Positions 1-64,000 are shown, counted from the stretch's first letter. The stretch is DNA of 64,000 nucleotides from Alloascoidea hylecoeti (GCA_001600815.1 BCKZ01000007.1:310001-374000), one strand, 5' to 3'. Numbers and translations: made by a program. The notes: generated from the sequence alone by a model not told the origin.

Positions 1-2
1 CT

Positions 3-878
3 AATCAAGCATGGGAAGAAGAAAAGAATAAACTTAAGGAACAACAAAAAGAAGTTGCAGCCATTAACAATCGTACATCATCAGTTTCTGCATTATCTCC
101 TCAACGTAAGGAAATACTTGGTGTTAGTAACGGCAAACCATCAATCTCAGAATTACCAGAGACTGTGGTTGAAGATGATGAATTTCCAACTTACAAAGGA
201 AAAAATAAAGCTACAGAATCAAATGCAGAAAGCACTAGTGGTACTAGTGAACCCCCAGATCTTGAAGATTTGGAATCAAGTGATGATGAATATAGTGAAC
301 CAAGGACGTCTAGGCCAAGAAAAAGAGGAGGTTTATTATCACAACAACTTACTTTTCCATTTTTCAAATCTTCAAAATTATCAGTTGATTCAGAAGATGA
401 AGAAATTTATCTACCACCTGGTGTTGTTAAGCCTACAACACTTATACGTCAATCAGGTCCCGTTAAGGTTGAAGCTAAAGTATGGCTCGCAAATGAACGT
501 ACTTTTAACCGTTGGTTAAGCGTTACTTCTTTGTTATCCGTACTTACTTTTTCCGTTTACAACTCTGTAAGTCAAGCTAAATCAGAGCGCCTTGCTACAA
601 TAATTGCATATGTTTATTTTGCTCTTACGCTTTTTACTGGCTTCTGGGGTTATCATATCTACATTAAAAGATTGAATTTGATTAGACAACGAAGTGGTAA
701 ACATTTAGATGGACCATTTGGACCAATAGTTCTTGCAGTTGTGATTTTAGTATCCTTGACAATTAATTTTGTTGCACGATTCAAAGAAGTTTCTACTACA
801 GAACCCCAGACGCCTGATGGAGAATCTCAGGCACCACATGTGATTTTGTCTCAGTTTATTGCTAGACATGTTCGCTAG
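3..878 (+). CDS. Vacuolar transporter chaperone (polyphosphate synthesis complex) subunit, Vtc2/Vtc3-like; 5' part outside the window
   Basis: Frame is open from base 3. KVEAKVWLANERTFNRWLSV followed by three hydrophobic helices is the C-terminal DUF202 region of Vtc2/Vtc3. Confidence 0.9.
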   Translation, partial: NQAWEEEKNKLKEQQKEVAAINNRTSSVSALSPQRKEILGVSNGKPSISELPETVVEDDEFPTYKGKNKATESNAESTSGTSEPPDLEDLESSDDEYSEPRTSRPRKRGGLLSQQLTFPFFKSSKLSVDSEDEEIYLPPGVVKPTTLIRQSGPVKVEAKVWLANERTFNRWLSVTSLLSVLTFSVYNSVSQAKSERLATIIAYVYFALTLFTGFWGYHIYIKRLNLIRQRSGKHLDGPFGPIVLAVVILVSLTINFVARFKEVSTTEPQTPDGESQAPHVILSQFIARHVR

Positions 879-1821
879 ATCTTTTTTCTCTCTTCTTAAT
901 ATGGAGCATTAAAAGTTTATCGGATTGCAAATACGATTAAATTCTTTAAATTTGAAGATTGTTTTTTGTTTTTTAAATATCATCTAGATCTATAATCGGA
1001 TTTATAATATAATTCATGTGAGTAATACACATATTTACATATATTTTAAGCGAATAAAATAAGTTAAGTAAATTACAACGGCCAGGCTTAGCTATGGCGC
1101 TAGCATACCATTTAATACTGACAAATACAAGGTTTCATATACAAGCTAGTCTAGAATAGTATTGTCAATTATAATTAGGAAACCAGGATTTCATCAATAT
1201 TGCCAATATCAAGGTTTAATAAACCATTGCCAATACACCGTTATTGTTTGTCAAAATGCAATAGAAATTCTAAATTGTATTAGTTTGTAAGGTGTGACAG
1301 AAGTTTAAATCGTTTAAGCTTAAGATAGAACTTTCATATACCATGGCTAGTTAGTAAGTTACTTGCTTATAATATTTTCACTGACATATGACAGCTGAAT
1401 CTTCTACAGTCGAATCAAAATATTAATATTAATTACAAAGACAAAGAATTAATTACAAGCATAATTGCTGCTTCTTGCAGATTTTTGACTTTGTGTTTGA
1501 AGTTTGGTGTGGCGGGCAATACAAAAATACATCAATATCTTGAAAATGAATGTTTTCACTTGAACTCATACATAATTAATATATGTTTTATCATATGTTA
1601 AATATATTATTCTTCGAACTCTTTTCATTTCCATTTTCATTTTCATTTCGTGTTTAATTCGTGCTTTTATTCTTTTTGGATTTCTTAAATAAGTTGGTTT
1701 CAAAAAATAAGCTATCTGTTGTTTACCTTTCAGATTATTATCTTTAGAAATCATATCGAAGAAAAAGAACATTCATCAGTCATCTCCATTTAGAAACGTT
1801 AAAATTAGCGTGATTGGGTAC

Positions 1822-4017
1822 ATGGAATCATATCAACAGTTATATTGTCCTCAGGGCCAGTATCCTTATAATTTAGTTGACAAAATAAAACAACAACAGC
1901 TTCCACCAATTGAAAATTTAAACAATAATAGTGACCCATCACAAATAAGTCCGCAAGTATCGCCAATACCAAAATCATATTGTTCACCAACGAAAACGAC
2001 TACTTTTTTCGTGGAGGTCGACTCGGATTCAAATACTTACGAACCTGTTGTTCCAATCGATCAAACCCAAAGACATAAATACCACCAACACCCAGAACAG
2101 GCATCTTTTTTCCCACCAACTCCTGAGTACACAACAAGTTCCTCGATGAACCCTTTTTCATCATCATCTTCAGTGGGAGACACATTAATCACACTGTTCT
2201 TTGGTTTATTTTATACTATATTTAAAGCCTTTAAATGTGTTTTTAGAGTCGTCTTTTCTGGTTTTCGGAGTATTTGGCATATTACTGAAAGAACTTATTC
2301 TCGACATTCATATCAATATTCAGCTGTAGAAACTCCAAGAAATCGTCGGATACGTTTACTTAATGCCATGAATTGGAGATCAAATGATGAAATTGGCCTA
2401 CCAACGTATGAACAAAGGAATTTCAATCGAACTGTTAATTATCCTTATTTAGATAATAGTAATAATTCTTTTGAAAAAGCTTATAAAAGACCAGGTGATT
2501 TTAGTGATGGTTCTTCTGAATTAGAACCATTTAGACAACAATTATTAAATAATACTCTTTCTCAATATTCTTCAAATTCAAATTCAAATTCAAATGTAAA
2601 TTCAACACAAGATGTTCCGCCTCCAGTTCCTCCAAAGACAAATTCTAATATAATTATAAATGTGGATGATGATCCACAAATAATCGATAATAATGATAAT
2701 GATAATGATATTTCTTATTTAGGTACAAGATCTAAAGTTATTGATTTAACTATTAATACTCCTCAAAAAGCAAAATTACAACCACGAGAAAATATTTCAA
2801 AAACTAGAAGGTCTAATAAATCAGATAGACAAGAAACTCTTTTACCAGCTTTTAAACCACTCCCTACTTTAACTCAAGAAACTAATAAAAAACAACAACG
2901 TAGACGACACAATCATAAAGAAGAAGATATTATTGAAATTAAAAAACATGAATTTAATCAATCAAATAATATAGCACCTAAGCCACCTATACATAAGACA
3001 TTATCTCGAAAAGCATCCCATACAGAACAGGATCAAGATGAACCATTATTAATATTAGATTCAGATGATGAAAAGGTAGATAATGATCTAACTACAATAA
3101 ATATGGATCCAGATGTTGAAGTTTTAGCAACAAAACATCCAAGTCAAGGTAATAATCAAACATTTATAGTACAAACAAAAAGAAATAGAACATCTGATAC
3201 CTTTTTAACATCAATTGCTAAAAACAATACCCTCTATAGTAAAAGTGATAAAGGTGAAAATGAATTAGTTGATAAAATCGAAGATTTGACAATTTCTAGT
3301 GATATTATAGAACCATTAAGAGATGATCAACTTCGACAAGTTAAAAAAATATGGAAAAAATCAGAAGATTCAATAATAATTAATTCATTTCGAATAAATA
3401 TAACTGGAAGTGATATACAAACATTAAAAGATCATCAATGGTTAAATGATAATATAATTGATTATTATTTATCATTAATAACAGAAAGGTCCAAAAATTC
3501 AAATGATAAAAAATTACCATTAATTTTTAATTTTTCAACTCATTTTTATACAACTTTAGAAAATAAAGGTTATAATGGTGTTGAAAGATGGGGTTCTAAA
3601 AAAAAACTTAATATTTTTAATATTGATTATATTTTTATACCTGTTAATAGAAATAATACTCATTGGTGCCTTGCAGTAATTAATTTAAAAAAGAAAAAAT
3701 TTGAATTTTATGATTCAATGGGTGGATCTGCTGGACCAGTATTCCCATTACTTTTAAATTATATGATAAATGAAACTAAAAAACAATATAATCAGAATAA
3801 TTTAAATTTAAATATTGATTTTAATATGTATGAAAATTGGGAAATGAAGGATAGAATAAAATGTCCAAAACAAACAAATGGTTCAGATTGTGGAGTTTTT
3901 ACTTGTAAATTTGCTGAAGTTTTATCAAGTAATAAAAAATTAAATTTTCATCAAAGTGATATGAAGAATATAAGGAGAAGAATGGTTTATGAAATAATTA
4001 CAAAGAAATTATTATGA
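1822..4017 (+). CDS. Ulp1-family SUMO protease (peptidase C48) with long low-complexity N-terminus
   Basis: WLNDNIIDYY, FSTHFY, NTHWCL, FYDSM and QTNGSDCGVF motifs give the His-Asp-Cys triad. First ATG at 1822; the ORF track starts at a GTG. Confidence 0.88.
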   Translation: MESYQQLYCPQGQYPYNLVDKIKQQQLPPIENLNNNSDPSQISPQVSPIPKSYCSPTKTTTFFVEVDSDSNTYEPVVPIDQTQRHKYHQHPEQASFFPPTPEYTTSSSMNPFSSSSSVGDTLITLFFGLFYTIFKAFKCVFRVVFSGFRSIWHITERTYSRHSYQYSAVETPRNRRIRLLNAMNWRSNDEIGLPTYEQRNFNRTVNYPYLDNSNNSFEKAYKRPGDFSDGSSELEPFRQQLLNNTLSQYSSNSNSNSNVNSTQDVPPPVPPKTNSNIIINVDDDPQIIDNNDNDNDISYLGTRSKVIDLTINTPQKAKLQPRENISKTRRSNKSDRQETLLPAFKPLPTLTQETNKKQQRRRHNHKEEDIIEIKKHEFNQSNNIAPKPPIHKTLSRKASHTEQDQDEPLLILDSDDEKVDNDLTTINMDPDVEVLATKHPSQGNNQTFIVQTKRNRTSDTFLTSIAKNNTLYSKSDKGENELVDKIEDLTISSDIIEPLRDDQLRQVKKIWKKSEDSIIINSFRINITGSDIQTLKDHQWLNDNIIDYYLSLITERSKNSNDKKLPLIFNFSTHFYTTLENKGYNGVERWGSKKKLNIFNIDYIFIPVNRNNTHWCLAVINLKKKKFEFYDSMGGSAGPVFPLLLNYMINETKKQYNQNNLNLNIDFNMYENWEMKDRIKCPKQTNGSDCGVFTCKFAEVLSSNKKLNFHQSDMKNIRRRMVYEIITKKLL

Positions 4018-4236
4018 TTATTATAAATAAATTTATTAATAAGGTTATTATTATGGATGGGGTTTATATTTTTATGGTCCCTGGACCTCTTTTTTTGTTC
4101 TATATTTATTTACTATTTATTTAACATTTCATTACTAAGTAACTATTATATATATGATATATTAGAAGATCTTACTGGACATTTATTAATTTTATTAAAG
4201 AAATTTATAAAGCATATTAAAATATTATCAAATTAT

Positions 4237-4957
4237 TTAAATTCCACTTCTTAAACGATCAGTAAAACGTTGGTAAGCATTGAACAACTATAGAAAATGT
4301 GTTAGTGTTAAATATTTTTGTAAAAATATTCCATAGTTTACTTTACTTACAGTTTTCTCATTTATTTCTATATTTAAAACAGGATCTGATTCTGGAAGAT
4401 TAGAAACTCTGTTTCTAATAACTCCTGAATCGGTTTCCAAGATAATCCCATCATCAACTGTCTCATCAATGAGAATCGCAACTGAATCGTACATTTGAAG
4501 AATCGTTCGCTTATCAACATTACCACTAAATAATAACAATTAGAATGTTAGACAAATTAAAATTGAACAAAATCTTTTCATCTTTCACCTACTTTAAAAC
4601 CAATTCAAGACTATCTCGTATTCCAAGGACAACAGAGTATAACATGCACTCATTTTCATCCAACCCACCAACCACATATATGATGATATCTGAAACTTCT
4701 TTATAAACAACAAGAGTATTTTCTAATAAAACAACATCTGCTCCTTGCTTATGTGTCTTTGAAAACAAACTTGCTTCAAATGCTTTTTGAGACTTCAATG
4801 TTGGGAAAGGATTCTCTACATGATTGGCCAATGCATCTTCAGCACTGACACTGGTGGCATGTGGAGGTTGGTAATATTTTGCAAACACCCGTTTTCCTTC
4901 ATTATCTAATATTAAAACAGCTTTGACTGTGTATAAACTGAGATTTGGTGCTACCAT
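4237..4957 (-). CDS. RET3: Coatomer subunit zeta; 3 exons (4957-4593, 4525-4351, 4287-4237)
   Basis: SLYTVKAVLILDNEGKRVFAKYY and DETVDDGIILET motifs. Introns 4592-4526 (GTAGGT..TAG) and 4350-4288 (GTAAGT..TAG) restore one frame ending FTDRLRSGI*. Confidence 0.92.
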
Positions 4958-5089
4958 TTTTAATATATGATGGTGACAGAAAGACAGAGTGTTAACGTTG
5001 TTTCAAGAAGCAGGGTAACGCGGGACATAATACACCCATCAAAACCAAACACAAATAGAAAGAATATCATATTTATCAGTTTATTAACA

Positions 5090-5756
5090 ATGAGCTCGGA
5101 ATTCTACTTTTCATTGATACGGATAACAGTTATACAGGTAAGAAATCACTAGATCTATTTTTGATTAAATTACAATCTTAGGAGTATGAAAGATTAATCA
5201 TAAATTATAGATTTTAAGAAGCGCAGGAATAGATAAATGTTCACCTTCAATACTGAATACAATCACTGATCTTTACATACGGCATTTGAACTTATTGGTT
5301 CAACGGTGTAAACTATACGCGAATGAATGCGGTCGTGATGATATAAAAGTTGAGGATATAGCACAAGCTATGGAAGATATTGGATTGATAAAGCCATGTG
5401 CAGTGATAGACCCAAATGATACACATCCAAATGGACAAGAAGGTATGAACCGATTTTTAGAATGGTGTAAAGGGGAAATTCCAGAAAGAAGTAGAACAGT
5501 TGCAATGGTTTCTGATACAGGTAATTCCATTTTACGAAATAGCACTTCAAATATTGATATGTTAAATACAGCTGTTGATGAGAAAACAGAAAAAGATGCT
5601 TCTGTGGATTGGCTTACAGCTTTGATGAATAAAAATCCAAATATTAATCAAGAAGAAAAATTAAAGGATACAGTATTAGGTACAATGATACCGAAATCAG
5701 ATCCAAAAATAATAGGTTCAATTCCTGGTGGGCCAATTTTTCCATCTACAGACTAG
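5090..5756 (+). CDS. TAF3: TFIID subunit Taf3-like (histone-fold, bromodomain-associated domain); intron 5138-5210
   Basis: Spliced product MSSEFYFSLIRITVIQ|ILRSAGIDKCSPSILNTITDLYIRHLNLL; GTAAGA..TATAG intron in phase 0. Confidence 0.75.
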
Positions 5757-5859
5757 ACACACTTTACTTAATGAACATAAATATCTGTAATGTTAAAGTT
5801 AATGTCGGTAAATATACTAAAAAATTATATGCCTATATGATACATTGTGTGTGATTTAA

Positions 5860-8800
5860 TTAGAACTTTCTATTAGACTTGAATCTCTTTTTATTTTGAA
5901 TATTGTTCTTTTTCACAAACTTCGTTTTCTTTGGCTCATCATCTATATCCATATCTTCATCTCCATCGCTATCAACATTAGTCCTTGTACGTTTATATTT
6001 TAATTTATTACGTTGACCTCTAACTGGACCTTGTTTAACTGCTTCTAAATAAGCATCAATACCACTACCTTTCTTTTCAGCGTAAGGATCATCAACTTCT
6101 TTTCCTTCTTCGAAGATAAATTTACCATCTTTTGTTGTTTTAAATTTATTGGCATGGGAAGTATTTTTCTTTTGAGAACCAGGTTTAGAAGATGATATAT
6201 GTGCTAATGTTTTATTATCGAGTAAATCAAGTGGTTCATTGTTTGATTCTAAGATATAAGTAGACGGTTTTTTATTCCTTGATTTATTATTTTTATTATT
6301 TGAAGAATCTTCCATTTCTTCATCACTATTATCATCAGATTCATCTGAACTTCCATAAAGAGCTTCATCATATTCTGAAGCAAATTTAGATTTAGTTCTA
6401 CTACTTTGTTCTGGAGTATCAACATCAGCAGCTTTCTTACGTCTTGCTCTTTCTTTACTCTTTCTGATATTCGTAAGTAATTTCATATCTTCTTCTGGGA
6501 AGTATTCTTCAATAAGTTCATAACCAAATCTTCTTATTAATCTTTCAATAATGTGTTTCACTTTTAGTTTAAAATGACCCTTGTGTTCATGAGACCATAC
6601 CATAAGACTTTGTACTAATTCTTTTAAATTTCGTTTAACGAGTTCTTCTGGTAAACTGATACATATAATTTTAACAAACCCAATTGTTGATTTTGCAATT
6701 TCACGATTATTTGATGTTAAAAATTGTGAAATTGTAGTTGATAATTCATATAAAAACTCTTTATCTAAATCATTATTAAATTCAAATAATACTCTACTTA
6801 ATGCTGTAATTGTTGCACTAATCATATGTGGAGTTGTTCCTTGTAAACCAGCTAAAACCATTGTAAAAAATTCTTGTAAATTTGCTTCAACATCTGGTGC
6901 ATCTTCTCCCATATCAGGAATTTTTGAATTTTGAACTGTTCCTCCATTTTTAAATTTATTTCCCATATCAACTAATAATTTATAAGCTGCTTCTCTACTT
7001 TTTTCATTAACATCTTTTGTAGAGATAATAGCTTCAGGCAAGATTCCTAAAATGAAATGTAAATCAGTGATTGGTAAGAAATCAACAACCTGAGATAAAA
7101 CTTGTAATCTAACACCTCTTGAAGCAGGGACAACAGATCCAATTGAATCTGTTAAAGCTTTTTCAAAATCTCCAACAAATTGGGATAATGTCTCTTTACC
7201 ATCTTCAGTTTCACTTAATTTAAGGAAAACACGATACGCTCTTTTTTGAAGAGCACCATTTTGAACATTTAATAAAGATGCTCCGATATTTAATAAAGCA
7301 CCATGTGAAGATTTAGGTAAATATGGAGACATTGTGACAATTAAATCCATCATATTTATACTGTTTTTTGGTGTTGCGGAAGAATCACTGTCAGCATTAG
7401 GATTTACAGATTCTTCATCAAGGGATTTTTTAAATAAAGTACATGCATTATTGAATTTATTTGCTAGGACATCGGCAGGTGTAATAGAAAGATAAACATT
7501 AATACATTCTGAGATAAAACTTCTTTGAGAAGCAGTGGTTTGACTGAAAACATTGTATAAAACAGATAATAAATTTGATGTAAAAGGTAATAGATATTCG
7601 ATATTTTTCTTTGATTCTGAAATTGGAAAATGAGCCATCATTAAAACATCATCTTCCATTGCTCCTTCTGAGTATGCAACATTACTTTGAACTAAAAGTT
7701 TTAATGCTTGACATATATTTGAACGAAGTTTCTCTTGTCTAAGCATTGTATTACAAAGAAGTACAGCGAAATCTTGAGTAAATGATTCTCTAAGGTCAAT
7801 TGGTAAGTCACAAAAATGAGGAAGTAAAGCCCAGATTTGATTAACCAAAGTTTCATAAATTTTGGTCTGTTCTGTTTTATTTTGTTCTTCTGTTTCACTA
7901 ACTTTTAAATAAAATCTTTCACTTAACGGAATAAAATATTTAATAAAGTATCCAAGTTGTGCATTTCTAACATTATCACGAAGAATAGGTAATAACCAAA
8001 CTCTACCAGGTAATGAAGGATTTTCCAAGTTCAAAGGAAGTAATTCCAAGACTTTTTCTGGACCTATTGCTCTAATAGCAGCACCAATAACTCCTTCTTC
8101 AGCTTCTTTTCTTAATTCAAAGTTATCATCTTGTAGTAACTCTCCAACGATTTTAAGTGCACCAAGTAAATGAGGATCAGATCTCCATCTATAGGTATCG
8201 AACAATGTTGCTACAACTTCCATAATTTCTTTAGCGCAATTCTTATATTGAATTGTGAACAATCCAGTGACTTTTTGGGAAAGTTGGCCTAACACTTTAT
8301 CATTTGTCTGGAATGATTTTTTGCTAATACTACCTCCAACAGGTAATAATACCTCAGTTGGAATAGCTGTTGATATTAAAGCAATTAAACATTGAGAAGC
8401 TGAAATATAACTTGAAGCATTTTCAGATTGTAAAAAAGGAATTACCGCATCAAACATATCAGGAAGATTTTGGAATGCTTTAATAGGATGTAATGAAGAA
8501 TAAGAAGAACCAGCTTGTGCAACTACAGCTAACCATGATCCAGCTAAATGTGCATCATTAATTGAAGGTTTTAAATCAAATAATACTTTAAGGACACTGG
8601 TAAGTTTATCTAAATCTATTTCATCAGTCATTGATTGAAATAATCCTTCAAATGCTTTAAAAGCAGCAGAAATAAGATATTGATCAGTTGATTTTGAAAC
8701 TGATAATAATGCATCACATAATTCTTCTAAATGTGTTATTGGCCAACCATTAGCTTTTGTAATTGATGTAATAAGTTGTAAAGCATGAATCAATTTGGAG

Positions 8801-9549
8801 TTAGAACCACCAGTTTTTGAGATTTTAATAGATTTATCATTAACTAATGAAGTTATAGCTTTCAAAGCTGTTGAGGAACACAAAGAAGCAGCAGGATGAA
8901 CCATAGTCGGACTTGGAGGAGGATTTGCTAATATTTTTGTGACAGCGTCTTGAGCCCGCTTTCTAACCTTTGGTCTTGGATCTAATGATAAAGTTAACAA
9001 AGCTATTATACCTCTTTTAGGTGAAGAATTTGGACCTGAATTCCATGCTTTTGAATCTTGAGCAACCAATAATGATTCCAAAGCACCTAAAGCTGATCTA
9101 ACTAAAGGTGCATCAGCATCAGAACTTGTAATTGCAGGAGCGAGGATTTGTAAAATAGTTTCAAATTTCCATTGTAACAAATTTTTTGGAGCATATGGAG
9201 CAACTAAATCAAGAAAATAAACAGCTGAAGTCGCCAATTCTTTTTGAGAAATTTCTCCATTTTTACAACTTTGTTCTAATAATGCTAAAAAGGCAACAAA
9301 ATAGGCAGATGGTGTGATTTCTCCTTCTTGTTTTTCGGATAAACTTTCTTCAATGGTTGAAAGAATAACAGCCAACTGTTATATTAAATATAGTTAGAAA
9401 TCAATTATAAAATTGAATTGAAAATTAAAACATACCTGTTTTTGATTTGCTAATTTTGAAGTTGACTGAGACCTTATCCGTGAAAATTTCTCTTCTAATG
9501 AAGTTTCAACTATAGAATCCTGTTGAGATTCCGCTGTATTCTCAACCAT
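5860..9549 (-). CDS. RRP12: Ribosomal RNA-processing protein 12 (HEAT repeats, NUC173); intron 9435-9376
   Basis: DPRPKVRKRAQ, GRVWLLPILRD and HFKLKVKHIIERLIRRFG motifs. Exon 1 starts at ATG 9549; GTATGT..CAG intron. Confidence 0.95.
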
Positions 9550-9742
9550 TATTTGTAATTAAATATGTGAAAAGTGACAAGAATTTATATTTAAAAGAAG
9601 ATTTTTTTTCAGTTTTAAATTTCAACACAAAACAATTTTTTTTTTTCATCTGAGATGGGGTGTTACCCTACCTTGAATTCATTTTTTTTCAACCTTCCTG
9701 TTTTCGTATTTGAAAAAGTAAATCTTAGAAAATCATTTACAA

Positions 9743-10166
9743 ATGAAGGGGAGTATCAGAATAAGACTTGCCAGATTTGGACGAAAAAAGAGTCCTTTAT
9801 ACAACATTGTTATCGCAAAGGCAAGGTAAGTTATTAATGATAATTTCTCACTATTGTAAACAAAATTAACCATTATATGATCTTAGGAGTGGTCGTGATA
9901 GACAACCATTGGAAGTTGTCGGCACATATAATCCAGTTCCAGTACCACGAACAGAAAAACAAATTAAAGAAGGGATTTTACCAATAAAAGATATAAAATT
10001 AGATTTTGATAGATGCAAATATTGGATTGCTGTTGGAGCCCAACCAACTGATACTGTTACAAGACTTTTAATTAAAGCAGGTATTTTAAATCCTGCTGAT
10101 GGATGGGATAAAAAAGGAAATTTTGAAAATAGAGAAATTGTAACACCTGCTAGAGAGATCAATTAA
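9743..10166 (+). CDS. MRPS16: Mitochondrial ribosomal protein S16; intron 9826-9886
   Basis: Spliced [44 protein letters not shown]...[14 protein letters not shown]. Confidence 0.95.
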
Positions 10167-10506
10167 TTTGTATATATCGACTCTCAAGTTTAAACATTTC
10201 ATTTATAATTGCAATTGGATATTCATTATATTATAAAGTTTAATTGTTAATATCATTAAAAATAAAAGAAGTGTAAGTTTATACGTAGTTTTACAATCTA
10301 CAATCTTAAAAATATTTATTTATTATTGTCATTTTCATTTTACAATACTTTACCATTTATTTGAGATACAAATTAAATATAACTTATAGTACGAAAGAAT
10401 TGAAGAAAAACACAAGCTTAAGCAATATTATACATAAATAAAAGTATCCTTAACATCATGAAAAAAGCAATTGCAAAGAGCATATTACTCAATATTATTA
10501 TATATT

Positions 10507-11302
10507 TTAAAATAATATTGTATGCCTATTATTAACATTTAACCTTCTGCCAATTCTTGGTTTTGGTAAAACATTATTTTCTAATTCATCATCAATAAAT
10601 CCAGTTTTACTTCTAACAGGTGATGATAAAATTTCTCTTTCTGATGTTCTTGTCATTGTTCTATCACCACCATGACGTAAACTGAAATTTCTTGAATAAT
10701 CAGTATTATAAGAATTATTATTAAACCCACTTGGAATTGGATATTCATCAATTGTTTGTGCTCGTGATGTACGAGTACGGGTTATATCGGTTTGTAATGG
10801 ATGTCTTGGTACCATTGGTGATGAAGTTATTGGATTATAAAGTCTTCCAGTAAATGTTTTAGATGTATTATCATTATTATATTGAGATGAATCATATAAA
10901 CTTCCTCGTCTTGGTAAATGTTGTAAATTATTAGAATATCTTGGATCATTATCATGATCATATGTATTTCGATGTTGTTGAGATGTTTGTAAATCATACA
11001 TTTCTCGTTCTTGTTGAATACGTTGTTCAAAAGAATTTTCAGGATCAATATATCTATCTTGTTGGATACGTTGATCAAAAGGTTCAGCATATCGATCTTG
11101 TTCTACATAAGGATCATATTGATCACTTGGTGATCGGTATTTAGCACCCCAATTTCTATTCCCACGAATATAATTTAAATTTTCTCTTTGACGAGCTGTA
11201 GAAGCGGATGTTGCTGGAGTCCTAGAACTTAAATAATCTGCAAGTCCACTATTATGAGAATAATGTGTTCTAGTAGTATATAATGGAGATTTCATCTGTT
11301 GC

Positions 11303-11342
<40 letters not shown>

Positions 11343-13110
11343 GATAATTATATTGATTATTTGACATTTGTTGTTGTTGTGATGATCTTAAATAATCAGG
11401 ATTGATCATTTGAGCTTGAGCAAGAGATGATTGTCTCATTGACATTGATGGTGATGCAATAGGTAGTCTTTCTTGTAGTTGCTGCATTTGAATTGGGGTT
11501 GTGTTTGAACTTAATGATTTTAAACGATTATTATTGATTTGTTTTGTAGGTGAAATAAATGGTACTGATGATTGGAGCTCTCTTAATGAATTTAATTTAT
11601 CATAGGCATAACTTGTATTATGTGTTGATTTTTGTTGAGTTTTTGGTTCATAATTATCTTCTTCATCATCGAATTCATCATCAAATTCATCGTCAAATTC
11701 ATCAGATTCACTTGATTTTTCAACAATATTTCTATTTGGAAAATCATTAATATCATTTTTGTTACTATTTGTAATTGATTTGTTATTTAAACTTGAATGA
11801 TATGATTGAGGGGTTTTATTACTTGTCAATGATTTTGTATTTAAACTTGAATTATATGATTGAGGAGTTTTAATTTTGTTTGTATTTTCATTGCTATTGT
11901 TATTGTTATTTGCATTTGGTAATTGTATAAAAGGAGGATTTGAACCTATTGAGCTTGATGATGAATCATAATCATCAACCATTGATATAATAAAAGTTGA
12001 AATATTATTAACCATTAATTGTAATAATTCAAATGATGGAATATCAATACTATCAATCAATCTCTTTTGTTGAATTGCATTTCCTTTTCCATTAACATCT
12101 TCATTAAAATTATTAATTGGACATTTTAAAAAAGAAAATAATGAATTTATTAATTGTTTTAAGTTAATTATTCTTTTTTTTAATTTTGGATCAACTTCAT
12201 AATCTATTGATTTTAATAATTCATTTAGTTCATCTTCGGTTGATAAAAATTGATCAATTATTTTAGAATGAGTATTACTTGTATTTTTAGTTGATGGCGG
12301 TGATAGTGATGGTGATGATGATGATGATTGGAATGATTGATTATTATGATTAATTATACTTGTAGTTCTATCATTGTTTTGGATTCTATTCCGTGGATAT
12401 GATCGATGTTGTTGATGATAAGCCTGTGGCGGGAGTTGTCTGCTATGATCTAAATCAGATGAATTCCATTTATCTTCATCTTCTTCACTATTATTATTCT
12501 TATTATTGGTGTAATTAAGGGGTACTCGGGTAACGGGGGATGGAGTATTACTATCCAGAATTGATTTCACTCTATTAGATATGGCTCTTACCTCCTTTAA
12601 AAAAGAATTATCTTTATTTGGACCCGTCTGATTTATTGAAGGTTGTCTAGGAGTAAAAACGTGAGGATTCGGACTAGTACCGAGTTGATTAATATTGTTG
12701 GAGATCTTCATAGATCCATGAGAATTGCTATTTCTTCGGAAACGTGAATAAAAATCATGATGATGATGATGATGATCCTTTATACTGTTTATATCAGACA
12801 CACCTGAGCGATTTTTAGATAAACGATGTCCGTTGGAGTTTCCCATTGTGGAGTTTCTATGATTATTTGTTGTACGGAAGGTTGAGTGGTCCAAAGCCTC
12901 TAAAAAACTTCTATCTGGGTGCCTCAAACTTCTGGTTTCATCGGAAATATCGGCTGCTTGGTCTGCGGTGTAAGAAGACATCGAACTGGACTTCACACCG
13001 GCTCCGTTTGATTCGGACTCGTTTGTATCAGCAATAGAATCAAACCCATTAAAATATAATGGTTTCTGCTGAAGTGAGGATTGTGGAGATTGAGCTGCCG
13101 GGGTTGTCAT
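10507..13110 (-). CDS. Large low-complexity (N/Q/S-rich) protein of unknown function, about 867 aa
   Basis: Long uninterrupted ORF with likely ATG at 13110. Contains poly-Q, poly-H, a DEFD repeat and an 18-aa internal duplication (KTPQSYxSSLNxKSxTxx). No family recognised. Confidence 0.75.
11297..11343 (-). repeat. (CAA)n trinucleotide repeat encoding poly-Q
   Basis: Run of tgt units on the + strand, in frame with the 10507-13110 ORF. Confidence 0.95.
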
Positions 13111-15222
13111 GACTATCAAACTAAACAAAAATGTATAAAGAATGAATAATGTTGTATATAAACACAGTACTAATACTAAGAATGTAACGTTTGGAACAAA
13201 TATTTCCTTGTTTTTCACTTCTTTGATTTGATTTTATTTTTGTTTTGTCCTGATATATAAGATACTTAAGCAGTGTATTAATTATAGCTAAAGGAGTCTG
13301 GTGGTTACATGATTTTTATACTCATTCTGCAATTTTATTTATGATTATCCTCATATCAAGTGTTTATGTTCATTAAAAAAAATTGTTATCTGTTTATAGC
13401 CATCTTTGTTATTAATTATAAAAACGATTCGGTGAATAATTATTTTGCGTGTTTACCAGAAATTAGTTCGTTGGGTACTTTGTATGCTGCAATATATTTC
13501 GCTGTGGCTTTGAAATTTATTTCGCCTGTCTCATCAAAAAGACTGTTTATTCCACAGTTTTTCCTTCTTCTTTAAATTTAATAGTTATAGTATAATCTAA
13601 TATATATAAATTTTAGCTTTACGAAATCTATGAATTTATCAGATTCTGGGTTGTGTTTAAAATAATTTCAAAAACATATAATTATAAGCATTTATCATTT
13701 CACATTCACGGAATAATATCCATCCTAGCTGCAGTTTGAAAAATTGGCAGAGAATCTGGAGATGTGCACTTTAAACTTATAAACTGTGATCATTATGATG
13801 TTATTTCTTTATGTGATCTTTGAATATGATAGTATATAGCAATATTATTACCTCTGGAGTTCGAGTTCGACTTCTGTCATTGATATTCATTCTATTATTT
13901 AACAGTTGAAACGACGGATAAATAAAATACATGTATAAATTCAAGCATAAAAAAGTTCTTCAAATTCATTTAAATTCATAACCACTTGACAATGAGATTG
14001 TTGACTGACAATTTCACCATGTTTAGTCTATTACTGCCAAGATTACAGGAACTAGCTACCGGTATAGTAGTGCAAACAAATTATCATGCCTATTATACTA
14101 TTTGAATTAGATATTCAATCAAGAAATAGTGTAATACTGATATCGACTTTAATAGTTGAATATCCTATATAAAAGCTTTTAATATGACTTGATAATTTTG
14201 CGATTTATTAGCATTATTTATTACAGCTGATATAGTTATGATAATATTCTAGTATCCTGTTAAACATACTTTAAAATAATGGACAATATTATAAATTAAA
14301 CCTAATATAATTACTTTGACAGTTTGGCTACAACACAGCGGGTGTCATGGTTAATTAATTTATATGATATAATGCATTGTTATAAATATTATACAGGCAC
14401 AATTTATCATACCTGTCGTGTTATAATTAAAAAGCTGCGCTATATCTACCATTTCAGCTGGTTGTTAAAGGTTAATATGATCAGATAGACTTAATTTGCG
14501 AAATTGAAAACATCTAATCTGACAAGGGAAAAGGAAATAAATGCAACCCATTTAATTTCTGCTTCTCAACCATCTGCAATCTACTTAAATACAATAAACA
14601 AGTTGCCTCATACCTCATCAAGATAAAAGGATCGAGTGCAGGGTTGGGAAAAGGACTTGTAGGTGATTTCCTTATTTTTATTCCAGAGCTGGACATAGTT
14701 TTTTTAAAAATAGAACCTATGGATACCTTATTATAAGCTTAAGCTTGCCATTTCTTTTTCTATATAATTCTTCCTTTATTTATGATTTTCATATTATTCC
14801 TTGTATTTAGGAACCACCATTTCATTCAATGTCCAATTGATATAATCTCTCATTCTTTTCAACTCTGGCATAGTTTCAGACTTTACAATTTTTCACCTTT
14901 TTTTTTTTTTGTATGTTCTAAATTTTTAAGATTTTGGGAAGTCAAGTCACATCTATATCCAACGAATTAGGAAGGTTTTGCCAGGAAAATGTGAAAGTAA
15001 GTGTTTAATGGTCACGTTAGGTATTTTGGAACAAGAAAGATGACTATGTCTCTATACAGATCCTGAAGTGGCTATCAAACTACAAGTTTTGATTTTCAAT
15101 GGTTCTGCTTAAAAGGATATATTACAAATGAATTATATATTAAAGATTAATGAAATTATATTCAGAACTATAAAGGCTTTATATATTCTAAGAGATGAGA
15201 TACTATATCAAATGAATACAAC

Positions 15223-16446
15223 TCATTTGAATGACCACGGGTTCATATTCATCATCGAAATTGGATCCATGAAAGGAAAAGGAATATTTATACCAATTGG
15301 AAACTCTCCTTGGTTCATCATCGGAAAGAAGGAATAATTTCCATTCATATTAAAATTATAATTATTATTTTCTGTTACAATTGGTTTGGATTTCTTTGCA
15401 TTGATATTACTGATTTCCACTTCTTCCCGTTTTCGTTTATAATTACTTGAATGATCATGATTGTTCTTATGTTTTAAAAGTTTCTCTTCGGTATCACCAT
15501 CTTTCAACAACTGTTCTAACAAAACTTCATCTTTCCCACAATTAGGACATTTAAAATCATTATCCATTAATGTTTGTTGAATAGCATCATATTCATAAGT
15601 TTTACTACAGCATGGTGTTTTAACAGGATGTAAGAATATTTGATTAGTCAAAGGACATACAAGTTGAGTGTTGGGTATATGAGCTGCTGCTCTTGATTTC
15701 TGTTGATGATTCTTCCACGATTTATCATCTGCTACAGCCACAACATATTCTCCACTTTCTGTGATCATGTAATTACCTTGATTGGCGTCTCCATGTTCAG
15801 GATTTGGTATAGATTTTAAGAATGTTTTAGGAATACCAGTGGTTTTCATTACACGTTTACCGTCCCATTTGGGATCATCCTTTGTAGGACAATTTTTGAT
15901 CCAATGATCTTTTGAGCCACATCTATGACAAACATAGTCAGAAGGTGGATAGCTGAGCATATTAAAATGTGATGATGATTTATTATATATAGGAATTGCA
16001 GATGTCATACGTTTTTGGGTTTCTTTCCAATGATCTGACTGTGCTTGAAAGATGGCCTTGATTCTATCATCTTCTGAGCCAGACACTGGAATTTTAATAT
16101 TATTAGAACTATTTTTTACAGAGATATAGGATGAATGTTTGTTGATGAATTTTGGTATTGGTGTGGTTCCGTTGAGGTATCGTTGAATTCCTTTGTTTTT
16201 ACCTCTAAGTTTCACTGGTATTCTTCTTACCAATATACTTGCTGATCTTTGCAACACTTTGGAATCATCGTGATACTTTTCTTTGGTATCTGGATCCTCG
16301 AGTACTATATCAAAATCACTTCCGGCTAATTTATTGGAAATTATAATCTCTCGTTTAATATCGAAAACTGAGACGTTAATACTATCAAACGTAAGGGTTG
16401 AGTGTCGCTTTTGAGACATAAATCTATAGTAGATACAGGAAGACAT
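15223..16446 (-). CDS. MPE1: Mpe1/RBBP6-like cleavage-and-polyadenylation factor subunit, left copy
   Basis: N-terminal DWNN domain (IYYRF.SQ..VFDIKREII), zinc knuckle CHRCGSKDHWIKNC, TTGIPK motif, and RING/U-box-like CPLT..PVKTPCC..CPNC. Confidence 0.92.
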   Translation of the reverse strand: MSSCIYYRFMSQKRHSTLTFDSINVSVFDIKREIIISNKLAGSDFDIVLEDPDTKEKYHDDSKVLQRSASILVRRIPVKLRGKNKGIQRYLNGTTPIPKFINKHSSYISVKNSSNNIKIPVSGSEDDRIKAIFQAQSDHWKETQKRMTSAIPIYNKSSSHFNMLSYPPSDYVCHRCGSKDHWIKNCPTKDDPKWDGKRVMKTTGIPKTFLKSIPNPEHGDANQGNYMITESGEYVVAVADDKSWKNHQQKSRAAAHIPNTQLVCPLTNQIFLHPVKTPCCSKTYEYDAIQQTLMDNDFKCPNCGKDEVLLEQLLKDGDTEEKLLKHKNNHDHSSNYKRKREEVEISNINAKKSKPIVTENNNYNFNMNGNYSFFPMMNQGEFPIGINIPFPFMDPISMMNMNPWSFK

Positions 16447-17434
16447 TGCTGGTTGACTTTACTGGTGGTTGTAAATGATAAATAATATTGGATTCGAAGA
16501 TAAATGTTAGCTTGAAAAATGGACGTTTATTGATAAATAACGCAACACCTAATAGTTTCAGAATTTAAAATGAGTATTAATAAAAGATGTATGTTTTCGA
16601 GAGTATGTTAAGTAAAGGCTGGAGTCTGATACTATCGTAAAATTCGTGAGGTTAAAAGTTATATAAAATATAGCTATGAATATGAGAAAGTGGATGAAGA
16701 AGTAAGAAGTGTGGAGTAAACGGACTAATAATAATTGTATGTAGTAAATGCAGGGTAACTCGTCTAAATAATTCCAAATTTGTCAGACTTCTGCATTACT
16801 TCCTATAATGGAATATGCATATACAAATTGAAATACTACAATTGCAAGAATTTAAAGGAACGGTAAAATATAGTGAGCTTAAGCATATTTCTAAGTATTG
16901 TTCGTTCCATAGTCTATAAATCGTACATGATTTTCCAAAATCGTTCAACTCTTAAACATAAAAAATACTAAATCCATACTAAATCCTTAGAAATATGCTT
17001 AAGCTCACTATATTTTACCGTTCCTTTAAATTCTTGCAATTGTAGTATTTCAATTTGTATATGCATATTCCATTATAGGAAGTAATGCAGAAGTCTGACA
17101 AATTTGGAATTATTTAGACGAGTTACCCTGCATTTACTACATACAATTATTATTAGTCCGTTTACTCCACACTTCTTACTTCTTCATCCACTTTCTCATA
17201 TTCATAGCTATATTTTATATAACTTTTAACCTCACGAATTTTACGATAGTATCAGACTCCAGCCTTTACTTAACATACTCTCGAAAACATACATCTTTTA
17301 TTAATACTCATTTTAAATTCTGAAACTATTAGGTGTTGCGTTATTTATCAATAAACGTCCATTTTTCAAGCTAACATTTATCTTCGAATCCAATATTATT
17401 TATCATTTACAACCACCAGTAAAGTCAACCAGCA

Positions 17435-18658
17435 ATGTCTTCCTGTATCTACTATAGATTTATGTCTCAAAAGCGACACTCAACCCTTACGTTTGATAGT
17501 ATTAACGTCTCAGTTTTCGATATTAAACGAGAGATTATAATTTCCAATAAATTAGCCGGAAGTGATTTTGATATAGTACTCGAGGATCCAGATACCAAAG
17601 AAAAGTATCACGATGATTCCAAAGTGTTGCAAAGATCAGCAAGTATATTGGTAAGAAGAATACCAGTGAAACTTAGAGGTAAAAACAAAGGAATTCAACG
17701 ATACCTCAACGGAACCACACCAATACCAAAATTCATCAACAAACATTCATCCTATATCTCTGTAAAAAATAGTTCTAATAATATTAAAATTCCAGTGTCT
17801 GGCTCAGAAGATGATAGAATCAAGGCCATCTTTCAAGCACAGTCAGATCATTGGAAAGAAACCCAAAAACGTATGACATCTGCAATTCCTATATATAATA
17901 AATCATCATCACATTTTAATATGCTCAGCTATCCACCTTCTGACTATGTTTGTCATAGATGTGGCTCAAAAGATCATTGGATCAAAAATTGTCCTACAAA
18001 GGATGATCCCAAATGGGACGGTAAACGTGTAATGAAAACCACTGGTATTCCTAAAACATTCTTAAAATCTATACCAAATCCTGAACATGGAGACGCCAAT
18101 CAAGGTAATTACATGATCACAGAAAGTGGAGAATATGTTGTGGCTGTAGCAGATGATAAATCGTGGAAGAATCATCAACAGAAATCAAGAGCAGCAGCTC
18201 ATATACCCAACACTCAACTTGTATGTCCTTTGACTAATCAAATATTCTTACATCCTGTTAAAACACCATGCTGTAGTAAAACTTATGAAGATGATGCTAT
18301 TCAACAAACATTAATGGATAATGATTTTAAATGTCCTAATTGTGGGAAAGATGAAGTTTTGTTAGAACAGTTGTTGAAAGATGGTGATACCGAAGAGAAA
18401 CTTTTAAAACATAAGAACAATCATGATCATTCAAGTAATTATAAACGAAAACGGGAAGAAGTGGAAATCAGTAATATCAATGCAAAGAAATCCAAACCAA
18501 TTGTAACAGAAAATAATAATTATAATTTTAATATGAATGGAAATTATTCCTTCTTTCCGATGATGAACCAAGGAGAGTTTCCAATTGGTATAAATATTCC
18601 TTTTCCTTTCATGGATCCAATTTCGATGATGAATATGAACCCGTGGTCATTCAAATGA
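17435..18658 (+). CDS. MPE1: Mpe1/RBBP6-like protein, right copy (YEDD where the left copy has YEYD)
   Basis: Same domains as the left copy; the two 407-aa translations differ at one residue. Confidence 0.92.
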   Translation: MSSCIYYRFMSQKRHSTLTFDSINVSVFDIKREIIISNKLAGSDFDIVLEDPDTKEKYHDDSKVLQRSASILVRRIPVKLRGKNKGIQRYLNGTTPIPKFINKHSSYISVKNSSNNIKIPVSGSEDDRIKAIFQAQSDHWKETQKRMTSAIPIYNKSSSHFNMLSYPPSDYVCHRCGSKDHWIKNCPTKDDPKWDGKRVMKTTGIPKTFLKSIPNPEHGDANQGNYMITESGEYVVAVADDKSWKNHQQKSRAAAHIPNTQLVCPLTNQIFLHPVKTPCCSKTYEDDAIQQTLMDNDFKCPNCGKDEVLLEQLLKDGDTEEKLLKHKNNHDHSSNYKRKREEVEISNINAKKSKPIVTENNNYNFNMNGNYSFFPMMNQGEFPIGINIPFPFMDPISMMNMNPWSFK

Positions 18659-19047
18659 GTTGTATTCATTTGATATAGTATCTCATCTCTTAGAATATAT
18701 AAAGCCTTTATAGTTCTGAATATAATTTCATTAATCTTTAATATATAATTCATTTGTAATATATCCTTTTAAGCAGAACCATTGAAAATCAAAACTTGTA
18801 GTTTGATAGCCACTTCAGAATCTGTATAGAGACATAGTCATCTTTCTTGTTCCAAAATACCTAACGTGACCATTAAACACTTACTTTTAGGTTGTCTTTG
18901 AATGTTCTCAGATATGAAGTATTGAAAATATATGATAAGTGTTTAAACTAGACATTGTAGTCCAAAAAGATACTTTCTCATTTCAAAATACCAAATATAT
19001 AACCATTCGATCCAGAAAAATATTTTGAAGAAGTCCTGAGATGGAAA

Positions 19048-19070
19048 ACACACACACACACACACACACA
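19048..19070. repeat. (AC)11 microsatellite
   Basis: Directly visible in the sequence. Confidence 0.95.
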
Positions 19071-20744
19071 TAATTAAACCGATTGAAAATACGAGTCTGT
19101 TTCATAAGAGAGACTCAATTAATAGCCAGATAAACAAAGTATGGAATGATTTGTTGATTTTGTGGTAGAATATTGGATTTATAGTGAAAAGACTGCTCAC
19201 CTGCTCCATATGTTTGAGTCCTATTGGCACTAATTCATAAATGAAGCATGCAAGGAACTCAATTTACTGAAAAACTTGAATGGGCTATCTTGTAGAGTTT
19301 CCACAGATATGTGGGAAATTTAAAGATTCTAGCGATTCTTAACATTAAAGAAATTAGATGTTTCCGTCTTTAAGACGTATTCCATCTGCTAAATGACATT
19401 AAAAACTTCTAAAATTTATAAAAGAAAACTGTCTCTCTTGTGTCTCATGAAAGATATGTGTATGATAAAGACAGTTAATATGTTTGTTAAATTTTAAAAA
19501 ATGTTTTAGTTTTTGTGTATTTTATAATGCATATTCAGACACAAAATTTTATTTATTAAACCTGGCTAACTAAACATTTAGTATTGGTATTAAGAATTTT
19601 GGTTAATTTCATATAGCGAGATTTTGATGGGTGTGTTTGACGATATCAGTCAGGAGAAATTCAACCTTCTCAGTTGTGGGGAAAATAAAAAGTTTCTGAA
19701 AAGAAGAGTCTGTGCTCGAATCAACACTACCCGGCAATATCGATTCACGGAATGATCTGACCGAACACAATGAAACAAATCCCCCGTTTCTGATATAGTT
19801 ATAGCTAGATTAATTACAGCTATTACAATGTTTTAACTAAATATTCGACCACAAGAAGAACGTATTTGGTTTATCACACGATCCTGCTCTCATTATACAT
19901 CACGTGCTTTTGCCTAAATTAAATGAGATGTACTAATGATGGACCATACAGCACTAAATAAATGGAATGCTACTTGAAAGAAAAAATTGAACCAGAACAT
20001 CGCCCACATCAGACAAACGAATATGAACATTTTTGGTATTAAAAATATATGATCTTACATACCCATACTTAAATTTTTAGATTAATTATGTATAACAATT
20101 AACAAGTGTATGTAAAAATCATTAATAAGATAGCTAGGTTTAAAAAATTTGCACATGAGAAATAAATAGCCCCAATTCGAAATTAAAAAAAGCTTTCGTA
20201 AATAAAATACCGCAATATACATTAATAATGAATAATGAAAAAAAGTTTAAAGAACATAACCATGTTTATAATTTCTATAAAAAGCGAAAAATGAAAATTT
20301 TCAAGTATAATACATGTTTTAAAATATCAAAAATATATATATAAAATATTAATTTAAAATCAAAATCTTTGTAATTGATTTTAAATAAAGATAACATATA
20401 AAAACAATAATTTTAAAGTAATAATAAAGAATAACAAGATTAACTAGCAAAGTTTACAATATATAAAAAAAGTAGTGGGTAATAATGATAATAATGACAA
20501 TAGTAATAATAGTAAGGTAATAGTAATAGTAATAATGATAAGTAGGAATGAAATTAAATTGATAAAGGATTGATTTTTATAAAACTTTTAAAACAATAGG
20601 GAATTGTAATAGTAATATTAATGAGTAAGAAATAAGGGGAAAAAAGAGGGAAATAAAAAAAAAATTCTAAAAGAAATTCAAATATGTACCTTTAAACATT
20701 AGATAAAAACAAAAAAAAATCATTTCAATATTCATAAATAATCA

Positions 20745-22193
20745 TTAATTAATTTTTTTATTACCAGCTTCACAAACTTTAATACTTCTAACCCATTCAC
20801 TATTTAAAACTTCTTTACCATTTAATCTTGTAATTGGATTTGGATCAAGCATTGAATAAATAACATTTCTACATTTCAAACTTTTTAATGATTCAATTGG
20901 TGCATAACCAGTCCTTTTTTTACGATCATTTAAATATGATTGATAAAATTTATCAACGGATGGTTTTGCAATTGTCCACATATAATGACCAGTCCTCATT
21001 GACATATAAATGATACCACATGACCAAATATCAACAGGTCTAGGATCAAATTCATCAGTTATATATTCTTCAGGGGCAATATAAGGAGTTGAACCACAAA
21101 GACCATGACTTGGATGAACATCTTCTTCCCAAGCCATTTTAAAACATTCAGAATTACCAAAATCTGAAATTTTACAACATCCATCACGAGTTAATAAAAT
21201 ATTTTCAGGTTTTAAATCACAATGAGCAATACCCATGTTATGCATATATAAAACCCCACGCATAATTTGTTTAAACATACAATTTGCTTCACTTGGTTCA
21301 AGACCTGATTCACCAGTTGATAAAATTAAAGAATATAAATCACCACCAGCACAATATTCCATAACACAAAAATCACCTTTAATATCTTTCATTAAATCAA
21401 AAGTTGAAATAATATTTGGATGATGTAATGAAGCAGATATACAAAATTCGGTAGTCAAACGTTTATTATAATGATCAGGAGATTCATCAGCTTTCTTTTT
21501 AAAATCTTTAATTGCAAAATAAGTACGTTCTTTTGTTTTTGAATCAATTCTTTCAGATAATCGAACAACACCAAAAGATCCTTTACCAATAACACCTTGT
21601 AATTTACCATATTTTTGTAAAAAACTTGCTTCATTTTGGATATTTGTTGAGCTAGTAGTTGTAGTTGTAGTTGTAGTAACAGTAGTGGCAGTTGTTGTTG
21701 GAGCATTTCTAACTACATGTTTAACATCTTTTTCACCACGTTCTATTGCCGATACTAATCTTGACATCATACTTAATTGATTTTTTGGTTGGTTTTGTTG
21801 TAAACCATTCATTAAATCTTCAGAAAGAGCCAAATCAGGAACAGCAGAAACAGCTTCATCACGTAGCTTTTTATTATTTCTTAGTAAGTTATTTAACATA
21901 CTGCCCAATTTTTCTTGTCGATGGGCAGGTTTTAAACGGTGAACATGTGAATCTTCAGCAAGAATAAAACGACCACTATTAACATTTGTATTATTTGTTG
22001 AAGAAGAAACAACAGTAGATTGGGTATCCGATAGTTTAGAAGTTGAAGAAGATCTTGAAGAAGTTGACAAAGACTTAGAGGATCGCGAGGATCTAGAAGA
22101 AACGGGTTTTATAGTATCATCATTGTGATTTGGATCTTTGACATGAGAAAACAGGCTCAATATTTTGTTTGGCATGGATACCAAAGCAGGCAT
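20745..22193 (-). CDS. SAT4: Npr1/Hal5-family Ser/Thr kinase, Sat4/Hal4-like
   Basis: GKGSFG, RLTTEFCI, HCDLKPEN, DFG and PYIAPEE motifs, plus the N-terminal RQEKL motif typical of Sat4/Hal4. Confidence 0.82.
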   Translation of the reverse strand: MPALVSMPNKILSLFSHVKDPNHNDDTIKPVSSRSSRSSKSLSTSSRSSSTSKLSDTQSTVVSSSTNNTNVNSGRFILAEDSHVHRLKPAHRQEKLGSMLNNLLRNNKKLRDEAVSAVPDLALSEDLMNGLQQNQPKNQLSMMSRLVSAIERGEKDVKHVVRNAPTTTATTVTTTTTTTTSSTNIQNEASFLQKYGKLQGVIGKGSFGVVRLSERIDSKTKERTYFAIKDFKKKADESPDHYNKRLTTEFCISASLHHPNIISTFDLMKDIKGDFCVMEYCAGGDLYSLILSTGESGLEPSEANCMFKQIMRGVLYMHNMGIAHCDLKPENILLTRDGCCKISDFGNSECFKMAWEEDVHPSHGLCGSTPYIAPEEYITDEFDPRPVDIWSCGIIYMSMRTGHYMWTIAKPSVDKFYQSYLNDRKKRTGYAPIESLKSLKCRNVIYSMLDPNPITRLNGKEVLNSEWVRSIKVCEAGNKKIN

Positions 22194-22435
22194 TAGTAAT
22201 CGAAAAGAAGCTCAGAAAGCACGCGTACGCCTTTGCTACTTAGAAAAGCAGAGGAACACAGAAAAAACAAACACTCGAGAAGAAAAGGGAAAAACAGATA
22301 CTGTCAAGAAAAAAACAGAGAAGAGCAGAAAACAAATTCAATTTAACTGCCGCACTCGGTACCACATGTACACATCACAGTATACGTCAGCACACAGGGA
22401 GGTGCATGCTCATGCACGAGTATGCCCTGAAGTGC

Positions 22436-22520
22436 GGCACGTGACCCGTGAATGAGGTAATAATATAATATTCCTTAACAGTGGCTCTTCCCGTCGGTCA
22501 CATGAGGAGCACGTGAGTCT
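22436..22520. promoter_or_regulatory. Cluster of E-box (CACGTG/CACATG) sites upstream of SAT4
   Basis: gcacgtgac, gtcacatga and gcacgtgag lie within about 85 bp of a GC-richer promoter. Cbf1/Pho4/Tye7-type motif; binding is inferred. Confidence 0.45.
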
Positions 22521-22711
22521 CCTGTGAGTAGTCTTGGATGTTAATCATGAAACACGCATTCACATTCTACTAAGAATGTTTGGTATATGAAAGACCATGT
22601 TGAAACAGTTACCCCATGAGGTCTCACTGCCCATATCCAACATGGCAGTTAGCGTTTTACAGCTTTTATGACATCATTTTATAAAAATATAGATATATAC
22701 TATGGAATCAC

Positions 22712-25618
22712 TTATTTAGTCCGTTTTCTTTTAGTTGGTCTAGCATTCTTATCCATTCTTTTCTGTTTATTAATTCGTTCTTTATAAATATCTGATGTTG
22801 ATTTTAATTCATTAACTGCTTTATCCGCAGTACGAGAATTATATTTCTTCTTTTGTTTTTCATAATTATCCCTAAACTTATCGGCTTTTTTAGGAGCTGC
22901 TTGTTTATTATGTTGAAATTTTTTATAACCCATAATATTAATATTACTTTCACCAGGTCTTCTTTCATTATTACGATTACCATTGTTATTTGAAATTTCA
23001 ACTGTACCAACTTTTGGTCCTTCTGTTTTATTTTTATTTTTCCAAGATTCAAATCTACCACTTCTATATGTTGCAGGTAATTTTGTACCATTTTCTGTAA
23101 CCATCAATTTAACACCTTCTTTAACATATTTACCCTTTTTCTTATCCCATTTGGCCTTTTGTGATTGATTATTTTTACCTTCATCTCCATTTAAATCAAA
23201 CGTATGTGATGAAAGTTGATATGGTGCTTCGAAATCTGTATAATGTTGTAAATAATTCTTATCTCTTGTATTTTTTTTCTTTTGTTTTTGTGCTCTATCA
23301 TTAGATCCAAAAGTAGATTCTATATCATCTTCATTTGCCATATCAACCTTGTCTTTCTCTTCTCCATCTTCCAATCCAAAATTAACAGCTGAATTAAGTA
23401 ATTGATCACTAGATCCATGAACCAAACCAGCTTCTCTTTCCATTTCTTGAATTTTTTTCTTTTCTTCTGCTTTCCTACGTATAGGAGCAATTTGAATTCT
23501 TCTCTTTTGCATTAATATAGCAGCTTCTGATGCACCATTACCTTTTGATAAAAATTCAAAAACTGTTTCTTTATTTCTTCGATTACCTAATTTCGCTAAA
23601 AAATTTAATTTTTCTTGTTCTGCCTTTTCAATTTTATCCTCTTTTGTTGCAAATAATAAATGAATATCGTTCCATGTTGAAATATTACCTGAATTTAAAG
23701 GATTTGTATTCGCAATTGATAATAATTCTTTTGTACGTTTAACACTCTCCATTGATGCTCCAGTTTTTGTACGTGTATACATTTCTTCACCTCTTTTTGC
23801 AACATCTTTCATCATTTGTAAATCATAATCTGAAACAAGTATTGAATTAACAATTTCCATCGAACTTTCAATTCCTGTTCTTGGTATACTACCTAAAGTT
23901 AATCTTTTTGAAAATAATTTTATTGGTGGTTCTTTACCTTTTGCAACTTTTATATAATCTTTTGCAAATAATAATTTTTTACCCAAAAAAACTTCTAAAT
24001 CTAATAAATATGGTAAATCTTGTTCTCTAATAATTGAATATGCCCAACCTTTATGTCCTGCTCTTGCTGTTCTACCAACACGATGAATGAAAATTTTAGG
24101 ATTTGATGGTAATGTATAATTAATAACATTTGCTAATAATGGAATATCAATACCACGAGCTGCAACATCAGTAACAACCATAATTGTTGCCTGTCCACTT
24201 CTAAATTTTTTTAATTGATCTCTTCTTGCATGTTGATCTAAAGATCCATAAACATAAGCAGTTGCATAACCAATTTTTTTCAACAATGTTGTAATATATT
24301 CAACATGATGTTTTGTTGGTACAAAAATAATTGATGAAAATTCAGATGGTAATATATCCTCAATTGTACGAATAAATTTCCCTTTTTTAAATTTCTTACC
24401 ATTTTTTTTATTATTCTTAAATTTTTTTTTCCTTGCATCATTATCATCATCTGAATCATTTTCATCTTTATCTTTTGTTTCTAAAGCTTTTAAAACTTCA
24501 GGACTTGCAAAAGGCATTTTAATAACATTTTTTAAAATATATAATAATGCTGATTCATTTTCATCTTTTTTAACTGAAAAAAATGATAATGATAAATCAT
24601 TACTTATTTTAGATTCTGCATCTAATCTAATTAAAATTGGATTTTGTAATCCTGCTTTTGCAAATTCAACTAATAATTTTGGTAATGTTGCACTAAATAA
24701 TAATGTTTGTCTTGTTGGTGGTAATAAATCTAATAAACCATTTAATTGTTCAGAAAAACCAGATTCAAATAATCTATCTGCTTCATCAAATACAATATAT
24801 TCAATAGTTGATAAATTTAATTTCATTTCAACTTGTAAATGTAAAAATCTACCAGGTGTTGCAATAATAATATCTGGATTTTTCATTAAAAATCCAAATT
24901 GTTCTTCTAATGAATCACCACCAATTAATACAGCAGTTCTTAAATTTGTACCTTTTGTAAAATCATCAACTACTTTAACTGTTTGTAATGCTAATTCTCT
25001 ACTTGGTGACATTATAATTGCTCTTATACCAACTTTTGCAGAATGTGTTTTTAGTTTTTCAATCATTGGTAAAATAAATGCTGCTGTTTTACCTGATCCT
25101 GTTCTTGCCATACCAACAACATCCCTATTATTTAAAATTAATGGAATTGCTTTCTGTTGAATTGGTGTTGGGGTACGGAATCCTTTTCTTTCAACATTTT
25201 TTTGTAATAATGATGATATTTTAAATTCAGAAAATGATTTTATTTCTTTTTCCTTTTTTTGTTTTTTCTTTACTATTGTTGTACTATCTTCATGATCATC
25301 ATCTTCTTCCTCTTCTTCATCACTACTATCATGTGCTTCTTCATTCTGTTTAGTGAAAAAAGAAGATGTCATTAACTCTTTGGTATTAGACTCAACTCCT
25401 TTATGATTTCCATTATCTTCTTCATCCTCTGAATCAGATAATTCAAGATTAGGAAATCCTTTATTCTCATTCTTATCCTCTTCTTCTTCATCACTACTGA
25501 CAATTTCATCAGATAAATAACCTGTATCACTGCCTTCATCACCATCACTAGATGAATCGGCATCTAATGCAACAGACTTTGTGATATCTAACTCATCATC
25601 ACTGGAATCGCTTGACAT
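22712..25618 (-). CDS. DBP10: DEAD-box RNA helicase Dbp10
   Basis: ARTGSGKT, DEAD, FSAT and HRVGRTARAG motifs, with the C-terminal LPATYRSGRFESWK (DBP10CT) motif. Confidence 0.95.
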   Translation of the reverse strand: MSSDSSDDELDITKSVALDADSSSDGDEGSDTGYLSDEIVSSDEEEEDKNENKGFPNLELSDSEDEEDNGNHKGVESNTKELMTSSFFTKQNEEAHDSSDEEEEEDDDHEDSTTIVKKKQKKEKEIKSFSEFKISSLLQKNVERKGFRTPTPIQQKAIPLILNNRDVVGMARTGSGKTAAFILPMIEKLKTHSAKVGIRAIIMSPSRELALQTVKVVDDFTKGTNLRTAVLIGGDSLEEQFGFLMKNPDIIIATPGRFLHLQVEMKLNLSTIEYIVFDEADRLFESGFSEQLNGLLDLLPPTRQTLLFSATLPKLLVEFAKAGLQNPILIRLDAESKISNDLSLSFFSVKKDENESALLYILKNVIKMPFASPEVLKALETKDKDENDSDDDNDARKKKFKNNKKNGKKFKKGKFIRTIEDILPSEFSSIIFVPTKHHVEYITTLLKKIGYATAYVYGSLDQHARRDQLKKFRSGQATIMVVTDVAARGIDIPLLANVINYTLPSNPKIFIHRVGRTARAGHKGWAYSIIREQDLPYLLDLEVFLGKKLLFAKDYIKVAKGKEPPIKLFSKRLTLGSIPRTGIESSMEIVNSILVSDYDLQMMKDVAKRGEEMYTRTKTGASMESVKRTKELLSIANTNPLNSGNISTWNDIHLLFATKEDKIEKAEQEKLNFLAKLGNRRNKETVFEFLSKGNGASEAAILMQKRRIQIAPIRRKAEEKKKIQEMEREAGLVHGSSDQLLNSAVNFGLEDGEEKDKVDMANEDDIESTFGSNDRAQKQKKKNTRDKNYLQHYTDFEAPYQLSSHTFDLNGDEGKNNQSQKAKWDKKKGKYVKEGVKLMVTENGTKLPATYRSGRFESWKNKNKTEGPKVGTVEISNNNGNRNNERRPGESNINIMGYKKFQHNKQAAPKKADKFRDNYEKQKKKYNSRTADKAVNELKSTSDIYKERINKQKRMDKNARPTKRKRTK

Positions 25619-25802
25619 TGTAAATAAGTAAAATCTATTTGTGTGAAAAATGAAAATTTAATTACACACACAAAAAATTTATTTTTTCCAAAATATGAAG
25701 AGGTGTATGGGTGTGATTATCAAAAGAATCAACTATCAAAATGAATAACAATTATAACTTAAATATACATAACCATTCATCAAAACAATAAATACTAATA
25801 TA

Positions 25803-26144
25803 ATGACAGCATCTGAGGAAACAGAAACATCAACAAGTCCACAACAACATACCATTGCAATGGCAAACTTCACGCATGATTATAATGAGCTTGTACATAC
25901 AATCACCCAAAGAATTCAAACTTTATCAAATCAAGCAGTTCAGAGTACAAAATATACAGATCAAACATGTCAGGAAGGAGTGATTAAAGATGCAGATACA
26001 ATTATTGATAAATTAAATCAATTATTAAAAGAATGTGATTTATTGGAACAAGAATTTATAAAAGTTGAACAATTAAAAATGATTACGGAAGATTTTGATG
26101 GAAGGTTAAAAGAATTAGAAAAATATTTTGCAATAGGGAAGTGA
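25803..26144 (+). CDS. CNL1: BLOC-1 subunit Cnl1-like coiled-coil protein
   Basis: 113-aa helical protein; the pattern DY..L...I...I and LL.ECD.LE..F....QL..IT..F..R matches yeast Cnl1 as recalled. Confidence 0.7.
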   Translation: MTASEETETSTSPQQHTIAMANFTHDYNELVHTITQRIQTLSNQAVQSTKYTDQTCQEGVIKDADTIIDKLNQLLKECDLLEQEFIKVEQLKMITEDFDGRLKELEKYFAIGK

Positions 26145-26253
26145 ATTAAATGTTAGTTTTTATTGTAATATATAACTATGCATAAACATAAGATAACAAT
26201 CTTCATATGTTTTTTTGTTGGTGGTATGTCAGTAGCATATACCGTCATTCCAC

Positions 26254-26449
26254 TTAATTTCGGCCACACTTTAAAATAAATATTCAGCGATGCTTATTAC
26301 AAATTATCGACCACTCCTTTCATTAATTAAACATCTCCATACTCTAAGCTCAAGTCATATACATGTATAATATTCCTATAGTATAGAAGAAATAATTAGT
26401 GAATGGGATGGGTGGCTGAATATTTAGCTTAAAATATGGCCGAAATTAA
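26254..26449. mobile_element. MITE-like element remnant with 35-bp imperfect terminal inverted repeats
   Basis: 26254-26288 versus reverse complement of 26415-26449 match at 31/35; there is no coding capacity between them. Confidence 0.55.
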
Positions 26450-27471
26450 TGATAGAATTAATCTACTCTAATAACAATTAAAAGAATTTAGAACTTCATA
26501 ACTATTTATAATTATTCATAGTATTCAAATGATAACCTGTAAGTAACTTTTAGATAACATATTTTAACTGAAATAACATTCCTTTTTCTCCCTTTTCTCT
26601 TAATTAAAGTTAATAATCATTCAATATGCTAATAGTGCGGGTTTCTTACTGTAGCAATCATAGGTTCGGAATTGGGACCAATTGCAATCTGTTGCGGCTG
26701 TCTCTAACTAAAATTTGGTCCTGATTTCTGTGTTCTATTAACAATTATAGGGAAATCGTCTTAGATTATTAATAGTCAACTCACTTGTGACATGAGAATC
26801 ACAAAATGATTGTGTCGTGCGAAAACAATTAGTCATTATAAGCAGTTCATTGAAATATTGCTATGTTGAAGATTTCTGCATAGATTATTTCCGAGAAATA
26901 CAAAAGATTAGGGTAGACCAGATCCAATCCAATCCAATATTTTGCGATTTAAAATGTTAAATTTTCTCAACGAATATATTTCAAAATTATTCCAATTCTA
27001 ATCTAAAAAAAATTATATATAAGTAGAAACATAAATGTGATACAGTTGTTTTACAATCCTCTTAATATTTTCTTTTATTGCTTCCAATCCTCGGCCGCAA
27101 CTTCTGTATAATATTAGTTAAATCATTATAGTATTGACGTATTCATTAATTTTTTCCATGCGCTTTCTGTAATGGGTTCACAAAGTTAGATGTTACTCTC
27201 CATAGACGTCCTCGAGTTCTCTTTGGTTGGCGCAATATAACACCAAACCTTAAACCAGCGAGTTAAGGTTCTTAAACCTATAAGTACAGTAATATAACGA
27301 TTTGAAGACTGTACATTAAGCTTATTATATATATAATTACATGTTAGGAAAGCACATATATAGGGCTATAAGCCCTCGTGTTACCCTTAATTATACATCT
27401 CTATTTACCATCTTTAAACATATCTATAAGAAGTATTAATCTCAATCTATAGGTATATCACAATTTTAACC

Positions 27472-28887
27472 ATGATATTGCATTTGAATATACAACTTAT
27501 ATCCCAATTGTTATTTATACTACAGTTGGTTTCTTTTGGTTTTGGGTTGAAATTATCACACAGAAAGGTGGGTCCTGTTTTATTCCCCGTACATATTGGA
27601 AATCCAAATCAGACAATATATACGTCCTTAACTTTTGAATTCCAATCAAGTTACTTTCTAGGAGATTCTTCATATTGTTCAGGTGAATATAAAAATGACT
27701 CAGTAGCTGCAATTAAAAATTCATATAGATCTATATACTGCACTGGGTACAATCCTGATATTTCAATTACTTATACTGAATTATCTAACGAAAATATTAA
27801 AAATATAACAATAGGAAATGAAAGTGGGACTTATTATAAAGTCTCAGATAATGTATCTATTGGTGAAATGAATTTCTCAAATAATTTCTATGTAGAATCA
27901 TCAGGAAATATCTCAAAATCAATAATGTCGATTTCAAAACCATTAAATGATATTGACCGAGGATTGACATTTTCAGAAAATTTATATCAAAAAGGATTAT
28001 CTAAGATAAATAGTGTTGCTATATGGTTAGGACAAGATGATTTCACTGGGATTGTTACTTTTGGAGGTATATACCGAAGCTTATTAAAAGAAGCAAATAT
28101 AAAAGAGTTTTCATCTGTTTATTTCTCGAAAAACGATTATGCAAATTATTTGACGACTCCGTTGGAACAAGTGAGACTTATAAGTGGTGGATTTGATTAC
28201 AATCTAAGAGCAAACATAACTTTTAGAGATGCAAATTACTTTTATTTCCCACGTGAACTCTTGCACTATATACTCGTTCTTTATAATGTGAATGGACCGG
28301 ACAAAAACGGAGAGTATATTGTTGATTGTCAAAAAGCTCGATCAATGGCAGGTGCTTTATATCTAACATTTCCTGCTGAAAATTCTGATAAGTCGGAATC
28401 GAAGGAAATGAGAATTCCGCTCAGTACCTTTTATGTTCATCCATATTATAATGGAACTTGTGCACTTCCAATTGGATCCACTACAGAGTTTGAGGATGTT
28501 GAAAAGGATGAGATCGTTATTGGACTTTATGCTGCTCATTGGTACTATCTCGTCTTTGACTATACCTCAAACTCGTTTAGCTTCGCAAATGTAGAATTTA
28601 ACCGGAAAACCTACAACAAGTTTATTTTATTTCAAAATAAATGGAATGACTTTTCTTTGGAACACAAGCGCTCTATTCCGCCCGATCTTCAGAAGTTCAT
28701 AGGATGTCTTCTTGCGATTGCAGTGATTGGGATTCCTACATTACTTATATCTTGTTGTGTACGTGAGCGACGACGACGACGACGAAATAATATTGGTCAA
28801 CCACCAACTGGAATAAATGTGAATAGGGCTTTTGAATTAGCAGGAGTAGATAGGCCAGCTGAGAGACAAATTCCCCAAAGAATTTAA
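27472..28887 (+). CDS. Pepsin/yapsin-fold type I membrane protein, probably catalytically inactive
   Basis: Signal peptide; VHIGNPNQ, YNPDISITY, VTFGGI, YIVDC and YYLVFD A1-fold landmarks; no DTG/DSG motif; C-terminal TM helix followed by CC and poly-Arg. Confidence 0.8.
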   Translation: MILHLNIQLISQLLFILQLVSFGFGLKLSHRKVGPVLFPVHIGNPNQTIYTSLTFEFQSSYFLGDSSYCSGEYKNDSVAAIKNSYRSIYCTGYNPDISITYTELSNENIKNITIGNESGTYYKVSDNVSIGEMNFSNNFYVESSGNISKSIMSISKPLNDIDRGLTFSENLYQKGLSKINSVAIWLGQDDFTGIVTFGGIYRSLLKEANIKEFSSVYFSKNDYANYLTTPLEQVRLISGGFDYNLRANITFRDANYFYFPRELLHYILVLYNVNGPDKNGEYIVDCQKARSMAGALYLTFPAENSDKSESKEMRIPLSTFYVHPYYNGTCALPIGSTTEFEDVEKDEIVIGLYAAHWYYLVFDYTSNSFSFANVEFNRKTYNKFILFQNKWNDFSLEHKRSIPPDLQKFIGCLLAIAVIGIPTLLISCCVRERRRRRRNNIGQPPTGINVNRAFELAGVDRPAERQIPQRI

Positions 28888-30683
28888 ATGGACCAATTGC
28901 AAAGCTAATCCCTTGGCTAAACTTCACTTACGTATAACTTACATAATTACCGAAATATGACCATAAGGGTATTCTATAGCCGCCATCAATTTATATATAT
29001 ATATTGTTCAACTTTACAAAGTACCTGGATTACTTTTCTTCCTGAAGTTTATACTAATGATTATAATTAAAATGCTTTTAACGGCAAAAAAAAATTATTG
29101 GCATACATACTTCGGTGTTATTACTTTTCTCCACATTTATGATTATAAGATTTGGAATTTCTGAGCATGGCCATATAAAGGAAAAGCTTTATTATATTGA
29201 CATAATGATTTAAGGTCGTGAAAGCAATATAGTTAATAGTGGTTTGTTTGAATCAAGTTAGAGGCATTCTTAAAACCTTACAAGATGTATTTTGTGTTAT
29301 TAATAAATCATATTCCACTGTTTTCTACTCGCCGCAATGATTAATTATAAGGTTTATTGGGTTTATGTAGTCTCACGCCAGCCGAGCATCGTATGAGAGC
29401 AAGACGCTGCAAGCACTATTTTAATGATGTAATTGAAATTAATATAAATAATAATAAAGAGCCTAAGAAGTCTTATCAAATTAAACAGCAATATGAATCG
29501 CAATTTATCTCGATTTACTTTTAAATTTGGTAAAATGATTTTGAATCATTTTATTACTGATCCTATAGATATGCAGCAGATATAGATAGTTTAGACTCTT
29601 GAGAGCTGTAATATATTAATTGTAAAATGCCAAATTCTATTACCGGTATGACCGTTATTATGCAGGGGCTATTGTAATTACTACTTTTAATTATGTACAT
29701 GTATACATATAAATAATAACCAAACGACCTTCTATTTAGAGAGCTCGAGGATTATTTCCTCCTTACATGATCTAATTTTTCTTATATAGTATTACTATTA
29801 TTTAAACATATTAATTGACCAGTCATGTATAACAACCATACCTATTCATTAAACATATCAATTGCCAGTCGAGTATATACGTATGTATAAATAAACTAGC
29901 TTTGCCCCATAATACATTCAATTTTTCTCCAAATTTGAGGTCCACACTAGAAATCCAGGACAGACAAGATTTTGACTAGGCCAGGGCCTTCCCCATACCT
30001 ATAAACGGTACATATTAGGTTGATAATAATTGTAGGGAATCAATATACCTATACATGTAGCTATATAATCTGATATTTCACTTGCCTATCTTGCCTGTTG
30101 AAGTTATGAATTCATTTTTAGACGTTTATAAATTAAATATACTCATTAATAGTATACCACAGAATTGTAATTGTACTTCATTTATATAAGGTATAATTAT
30201 AGGTACCGGTTATACATAATATTTATATATATCCATAGGTTTTTAAAACTAATCTAAAGAATCTCAAATCATTCTACACGAATTCGAGTCTAGACTAGAC
30301 TATTCTTTTCAAATTTATATATCAATATTATCCTTAACTGTTACAGAAACTCGATTTTTCCTCCACAAAGTTTTGACCTACCTAAAATCCAGTTTACTAC
30401 CAATAAACTTATTTTTTTTGGTGGAATTGAATTATATATGCCCATACTATTTGAATTCATGATCAAATATAAATAAATAACGAAGATAGATTTGCCCCAT
30501 ACAGTGCAGACCATGAAGGTCGCCCAAATTTTAGTACAAAGACTACAAAATTGATTTCACTCTTGGCGGTATAGTCACGTGTGTAAAACTTCTCAAACTC
30601 AAATGATAAAAATTCAAACCATGGAACTATCTTTTCACACATAAACACAAATTATAACAAACATATATATATACACGATAAAT

Positions 30684-32399
30684 ATGGGTAAAAGATCTAC
30701 CCCAGTGATAAGTGTTGGTCATGTGGGATCAAGAACACCTTCTGTGTCGGAATCTTTACAGGTTCCTAACGGAGAAATACGGAATTTGGGCCGTCAGCTT
30801 AATCGAGATCTAGATCGGGATATGGATACAAATGAAATTATGTCAGCCAACTTCTCAACCAGAGATCCCAAATTTGGACCTATAGGAAACTCATGGATAC
30901 AAAAGTTAATCGGAGGTTTAAGGAAATATGTCAAGTTTATTGGTCCTGGTTTGCTTGTCTCCGTGGCTTATATTGACCCTGGTAATTACTCTGCTGCTGT
31001 TGCTGCTGGTGCTGGTCATCGCTTCACTTTACTGTTTATTCTCCTTCTTTCGAACTTGTTTGCCATCTTTTTGCAAAGCTTGTGTATCAAACTGGGGAGT
31101 GTGACGGGTCTGGACTTGGCTCGTGCTTGTCGTGATTACCTTCCAAGATGGTTATCATTAATAATTTATGTTCTAGCTGAAGTTGCAATCATAGCGACTG
31201 ATGTTGCAGAGGTTATCGGAAGTGCTATTGCTTTGAATATTCTATTGAAGATTCCATTACCAGCAGGTGTTTGCTTAACAGTGGTTGATGTTCTCTTTGT
31301 TCTTATGGCATATAGACCAGGTTCATCAATGAAATTTGTTAGAATCTTTGAATACGTTGTTGCAGCTTTAGTTTTCGGTGTGGTTATTTGTTTTGCCATT
31401 GAATTATCTAGAATGCCTCCGGTCTCGGCAAGAGAAGTCTTTAGAGGTTTTGCTCCTTCAAAAGAAATGTTTAATGGAAATGGTGCATATGTGGCTTGTA
31501 GTTTATTAGGTGCTACTGTCATGCCCCATTCCCTATACCTGGGCTCAGGTTTAGTTCAACCACGATTACGTGAATTTGATGTTGATTCCGGTTACATTAG
31601 ATTATCTGAAGATGATAAAAAGAACCAAGAGGAGAGTTTTTATGCCTATAGACCAACTATTTATGCAATCAAGTATGCTTTAAAATATTCAATAATTGAG
31701 TTGGCTGTTACTTTGTTTACATTGGCTTTATTTGTTAATTGTTCGATTCTTATTGTTTCGGGAGCTACTTTATCCGGAACTCCAAATGCTGAAGATGCAG
31801 ATTTATATACAATTCATAATCTTTTATCATCACTTGTTGCACCAGCTGTCGGTACTGTTTTCATGTTAGCTCTTTTAATGTCTGGACAATCAGCTGGTAT
31901 TGTTTGCACAATCGCAGGACAAATGGTATCAGAAGGTTTTCTTAACTGGACAGTAACTCCATGGATAAGACGAATTATAACCAGATCTATAGCAATTCTA
32001 CCTTGTCTTGCTATTTCGGTTTCGATTGGTAAGAATGGGTTGGGTACTGCTTTAAATGCATCACAAGTTATTCTTAGTGTTTTATTACCATTCTTAACTG
32101 CTCCTTTGATTTATTTTACATGTAGAACACAGTTTATGAAGGTTAAACTCACTACTGAGCAAATTAATTCAGGGGAATTTAACAATATTACGCATGTTGA
32201 AGAAAATAATGAAAATGCCGATATTGAATTAGATAATACTTCTAGTAATGATCATAATTTAAATCGAGCACAATCTATTTCTGGATATATTGATATGTCA
32301 AATAATTGGATTACTGGTATTATTTCAATTCTTATTTGGGGTTTTATATCCGGTTTGAATATTTATATGATTGTCATGCTAGCAATGGGTAAGTCATAA
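30684..32399 (+). CDS. SMF1: NRAMP divalent metal (Mn) transporter
   Basis: AYIDPGNY, GATVMPHSL and AGQMVSEG motifs. Confidence 0.9.
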   Translation: MGKRSTPVISVGHVGSRTPSVSESLQVPNGEIRNLGRQLNRDLDRDMDTNEIMSANFSTRDPKFGPIGNSWIQKLIGGLRKYVKFIGPGLLVSVAYIDPGNYSAAVAAGAGHRFTLLFILLLSNLFAIFLQSLCIKLGSVTGLDLARACRDYLPRWLSLIIYVLAEVAIIATDVAEVIGSAIALNILLKIPLPAGVCLTVVDVLFVLMAYRPGSSMKFVRIFEYVVAALVFGVVICFAIELSRMPPVSAREVFRGFAPSKEMFNGNGAYVACSLLGATVMPHSLYLGSGLVQPRLREFDVDSGYIRLSEDDKKNQEESFYAYRPTIYAIKYALKYSIIELAVTLFTLALFVNCSILIVSGATLSGTPNAEDADLYTIHNLLSSLVAPAVGTVFMLALLMSGQSAGIVCTIAGQMVSEGFLNWTVTPWIRRIITRSIAILPCLAISVSIGKNGLGTALNASQVILSVLLPFLTAPLIYFTCRTQFMKVKLTTEQINSGEFNNITHVEENNENADIELDNTSSNDHNLNRAQSISGYIDMSNNWITGIISILIWGFISGLNIYMIVMLAMGKS

Positions 32400-32634
32400 A
32401 ATAATTAAAATTGTAAGCATAATTCTTGAAGATTTAGCTTTTTCTATATCATTTAAATTGCAACCACCATATACGTATCAATTATAGACATTTTTGCATC
32501 ATAGCATATAGTTATATACATATAACATTTAATGCCTTAATTATTTTGGTTCATAATATTATCTTGTTATAAGAATGTTAACGTAGCAATTGTTTTTTAA
32601 CAAAATTGGTAAAGGTTGTTTTCAAAATTAATGT

Positions 32635-33465
32635 TTAACAGGAACAACCAGATTGTTTTATATCAGTTGAACTTTGTAAATCAATTGAATCAGTTTCATT
32701 ATTTTCTTTTCTTAAATGTTTGTTATTGATAATACCCCTCGCAAGTTCAAGAAATAAATCATTTACTTGTTCGTTTTCTTTAGCAGTAACTTCGTAAAAT
32801 CCTTCGATATCAATTCCTCGATCTATTAAGTTTTTGGAATAATTTGAAATATCTTTATGATGAACTTCTCGTTCTGATGATTTATCATATTTATTTCCAA
32901 CAATCATTCTAATTGCATTTGGTGAACAAAAGATAAGAGATTCTTCAACCCAGTGATCAATATCTTGGAATGTCTTTTTATTTGTGATATCATAGACCAA
33001 CATAATCCCTTGTGCTCCTCTATAAAAATTTCTTGTGATTGATCTATATCTTTCTTGACCAGCAGTATCCTAATATAAATATAAAAATCGAATTTTAGTT
33101 TTGTTGAAGGATCATGGTATTGATTCCAAAAGGGGTATGAATATGGTCGAGGGATAATTGCAATGTGTTGAATATAGCTTTAAATAGATCTTCTTACAAA
33201 TACAACAGCCTTATAAAACTTCCCATCACATTGAATCGTTTTGGCTTGTAAATCAACACCAACAGTCGCAATCCAACTGGCTTCGTTGAAAGCATTTTCT
33301 GTGAATTGAACAGTTAAAGCTGACTTTCCTACACCAGAAGAACCTGGCCACCACAGCGCGTTAGGTGATTACTTATAATTATAATAATTATCAGATCATC
33401 TCAAAAATATTTAAAAGCATACCAATCAACAGTAGTTTAATAGTTGCAACTTCTTTGTCTGACAT
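32635..33465 (-). CDS. Rab GTPase, Rab18-like; introns 33422-33344 and 33197-33070
   Basis: Spliced product MSDKEVATIKLLLIG|SSGVGKS..ATVGVDL..VVF|DTAGQERYRSITRNFYRGAQG..GNKYD..GCSC (CxC prenylation). Confidence 0.85.
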
Positions 33466-33712
33466 TTTAAAGATGATGATGCTTATAACAATTTTAAAAG
33501 AGGTGGTGTAAAAAAAGTGTGGAGATTGTAGTCAAAAAGTGTTTGCAACTTTTGATACGCTTGTTGGAGAATCGTGATACACTTTAAACATTTACAATAA
33601 ATCATCTTTTAGCTAACCATCGCAAAAATATAAAAATTAAAATATTCATAAATTCATTCTCATTAATTAAAATTAACATGATAATGAAATACTATATAAG
33701 TTATAGTTTTAT

Positions 33713-35194
33713 CTAATAACAATACTTAAAATCAAGTGCCCGATCACCGGTTCTATCTTTTCTTGGATCCTCAATTTCACCATCAAGGACCTTATTCTTA
33801 ATTCTATTCTCCCTATGAAGGAACAATGTCATAAGAGTTGCACAAATCATTGAAAGTCCGACACAACCCAATGAAAAAGCATGTCCAAGAACGTAAGGTG
33901 AATTACGATAAACCTGTCCAGCGATTGCGCCAGCAACATTACCAAATGTTTGATTAGCACCAACTGCTGTAGCTCGTCGATAATGTGGAGCAACATTATT
34001 TGTAATCCAAGCAATATTAAGACCTGTTCCTGTATATAGTGAGAATGCAATGAGATAGCATGCAAAATATTTGACTTTATCGTTTCCAACACTTAAAAGT
34101 AAAATATAACCAACTAATCCAAATATATTATAAAATGTAAATATTGGACCTCTTTTTTGCAATTTATCCGATGCAAATGCAGATAAATAGAATAATATAC
34201 CAGCAAGTATATAAACAGGAACACTAAGATATTGTGCCTCTAATCCACTATAACCTAAACCTTTTTTTAAAATGGAAGGTAAGAATGTCGAGAATCCATA
34301 TAAAATTGTATCTTGACAGAATTGAATAATAACACTTAAAATTGTTTTTGGATCTAAAAGACCCTTTCGAACTTCTGGCCATTCAAACTTTTGACTACCC
34401 ATATATTCTTCTCTTTGTTTTGATCTAATTCTCATAATTTCTCGTTCTCTGTCCGTCAATGCTTTCAATTGATTTGGTTCATCGGGTAAAGCGAAAAACA
34501 TCCATAATGAAGCCATTATTGAAATAGAACCTTCAATGATATATAAGTATCTCCAATTTGCTAAACTACCACTGTGGATTTTCAGTATACCGGTACAAAT
34601 GAGACCTCCGAAAGCACCACTCAGAGCAGATGAACCAAAAAGATAAGCAATTCTTCTGGCTTGTTCCTCTCTTTTATAAGTTAAAGTAATATACACAGAC
34701 AAACAAGGGAAAAATCCACCTTCGAAGGTTCCCAATAAAACTCTTGTTGCAATTAATCCATGATAGCTTTGTACAAAGGCGCCACATAGTGTTATAATTG
34801 ACCAACAAAATATCAAAACGGAAAGATAAATATGTGGTCTCATCCTTCTCATCAATAGCACAGCAGGAGTTTCGATGACGACGTAAGGAGCATAGAAGAT
34901 AGAAACAGCGGTACTAAATTGTGCACTTGTCATTTTTAGATCAACTTCTAATCCGACTGGGCCAGCATTTCCAATGTTTGATCTATCCAGTGATGATAAA
35001 AAGTACACTGTCGCGAATAAGGGCATAAGCCACAGGTCAAGTTTATGCACCAGTTTTGCTTCTTCCTTTGGATCAATGTACAAATCGTCTACCTGACCCG
35101 CATTTTCATCCCATTTAGCATCGGAAGAAACGTCGGCACATTTTTCTTCCATAATTTCTGGGGAGTTTTCTTCTTTCCGATCAGTCATTGACAT
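33713..35194 (-). CDS. MFS transporter of the allantoate/nicotinate (Dal5/Tna1) family
   Basis: KLDLWLMP..LDRSNIGNA and WRYLYIIEG motifs, multiple TM helices, DFKYCY end. Likely ATG at 35194. Confidence 0.9.
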   Translation of the reverse strand: MSMTDRKEENSPEIMEEKCADVSSDAKWDENAGQVDDLYIDPKEEAKLVHKLDLWLMPLFATVYFLSSLDRSNIGNAGPVGLEVDLKMTSAQFSTAVSIFYAPYVVIETPAVLLMRRMRPHIYLSVLIFCWSIITLCGAFVQSYHGLIATRVLLGTFEGGFFPCLSVYITLTYKREEQARRIAYLFGSSALSGAFGGLICTGILKIHSGSLANWRYLYIIEGSISIMASLWMFFALPDEPNQLKALTDREREIMRIRSKQREEYMGSQKFEWPEVRKGLLDPKTILSVIIQFCQDTILYGFSTFLPSILKKGLGYSGLEAQYLSVPVYILAGILFYLSAFASDKLQKRGPIFTFYNIFGLVGYILLLSVGNDKVKYFACYLIAFSLYTGTGLNIAWITNNVAPHYRRATAVGANQTFGNVAGAIAGQVYRNSPYVLGHAFSLGCVGLSMICATLMTLFLHRENRIKNKVLDGEIEDPRKDRTGDRALDFKYCY

Positions 35195-35470
35195 TGGTAA
35201 GGTTAGTGAAGTTAAAATGTCAATAAACAGGATTACATTAGGTTTATATACCTTTGAAATATCTGTTAGCGTGCGCGCAGGTAGGACACCACATCTACAT
35301 AGTACATTTGCATTATCTTCCGCGTGTGCGGATTTGCACCAGCGCAATTTTATTGGTATATTGAGGAGAATATCAGAAGACTGACAGAAGTGTATGTTTA
35401 TATTTTTAATAGATTAATGATAAGAAACCTTTTTATATACAGTTTTGAGACCTATATCAAATATTATAAT

Positions 35471-36576
35471 CTAATCCATCGTCTCTGACTCCGTTATCAG
35501 TTCATCAACTTTGAAATTAGGATCTCCAGTATTAAAATCATGAATCATTTTAAGTCTTTTTTGGGCTCGACTATTATCTTGCTTTGAGCCATAGAACCTT
35601 TGCGTATTTAATACTAATAATTGGGCTTCGGACATCTTAATTCCTGAATCCTTTTCAACTGTTCCGTTCATCAAGAAAACGCCTTTAGGTTCGTGGAGTT
35701 CATGATGGAACATCAATGTTGTATGGGGTCTTGCATATTCACCATGAAGTTGATAATCACCAAGAGTTGTAATCAATAAATGTGTGGTATTTGGTCCCAT
35801 AAAACACCATTGTAAGAAATGCATTTCATGACCTTGCCCTTCCTTTAACAGCGGCATAATAAACTGATAATCACAAAGTGATAGAAGTTGTTAGTACTAC
35901 AGCTATGGTCTCTAAAATTTGTATATCTCAAAAATTTGGACATACCATTGGATATCGAACAGCATTTTGGAATACTCTTTGATATACATCCTTTTCAATA
36001 ATCGCCATCAAAGAATCTTCTTTATTTTGGAATCGAGCTTTCCAAATGACCTCTATTTCCAATGGACTTAACTTTTTTACTTTTTCAACATCAATAAAAG
36101 AATTTAATGTTTTTACTTGTTCTGAAGGAATTTTAGCAGGTGGAGGTTTTGTTAAAGGCTTTAAAGGTGATGTAGGACCAGATTTAGAAGAAAGTTTTGC
36201 TTCATAATCCTTAAGTTCTTTCAAAGGATCAATTTTATTAAGCTCCTTTTTAGTTTTCTCAATATCATCTTTTAGCTTTTCCGTCAATTCATTAATGTCA
36301 CTTGCACCAACTCTAGTTTTTTTTATTATTAGTATGCCAATGAAAGTCTGTGTTATCAAAATAACTCACTCACTGTTTAGCTTTCTTTAATAGTTTTTCC
36401 TTATACTTTTCCAGTACAGCATCTTTTGCATTGGATTGAAGAAAACGAACATCAACAATTCGAGAACTAACAACTTGAGCGTATGGTCGTAAAGTAAGGT
36501 TCTTCTGAGTTGGAATAAGAGAAGATCTATTTATCGATTTATTAACAATAGTTAATTGTCGGGCAATTCTGTTCAT
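35471..36576 (-). CDS. ATP11: Mitochondrial F1-ATPase assembly chaperone; introns 36373-36313 and 35945-35864
   Basis: KTLNSFIDVEK, YPM|FIMPL, EMHFLQW and GEYARPH motifs; two introns join three ORF-track fragments. Confidence 0.93.
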
Positions 36577-36923
36577 AATTGTATGCTGTATGATAAAAAT
36601 TGAGATTTCAATATTGAAATTTCTAAACCTCAAGTAATTACCCGGTAATTAAAACATCACAATCAACTATTATCTTAATTAGTATGAAAGGCTTCAGAAT
36701 TGATATAACTAGAACAGATGATATAACTAATTTAGCTATCTTTGAAAGCAACTATAATTTCAACCATTATCATGGATGGAGGGAAATTGTATGACAGCTA
36801 ATATTAGCCTTTATTTTAAGTGGAAAATTACAAATAATTAAATACCTTTAAACAGATATGAAATATATTGATCTTAAGTTTTAGATCCGTTACAACCACA
36901 AAAGCCCACTAATATTTTCTTAC

Positions 36924-38084
36924 ATGATTTTTTTGGTTAATACTGCACGATCTAAATCTCGGTTTTTCTACGCACTAAATATATTTAATTGTTTATGTCT
37001 TGTGTTTGTGGCAGCATCTGAATCTGAAAACTATAATGGGCTTTCTACCAATGCTCACGATTCTAAATCAAATTCAACATTATTGATGAAGCGTTTACAA
37101 ACCTACGCAGAAATGAGAATACTTGGAGGGTGTGAAGAAGATCCAAAACACAAAGACCATATTGGTGAAAATTGTTCATTGATTTGTAAAGACTTATCAA
37201 GTTTTGGTAACCTAGAGTTTCATGGAAAGTTTGATCCTAAAATCTACGAGATTGGTGAAACTACACGAACCTTTGTGGATCATGATCGGAAAGAAAATAT
37301 GGTTTTGTTTAGAGGTTCTCAAGAGTTGAATGATTGGATTACAGATGGTCTCTTCAAGTTGACACCTTATAAACCACAATCAACTCTTAGAAATATATCA
37401 ACGGCGGTTGAGCAGGAAAAGTTATGTAAGGGATGTAAAGTTCACTATGGATTCTGGAAGTCTTTTAATAAAACCTGGGATTTTATAAAATCTGAATTTG
37501 ATGTGTTGAATGAAAAATATCCGGATTACTCTTGGACAATTATTGGTCATTCATTAGGTGGAGCAATAGCTCAACTTGTTGCTATAGAGTTCAAGCTTCT
37601 TGGTATTGAAAATCCTCTGATTCTTTCGTTTGGATCTCCTCAACTTGGAAATAAAAAATTCGTTGAATTTATAGACAATTTTTTTAAGCCGAAAGAAACC
37701 ATTGAAAGTTTGTCATATGGAGTATTGAGGGGTAATATACGATTTGTTAATAGACTTGATGTTGTACCAACACTCCCAGGATTTCAATTTTCTTATGAAT
37801 ATAATGGTGTGGAATTACTCATCATGAATAATGAACTTCCAACCACATTTGATTCAATTGTTGTTTGTGATCCAAATTCATATATTTGTCAAGGAAATAA
37901 AGGTGATATTTGGAAAGAAGCTTTCAACGCTTGCAAGGATACTGGAAAAGCACATGAAATGTTTTACGCACACACCCGTTACATGGTGAAAACACAAGAA
38001 GGATGTATTGGGAAACTCTACAGGTCCTTCATCAGTATTTTCGATAAGATTTGTGATCGTGCTTTCTTGGATATGGAATACTAG
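36924..38084 (+). CDS. Secreted class 3 lipase
   Basis: Hydrophobic N-terminus; FRGS, CKVHYGF, GHSLGG, FGSP and DVVPTLP motifs. Confidence 0.9.
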   Translation: MIFLVNTARSKSRFFYALNIFNCLCLVFVAASESENYNGLSTNAHDSKSNSTLLMKRLQTYAEMRILGGCEEDPKHKDHIGENCSLICKDLSSFGNLEFHGKFDPKIYEIGETTRTFVDHDRKENMVLFRGSQELNDWITDGLFKLTPYKPQSTLRNISTAVEQEKLCKGCKVHYGFWKSFNKTWDFIKSEFDVLNEKYPDYSWTIIGHSLGGAIAQLVAIEFKLLGIENPLILSFGSPQLGNKKFVEFIDNFFKPKETIESLSYGVLRGNIRFVNRLDVVPTLPGFQFSYEYNGVELLIMNNELPTTFDSIVVCDPNSYICQGNKGDIWKEAFNACKDTGKAHEMFYAHTRYMVKTQEGCIGKLYRSFISIFDKICDRAFLDMEY

Positions 38085-38242
38085 TAATACTAATCTTAAG
38101 ATAGCATCTGAAACATTAAATCCGTAATTTACAATCGTTAGTACATATATTAGGAGTATTTGTATACAAATAGTTCTTGAATATATATATTAATAGAGAC
38201 TAAGAAATAACACCATTTTTATTTATTAAAATATTAAGAAGT

Positions 38243-39047
38243 TTATTCCTCATCATCATCTCCATCAAGGGTTTGGAAAGCAATACGATCCAAATCTCTT
38301 TGACCATTTGGAGTGATTCTGCGTCCACCTTTTGGAGAAATCTCAACAATATTAATCTTTTCTAATGCTTGAAGAACTTTTCTGTTGATAGATCCTGAAG
38401 CATCACGATGGTGGGAAGGTCTTGATCCACGGTTAACAGCACCACCGTAGAGTTTGTTTAGTTTACCAACACCTACCTGTTTTCTGAGGTAAATGTGTCT
38501 GGCGACTGAAGCAGCACGCTTAAAGAACCAGATATCTGACTCTTGTGGTGGGAGTTCGTTACCAGAACTTGTTTTAACTAATTCAACATATCCTGGAACT
38601 TCAAGTTTACCTTGACGTTGGAGAAACAGTGCGTAATTGTTGATGAACTCGCTTGCGGGAATATCTCTAATGATTCCAAACTCGTTAGTAAAAATATCAG
38701 CTTATTAGAATTTTATTGGAATATTATCTTAGAGGGTTGAAAATAACAATTAGATGTGGGTATTATTTAAATTTTGAATAAATGATGTATATCATTCAAT
38801 TTTTATCGATTCTAACTTTCATTTTGCTTTATAAACTATTAATGTTTGTTTTGAAATAAGCTGAATATTCAAATACATAAAATTGCTATTGTTGTTACAT
38901 TTGAAATTATTTTGATCATAATCCACACACGTTACTCTTTCAACCCTCCACAATAAATAAAATCCATTTATCTTGTCGTTATAAGATAAAAACGGATCAG
39001 AACCTCAATTAAAATAATCTCTTGACATACCTAACTGTAGCAGGCAT
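38243..39047 (-). CDS. RPS19: 40S ribosomal protein S19 (eS19); 364-nt intron 39030-38667; absent from the ORF track
   Basis: MPATVR|DIPASEFINNYALFLQRQGKLEVPGYVELVKTSSGNELPPQ...WFFKRAASVARHIYLRK; GTATGT 5' site and TACTAAC branch. Confidence 0.96.
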
Positions 39048-39223
39048 ATTGAATTTTCCTATACTTTTTGGTAAGTAAGCCAAAACGTTTGATGTTATCA
39101 ACTATCACTCAATCCAAGCCGGTATATAATATACACAGTTCGAGGGTATGACTACCCAATTAAGAAAACCAAGTCACACAGATTCACGTTCACGTTTATC
39201 CGGGTAACGTGGATGACTAATAC

Positions 39224-40771
39224 ATGACCAAGCCCGCATATAATGGATTTCGGAGACGACAACACCTAAAAATGGACGGGGATCTAACTGATAAGAGCAA
39301 TGGGAATGGAGCAAGCTTAATATCCTTACCTGAGGAGGTGTTGGATATCATCATAAGATACTTATGGCACCATAAAGGGGAATCAAAGAACTGTGATGTT
39401 TTGAGCCTATCAATGGTTTGTAGGGCACTTCGGGCTTATTCCTACAAACATCTCTTTAACAACTTTACAACCATAGCTGTTGACGATCTTGAAGGTTTAA
39501 CTGGGAATAAACCATGGCCACTTAAAAATTATAAAATAGATACATCAAGTTTAATCGAAACATTATCTAATTGGACTGTCTCCCCTGGACTATTCACTTT
39601 TTACACAAAGTCTTTGGAAATTGTGGGAGATAACTTCTCAGTATTTCAAAACTTGCATTTATTCCCTTCTCTTACATCATTGAAGTTATTAGGTCCCATC
39701 CCTCGATTCAAAGAACGACTTTCAGAACTTAAACCATCTAATTGTTCTCTAAAAGAAATTGCCTTCCCGCTTGGAGATGAATCAACTCTATCATTAATTG
39801 ACACTATTTTTAATTTATCAGCCGTAAAGGATCTGACGCTATTTATAGATATTTCAGAATTATTAATATTAATAGGCAATCATGAGAAAATATTTGATTC
39901 TTTAAAAATTGCCAATTCTTTATTCCAAGGAATATCTCATTTAAAAATTATTTCTAATGGATGTTCATTCCCATTTCAATGGTTATCATTTACATCTGAT
40001 CTGTTATTTGGACTTCAAAACTTGGAATCTATATCAATTAGAACCGTTCCTTCTACCTGTTATAAAGAACCTGATTCAAATCTTAGCTTACCTATAAATT
40101 ATAATGGATTAAAGAATTTTTTTGATAATTTAAGTGATAAACCAAAATTAAAAAAATTACAAATGGATCTTAATACAATTTTCAGGTATTCTACACCAAT
40201 TAAGGAGGATGCATTTTTTAATTGTAATCTTGAAATACTTGAATTGGTAGAAACAGCAATAATATGTCCATTTAGTAGAGAACAGATTCAAAAACTTCAT
40301 AGGATAATGAAATTTCTTCCAAATTTAAAAACTTTTTGTTTATTTTATGGTTCTCATTCAGAAAATGTAACATTTGATTTAGTCTTGTTGAGTATTAAGA
40401 TGCTTTTCAATAATTTAAACCATCCGTCTATCAAAGAAGTTATTCTGGAACAAGCCTGGAATAGATTTGATGAGTTTTTAAAAGAACGGTTATTACTTAT
40501 GAGTAAAGACTTATGGATAAAATCACCAAGATATAGAGAGCCCCATGTTTTCACGGTTAAGGGAAACAGACTGGAGATTGATCAAGGATATGATCCAAAA
40601 ACACTAGAAAATTCGTGTTCATTACACCATGAGTTCTGGACTAATGAAAAATGCCGGATGAAAATGTCGAAGATATCTTTTATCCATCCAACTAAGGAAT
40701 ATAATGACAAAGTTAAAGGAACCCAGGAAAAACGAACACAAGAAAGATTAAAAAGACTACAAGGACTATGA
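39224..40771 (+). CDS. F-box protein with LRR-like body
   Basis: LISLPEEVLDIIIRYL..LSLSMVCRAL F-box; repeated LxxLxL units. Confidence 0.7.
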   Translation: MTKPAYNGFRRRQHLKMDGDLTDKSNGNGASLISLPEEVLDIIIRYLWHHKGESKNCDVLSLSMVCRALRAYSYKHLFNNFTTIAVDDLEGLTGNKPWPLKNYKIDTSSLIETLSNWTVSPGLFTFYTKSLEIVGDNFSVFQNLHLFPSLTSLKLLGPIPRFKERLSELKPSNCSLKEIAFPLGDESTLSLIDTIFNLSAVKDLTLFIDISELLILIGNHEKIFDSLKIANSLFQGISHLKIISNGCSFPFQWLSFTSDLLFGLQNLESISIRTVPSTCYKEPDSNLSLPINYNGLKNFFDNLSDKPKLKKLQMDLNTIFRYSTPIKEDAFFNCNLEILELVETAIICPFSREQIQKLHRIMKFLPNLKTFCLFYGSHSENVTFDLVLLSIKMLFNNLNHPSIKEVILEQAWNRFDEFLKERLLLMSKDLWIKSPRYREPHVFTVKGNRLEIDQGYDPKTLENSCSLHHEFWTNEKCRMKMSKISFIHPTKEYNDKVKGTQEKRTQERLKRLQGL

Positions 40772-40905
40772 TAATGAGTCTCAATTTATTACTAATAATA
40801 ATGCAATCAATAAATAGGTATATATCATTAAATAAATATCATAATGCTTTCTTTCAAGCTTAAACAATCACGCCATAATTCTATAGTAGTATTGAAATGC
40901 AAAAT

Positions 40906-41673
40906 TTATCTTCTAAACGTATCAAGGAAATCTCTACCAAACCATCGATTTGCTGCAGCTTCTTCGTTCTGTTGGGGAGGTATAGATTCATCTGCTGGCC
41001 TTTGTGGTGGATTCCTAGGAGCTCGACCAACAAGCTGTTTCCAGTAAGGAATTCTCCAATCTTTTCCCGGAATAACATCCCTAGTCACTAATATTCCAAT
41101 GGCCCATCCTATCCATGCACTTACAATACTTCTAAATAGGTGTGTTGTGGCAAGTTGAAAAGAAACTAAAAATATGAAAATTCGATCCGTAAGTGTTATT
41201 TTTGAAGAAGGATGGATACCAAGTACTTCAAAGCGATAAACCACTGGGACAAGATCATAGTATTGAACAAGAAGAGCAAAAAGAATTGACGTAGAACCTG
41301 CTGGGACACTGAATGAAGGTGTGAATGGAATTAACTCTGATATTATCATAACACCAAATGTAACCAATATCGTATAACCAAAACAAACTAAAATATAAGA
41401 TAGATATTTATTTGATCCCATCATCCGTTCTAAAACTCTGTAGTTGTAAAATAACAATGCTCCAAACATAACTTCTGACTGGTTTGAATAAGCCAATTGC
41501 CATATTATTAGCCTCCACCATTGATGCCACTCCCAAATTTGTGGTATTAAGTTCAGCTCAAACAGGTATTTAACACCCACAAGAGATATAATAACTGGAA
41601 GCCCGGTTGACCAAACAAATAAATATTTCGAAACAGGCGTATTTACAAAGCCTTTTGGTGTTGGGACAAACAT
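40906..41673 (-). CDS. DSC2: DSC ubiquitin-ligase complex subunit 2 (rhomboid pseudoprotease)
   Basis: GF.NTPVSK, QWWRL..WQL.Y.N and R.LER.MGS.KY motifs. Confidence 0.8.
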   Translation of the reverse strand: MFVPTPKGFVNTPVSKYLFVWSTGLPVIISLVGVKYLFELNLIPQIWEWHQWWRLIIWQLAYSNQSEVMFGALLFYNYRVLERMMGSNKYLSYILVCFGYTILVTFGVMIISELIPFTPSFSVPAGSTSILFALLVQYYDLVPVVYRFEVLGIHPSSKITLTDRIFIFLVSFQLATTHLFRSIVSAWIGWAIGILVTRDVIPGKDWRIPYWKQLVGRAPRNPPQRPADESIPPQQNEEAAANRWFGRDFLDTFRR

Positions 41674-41805
41674 TTTATAATTGTCGTATTTGATAATGTG
41701 GAATAATTATAAATCCTTATTGTTATCTCACCATATCCGGGTAAATACTTCTCCATATCTTTTCTAGCTAATTAGATCCCGAACTTCACCTTTGATCCTC
41801 TGAAA

Positions 41806-43853
41806 ATGTACAAATTAGGACCTCAAGGACGAGCAATAGCGGAAAGAATGGCTCATAGCGAGAGTAGCAGTGTGAAAACTATTGTTTCAGGCACTTTGCC
41901 ATATATTCCGACACAAATGCTGCTGGATGAATTACTAAATGAACTGAGGAAAGCAAAGCCAACCTTGAATCCAAAAGCGTAAGTAGAACCGCAGTTATTG
42001 GAATATAATAATGTTTATACTAATTTTTTATTATTTTTAGACTTCTGCTGAGATTTGTGTATACCTTGCCAATGCTCACAAATACGTTAAATATAGCATT
42101 ATTGACCCAATACTTATTACAATGTGAAGCTATTATTCCAAATCAAAATCCAGATATATCTATAGCACATCTGGTAACAGAAGCATTTAGATCAGCAGTA
42201 AACAGAAAACACTTAATTTCAACACCTACTTTACCTGTTGATGCGTTTTATGAAGGTATATTACATGGTATATCTCAAGTTGTCCCCGAATGGAGATGTG
42301 TGCCCGCTATAGTAGGAATTTTGGCAGCTCAAAAGACCCAATCATCTAGTGTCATAATCAGAGTGGAGTCCTTATTAAAAACACGATTGGTTCAATCTGT
42401 TGTAGAAACACTTCGGCTGAATACAGGAAATACTGATTTAGAAATCGTTACTATTTTACTACTAGGATTGGGGCTTACTTTCCCTAATTTACCTGATTCG
42501 GAAAAGAAAAGATTGCCAGTGGTAAGACTTTTACCTGAGGCATTAGAGCTAGTATTTTTCTCGAAATATGGGCTTCAAAGTGTATTGGATATTAAATCTC
42601 AAGATAATGTATCACTGGACTTAAAATTTCAATCGCCGGTTATTAGTGGTTTAAATTCCCTATCTTATCTTATTCAATATTGTATTTCTCGATTAAAAAA
42701 TGATATTAAACTACTTGATTTCACAACTTCAAAACTTCTTAAATTCACATCAAATATCGGTGATATATATAAAACAGCGGTTAAAAATCAACCGGGAATC
42801 GATAAAAATGAAAAATATTGGAAATTACTAAAACTTGCAGTTTTCTCCTTGACTGTTGTGTATCAAGGTATCATTTCTGTTTCCCTTCATTCTGCCACTA
42901 ATCTTTTATATAATTCATTTCCTGGTATCTACTTCAAGAATCTTCGATCATTGTTTAATATCCACTTTATAGTGGACAATATCGGTACTGCTGGGTTTTC
43001 AGCTTATAATTTTGTTTATTTCACTTCTTTAGACGGAATTTTTGAAACATCAATACCAGAGTCTGAAAACCTTGCTAGATTATTAGTCTCAGAATGCAAT
43101 TTAGGCAAAATTGATGATGAGGTTGAAAGAGGTAAAATTTTGTTTACTTTGGATTATTATGAACATCTAGTTCAAATATCTTCTCAAGAAGTTGTGGATA
43201 ACTTAATATTGCCGTTCACAAATAAATACCTAAATCCAATAGAAAATTTAAACTCAGATACGATCAGACCTATATTAGAATCGGCACATTCAGTGGTTTT
43301 AGCATCTCTTTCTTCTCCAAGTAATGCTGCTGCAAACGCTAAGTTCATTCCTACTTACACACAAGCCGTTTTAAATTTATTTCCTTCTATATTATCTGCT
43401 GATCAATTCATCCTTGCAATTGAATCGATTGCAAAAGCTGTCTATCCACCATCACCGATATTTCAAATAAATTCTAGACTAGGTTCAATGTTAATGGCCA
43501 TCCTTTACAAAAAAGCAGATGAAACTGATCCAAATATACTTTTACCTGCTTTACCATCAAGTACTTCACCAACTTCAAGGGGAGAAAAAGTCAATAGCGA
43601 TGAAGACCTACCACAACCACCTACTGTTCGAACAACTATTTTAGCTGCTTTAATCAATGTTATTTGTTATGTAAATGCTAGAGATGTTAAACCATGGCTT
43701 GATAAAGCCTGGAATCTAGTACATCAAAGGAACGAGAAAGATTTCATAAAAGGGGAATTATGGAGAACTATATCTGGTAAGTTCGATATGCATAGAGCTA
43801 ATATTGGAATCAAATGGTGGTATGAAAACATTGATTATCCTTCAAAATTTTAA
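41806..43853 (+). CDS. PEX8: Peroxin Pex8; intron 41979-42040
   Basis: Exon 1 ATG at 41806 joins in frame; contains ESAHSV.L and GIKWWY; ends SKF (PTS1-like). Confidence 0.85.
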
Positions 43854-44120
43854 ATTAGATTTAGAAAATATTATATAAATATGTTACTCATTATATACCG
43901 ACTTTTATAAAACATATAACTAATTATATATTACTACCTTTATATACTCAGACCTTCAGTACTCTACCAATATTAACATTTTCAAAATCTAAGAACTCTC
44001 TACCCAATGAAATGTATTGGAGGCTGATGAATTGGGTTTGATTTAGACACTAAATTTGATCAATAATGATAGTTAGTGTAATTTAGGCCAATTATGTTGA
44101 TTAAGACTTTGCCCAGGGAA

Positions 44121-44318
44121 TCAATATGCAACGACTAATGCGGTGTCAGTGGTACACGCACGAATGCAAACTACCACCAATGAGGTTAACAATCCGGTGG
44201 TAAGAACTGATAAAACAAAAAATATGATTAATTAGTAGATTATGTAAATCTATAAAGAAAGATAAGGGGATGTTAACTACCCGCACTACTTACATGTAGG
44301 TAGCGAGAGCCCAAACAT
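44121..44318 (-). other. Unannotated spliced locus: 36-aa hydrophobic microprotein or structured ncRNA; intron 44293-44207
   Basis: GTAAGT 5' site, TACTAAT branch (44237-44231), T-rich tract and CAG; TATATAA at 44337-44331; TTACCCG at 44582-44576. Confidence 0.5.
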
Positions 44319-45204
44319 TGGACAAGAACGTTATATAGGCTTATGCAATGATATGCATATGCTACTAGGAGTATTGTATTTCTCACCTGCACCTTTGCAT
44401 ACTGGAATATGGATATGCACCAAGCATTAAATTACGGTATATATATCATCGTATCTGTTCGTATACCTTAAAATAAATCCTCCTCTTCCGTAATCACTAG
44501 ATTCAGTACCGCCACTACCACATTCTTTGTAGCAATCCATATACGAGCCATGTTTCCCTTGCACATCAAATTGCGCGGGTAACCATGCCACTAAGTAATC
44601 CGCAACGTACCCCATTATCGTAACATATAGGACTATAGTTACTATTGTCCATATATTTGTCTTCAGATGTCTCTATTATCATTACAAGCATACTGTTGTT
44701 TCATTTCAAATTTCATCCTCCAGGTCTGATCTAGCTCTCTCATCGTAATGATTCGTTGTTGGCGTAACAACCTTTCTTCTTCAAGTCTTTGTTTTTAAAC
44801 CTTAGGGTTCCTGTTTCCCTCCTTAATCATTTTCCTTTCTTTTTTTGCACGGACCTTTTCTCACTATGTTTTGTGAAAAATTAACCCGCTTTAAAATTTA
44901 ATGTTAATTGATATATTAATAAGTTAAAATTAAAGATCCAGAAAAATAGAAAAGATAAAATATTTCAAGTTTCCCGCTTTTTACTTCAGTTATGGACCCC
45001 CAGTTATAAGCTCTATGTTCTCATTTACTATTTTCATTATCATTAAAAATCGAATGAATATATTATAAAGAAAATGTTATGAAATATTACGTAACTATGT
45101 AAATATTAAGTTGAAGTTGAATGCATAATAATGTATAAGTTATATATATGAGCAGAAATAATTTTAGTGAGAGAAATTAGAATATATAGTTAGCCATAGA
45201 AAAT

Positions 45205-45834
45205 TTAAAAGAGAAAGACCAAAGCAATCGCACCGGCGAATGCACCAGCTGGAATAAGCTTATCAGCAGCACCTGTAGCTTCAACAATGGGGATGGGTGA
45301 TGTTGAATTACCTGAGAGAGTATGAGAATTAGTAACTGTAACTTTGATTGGAACAGTGATTGTGGAATCACAACCTTCTGGAGGACAGACAGTTGAGGTG
45401 GTTGCTTCCTCGGGTGTAAGTACAGCGGCTGTAATTTCAGGTGTAGGTGTAGCCTTAGAAACAGTACAAGGACAATCAGTAATAGTCAAAGTAGTAGCAG
45501 CTGTAACAGTGATTGTATTTGTTCCATAGGTTAAAGTGGTTGGTTCTGGACAGTAAGTAGTAAATTCAGTGACAACCTCAACTTCAGGTGTAGGTGTAGT
45601 CTTAGGAATTGTACAAGGACAATCGGTGATAGTCAAAGTAGTAGCACCTGTAACAGTGATTGTATTTGTTCCATAGGTTAAAGTGGTTGGTACTGGGCAG
45701 TAAGTTGTGAATTCAGTGACAACCTCAAAATCAGTGACTGTACTGTAGACCTCTGTGACATTACTGTAATTTCCGGCAAAAACAGAAGGAGCAGCCATGG
45801 CAATTAAGGAAACAATAGTGGTAGAATATTTCAT
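45205..45834 (-). CDS. GPI-anchored cell wall protein, Sed1/Ccw12-like, with two 49-aa repeats
   Basis: Signal peptide, two [21 protein letters not shown] repeats 147 nt apart, and a hydrophobic GPI signal. Confidence 0.9.
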
Positions 45835-47510
45835 TTTTTCTTTATTTTTGGGAATGCTAACAAACGAGTGTGTAGAGTTGGACTTTCAACAAGAGAACTA
45901 ATATGTTTTTAATGAGAAATAAAAGAGAAATACTGATGCATTTATATAGATATATTTATATATGGCTTACTTCCTTTTCTTTCTTTAATTTTTATGCATA
46001 TGCATGTTTACGAGCAGAAAACACGTCCGAACAAGTAATACAGCTCAGCTGCAGACTACCACGACAGTTGGTTAGTTTGTCCCTTAAAAATTGCATAAGC
46101 GTGAGGCATTAAACTAAATCCCCACCAAGATTTATTTATAATTATACAAGGATTGGCAAATACAAATAATGAGATCTAGCTAAAAGATGATTATGTAATA
46201 AGCATATATGCTCAGATATTGAGATCTCAAAGAAAGGTAAAATATACTACGAGTAATATTAGTTAAGAATATGAAGTTAGTTGTCTATATATCTAGACTC
46301 ATATACTACAGCTTGGGAGTATTGATCATACTAATAACAAAAAATTACCACCTAAAGATGATAGTATCTATCTTAGAATAACGATATATGTAAGTAAGTG
46401 TAACTTTGGATGGATTGTGTTGAATGAGATATACGAAAGATTCACAAACCCAATCAAGTAAAAAATAAACTCAGTTATCTAAACAAAAATATCGGATGTT
46501 GTTGATATAGGAGTTCGCTTCCTTAAAACCTACATTTGTAACCGTTTTAGCAGGTAGTAAAAGAATATTTCTTTTTGCTCTTCCTTCCTCAGGAGGTTTG
46601 GTCCGACAAAATGTTAATAAACTTTATAACCATCTTAAGCTTAGCGCATCTGGAGAATGCAACATAGAGAATCTTAGAATCAAGCCAACCTTCTACATTT
46701 ATTAGCTCATATTTCCACCACACTGATCAAAGATTACCTAAAAGATATTTGAAGTGAAGCTGCGACTTTTAATAGGGGATGGGAACTAACACACATTTAT
46801 CCGGAGGTAATAAAAAGAAAAGTGTCTCAGAAGCTTGGAGCTAGTGAGCTCAATACTCCAAACCGTAGAACCACATTCATACCAAAAGATTTACAATAAT
46901 AATGAACATATATTAGTATAATTATGAGATTAATTTGAGCTTAGTAATGATATTTTTGATAATTTATATCTGTTACTGGTTTCAATTCGTGGTACAAATT
47001 TAACAAATTTGGGCCGCCCGTTTCCTGATGGTTTATAAAAATAAAAAATCAACCCTACATATTCTTTTTTTCCACTCCCAGATTTTCAGTTCTTATAAAA
47101 TTTTACAAATATAATTCTTCTTAATGCAATCTATCATAAATCCAGGTTTAAATAAGGTTGTCTTTGATCTTTCTCGATATCTACTTTTTAAGATAAATGT
47201 ATACTGTACCGAGCTATCTCCATCTTTTTTTTTTCATTTAATTCGATTTTCGTTCACTTTGTAATTTCTAGATATATAAATCCCCTCATCTCAATCTATA
47301 TTATATCCAATTTTAAGAAAACATTGTCCCGAGGAATTTCAAAAAATCCACGTTTTTAGGTACCATTTTTATATATTTACCCGGATGAAAATATGTAAAA
47401 CTTCCGGGGAAATTTTACATGATAGGTAAAATGGAAGGAATCTTTGACTTCCATACCGTATGTCTTATTTAACATGATCAGCCTAAAGTTACCTTTACAT
47501 ATATTAACTC

Positions 47511-47568
47511 ATCAGTTTCCTTCATATCTTTACTATTATCAGTTTCCTTCATATCTTTACTATTATCA
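47511..47568. repeat. Perfect 27-bp tandem duplication in the KRI1 promoter
   Basis: atcagtttccttcatatctttactatt occurs twice, followed by atca. Confidence 0.95.
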
Positions 47569-47733
47569 ATAGGTAGAGAGTTTTGTTATCTTAGTACAAT
47601 TGGATCATCAAGTCATGTGATTAGAAAACATGCATGCAACCGGGTAAATTAATGATTTTTTTTCAATTTTGTTGAAAAATATTATCTTATTAATTTTTAT
47701 TGCAATACAGTTTCTTTTCTTTAAAACATAAAA

Positions 47734-49413
47734 ATGGCAAGAAAAAAGTCTGCCGCTAAGAAGGCTAAGGAGGCTGAGATTTTGGCAAAAATCGAACAGG
47801 AAGCTATACTCGAGACTGCAAATGGTAGTGATAGTGAAATAATATCGAATGAAAAGTTAAAAATTAATAATAATTATCAATCAGACAATTATAAAACCAA
47901 TGAAGATGATTCTGACGATGATATGGATTCCTCTTCAGATTCTGAAATTGAAGACGAGTTTGGTGAACTACTTAACGAAAATGTTGAAGAAGGCATTAAT
48001 AATGTTTTAAATGCAATCAGAAATGATGATAAGTCTTTACTTGACCCAAATGTTAGATTCTTTGAAGATCCAGAAACAGCTACTGAGAACTTGGATGGAA
48101 ATGAAAGACAAAAGCCTGTTTTTTTAAAAGACTACCAGAGAGAAAGTATACTTTCTAGAGCTAACGGTGATTATAATAACGAGCATGGAACCATAGATGG
48201 TAAAAAGTCATTTGCTGCCGAACAAAAAGAGGATCAGGAAAAATTAATAGCTGAAATCAAAGGAGACTACAATAGTGAAGAAGAAGATGAAGATTTTCTA
48301 GTGGAGAAGCAAGAGAAACGACACATCGAGCCATTGGCACTACCAAACCCTGATGATGACCCAGAAAAGTTTTTAAATGAATTTACAAATAAGAAAGCTT
48401 GGATACCTCAAAAATTTGATCCCAATACAGGAACTCCAATCTATGATGAGATCGAAGATGAGGTCGATATAGACGACGACAAAGAGTTTGACAACGAGGC
48501 AGAGCGCTACGAAACAGCTCTTAATCATCGTTTTGAAGACCCTAATTCTGCTCAGATTGTAACATATGCTCGTGGTCAAGCCTCCTTAAGAAGATCAAAC
48601 ACAAATAGTAGGAAAAAGGAACGAGAGAAAAAACGAGAAGAAAAAATTCAGGAGAAAAAGAAGAAAGAGGCAGAAGTAAGTAAATTGAAAAAGCGGAAAG
48701 TTAATAAAGTCATGGAGAATCTGAATGAAATCAAAAAAGCATTGGTTGACGAAGGTATAGATGAAGCAAAAATCATTGAGGTATTTGGAGATGAACTTGT
48801 TAACGAAGATTTCGATATTTCTAATTGGGACGAATATATGGGTAAACTCTATGATGATGACTTTTATAACGGAGAAGATTCAATCAAAAAGCCCACTTGG
48901 GAGGAAGATAAGGCTATAGATAATTTGGGAGATGAAAATGAAGAAGATGGAGAAATTGAAGAAAATAAAGAAGAGGATAAACCAAAGAAATCCAAGAAGG
49001 CCGAAAAAAGAGAGAAAAAGCAAAAACAGCATGAAATAAAAAATAAAGTAGTATCTGTAGTGGAGAAAAATATCGACAAACTTATTGACGAGGTGGAAAA
49101 GAATAATAATGATAACGAAGAGAAGTTTAGATATAGAGAAGTTTCTCCAGAAGCATATGGTCTTACTACAAGGGAAATCTTTGCAGCTGATGACGTGCAG
49201 TTGAATGAATTAATCAATTTAAAGAAGTTAGCGCCATATAGAGATCCGGAGAAGAAGAAGAAGGATAAACGAAAGTTTACTAAGAGGAAGATTGTAAGGG
49301 GATGGAAAAAAGAGGTATTTAATGATGAAGGTGGTTTGGACGAAACCGTCAACCCGTTTGAGTTTGTATCGACAAAAAATACACAACCCAAAAAGAAGCA
49401 TCGAAAACATTAA
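47734..49413 (+). CDS. KRI1: 40S biogenesis factor Kri1
   Basis: NHRFEDPNSAQIVTYAR and FRYREVSPEAYGLTTREIFAADD motifs. Confidence 0.95.
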   Translation: MARKKSAAKKAKEAEILAKIEQEAILETANGSDSEIISNEKLKINNNYQSDNYKTNEDDSDDDMDSSSDSEIEDEFGELLNENVEEGINNVLNAIRNDDKSLLDPNVRFFEDPETATENLDGNERQKPVFLKDYQRESILSRANGDYNNEHGTIDGKKSFAAEQKEDQEKLIAEIKGDYNSEEEDEDFLVEKQEKRHIEPLALPNPDDDPEKFLNEFTNKKAWIPQKFDPNTGTPIYDEIEDEVDIDDDKEFDNEAERYETALNHRFEDPNSAQIVTYARGQASLRRSNTNSRKKEREKKREEKIQEKKKKEAEVSKLKKRKVNKVMENLNEIKKALVDEGIDEAKIIEVFGDELVNEDFDISNWDEYMGKLYDDDFYNGEDSIKKPTWEEDKAIDNLGDENEEDGEIEENKEEDKPKKSKKAEKREKKQKQHEIKNKVVSVVEKNIDKLIDEVEKNNNDNEEKFRYREVSPEAYGLTTREIFAADDVQLNELINLKKLAPYRDPEKKKKDKRKFTKRKIVRGWKKEVFNDEGGLDETVNPFEFVSTKNTQPKKKHRKH

Positions 49414-49889
49414 CCATGATCCTTAATTACTACTTAATGATGATATTTCCTATTAACGCATTCTTATGTTGCATATTGTAAAAGGTAAATTAGTTAATTT
49501 GTAATTATGGAATTTTATAGTGGGTGTCACTGGAAAACTTTTTTCTCGTATGTACGAAATTTTGGTCCCAGAAAATATGTATGCAACTATATATATTACG
49601 ATATAAGGAAAGGTATCGGTATACATATCCATGCACTCATCTAAATAAAGTAAGTTTTAGCATACATTTATTTGTTTACCTATACGATTACTCTCTTAAA
49701 CTACAGGGATATCCAAAAGAATGAATATGATATAGAAAATTTCGATGAGATATTTTCAATTTGTTTTGAAATTTTCCAAGAGATTTACATGTTGCCGAAC
49801 GAAGCAAAGGTGAATTACAACTAATCAATAATAAATTTGAATATTAAAAGTTAAATATACCAACGCATTGAAAGACCTATAAAACATAA

Positions 49890-50290
49890 CACCTAAACTT
49901 TTTATTTCTCTAAAAATATCTAGAATTGTGGTCGAAGTTGAATAAACTCAATACCTGATTCTCTTTTTGTTTTTTCATTGTTGTAATTAGCAAATACTGA
50001 TTCAATCTCCGACCCACTCCTGGGCTTACCAATTCCAATTGTTTTTGAAAGCTGTGGTTCCCCTTCATGAATAACGTCCAACATTGTTTGAGAGGATATA
50101 AGTCCTGAACATGCAAACCATCTATTTCCTGCAGCTGATTCATGTTTTTTTATAGCAAGAATATGGCTTTTAGAAACGTCTCAAACATCAACTATAAGGT
50201 CGTTGAATTCTGTAGAATTTTGGGGTGTTTGGAAAATGGATCTCAATAGTTCATTAGATGTATTCCATTCAGGGTTTTCCCAAGCTGATT
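49890..50290 (-). pseudogene. C-terminal fragment of a Gre2/Ari1-like NADPH aldehyde reductase
   Basis: Manual translation NTSNELL..VDV*DVSKSHILAIKKHESAAGNRW..LDVIHE..IGKPRSG..YNNEKTKRESGIEF; stop at 50183-50181 and a frameshift near 49935. Confidence 0.8.
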
Positions 50291-50340
50291 TGATCAGAAA
50301 CTCGATTGTTGGAGTTAATCGAAAAGAGTGATGACAAATA

Positions 50341-51088
50341 ACTCATTTCAATGATGTTATATTCTTGGATATTAATGATAAATATTTGGTATCTGGTTCA
50401 ATAGTTGGTTCTTGTATAATTTGGGAATTGCCAGATTTTACGCCAATAGATCGTCCCATATTACCAGAATCAGATTATTTCTTTTTCAGAGATGTCGCTT
50501 TATACAATGATTATTGTATGTTGTAATCATAATTATATTGGAGTTTGGAAATCAAGTTTTGATAATTTGGAACAATTAAAGTTTAATTTACATCTCAGTG
50601 TAAAAAGAGACTGGATTGATCGTATTTGCATTCATAATGGTATTATATATGGTAAAGAATCTAGAGCTGTAAGATCCTGGAATATTGAAACTGGTCAAAT
50701 AATCTAAGAATTTCTGTTTGATGCTGTGAATTGCTTTGCAGTGAATGATCAATACTTAATTGTTAGTGACGACCACAAACAAAAGGTTGTGGATTTACAA
50801 ACAAATAAAACAAATATTTTATCAGATCGAGGAGTACACAGTTTACATATAAATAATAATAAACTCATTTCGGTTTATTATCATACGATTAAGATCTGGA
50901 CTTTAAATAATCTAAACTTATTTAAAGAATTTGAAGATTTCGAAATTTATAAAGATTTAGTTTTTTATTCTTCGCAGGTACCAATTGATGCTGATTCGAA
51001 AAGGCTAACCGTTTTGGCTACGAATGGTGGTGTTTTGATTTATGACTTTACTGATAATTTAAGGCAAAAATATTTAAAATATTTGTAA
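50341..51088 (+). pseudogene. WD40-repeat C-terminal half of an F-box/WD40 gene (copy A)
   Basis: DINDKYLVSGS..SCIIW and TIKIW repeats; frameshift near 50512 and stop at 50705; homologous to about 60197-60410. Confidence 0.8.
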
Positions 51089-51602
51089 TCTATTAAAAAT
51101 TTATATTTCGTTTAACTCAACCTCTTCGGTGAGTCCTCAGCATTCAGTATATGTATTGATGATTTACTTATTAAGAGCACAATATTTACAGAACATGTAT
51201 ATCTCAAATAGATACTATTTCCCCATGCTTTAAGTCCAGTTTCTCCAATACATTTCACTAGTGCTTGATATACAAACTACTGTCTTTTTTTTATTTCTTT
51301 CACTTTAATTTACTCATGTTCCCCAAATCTAAAGTGATGTTGTCTAGCGCTAGGAATTTGAATGTTTTAGAAAATTGAAAAACTGATTATATTCACTACA
51401 TAGAAAAATTGGAAAATAAACATTTTTAATTATAGATTTCAATTTTGCACCTGAAATTGATTGTTATATAGTTACAATATGGAATCTGGGATCACATAAA
51501 TGTTGAAGAATTCGGTTTTAAAGTGCCATCTATTACCCGGATTTAGTACTTTAATATGATATTTTTTGCTACTGAAAATTTATCAATTTTTGAGATCATA
51601 AA

Positions 51603-54329
51603 ATGAAATCAGTTCATATCGATCTTTTATTAGCATCTAAACAGTTATCAGATAATAAAAAAGAGTCCTTGGATAGTTCTTGCACAGTCGATCGCACCGA
51701 ACTTTCATTGGCGAATGATATACTATCTGGAAATTTTATTAATGTTTTGAAGAATCCAAAAATTGCAAAATTCCTTGGTTCTGAATTAGATAAATCTTCA
51801 CAAATTATAAATCAATTTTTAACTGATTATAAGATTGGAGAGATACTAAAAAACTTGATTGATTCTCAGGTTGGAAAAGATGAGGATTTGAATTATTTGT
51901 TCTATCTTGGTATAGTTTCTTTAAATTGTTTTATACAAGCAAATTATTTAGGACCAGCTTTAACATTTGATCCCATAGAGATATATTTTCCTAGTATCAA
52001 AGGATTGATTGACCCTAGCAAATTACAAAAGTCTGTTATAAGTGATCTTACAGTCGATGGTGAACCACCTTATCATTTGTCATCATTCCTTTTTTTACTG
52101 AAATATGCATTGGATATATTTTCACATTTGAGCACACATTCAACAGATCCTTTTATCACATCGGTATCAAACTGGTGGCTGAGTAGAACACTAGTTGTTT
52201 ATCAATCAACCCTAGATTCTCTAACTGCCACAATCATTAATCGTCTTGGTGTGACATTTAAAAGTGATACGCTCTTGTCAATTATAAAACAAATTGATGG
52301 TGATAGTGATTTAAAGAACAAGATAGTTCCTTTAAAAACGGTGTTTTATTTGGAATTGACAAGAATTGAACTTGTTGTGCAAAATGAACAAAAAGCAGAA
52401 AAGGTTTTAAGGTTTGCCCAAAATTCATCTCAATTTAAATATATACTCACTGGTATTAAAGCTAAAAGAACAAAATTCCAACAAAAAGAAACATCACAAC
52501 TAATTATTCTAGCGAAAAGTCATGACTATAAATGGGATCCAGAAGAAGTCGATGATACCCCACAAACTCATGCTTTAAATTCAGATTTGTTACTGGAAAA
52601 GGTGCACTATTCTCAAATATCACCAGAAGACTTAGATGTCATCCCAACTCAAATTGAGGAAGAAGAATACAGCTCTGTTAAGATTATTAATATAGCGAGA
52701 AGTAGTGATGAAATAGATGAAGAGTTAAAAGATGTAGATCCAAACGACCAACCTCCACTTAAAGATATTGATACATTACAATTATTATTATTACTATATT
52801 ATATAAAACAAACTAGTCCACTTGGTGATGCATTAGTTGATGAAGAGTTGATGGCTTTAACAAGAAGAATAATCCTATCGCCAACAGGATCAGTTAATTG
52901 GAGTGTTTTTTCAAGAGCTTTATGGGAAAGGAGTATATTAGAATCAACATCACCAAAGACCGTTGAAAGGGGAACATTACAGATGCAAAGTTTAGTTGAA
53001 GAATTAACAATTTCAATTAAAACTAGAATTATTCCTTCGGTAGGTAAAAATGAAGACGAAGCAGCTTCTGGTCCAGCTTCGGCAAGAATTCGTCATTTCC
53101 ATCAAATTATGCCATTACCTGTCTGGACTATGGAGGCCAAACTAGCTAGTCGATTTATGCAACTTGGTTTGATTAAGTCTGCTATGGACTTATATCTGAG
53201 ACTACAACTGTGGGGAGATGCTGCACTATGTTATGCTGCTGTTGGAAAAGAACATGATGCAATTGAGTTATTAGAAAATCACCTTAACACCAATCCAACA
53301 GATGCTAGAGCTCTATCAATTCTTGGAGATATTACTGGTAATCCATCATATTGGGAACAATCTTGGGAGTGCGGTAGATATCCGGGTGCTAAAAGGTCGT
53401 TAGGAAAGTTCTACTATAGTCCACCCAAAAACAGTGGATACGAAAAAGATTTAAAACTTACAATTAAACATTTACATGATGCTCTAAGTGTGAATCCTTT
53501 GAATTATTCTACTTGGTTTGTTTATGGTTGTGCTGGTTTAGAGCTCCAACAATTTGAATTGGCCGCTGAAGCTTTCACAAGATGTGTATCTATTGATGAC
53601 GCCGATCCTAAGGGATGGACAAACTTGGCAAATTCATTGTTAAGTCTTGGAAAAACAAGAGAATCATTTAATGCATTACAGAAGGCAGTTAGAGTTGGTG
53701 ATAAACAAAGTTGGAGAATATGGACAAATTATATGACAGTTGCGGCCCAATTAAGAGAGTGGAATGAAACATTGGTTGCAGCAAGACATATTGTTGAAAT
53801 TCGAGAAAAATCAGAGGGAGAAAGGGCTATTGAACCCCAAGTATTGGAGAATTTAGTTAAAATCTTATTAGATTCTGAATATCCAATAGAATCAAAAGAT
53901 GATGAAGATGTTGAGAGGAAACTCAATTATTATCAAAAATCATGCATTGATCTTATTTGCAATAAGGTAGCTTCGTTAATAACTTCATCTTCTCGATTAT
54001 GGAGATTAGTAGCGAAAGTAGAATTATGGAGACAAAGACCATGGACGTCACTTGAGTGTTTTGAAAAAGGTTACAGAATTTGTATCAATCAGCCATTATT
54101 AGAAACAGATGAGACTATTTGGAATGAAGCTGTAGATATGTGTAGCGATTTGGTTGATGCTTATGAAAATTTTGGTGATAGAGAAGGTAGATATCCAGGA
54201 AGTAAAGTTTGCAAAGATTGGAAATTTAAACAGAGAACTACTCTAAGATCTCTTATTGGGAGAGGAAAGAGATCTTGGGAGGATAGTGAAGGATGGAATA
54301 AACTGATAGAAATGAAGGGAAACTTGTGA
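51603..54329 (+). CDS. EMW1: TPR protein Emw1 (TTC27)
   Basis: LTGIKAKRTKFQQ, NWSVFSRALWERS and WRIWTNY motifs plus TPR repeats. Confidence 0.93.
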   Translation: MKSVHIDLLLASKQLSDNKKESLDSSCTVDRTELSLANDILSGNFINVLKNPKIAKFLGSELDKSSQIINQFLTDYKIGEILKNLIDSQVGKDEDLNYLFYLGIVSLNCFIQANYLGPALTFDPIEIYFPSIKGLIDPSKLQKSVISDLTVDGEPPYHLSSFLFLLKYALDIFSHLSTHSTDPFITSVSNWWLSRTLVVYQSTLDSLTATIINRLGVTFKSDTLLSIIKQIDGDSDLKNKIVPLKTVFYLELTRIELVVQNEQKAEKVLRFAQNSSQFKYILTGIKAKRTKFQQKETSQLIILAKSHDYKWDPEEVDDTPQTHALNSDLLLEKVHYSQISPEDLDVIPTQIEEEEYSSVKIINIARSSDEIDEELKDVDPNDQPPLKDIDTLQLLLLLYYIKQTSPLGDALVDEELMALTRRIILSPTGSVNWSVFSRALWERSILESTSPKTVERGTLQMQSLVEELTISIKTRIIPSVGKNEDEAASGPASARIRHFHQIMPLPVWTMEAKLASRFMQLGLIKSAMDLYLRLQLWGDAALCYAAVGKEHDAIELLENHLNTNPTDARALSILGDITGNPSYWEQSWECGRYPGAKRSLGKFYYSPPKNSGYEKDLKLTIKHLHDALSVNPLNYSTWFVYGCAGLELQQFELAAEAFTRCVSIDDADPKGWTNLANSLLSLGKTRESFNALQKAVRVGDKQSWRIWTNYMTVAAQLREWNETLVAARHIVEIREKSEGERAIEPQVLENLVKILLDSEYPIESKDDEDVERKLNYYQKSCIDLICNKVASLITSSSRLWRLVAKVELWRQRPWTSLECFEKGYRICINQPLLETDETIWNEAVDMCSDLVDAYENFGDREGRYPGSKVCKDWKFKQRTTLRSLIGRGKRSWEDSEGWNKLIEMKGNL

Positions 54330-54569
54330 TTTTTATAAAAAGATAATTAGACTTAGGCATGTTTGAACACATTCATAACGAGTCATTTTCAAATTCATTG
54401 GATAGCCCAGGTGGCGGGAATTTCACAGCCCACCCAAAAATGAAAGTTTGTGAACAGGAAGTATGAATGGTGTGTGAATATATTTTTCACACAAATACAC
54501 AAAGAGTTATAATATAAGTATACTTATAACTAGATTTATAAAAGATACATAGGTCAGTGTAGATTATCA

Positions 54570-55795
54570 TTATAACTGTGGTGTATTATTCCTCCTCTCA
54601 TGTAAATTTTCCCCTATTCATTGAAATCATAAAATCTTCGAGATTTCTTGTGTCATGTACTGGACTAGCCATTATAAGATATCAAAACTCTGGAGCCTCT
54701 CGACAAGTAATGCCGGCACCACTCATCACACAAAACACACCAAAGCTGAAAATCCAAACAGTGATAATAGTAATAATATTGGTTGGACCTCCACAAAAGA
54801 ATTCAGACTCTGTAATTAACGAAGCTGCAATAGAAACAATAAAAACTGCTAAACATAATTGCCATGAGGGGTGAGAAGACTAAAATGGACCATTAGCTCT
54901 AGTAATGAAAATCAACCAATTTTGGGACAGAGCAATTTGAAGAAAAATAATCCCATCAATTGTTCCATAATTCCTTACAATCCCATCAACCCTATGAACA
55001 ATAATTTTTGACGATGTGATCCATGAACCAAGACCCAATAAAGCACCAAAAAAAATAGATACTCCCCAAAGACTGGGTAAGTTCCACTTAATAGGTGTTT
55101 GTGGACAAGGTGCGTTATCATAGGCAATAACTAGAGCGGTAATATCAGTAAATATAGCAATAAATACGACAAGCTTTGGGTGGTTCACTGTTTCATTTAA
55201 TAAAACAATGCTTAAAGGAAAGAATATCGAAAAATGTATCGATAAAAGCTATTCTGTAAAGAATATATGGGTACATTCTGTGGAATATCTGATTGTGGAT
55301 AAACCAGGTGCTGTAATACAATATCAGCAGCGGAACGAGCAACATCTGTAACGCTTTCAACAGCAATACCGGTATCAGTATTTTTCAATGATGGAGTATC
55401 ATTAACCCCATATCCAGTCATTTCTACCAATTTATTTATTTTTTAAAGCATTTGAGCAACATTAAATTTGTGTTCAGAAAATACTTCGGCAAACCCACCA
55501 GCAGTTTCAACAGCATTATAAACTTCAGAACATGACATAACCCCATGACTTCCTCTAAGACCTAATCTCTCGTAGTTATAAATCTTGGTATCCATACCTA
55601 ATTGACGAGGTTTCTTTGGCAATATCTATATACTGCATCACCAGTTAACATCTTTATAGACAATCCAAGATGCTTTGCTTCTCTGATAGTTTTGGCCGTA
55701 TCATGACGAAGAGGATTTATACAGGGCATAATACCTAAGATTTTCCGTTCAAAAGGGTGAAATTCTAGAATTTTGTTTGTGAATAAAGCAGTTTT
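54570..55795 (-). pseudogene. Plasma-membrane H+-ATPase (PMA1-like) pseudogene, 3' portion
   Basis: [50 protein letters not shown] and NWLIFITRANGPF motifs; frameshifts and internal deletions. Confidence 0.92.
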
Positions 55796-58130
55796 AGTAA
55801 TAAATGTTTGCCAAAGACTTGATCCACGAGCTAGACCATACAAATTTCTTGTAAGTTTATAAATTGGTCTCTTATCTGAAGAAATGTTTATATTCAATTC
55901 TTGTCCAAATCTTTATGACATTGAGGACCATAAACATATACTGGTGAATCGATTGAGGCATTGATATAAGCCGCGGTAAAGTCCATAGTAGTGAATTTGT
56001 AATCATATTGAATTCCATAATTAATTAATGTAAACAGGCTATCATTTGTTAGAGTAAATGATTCATAGATTTTGGTTGTGTCCTCTAAATCTCCTCTAAC
56101 GACATACCTAGCCTTTAATTTTTCTTTTCTTTCATTAAGAATCTAATTAGTAGGGAGAATTTTTGTATCAGTTAATGGTTCAGTAATAGGTTCAAAAACA
56201 TGACATTTTTATCTCTCATATGTTTCCATTCTTGGATCATTGCAGTTTCATATTTCTTATAATCATTAACAGTAATATAATCAATATTTTGTTTGAGATC
56301 TTGTTTGTCTTTTACTATAAACTGGATAGTCTGCATTCATACTAATCGCCAAATTCTTAATCTTTTTAAATGTCTTTGACTTTTCATCATTTGTTGATAA
56401 ATCTCTTTCATTTTCTAGTTCTTTAGTATTTGTCAATTTATCGACTCCTTCTAGAGAAACAGTAATATTTCGATTTTTAATATTATTTGTATCTTTCTCT
56501 GTATTGTCATATTCCAAATTATCATTATGTTTAAAAACTGTATAATGTTTCATGTGTATAACTCTTCCACTGTTTGTTAATATTAAACCGGTCCAACCAT
56601 TGTTACCAATGTAGTAACCTTCATTACCTCTTGGTTCTAATTTACTTTGTGGATAAACTCTGTAAATAACTTTTGAACCAAATCTGTGGATATGACTGGT
56701 TGAAGTTTCCGTATTGATAAAATTATAACTACCTTGTTTAATATTTTTCGTGTGGTTATAAAAATGGAGCATAGTCCCATAATGTTTTCTTGTTGAAGTT
56801 TGTTATCTCAATGTTTGTATCTAATAATAATGTTCTTACTAAATCTAGCAAAGAGTAATTTTCTCTTTCTATTGTTCCATTAACAGCTGAATCATTAATA
56901 GAATTTAACACTTGTCTGACACCATGAGAACGAAGTTCTTCTTTGAGTGCTGACGAAATAAATTCACTTCCATCGTCAGAAACGACTTGTTGTATTTTTT
57001 TGTTTGTATGATTGAGAATATAATTTTATAAGGTATTGAAACATTTAGCAATTGTAGTACCTGTTTTATTGGGTATGCAAAATGGTACCGTGAGTTTTGT
57101 TTTTCTATCCTTAAAAACAAGAACAAATCTTTTACCTTCGATAGACTTTGGTAATGGACCAAAAATATCAGCATAAAACTCCAGATCGTTTTCATGTTTT
57201 CCATTCTTTTCAATAGTTGTTTTCTTTTTGGATTTTTCTTTTAAACAATTCTCACAAACATTACTCATTTCCTCTTTAAGTTGCTTCTTTTCAAACGGTG
57301 TTAGAACACACTGTTTAATAGTTGATGTTTATTGATGTGGGCATATTTCTCATGAAGAAAATAAATTTTCTTCAATTCTAATTGTAGCTATTGGCTTGAT
57401 GATTTCAACGTTCAAGCACAAATGATGATTCGTTCTGGTAATTTTTGCAACATTTTTATTATTGTGTGAAATTAAATTATAATTGGCATATTCCCTTATA
57501 AAATAATTGTTTTCATATAAGTATCTTGTAGAAATTGGAATACCAGGAATTATGGCAAAGTTTAATGATAATGTTGAATTATCGTTGAATTTAACGACCA
57601 AAGTACCTTTTCTAATATTTTAAATGGTTCACCAATAGGGATTGCAATTTGAGGTATATCATCTATATCTATATTAGTACTGACATTGTGTAATAAATTA
57701 CAAAGAGTGGAGTTGATGAGGTTGAAACCAGCACCTGTGTCTAAAATTAGATCACGATTGGGTTGAAATGTAGCAACTTTATTAAAACACCAACCAGGAA
57801 GGACAGATGATTCAGATTCATTTTTATTTGTGTTTAGATCATTTGTATTATTTTTATTGTTTCGTTTTCTCTCTGGACATTCGAAAAAATAATGTCCTTT
57901 GTTATAGGTCGAACAACGAATATCATTGGTACAATCATCAGTTGAATGTTCAGTTGAGCTGCATCTAAAGCAACGTTTGGGTTTGTGTTTAAAGTTACGT
58001 TTGTGTTTTGGCTTATTATACTTGTTCAATGAATTCTTATTCTTTTGTTGTTCATTTTGTTGTCCAGTAGGAGGGAGACGTTCTTCTATAAATAAAATCT
58101 TTACTATGCCACAAAATAAATCCAAGGACA
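55795..58130 (-). mobile_element. Degenerate Ty1/copia retrotransposon internal region; no LTRs seen
   Basis: In copia order: Gag knuckle CFRCSSTEHSTDDC, protease LILDTGA, integrase H..AH/CENC and ADIFGP, RT LKARYVVRGD, DFTAAYINA and LYGL. Confidence 0.9.
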
Positions 58131-58720
58131 TCGCCAAATATGAGCCCATAATCCAACATGAGATGTTTCTATAAAAACCGGAAATCCAAATTACAGCAAG
58201 AGTAAACATAGCGAACGAAAATAAAATAATACCAATACGGTTTGACCTTCAATAAAATGATCTTCACCACTTTCGGCTTTTTCTGTAAAAATAGCAGCTC
58301 TACCGACTTCGGTAGCATCTTTAGTAGCAGTAACCACAATAACACAGCTTCCTCTCTTGATTGTAGAAGAGCGTACACCTTCACCAGTAACTATTTTAGC
58401 AACCGATCTCTCTGATTAAAGATTCATCAACTTTTAATTCACAATTGCCAACTGACTTACCATTACGAATTACAATGGTTTTATTAACCAGCGCTTTTTT
58501 CAAAGTTTCAACGGTGTTAACAGTCGGAAATAAATGGAAAAACTTAACAACAGCATAAAAGATCAATAAAGCAAAATAAATACCAACACCAATCCCTTCG
58601 GCCAAAGTAGGGCCCAAAATACCAGAAAGTTCTATAAGAGAAATATAAAATCTTAATGTCAAAATTTTATGTTCGCTTTCCAGTTCATTTTTACCAAACC
58701 TTTTAATTAGAGAGCAGTAA
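58130..58720 (-). pseudogene. PMA1-like pseudogene, 5' portion
   Basis: KRFGKNEL, LKKALVNKTIVIRNG, VDES, SSTIKRG..VVTAT..VGRAA and IGIIL..WISGFYR motifs. Confidence 0.85.
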
Positions 58721-58989
58721 TATGAAAGATATCTTATAAATTTTGAATGAATTCCAAAAACTTCTTGGATATATTTTTCTGCTTGCAATTGCTAAATTCA
58801 GATTCTTGCATATGCATAGGTAAGCCTGTAATCGTTAATCATAGCAGAGTATACCAGGGTATAAGACACACAATTCTAATAATCTTTTGAAAGACCACCA
58901 TTATTGTAGTTGAGCAGCTATTAACTGATAGCATTAGAATAAAAAGTTATAGAGGACCTTTTGGCCCCAAAATCGATTTGGAAATGGCC

Positions 58990-59158
58990 ATTGTTCTTGG
59001 TTATCGTTACCACGGGTGGATAACAATCATGTCAACACCACAAGATATTGAATTAATTGATAACATAATAACAAAAGTATAATAAAGTGAAAATTCCAAT
59101 TTTAGGAATTATTCAAAATACTATATCCAAAACGTTTAAACGAATCCATATTTTTGGT
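58990..59158 (+). pseudogene. Fragment of an Mrp/Nbp35/Ind1 Fe-S scaffold ATPase gene
   Basis: IMSTPQDIELID (from 59026), then a +1 frameshift, then KVKIPILGIIQN....HIFG (59084-59158). Confidence 0.7.
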
Positions 59159-59696
59159 ATTTATTTTGGAATTATTGAACAAAGTGAAATAAAATGGAAG
59201 AAAGCTTAAGAAATTTTATTCAAATTGTAAAAATAAAAGAAGGCTTTTTGTGTTTTTTTGACTTTCCTCCAATTGTATCATGGATCTAAATTTTATAAAG
59301 CGCCGCTTGTGTCGGTAACCCGGGGTGAAAACATCAATACTTACATAATATTCCATTTATATAGTTTTGATCGAAAATTTCTTATTGAAGACTAGTTAGG
59401 TAGTATATTTTGAATAGATAATTCAATTAATCAAGTTTTTGGTTTATAAAAAAGTAAACTTTAATCTACAATTCCAAGTTACCATTGGATCTAAGAGCGA
59501 AGAAATCGTGATTATAGACATGCAAGAGAGCTCTTCTTTTTGTTGTTAGGTTATTGATTATTGTGTTTTCGATGTCTCAGACATTCTTGATATTGATTTT
59601 ATTTTCATTTTCATTTTCATTGTTATATTAAAGTCGATATTTGTCTTTGAGTCCGGAATATTAGGTTATCATATTTTGCAAATTAGAAACTAATAA

Positions 59697-60415
59697 ATGA
59701 AATGTAAAATAGCCTTCATTACAAATTTTTCCTTTGGAGATTATCCCTATAGTATTAACCACGTAGTAACATACATGTATTTACTCAAAAATATTAAAAC
59801 ATCAATCGATTTTGTTTCTTACTTCCCTGATGAATTATCTCTAGTAATATTTTCACATTTGCAACCTACAACTTTACTCCGATGTAGAATAGTATATCTA
59901 ATTCATGGAAGCAAATAGTTGGCAGTTATAATGATGATATATGGAGAGCAAAGTTTTTTTTTTCAAGATCAAAAAAATTGGAAATATTATATGATAATTC
60001 AGTAACTGATTCATACAATAAGAATTTGGGACAGCGAAACTTTTCAATATTTAAAAGTTACAAGTGAACCAAATATTAAGTTTTTATTACAATTAGTAGT
60101 GAATATTGGTCTTACTTATACAATTTTCAAATAATGAATTGGGATTAAAAGAAAATATTTACTTCAACTTTCATTTGGATGTTGTTTGTTGTATGCATAT
60201 TAATGATAAATATTTGGTTTCTGGTCCATGGGTTGGGACTCGTATAATTCGAGTTTACTAGATTTTAAACTAATAGATCGTCTGATAATACCAAATGATA
60301 GGGAATCTTCTTCTTCTGCAAATAGTGTCGCTTTTTCACAATGATTATATTGTATGTTGTAATCATTCTATTACGATTTGGAAACCAAGTCTTGATATTT
60401 TAGAGCATCAATATT
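59697..60415 (+). pseudogene. F-box/WD40 pseudogene, N-terminal and middle part (copy B)
   Basis: IDFVSYFPDELSLVIFSHL F-box, TIRIWDSETFQYLKV and INDKYLVSG; several frameshifts. Confidence 0.8.
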
Positions 60416-60569
60416 TATTTGTTGGTCAACGAGGCAGATTAACAGTTCTGGATTTACACTCATATAACAAATATTTTACCATATGAAGGAACAGATGAAA
60501 CATCATATAAGGGTAACAACCACCAACAACGCGAATGTATTCACTCGATATTGTGTATATATAAACTAC

Positions 60570-61720
60570 TTATCCTAATATATTCTCCTGACTAGTTTTC
60601 ACAGCGTCCTCTATTTGTGATTCAAAGATTGTGGGTTGTTTCTTCTTTTTTACCCTGTTTTTAATGGTATTCATTTCAACCTCCAGAAGTCCCCTTAATT
60701 TCTCATCAGTAGCCACTGAATTTTCATTGTGAGAGAGAGCAACTTGGTCTTGCCTCTTCTACCCTTTTTCAATTGTTTTACTTTATTTTTATAAAGCTCC
60801 GGGTGCTTAATTCTGGAAATTAAACTGATTGTTCGTTTCTCCATTTAGCAAATGTCTCTGCATATTTCTTATCTTCATCCCTTTTAGTATACAAAATATC
60901 TAATTTCTAATAAAAATCTATGGCAAAATCCTCATCTGAAAATCCTCTTTCATATTCCTCATCGAGATTAAGCAAGTTATCGTTTGGTGGTGGTACATCC
61001 ACAGAAATAGACTTTACTTGGTTCACCACAACACTCGAATTAATCGGTCAAATACCACTCTTCTCAAATCCCGATGTATAATATTGGAAGACGTTAATCT
61101 ATTACTTTTTGCATATAACATTGCTGACATATAAGGTCATTTTTTTGCGGCCGGTGGCTGGAATTTGGTTTATAGAAATTTTCTTTGTACTTGTGGTTTC
61201 TTTGTTGTACGCATCTTCACCGGTCTAAAGCAGCTGATTCAACCACTTGGTATCAGCTGAGATGAATGGCTAGGCTGAACCATCAAGTCTACATTATTTA
61301 CCCGGCATCCTTTGATTGGCAAAAAAGTGGTATAAGAGGAGTGACCATCGACAACCAATAACTGTCTTCTTTTTCGGCTGGTATATTTAAGAAAGGTATT
61401 CTGGAACCACTCAAGAAAGAGCTCAGAATTGATGTAACCAGTTGAGGACCACTTGGCTCCTCAGGAAAAATACAGAGCCAGATATCGGCGATCTCGCCCA
61501 TTTGATAGCCTGTCTCATCGCAATTATAAATATCTCTTGGTTCGTAACGATTTTCTTGGATTAAGTCACCTAAGGTTTTGAACCATCTTTCCAGGTCTTC
61601 TTTATTACTACTAAAAACCCTATAGGGATCCAATCCTTTAGCTTTCTTTGTTCTAATTCTGCAATTTCTGATTTCTCCTTAAAAAAATTCCTATCCAATT
61701 ATTACTTACATAATGGTGAG
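60570..61720 (-). mobile_element. Degenerate pogo/Fot1-family (DDE_1) transposase
   Basis: VSNNWI..FLRRN, IYNCDETGYQMG, FLEWF..LLVVDGHSSY, an HSS.L motif and SGFEKSGI*P; frameshifted. The lower boundary is approximate. Confidence 0.88.
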
Positions 61721-63455
61721 TGGTGGTGCTGGTGACTTTGTTGTATATGGTTTTACTGAAAATTTATGAAAAAAATATTTAAAACGTTTATAATCAATCT
61801 ATTGAAGGTTAAATATTGAAAATAAACATTCTATATCGTTGTTTAAAGAAATTTCAAGTGATATAAATTTAATATATTAATTCCCCATTACAAGGGAAAT
61901 GTAACATAATATTAATGTTATTTAACTTGTTTGCATTTAAGGCCTATTTGATAATTATTTAATGTTAAAATATATCTCTTAGACTTCCTTCTAAATTTTC
62001 CTCCCTTTCAATTACAATAATTTTATATATTTCTAGAATGCTATTTAATTTATTATAATTGGAAAATAAATTCTTGATGATATAGATTGGTAATTATAAT
62101 GGTTCCTTATATCATCAGGTTTGGAATTTTTGACAAACGTCAGGTGACTCTATGGCGTTCATGAGGAATAAAAGAGATTTTTCTATGTATGATTGTTAAA
62201 GGACAGACTTTACTAGTAGACGATGATGATGATGGATATAAGTGAATATATTGCATTTGTGATTTATATTCCCGGATAAAAACAATAATTATAACAATAA
62301 GCAGTTAACGTTTCTTCAGCTTGAATGCCATTTCTACAACATTTAAATGCATTTATTTCCGCATTTTTCTATAATTTAAAACCATGTATGAGTTGGTATA
62401 TTTTCAGATTTCTATATTTAGTGTCCAATTGTAATTAGAGAAGGTTATAATCAAGAACATAGTTAACGCTGCGGAATAATTAATCGAGCCTATACAATTG
62501 AATCCACCAAACAATCATGTCCCTAAGCGAAGATTCCGCAATTTAAAAAACGCTATTTCAAATATGATCAACTGCTATGATCATACTATAGCTATAAATT
62601 TCCAAAAGATCAATAGTTAACTATCCTGGTATACGAAATAAGTTATATATACGTTAATCCTAGAGAATATGTCAATAATCGTAAGTTTAAGAGTTGTATA
62701 ATCCTTTGATCCCAATCTTTACTTGTGATTATAATATAACTACTTAGCCTCCATTTGGAATAGATATAACCTATATCTCCGGAGGGGTCTATTTATAAAT
62801 ACTAAGCAGTATCTAATAATATGTTTTGAGTATTATGTGGTATTCTGAAACAATGAGACAACAACATTTATAACTTCACTAGCATATAATATTGCGACTT
62901 AAATCATCTCCACATTATTTAATTGCATTTAGAAACAACCAATGTTGTATTGAATTATTTATAGAATCAAAATGATAAGACGTTTTATAATAAGTTTATG
63001 AGACAAGTTGACAGTTAAGGCATTTTGCGGGTAGTCGTCCACAACCACAACTATACACGATTTCAACCAACATTTCCAGGCATTTCAGAGGAACCAAAAC
63101 AGATACTTCCGCGATTTTTGGGGATTTTCTTGATGATTAAGATCAAAATTTAAACAGAGACGATGAGCGTCAATTTAGGAAAAAACACCCCGATTCCAAA
63201 TGCTACATTGGAAGCGTCCTGACCCGATAAAATTGAGATGAGACAGACCCGGGTTGAATATTCGGAGGTGGATGGATGTTTCCGGTTTAAGATTGTGTTT
63301 GTCTTTTGTTATTCTTTCTTTTAATCTCCACGCTTATTTGAATATCTGTGATATTCCTTCCTTCATTGAACTCATTTTGGATCTTCCTGTCAAATTTTCT
63401 GTGAAGCTTTCTGTGAAAGTGTTTGTTTTTCCTTAATTTTATAACCTTTGACAAC

Positions 63456-64000
63456 ATGAACCAAGACGAATTCTGCTTCGAGCAACCTCTTCGCATACCG
63501 AAGCAAGCCCCTATTTCTAACGATGCAACGGGAACAGAGATGGATACAGAACTCCCCGAAAGGCGAACAAACCGAGTGGATCCATGGCTTATTATTGACT
63601 TGCAAAAAAAACAAATCGCACAACTTACCTCGAAATTGGATTATGCTTACGAATTGATCGAGAAGTATAAGAAACAACTAAATAGAAAAGATGCTAGACT
63701 TTCAAATAGTTCATCAACTTCGAATATAAGAAGGAAAAGAGCTTCAAGTTCACCAATGATGATAGTTGATGAACCATGTGTTGCTGATTTAACACCAACC
63801 AATAGTTTATCAAATAGTAATTCAAACAAAGAAAATGGGGATGATTCTTCAGGTTCCGAATATTCCCCCGTACCACCAGAATCGGATTATGAAAATGATC
63901 AAGAAAGTATACCAATTGTCGTTGCTTCGGCTGCCGGTTTACGGATACAGAAAAGTTTAGATAGCTTATCGATGTTGTCTAAACAAAGTGGATATTCTAA
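63456..64000 (+). CDS. 5' part of an unknown ORF running off the window (coiled coil, RRKR, acidic/Ser-rich); possibly mobile-element encoded
   Basis: ATG at 63456 is open for 181 codons to the window end; absent from the ORF track because there is no stop. Confidence 0.6.
   Translation, partial: MNQDEFCFEQPLRIPKQAPISNDATGTEMDTELPERRTNRVDPWLIIDLQKKQIAQLTSKLDYAYELIEKYKKQLNRKDARLSNSSSTSNIRRKRASSSPMMIVDEPCVADLTPTNSLSNSNSNKENGDDSSGSEYSPVPPESDYENDQESIPIVVASAAGLRIQKSLDSLSMLSKQSGYS

What the first reader, a model, noticed from the sequence alone, without database searches (positions are those of the whole stretch)
14994..18887. 3.9-kb palindrome holding two intact, divergently transcribed MPE1 genes
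Seen: two 1902-bp arms around a 90-bp spacer. Each arm has a full 407-aa ORF, about 450 bp of mirrored upstream DNA and about 230 bp of 3' flank. I found two mismatches, one non-coding and one Tyr/Asp change in the RING-like domain. The palindrome sits in a 7.6-kb interval with no other gene. Known: Mpe1 is an essential, normally single-copy activator of mRNA 3' cleavage in budding yeast, and long short-spacer palindromes are usually unstable. Inference: either a very recent fold-back duplication doubling dosage, or an older structure homogenised by arm-to-arm gene conversion. Arm recombination would flip the spacer, and read-through from either flank would form a 1.9-kb hairpin RNA able to silence the gene if RNAi is present.
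Basis: partly seen in the sequence, partly recalled or inferred. Interest (0 to 1): 0.8.

Follow-up and report, generated by a model that had tools for sequence, protein, structure and literature searches.

The report
Mirror-image pair of divergent MPE1 copies
A budding yeast carries, besides its normal gene for the mRNA-end-processing factor Mpe1, a fast-evolving second version held as two back-to-back copies in a real 3.9-kb DNA palindrome, one of several such gene palindromes in this genome that seem to be kept identical by copying between their arms.

Summary
The palindrome is real: 1902-bp arms, 2 mismatches, 90-bp spacer. Public short-read contigs break at both arm ends, show 1.6-2.0x flank depth, and hold the spacer, both outer junctions and both alleles (no long reads). 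The arm gene (MPE1b, 407 aa) is an old lineage-specific paralog: 68% identity, dS about 0.8, dN/dS 0.23, a 9x longer branch, yet it keeps the Ysh1-, RNA- and zinc-binding residues. So this is not a doubling of the essential gene. On C2, I found two more head-to-head gene palindromes and a third inverted pair; two of the three show arm-to-arm homogenisation footprints (the scan had noted zinc-finger palindromes and others in this genome before). Best reading: a fold-back duplication kept identical by arm-to-arm conversion, carrying a relaxed alternative Mpe1 (0.5). A very recent duplication remains close (0.33): edges are sharp, with no decayed halo. Centromere, RNAi-hairpin and artefact readings are weak. 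Expression and age are untested.

The parts
14994..16895 (.). left arm, 1902 bp
   Evidence: contig ends at 14994 and 16895 in 4 of 4 runs
15223..16446 (-). MPE1b left copy, 407 aa, carrying the derived Tyr286
   Evidence: MPE1a has Asp at this position
16896..16985 (.). unique 90-bp spacer, GC 0.27, little structure of its own (-2.1 kcal/mol); after one mismatch three more bases pair inward
   Evidence: 1x-depth contig in X1-X3
16986..18887 (.). right arm, 1902 bp; inferred to be the original copy
   Evidence: junction analysis
17435..18658 (+). MPE1b right copy, 407 aa, Asp286 (ancestral). DWNN aa 5-77, zinc knuckle 168-188, PSR with P206/W244, RING-like 260-303
17138..17434 (+). upstream region with weak similarity to the MPE1a upstream region, including a TATA-like box at 17216; mirrored in the left arm
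   Evidence: score 72; shuffles median 42, 95th percentile 54
15062..15062 (.). arm difference 1 (partner 18819), non-coding, 68 bp from the outer edge
   Evidence: C in X1, T in X2-X4
15591..15591 (.). arm difference 2 (partner 18290), Asp286Tyr at a position that varies among homologues
   Evidence: A in X1, X2, X4 and C in X3
18873..18946 (.). short interrupted inverted repeat across the right junction: 11-bp perfect stem 18873-18883 / 18936-18946, 52-bp loop
   Evidence: 0.2-0.6% of random points have such a stem edge, but it was found post hoc
14703..14993 (-). decayed 3' fragment of a gene on contig C1 (81% identity); similarity probably runs to the arm edge
   Evidence: 8-base match ending at 14993, about 0.1% of random 25-mers
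18920..19535 (.). decayed copy of an unidentified dispersed repeat (65-87% to dozens of places)
13693..14619 (.). decayed similarity (66-75%) to non-coding DNA on contig C24

Best explanation
Two separate events. (1) Long ago (dS about 0.8) MPE1 was copied, probably as DNA with part of its promoter, to give MPE1b, which shortened its C-terminus and evolved about 3-9 times faster than MPE1a while staying intact [shown, except the DNA-versus-RNA route]. (2) MPE1b was then folded back head to head: a template switch at a short interrupted repeat gave the 90-bp centre, and a second junction joined the new left arm to the left flank, cutting a pseudogene fragment [inferred]. Since then the arms have been recopied from each other (intrachromatid gene conversion or repeated fold-back fill-in), so 99.9% identity dates the last recopying, not the duplication [process shown for other palindromes of this genome, inferred here]. 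Function [inferred]: both copies are transcribed outward from mirrored promoters and give a non-essential alternative Mpe1 that still docks on the single Ysh1 and the polymerase module and tunes cleavage efficiency or site choice under some condition, while MPE1a does the essential job.
For: Third, conserved copy on C6. a and b are sisters (100/100) with branches 0.064 and 0.59; b-specific versus a-specific changes are 30-42 versus 12-17 against 6 outgroups. dN/dS is 0.23 (bootstrap 0.17-0.31, 324 codons). In simulation 0 of 2000 ORFs stayed open at 0.2 neutral substitutions per site. Kept: F9, D44 and R75 (RBBP6 D43 and R74), P206 and W244 (Mpe1 P215 and W257), and the zinc ligands (roles from passages of PMC6436931, PMC9380774 and 10.1101/2021.11.02.466915). 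One YSH1 match. Conversion in this genome: C2:1686835-1691450 has about 1,800 inner bp with no difference and about 400 outer bp with 24-59 differing columns per 100; C2:1725568-1729897 alternates blocks of 0 and 29-39 differences per 100 bp. The C2 gene palindromes share the layout (head to head, spacers 134 and 46 bp).
Against: No decayed halo outside these arms (score 120, within 40 shuffles of 86-143; the C2 control scored 276 against at most 101). No GC bias between a and b (26 W-to-S versus 21 S-to-W). No orthologous locus of b was found in another species, so age is not shown. The samples laid show no differences beyond the two arm variants, so there is no polymorphism to catch a conversion. 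b changed residues that are otherwise nearly invariant (FDGTG to FDSIN; PPPGY to PPSDY; Y174H) and lost a C-terminal motif that a keeps, which could be decay rather than a new role. Expression is unknown.
Confidence: 0.5

Rival explanations
1. Very recent fold-back duplication (ODIRA-like inverted amplification followed by a deletion, or two template switches) of a long-standing single-copy MPE1b. The arms are alike because they are young; the structure is neutral or transient.
For: Sharp edges and no halo. An intact 11-bp stem with a 52-bp loop straddles the right junction and the 90-bp centre is near the 40-80-bp range of ODIRA junctions (passages of PMC10766183). The left edge cuts a pseudogene fragment about 12% diverged from its parent. 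The laid samples are otherwise identical.
Against: Homogenisation is active in this genome, so near-identity is expected at any age. Several near-perfect gene palindromes at once are hard to explain as all brand new (earlier notes). The stem was found post hoc, and the wider alignment around it is not significant (10% of random points score as high). No third, direct copy is present.
Confidence: 0.33
2. The palindrome is an inverted-repeat centromere of the Komagataella phaffii type that happens to contain a gene.
For: Arms of about 2 kb; a repeat-littered 7.6-kb interval inside a block of low GC3 (neighbours 0.07-0.13). The only such repeat in 464 of 1,118 kb of C7 examined. Neighbours look like RET3, RRP12, ULP1 and SAT4, which I recall as centromere-near in S. 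cerevisiae (recalled, not tested).
Against: The core is 90 bp, not about 1 kb (abstract passage of PMC5010909). The arms hold ORFs under purifying selection. GC3 is a mosaic with equally low bins at 160-200 kb and 220-260 kb, and longer ORF-free gaps lie nearby. C2 has three inverted pairs within 52 kb, so such palindromes are not one per chromosome.
Confidence: 0.06
3. A hairpin-RNA locus: read-through across the palindrome is diced and tunes MPE1b, and possibly MPE1a, through RNAi.
For: One Argonaute (849 aa, PAZ and Piwi) and several RNase III-dsRBD genes. Palindromic loci are main siRNA sources in N. castellii (passages of PMC7528652). a and b share 35 21-mers in 5 blocks. Loss of Mpe1 causes read-through (passages of PMC9380774).
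Against: The gene transcripts are not self-complementary. The only inward-pointing neighbour ends 1,858 bp from the arm. Selection has kept the reading frame, which a pure siRNA source does not need. Read-through silencing MPE1 would be positive feedback, not homeostasis (inference).
Confidence: 0.05
4. MPE1b was functional once but is now a silent or dying duplicate; the palindrome is a by-product of a fold-back-prone, junk-rich genome.
For: Long branch, changed conserved motifs, lost C-terminal motif; setting among decayed fragments; 6 small decayed inverted repeats in 464 kb; 1 of 1 coding differences between the arms changes an amino acid.
Against: Frame intact in both copies; in simulation only 9% of ORFs stay open at 0.03 substitutions per site and 0.1% at 0.1, so any loss of function must be very recent. 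Known functional residues are kept.
Confidence: 0.05
5. Assembly artefact (fold-back read, or a heterozygous inversion merged into one path).
For: No long read or single contig spanning the whole structure was available; junction overlaps are 30 letters.
Against: About 2x depth over the arm, a 1x spacer contig carrying arm sequence on both sides, both outer junctions and both alleles in reads. A merged inversion would lack the 16985/16986 junction.
Confidence: 0.01

Closest known systems
Mpe1 (S. cerevisiae; PDB 6i1d, 7zgp) / RBBP6
   Same: UBL (DWNN), zinc knuckle, PSR and RING-like order; E 2.7e-72 to 7zgp_F over residues 1-396; tested residues kept.
   Different: It is a second, lineage-specific paralog beside a conserved MPE1a, about 9x faster on the tree, shorter, and in two copies. 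One paper search for an MPE1 paralog in fungi (4 papers, listing only) showed none on this subject.
Gene-bearing palindromes of mammalian sex chromosomes (human Y P6; PMC3723533, abstract and outline)
   Same: Intact genes in arms about 99.9% identical around a unique spacer; conversion footprints in other palindromes of the same genome.
   Different: Arms of 1.9 kb and a 90-bp spacer, far smaller (sizes of the mammalian ones recalled); no link to a sex chromosome is shown; no GC bias detected; conversion at this locus is inferred, not shown.
Divergent MF pheromone gene pairs of the Cryptococcus P/R locus (PMC12510652, passages)
   Same: Fungal, divergently oriented gene copies forming inverted repeats, proposed to be kept by conversion.
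   Different: Tiny pheromone genes inside a mating-type locus; here a 407-aa RNA-processing paralog, and the layout recurs for unrelated genes.
ODIRA and fold-back inverted duplications of S. cerevisiae (PMC10766183, PMC10766186, PMC10622511; passages)
   Same: Short-spacer centre; a short interrupted repeat at the other end; a deletion-type junction as in INV-DUP-DEL.
   Different: Two copies, not three; present in natural samples without known selection; those papers call such palindromes unstable and rare. MRE11 and a SAE2-like gene are present here.
Inverted-repeat centromeres of Komagataella phaffii (PMC5010909, passages)
   Same: Arms of about 2 kb, virtually identical, unique in sequence.
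   Different: Core 90 bp instead of about 1 kb; intact protein genes in the arms; similar palindromes cluster on one contig.
Palindromic siRNA loci of Naumovozyma castellii (PMC7528652, passages)
   Same: Inverted repeat in a budding yeast with Argonaute and RNase III genes.
   Different: The evident transcripts run outward and form no hairpin; no small-RNA data.

Membership tests
Mpe1/RBBP6 family | N-terminal UBL (DWNN), zinc knuckle, RING-like domain in that order | tested here: met
   PF08783, PF13696, PF11789, all above cut-off
Mpe1/RBBP6 family | Ysh1/CPSF73-contact residues (Mpe1 F9; RBBP6 D43, R74) | tested here: met
   F9, D44, R75 by alignment (RBBP6 numbering counted by me along chain 2c7h_A); roles
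Mpe1/RBBP6 family | PSR residues P215, W257, Y260 | tested here: met
   P206 and W244 kept; Y260 is His in both MPE1a and MPE1b
Mpe1/RBBP6 family | is the organism's conserved, essential MPE1 orthologue | tested here: not met
   the slow-evolving copy is on C6
Mpe1/RBBP6 family | expressed, bound to CPF, activates cleavage | not testable with these tools
   no RNA run was listed; no complex prediction was run
Conversion-maintained gene palindromes (Y-chromosome type) | arms about 99.9% identical with intact genes and a unique spacer | tested here: met
   1900 of 1902 (99.89%)
Conversion-maintained gene palindromes (Y-chromosome type) | structure older than its arm divergence (orthologous palindrome in related species) | not testable with these tools
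   no orthologous locus among 120 listed of 159 protein hits or 8 metagenome loci at 35-37% identity
Conversion-maintained gene palindromes (Y-chromosome type) | conversion footprint (identical core with decayed margins, mosaic tracts) | tested here: inconclusive
   absent at this locus; present in 2 of 3 inverted pairs on C2
Conversion-maintained gene palindromes (Y-chromosome type) | GC-biased substitution in the arms | tested here: inconclusive
   26 versus 21; GC3 0.23 among neighbours at 0.07-0.13, which relocation or relaxed constraint also explains
ODIRA inverted triplication | three copies, the middle one inverted | tested here: not met
   two copies at this locus
ODIRA inverted triplication | junctions at short interrupted inverted repeats within about 100 bp | tested here: inconclusive
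   90-bp centre; 11-bp stem at the right edge, post hoc; none at the left edge
K. phaffii-type IR centromere | about 2-kb arms around a core of about 1 kb | tested here: not met
   core is 90 bp
K. phaffii-type IR centromere | no protein genes in the arms; one per chromosome | tested here: not met
   selected ORFs in the arms; three inverted pairs in 52 kb of C2
K. phaffii-type IR centromere | Cse4 binding | not testable with these tools
   needs ChIP-seq
Palindromic siRNA locus | Argonaute and Dicer-type RNase III in the genome | tested here: met
   (genes present; activity untested)
Palindromic siRNA locus | hairpin transcript and 21-23-nt RNAs | not testable with these tools
   no RNA run was listed

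The most novel reading that the evidence does not exclude
This yeast keeps a genome-wide class of tight head-to-head gene palindromes (spacers of 46-134 bp) that work like miniature Y-chromosome palindromes: arm-to-arm recopying from the centre preserves and co-evolves pairs of fast-changing, lineage-specific genes. Here the cargo is a specialised second Mpe1 that replaces MPE1a on CPF in a particular state (for example sporulation) and shifts poly(A)-site choice or termination genome-wide: a paralog-swap form of alternative polyadenylation control, for which my one search found no fungal precedent.
Probability: 0.15. Interest if true: 0.8.

Novelty: new variant of a known kind. Interest (0 to 1): 0.5.

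Why it matters
Kilobase palindromes with spacers near 100 bp are treated as unstable and rare in yeast, yet this genome holds several with intact genes while keeping MRE11 and a SAE2-like gene. It offers a natural, tractable system to ask how such structures are tolerated and whether arm-to-arm conversion shelters fast-evolving genes outside sex chromosomes. Separately, a pair of Mpe1 paralogs in one cell, one conserved and one about ninefold faster with its docking residues kept, is a natural experiment on which Mpe1 features set cleavage-site choice. If the duplication is merely recent and MPE1b is silent, it is an ordinary inverted duplication of a spare gene.

Tried and rejected
Loss of Sae2 as the reason palindromes persist: the family search found 0 candidates, but a motif search gave 5 matches, one of them in a long open frame at C8:110000 with a PPGFWxxDFP motif (Pfam SAE2 E 0.035, below cut-off). 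MRE11 is present. The idea was dropped; the gene is SAE2-like, not proven. Insertion of the whole palindrome into the C1-derived fragment: resumed similarity in the right flank is not significant (15% of 5,000 random 35-mers score as well), and I saw no target-site duplication. Decayed outer arms: none. A GC3 trough marking a centromere: no unique trough in 464 kb. A second CPF nuclease: one YSH1 match. Shared sequence among the centres of three palindromes: none above shuffles; recalled Ndt80, Ume6 and MCB-type motifs absent from the MPE1b centre. Related loci in metagenome contigs: 8 loci, all 35-37% identical, uninformative. Spacer orientation cannot be read from short-read contigs. No structure or complex prediction was run, since an Mpe1-Ysh1 pair would pass by likeness to 6i1d. 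Paper searches: Nadsonia, genome, palindrom: 2 papers, listing only; 20 of 35 listed; uninformative; 4 papers, listing only; none described this locus or an MPE1 paralog, but most subscription papers are not in the library. No supplementary files were read.
Full report
OBSERVATION. The coordinates are exact. Positions 14994-16895 and 16986-18887 are reverse complements at 1900 of 1902 sites, around a 90-bp spacer; the differences are 15062/18819 and 15591/18290. Each arm has a 407-aa ORF pointing outward with DWNN, zinc-knuckle and RING-like domains and E 2.7e-72 to yeast Mpe1 in PDB 7zgp. No other ORF of 100 aa or more lies between 13110 and 20745.

IS IT REAL? Seven of 11 listed runs hold the stretch or part of it, four of them at least half of its words; none is RNA. 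I laid those four (three samples at most) on 13200-17030. In all four, arm contigs stop at 14994 and 16895, as a de Bruijn graph does at a repeat. Arm depth is 1.6-2.0 times the flank and 1.8-2.2 times the spacer in X1-X3. A 150-base contig with arm sequence on both sides of the spacer is shown in three runs; X4 has no cover there. The loose end at 14994 in X3 and X4 is the right flank read backwards. Both alleles appear at both sites, and at 15591 within one sample (X2 and X3). Caveats: overlaps are 30 letters, under the tool's 31-letter bar; no record spans the whole; depth is not a copy number; one sample may be the source of the assembly; X1 shows no other difference, so it may not be an independent strain.

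THE GENE IS NOT THE ESSENTIAL COPY. The genome (G000, 24.8 Mb, 136 contigs) has a third, full-length MPE1 at C6:1136486-1138126, 546 aa, 68% identical in protein and 76% in DNA; a search with it returns only these three places. I call it MPE1a and the arm gene MPE1b. In a tree of 24 proteins (22 picked from the 120 listed) they are sisters at 100/100 with branches 0.064 and 0.59; b's composition is flagged as atypical. Against six outgroups b has 30-42 private changes and a has 12-17; five of six tests exceed chi-square 3.84. The nearest named relative is Nadsonia fulvescens at 49%; the tree does not pair them firmly, so I place the organism only as an AT-rich budding yeast. Over 324 codons dS is 0.79, dN 0.18, ratio 0.23 (0.17-0.31). 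If dS is split evenly and dN by branch length, b's own ratio is about 0.3-0.4 (inference): relaxed, but below 1. A neutral ORF of this length survives 0.1 substitutions per site in 0.1% of 2,000 trials. Weak upstream similarity over about 300 bp, with a TATA-like box, points to a DNA-level copy. A 190-bp fragment of b on C8, with 4 substitutions and 2 deletions, shows that pieces of b have moved before.

WHAT b KEEPS AND LOSES. Kept: F9 at the Ysh1 interface (passages of PMC6436931); D44 and R75, matching RBBP6 D43 and R74 (passages of 10.1101/2021.11.02.466915); P206 and W244, matching P215 and W257 of the RNA-sensing region (passages of PMC9380774); the zinc ligands. Changed: FDGTG to FDSIN in the UBL (human RBBP6 also differs there), PPPGY to PPSDY and Y174H at the knuckle. 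Lost: much of the low-complexity tail and a terminal PDF/SDY-type motif found in a and in 13 of 118 homologues. Asp286 is ancestral; Tyr286 in the left copy is derived, at a variable position. YSH1 gives one match, so b would share the nuclease with a.

THE EDGES. Both are sharp. Flank against flank gives nothing above shuffles, whereas the same test finds the halo of a C2 palindrome. The left flank is a decayed 3' piece of a C1 gene whose similarity probably ends at 14993; it does not resume significantly on the right. The right flank holds a dispersed repeat from about 18920, and an 11-bp stem with a 52-bp loop straddles the junction (0.2-0.6% by chance, found post hoc; the wider alignment is not significant). 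The simplest reading is that the right arm is original, and that the left arm arose by template switching at short interrupted repeats, with a deletion on the left. That matches the ODIRA junction rule (repeats of 2-14 bp, mostly 40-80 bp apart) and its secondary deletions (passages of PMC10766183 and PMC10766186). It is inferred.

THE GENOME CONTEXT. Earlier notes of this scan mention several palindromes in this genome. I tested one lead. A C2H2 search showed a mirrored pair on C2, and 69.6 kb there hold three inverted pairs. C2:1686835-1691450 carries two identical 307-aa genes head to head (spacer 134 bp): about 1,800 inner bases have no difference, and the outer 400 have 24-59 differing columns per 100. 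C2:1736737-1738376 has 797-bp arms, a 46-bp spacer and sharp edges. C2:1725568-1729897 alternates identical and heavily diverged blocks. Identical cores in register with decayed margins need recopying after duplication; assembly polishing could not create them (inference). So arm identity is no clock in this genome. Such structures are not everywhere: 464 kb of C7 has only this large one and six small decayed ones. Loss of hairpin processing does not explain them: MRE11 is present and a SAE2-like gene was found on a second look. Mre11 acts less on hairpins with spacers over 12 nt (passage of PMC10622511), which may be why spacers of 46-134 bp survive.

HOW IT MOST LIKELY WORKS. Shown: a real palindrome; an old, accelerated, still-constrained paralog; homogenisation elsewhere in the genome. 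Inferred: fold-back origin; continued arm-to-arm recopying here (0.5, against 0.33 for a simply recent event); outward transcription from mirrored promoters; a non-essential alternative Mpe1 on CPF. The recent-origin rival has real support in the sharp edges, the missing halo and the lack of GC bias (26 versus 21), and only a related species or strain can settle it.

OTHER READINGS. Centromere: arm size fits K. phaffii, but the core is 90 bp rather than 1 kb (passages of PMC5010909), the arms code, GC3 shows no unique trough, and C2 has three pairs in 52 kb. RNAi: Argonaute and several RNase III genes exist and palindromes make siRNA in N. castellii (passages of PMC7528652), but these genes point outward, and a and b share only 35 21-mers. 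Neither can be excluded without ChIP or RNA data.

COMPARISON AND NOVELTY. It works like a small version of the conversion-maintained palindromes of the human Y (abstract of PMC3723533) and of the divergent pheromone gene pairs of Cryptococcus (passages of PMC12510652); membership of that class is not shown, because age is untested. Each process is known. Unusual are the tight spacer, the recurrence across unrelated genes in a budding yeast, and the cargo; searches found no account of this locus or of a fungal MPE1 paralog (listings only, open-access library). Verdict: new variant of a known kind, interest 0.5.

Noticed in passing
G000:C2:1686835-1691450 and 1736737-1738376 (L084-L089): Two head-to-head palindromes with related C2H2 zinc-finger genes (38% identical over 98 aa); the first has an identical core and a decayed outer halo.
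   Followed up: yes
G000:C2:1725568-1729897: Inverted pair with blocks of 0 and of 29-39 differences per 100 bp; a 587-aa ORF lies on the left arm, and none of 120 aa or more was listed on the right.
   Followed up: partly
L030-L034 (C19, C1, C3): Expanded RNase III family: 693- and 696-aa proteins with two dsRBDs, the second with an altered RNase III signature, plus a 338-aa form, a 150-aa piece and a broken copy; one Argonaute on C6.
   Followed up: partly
L109 (G000:C8 near 110000, minus strand): Very divergent SAE2/CtIP-like gene, missed by the family search; no CxxC-RHR motif seen before the PPGFW motif.
   Followed up: partly
G000:C8:130758-130945 (L010): Isolated 190-bp fragment of MPE1b in intergenic DNA, 4 substitutions and 2 deletions.
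   Followed up: partly
G000:C7:110001-574000: GC3 is a mosaic of blocks near 0.1 and near 0.2-0.3 while total GC stays at 0.29-0.34; a gene at C2:1733424 has GC3 0.50.
   Followed up: no
window 20745-22193: SAT4/HAL-like kinase (name recalled) with HCD in place of the usual HRD catalytic-loop motif.
   Followed up: no
window 56281-58209: Decayed LTR-retrotransposon pieces (retroviral SH3-like domain; a gag-like knuckle by eye); decayed direct repeats at 50343/60171 and 51025/61730 bracket this region.
   Followed up: no
window 45205-45834: Small cell-wall-type protein with two 147-bp tandem units, 92% alike.
   Followed up: no
window 26254-26449: 35-bp inverted repeat, 89% complementary, 126-bp loop, in intergenic DNA.
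   Followed up: no
window 18920-19535: Unidentified dispersed repeat; other copies extend further on the side facing the arm. No class assigned.
   Followed up: partly
window 17513-18372: Five stretches of 23-35 nt are identical between MPE1a and MPE1b despite dS 0.8, all in conserved motifs; occasional ectopic conversion is possible.
   Followed up: no
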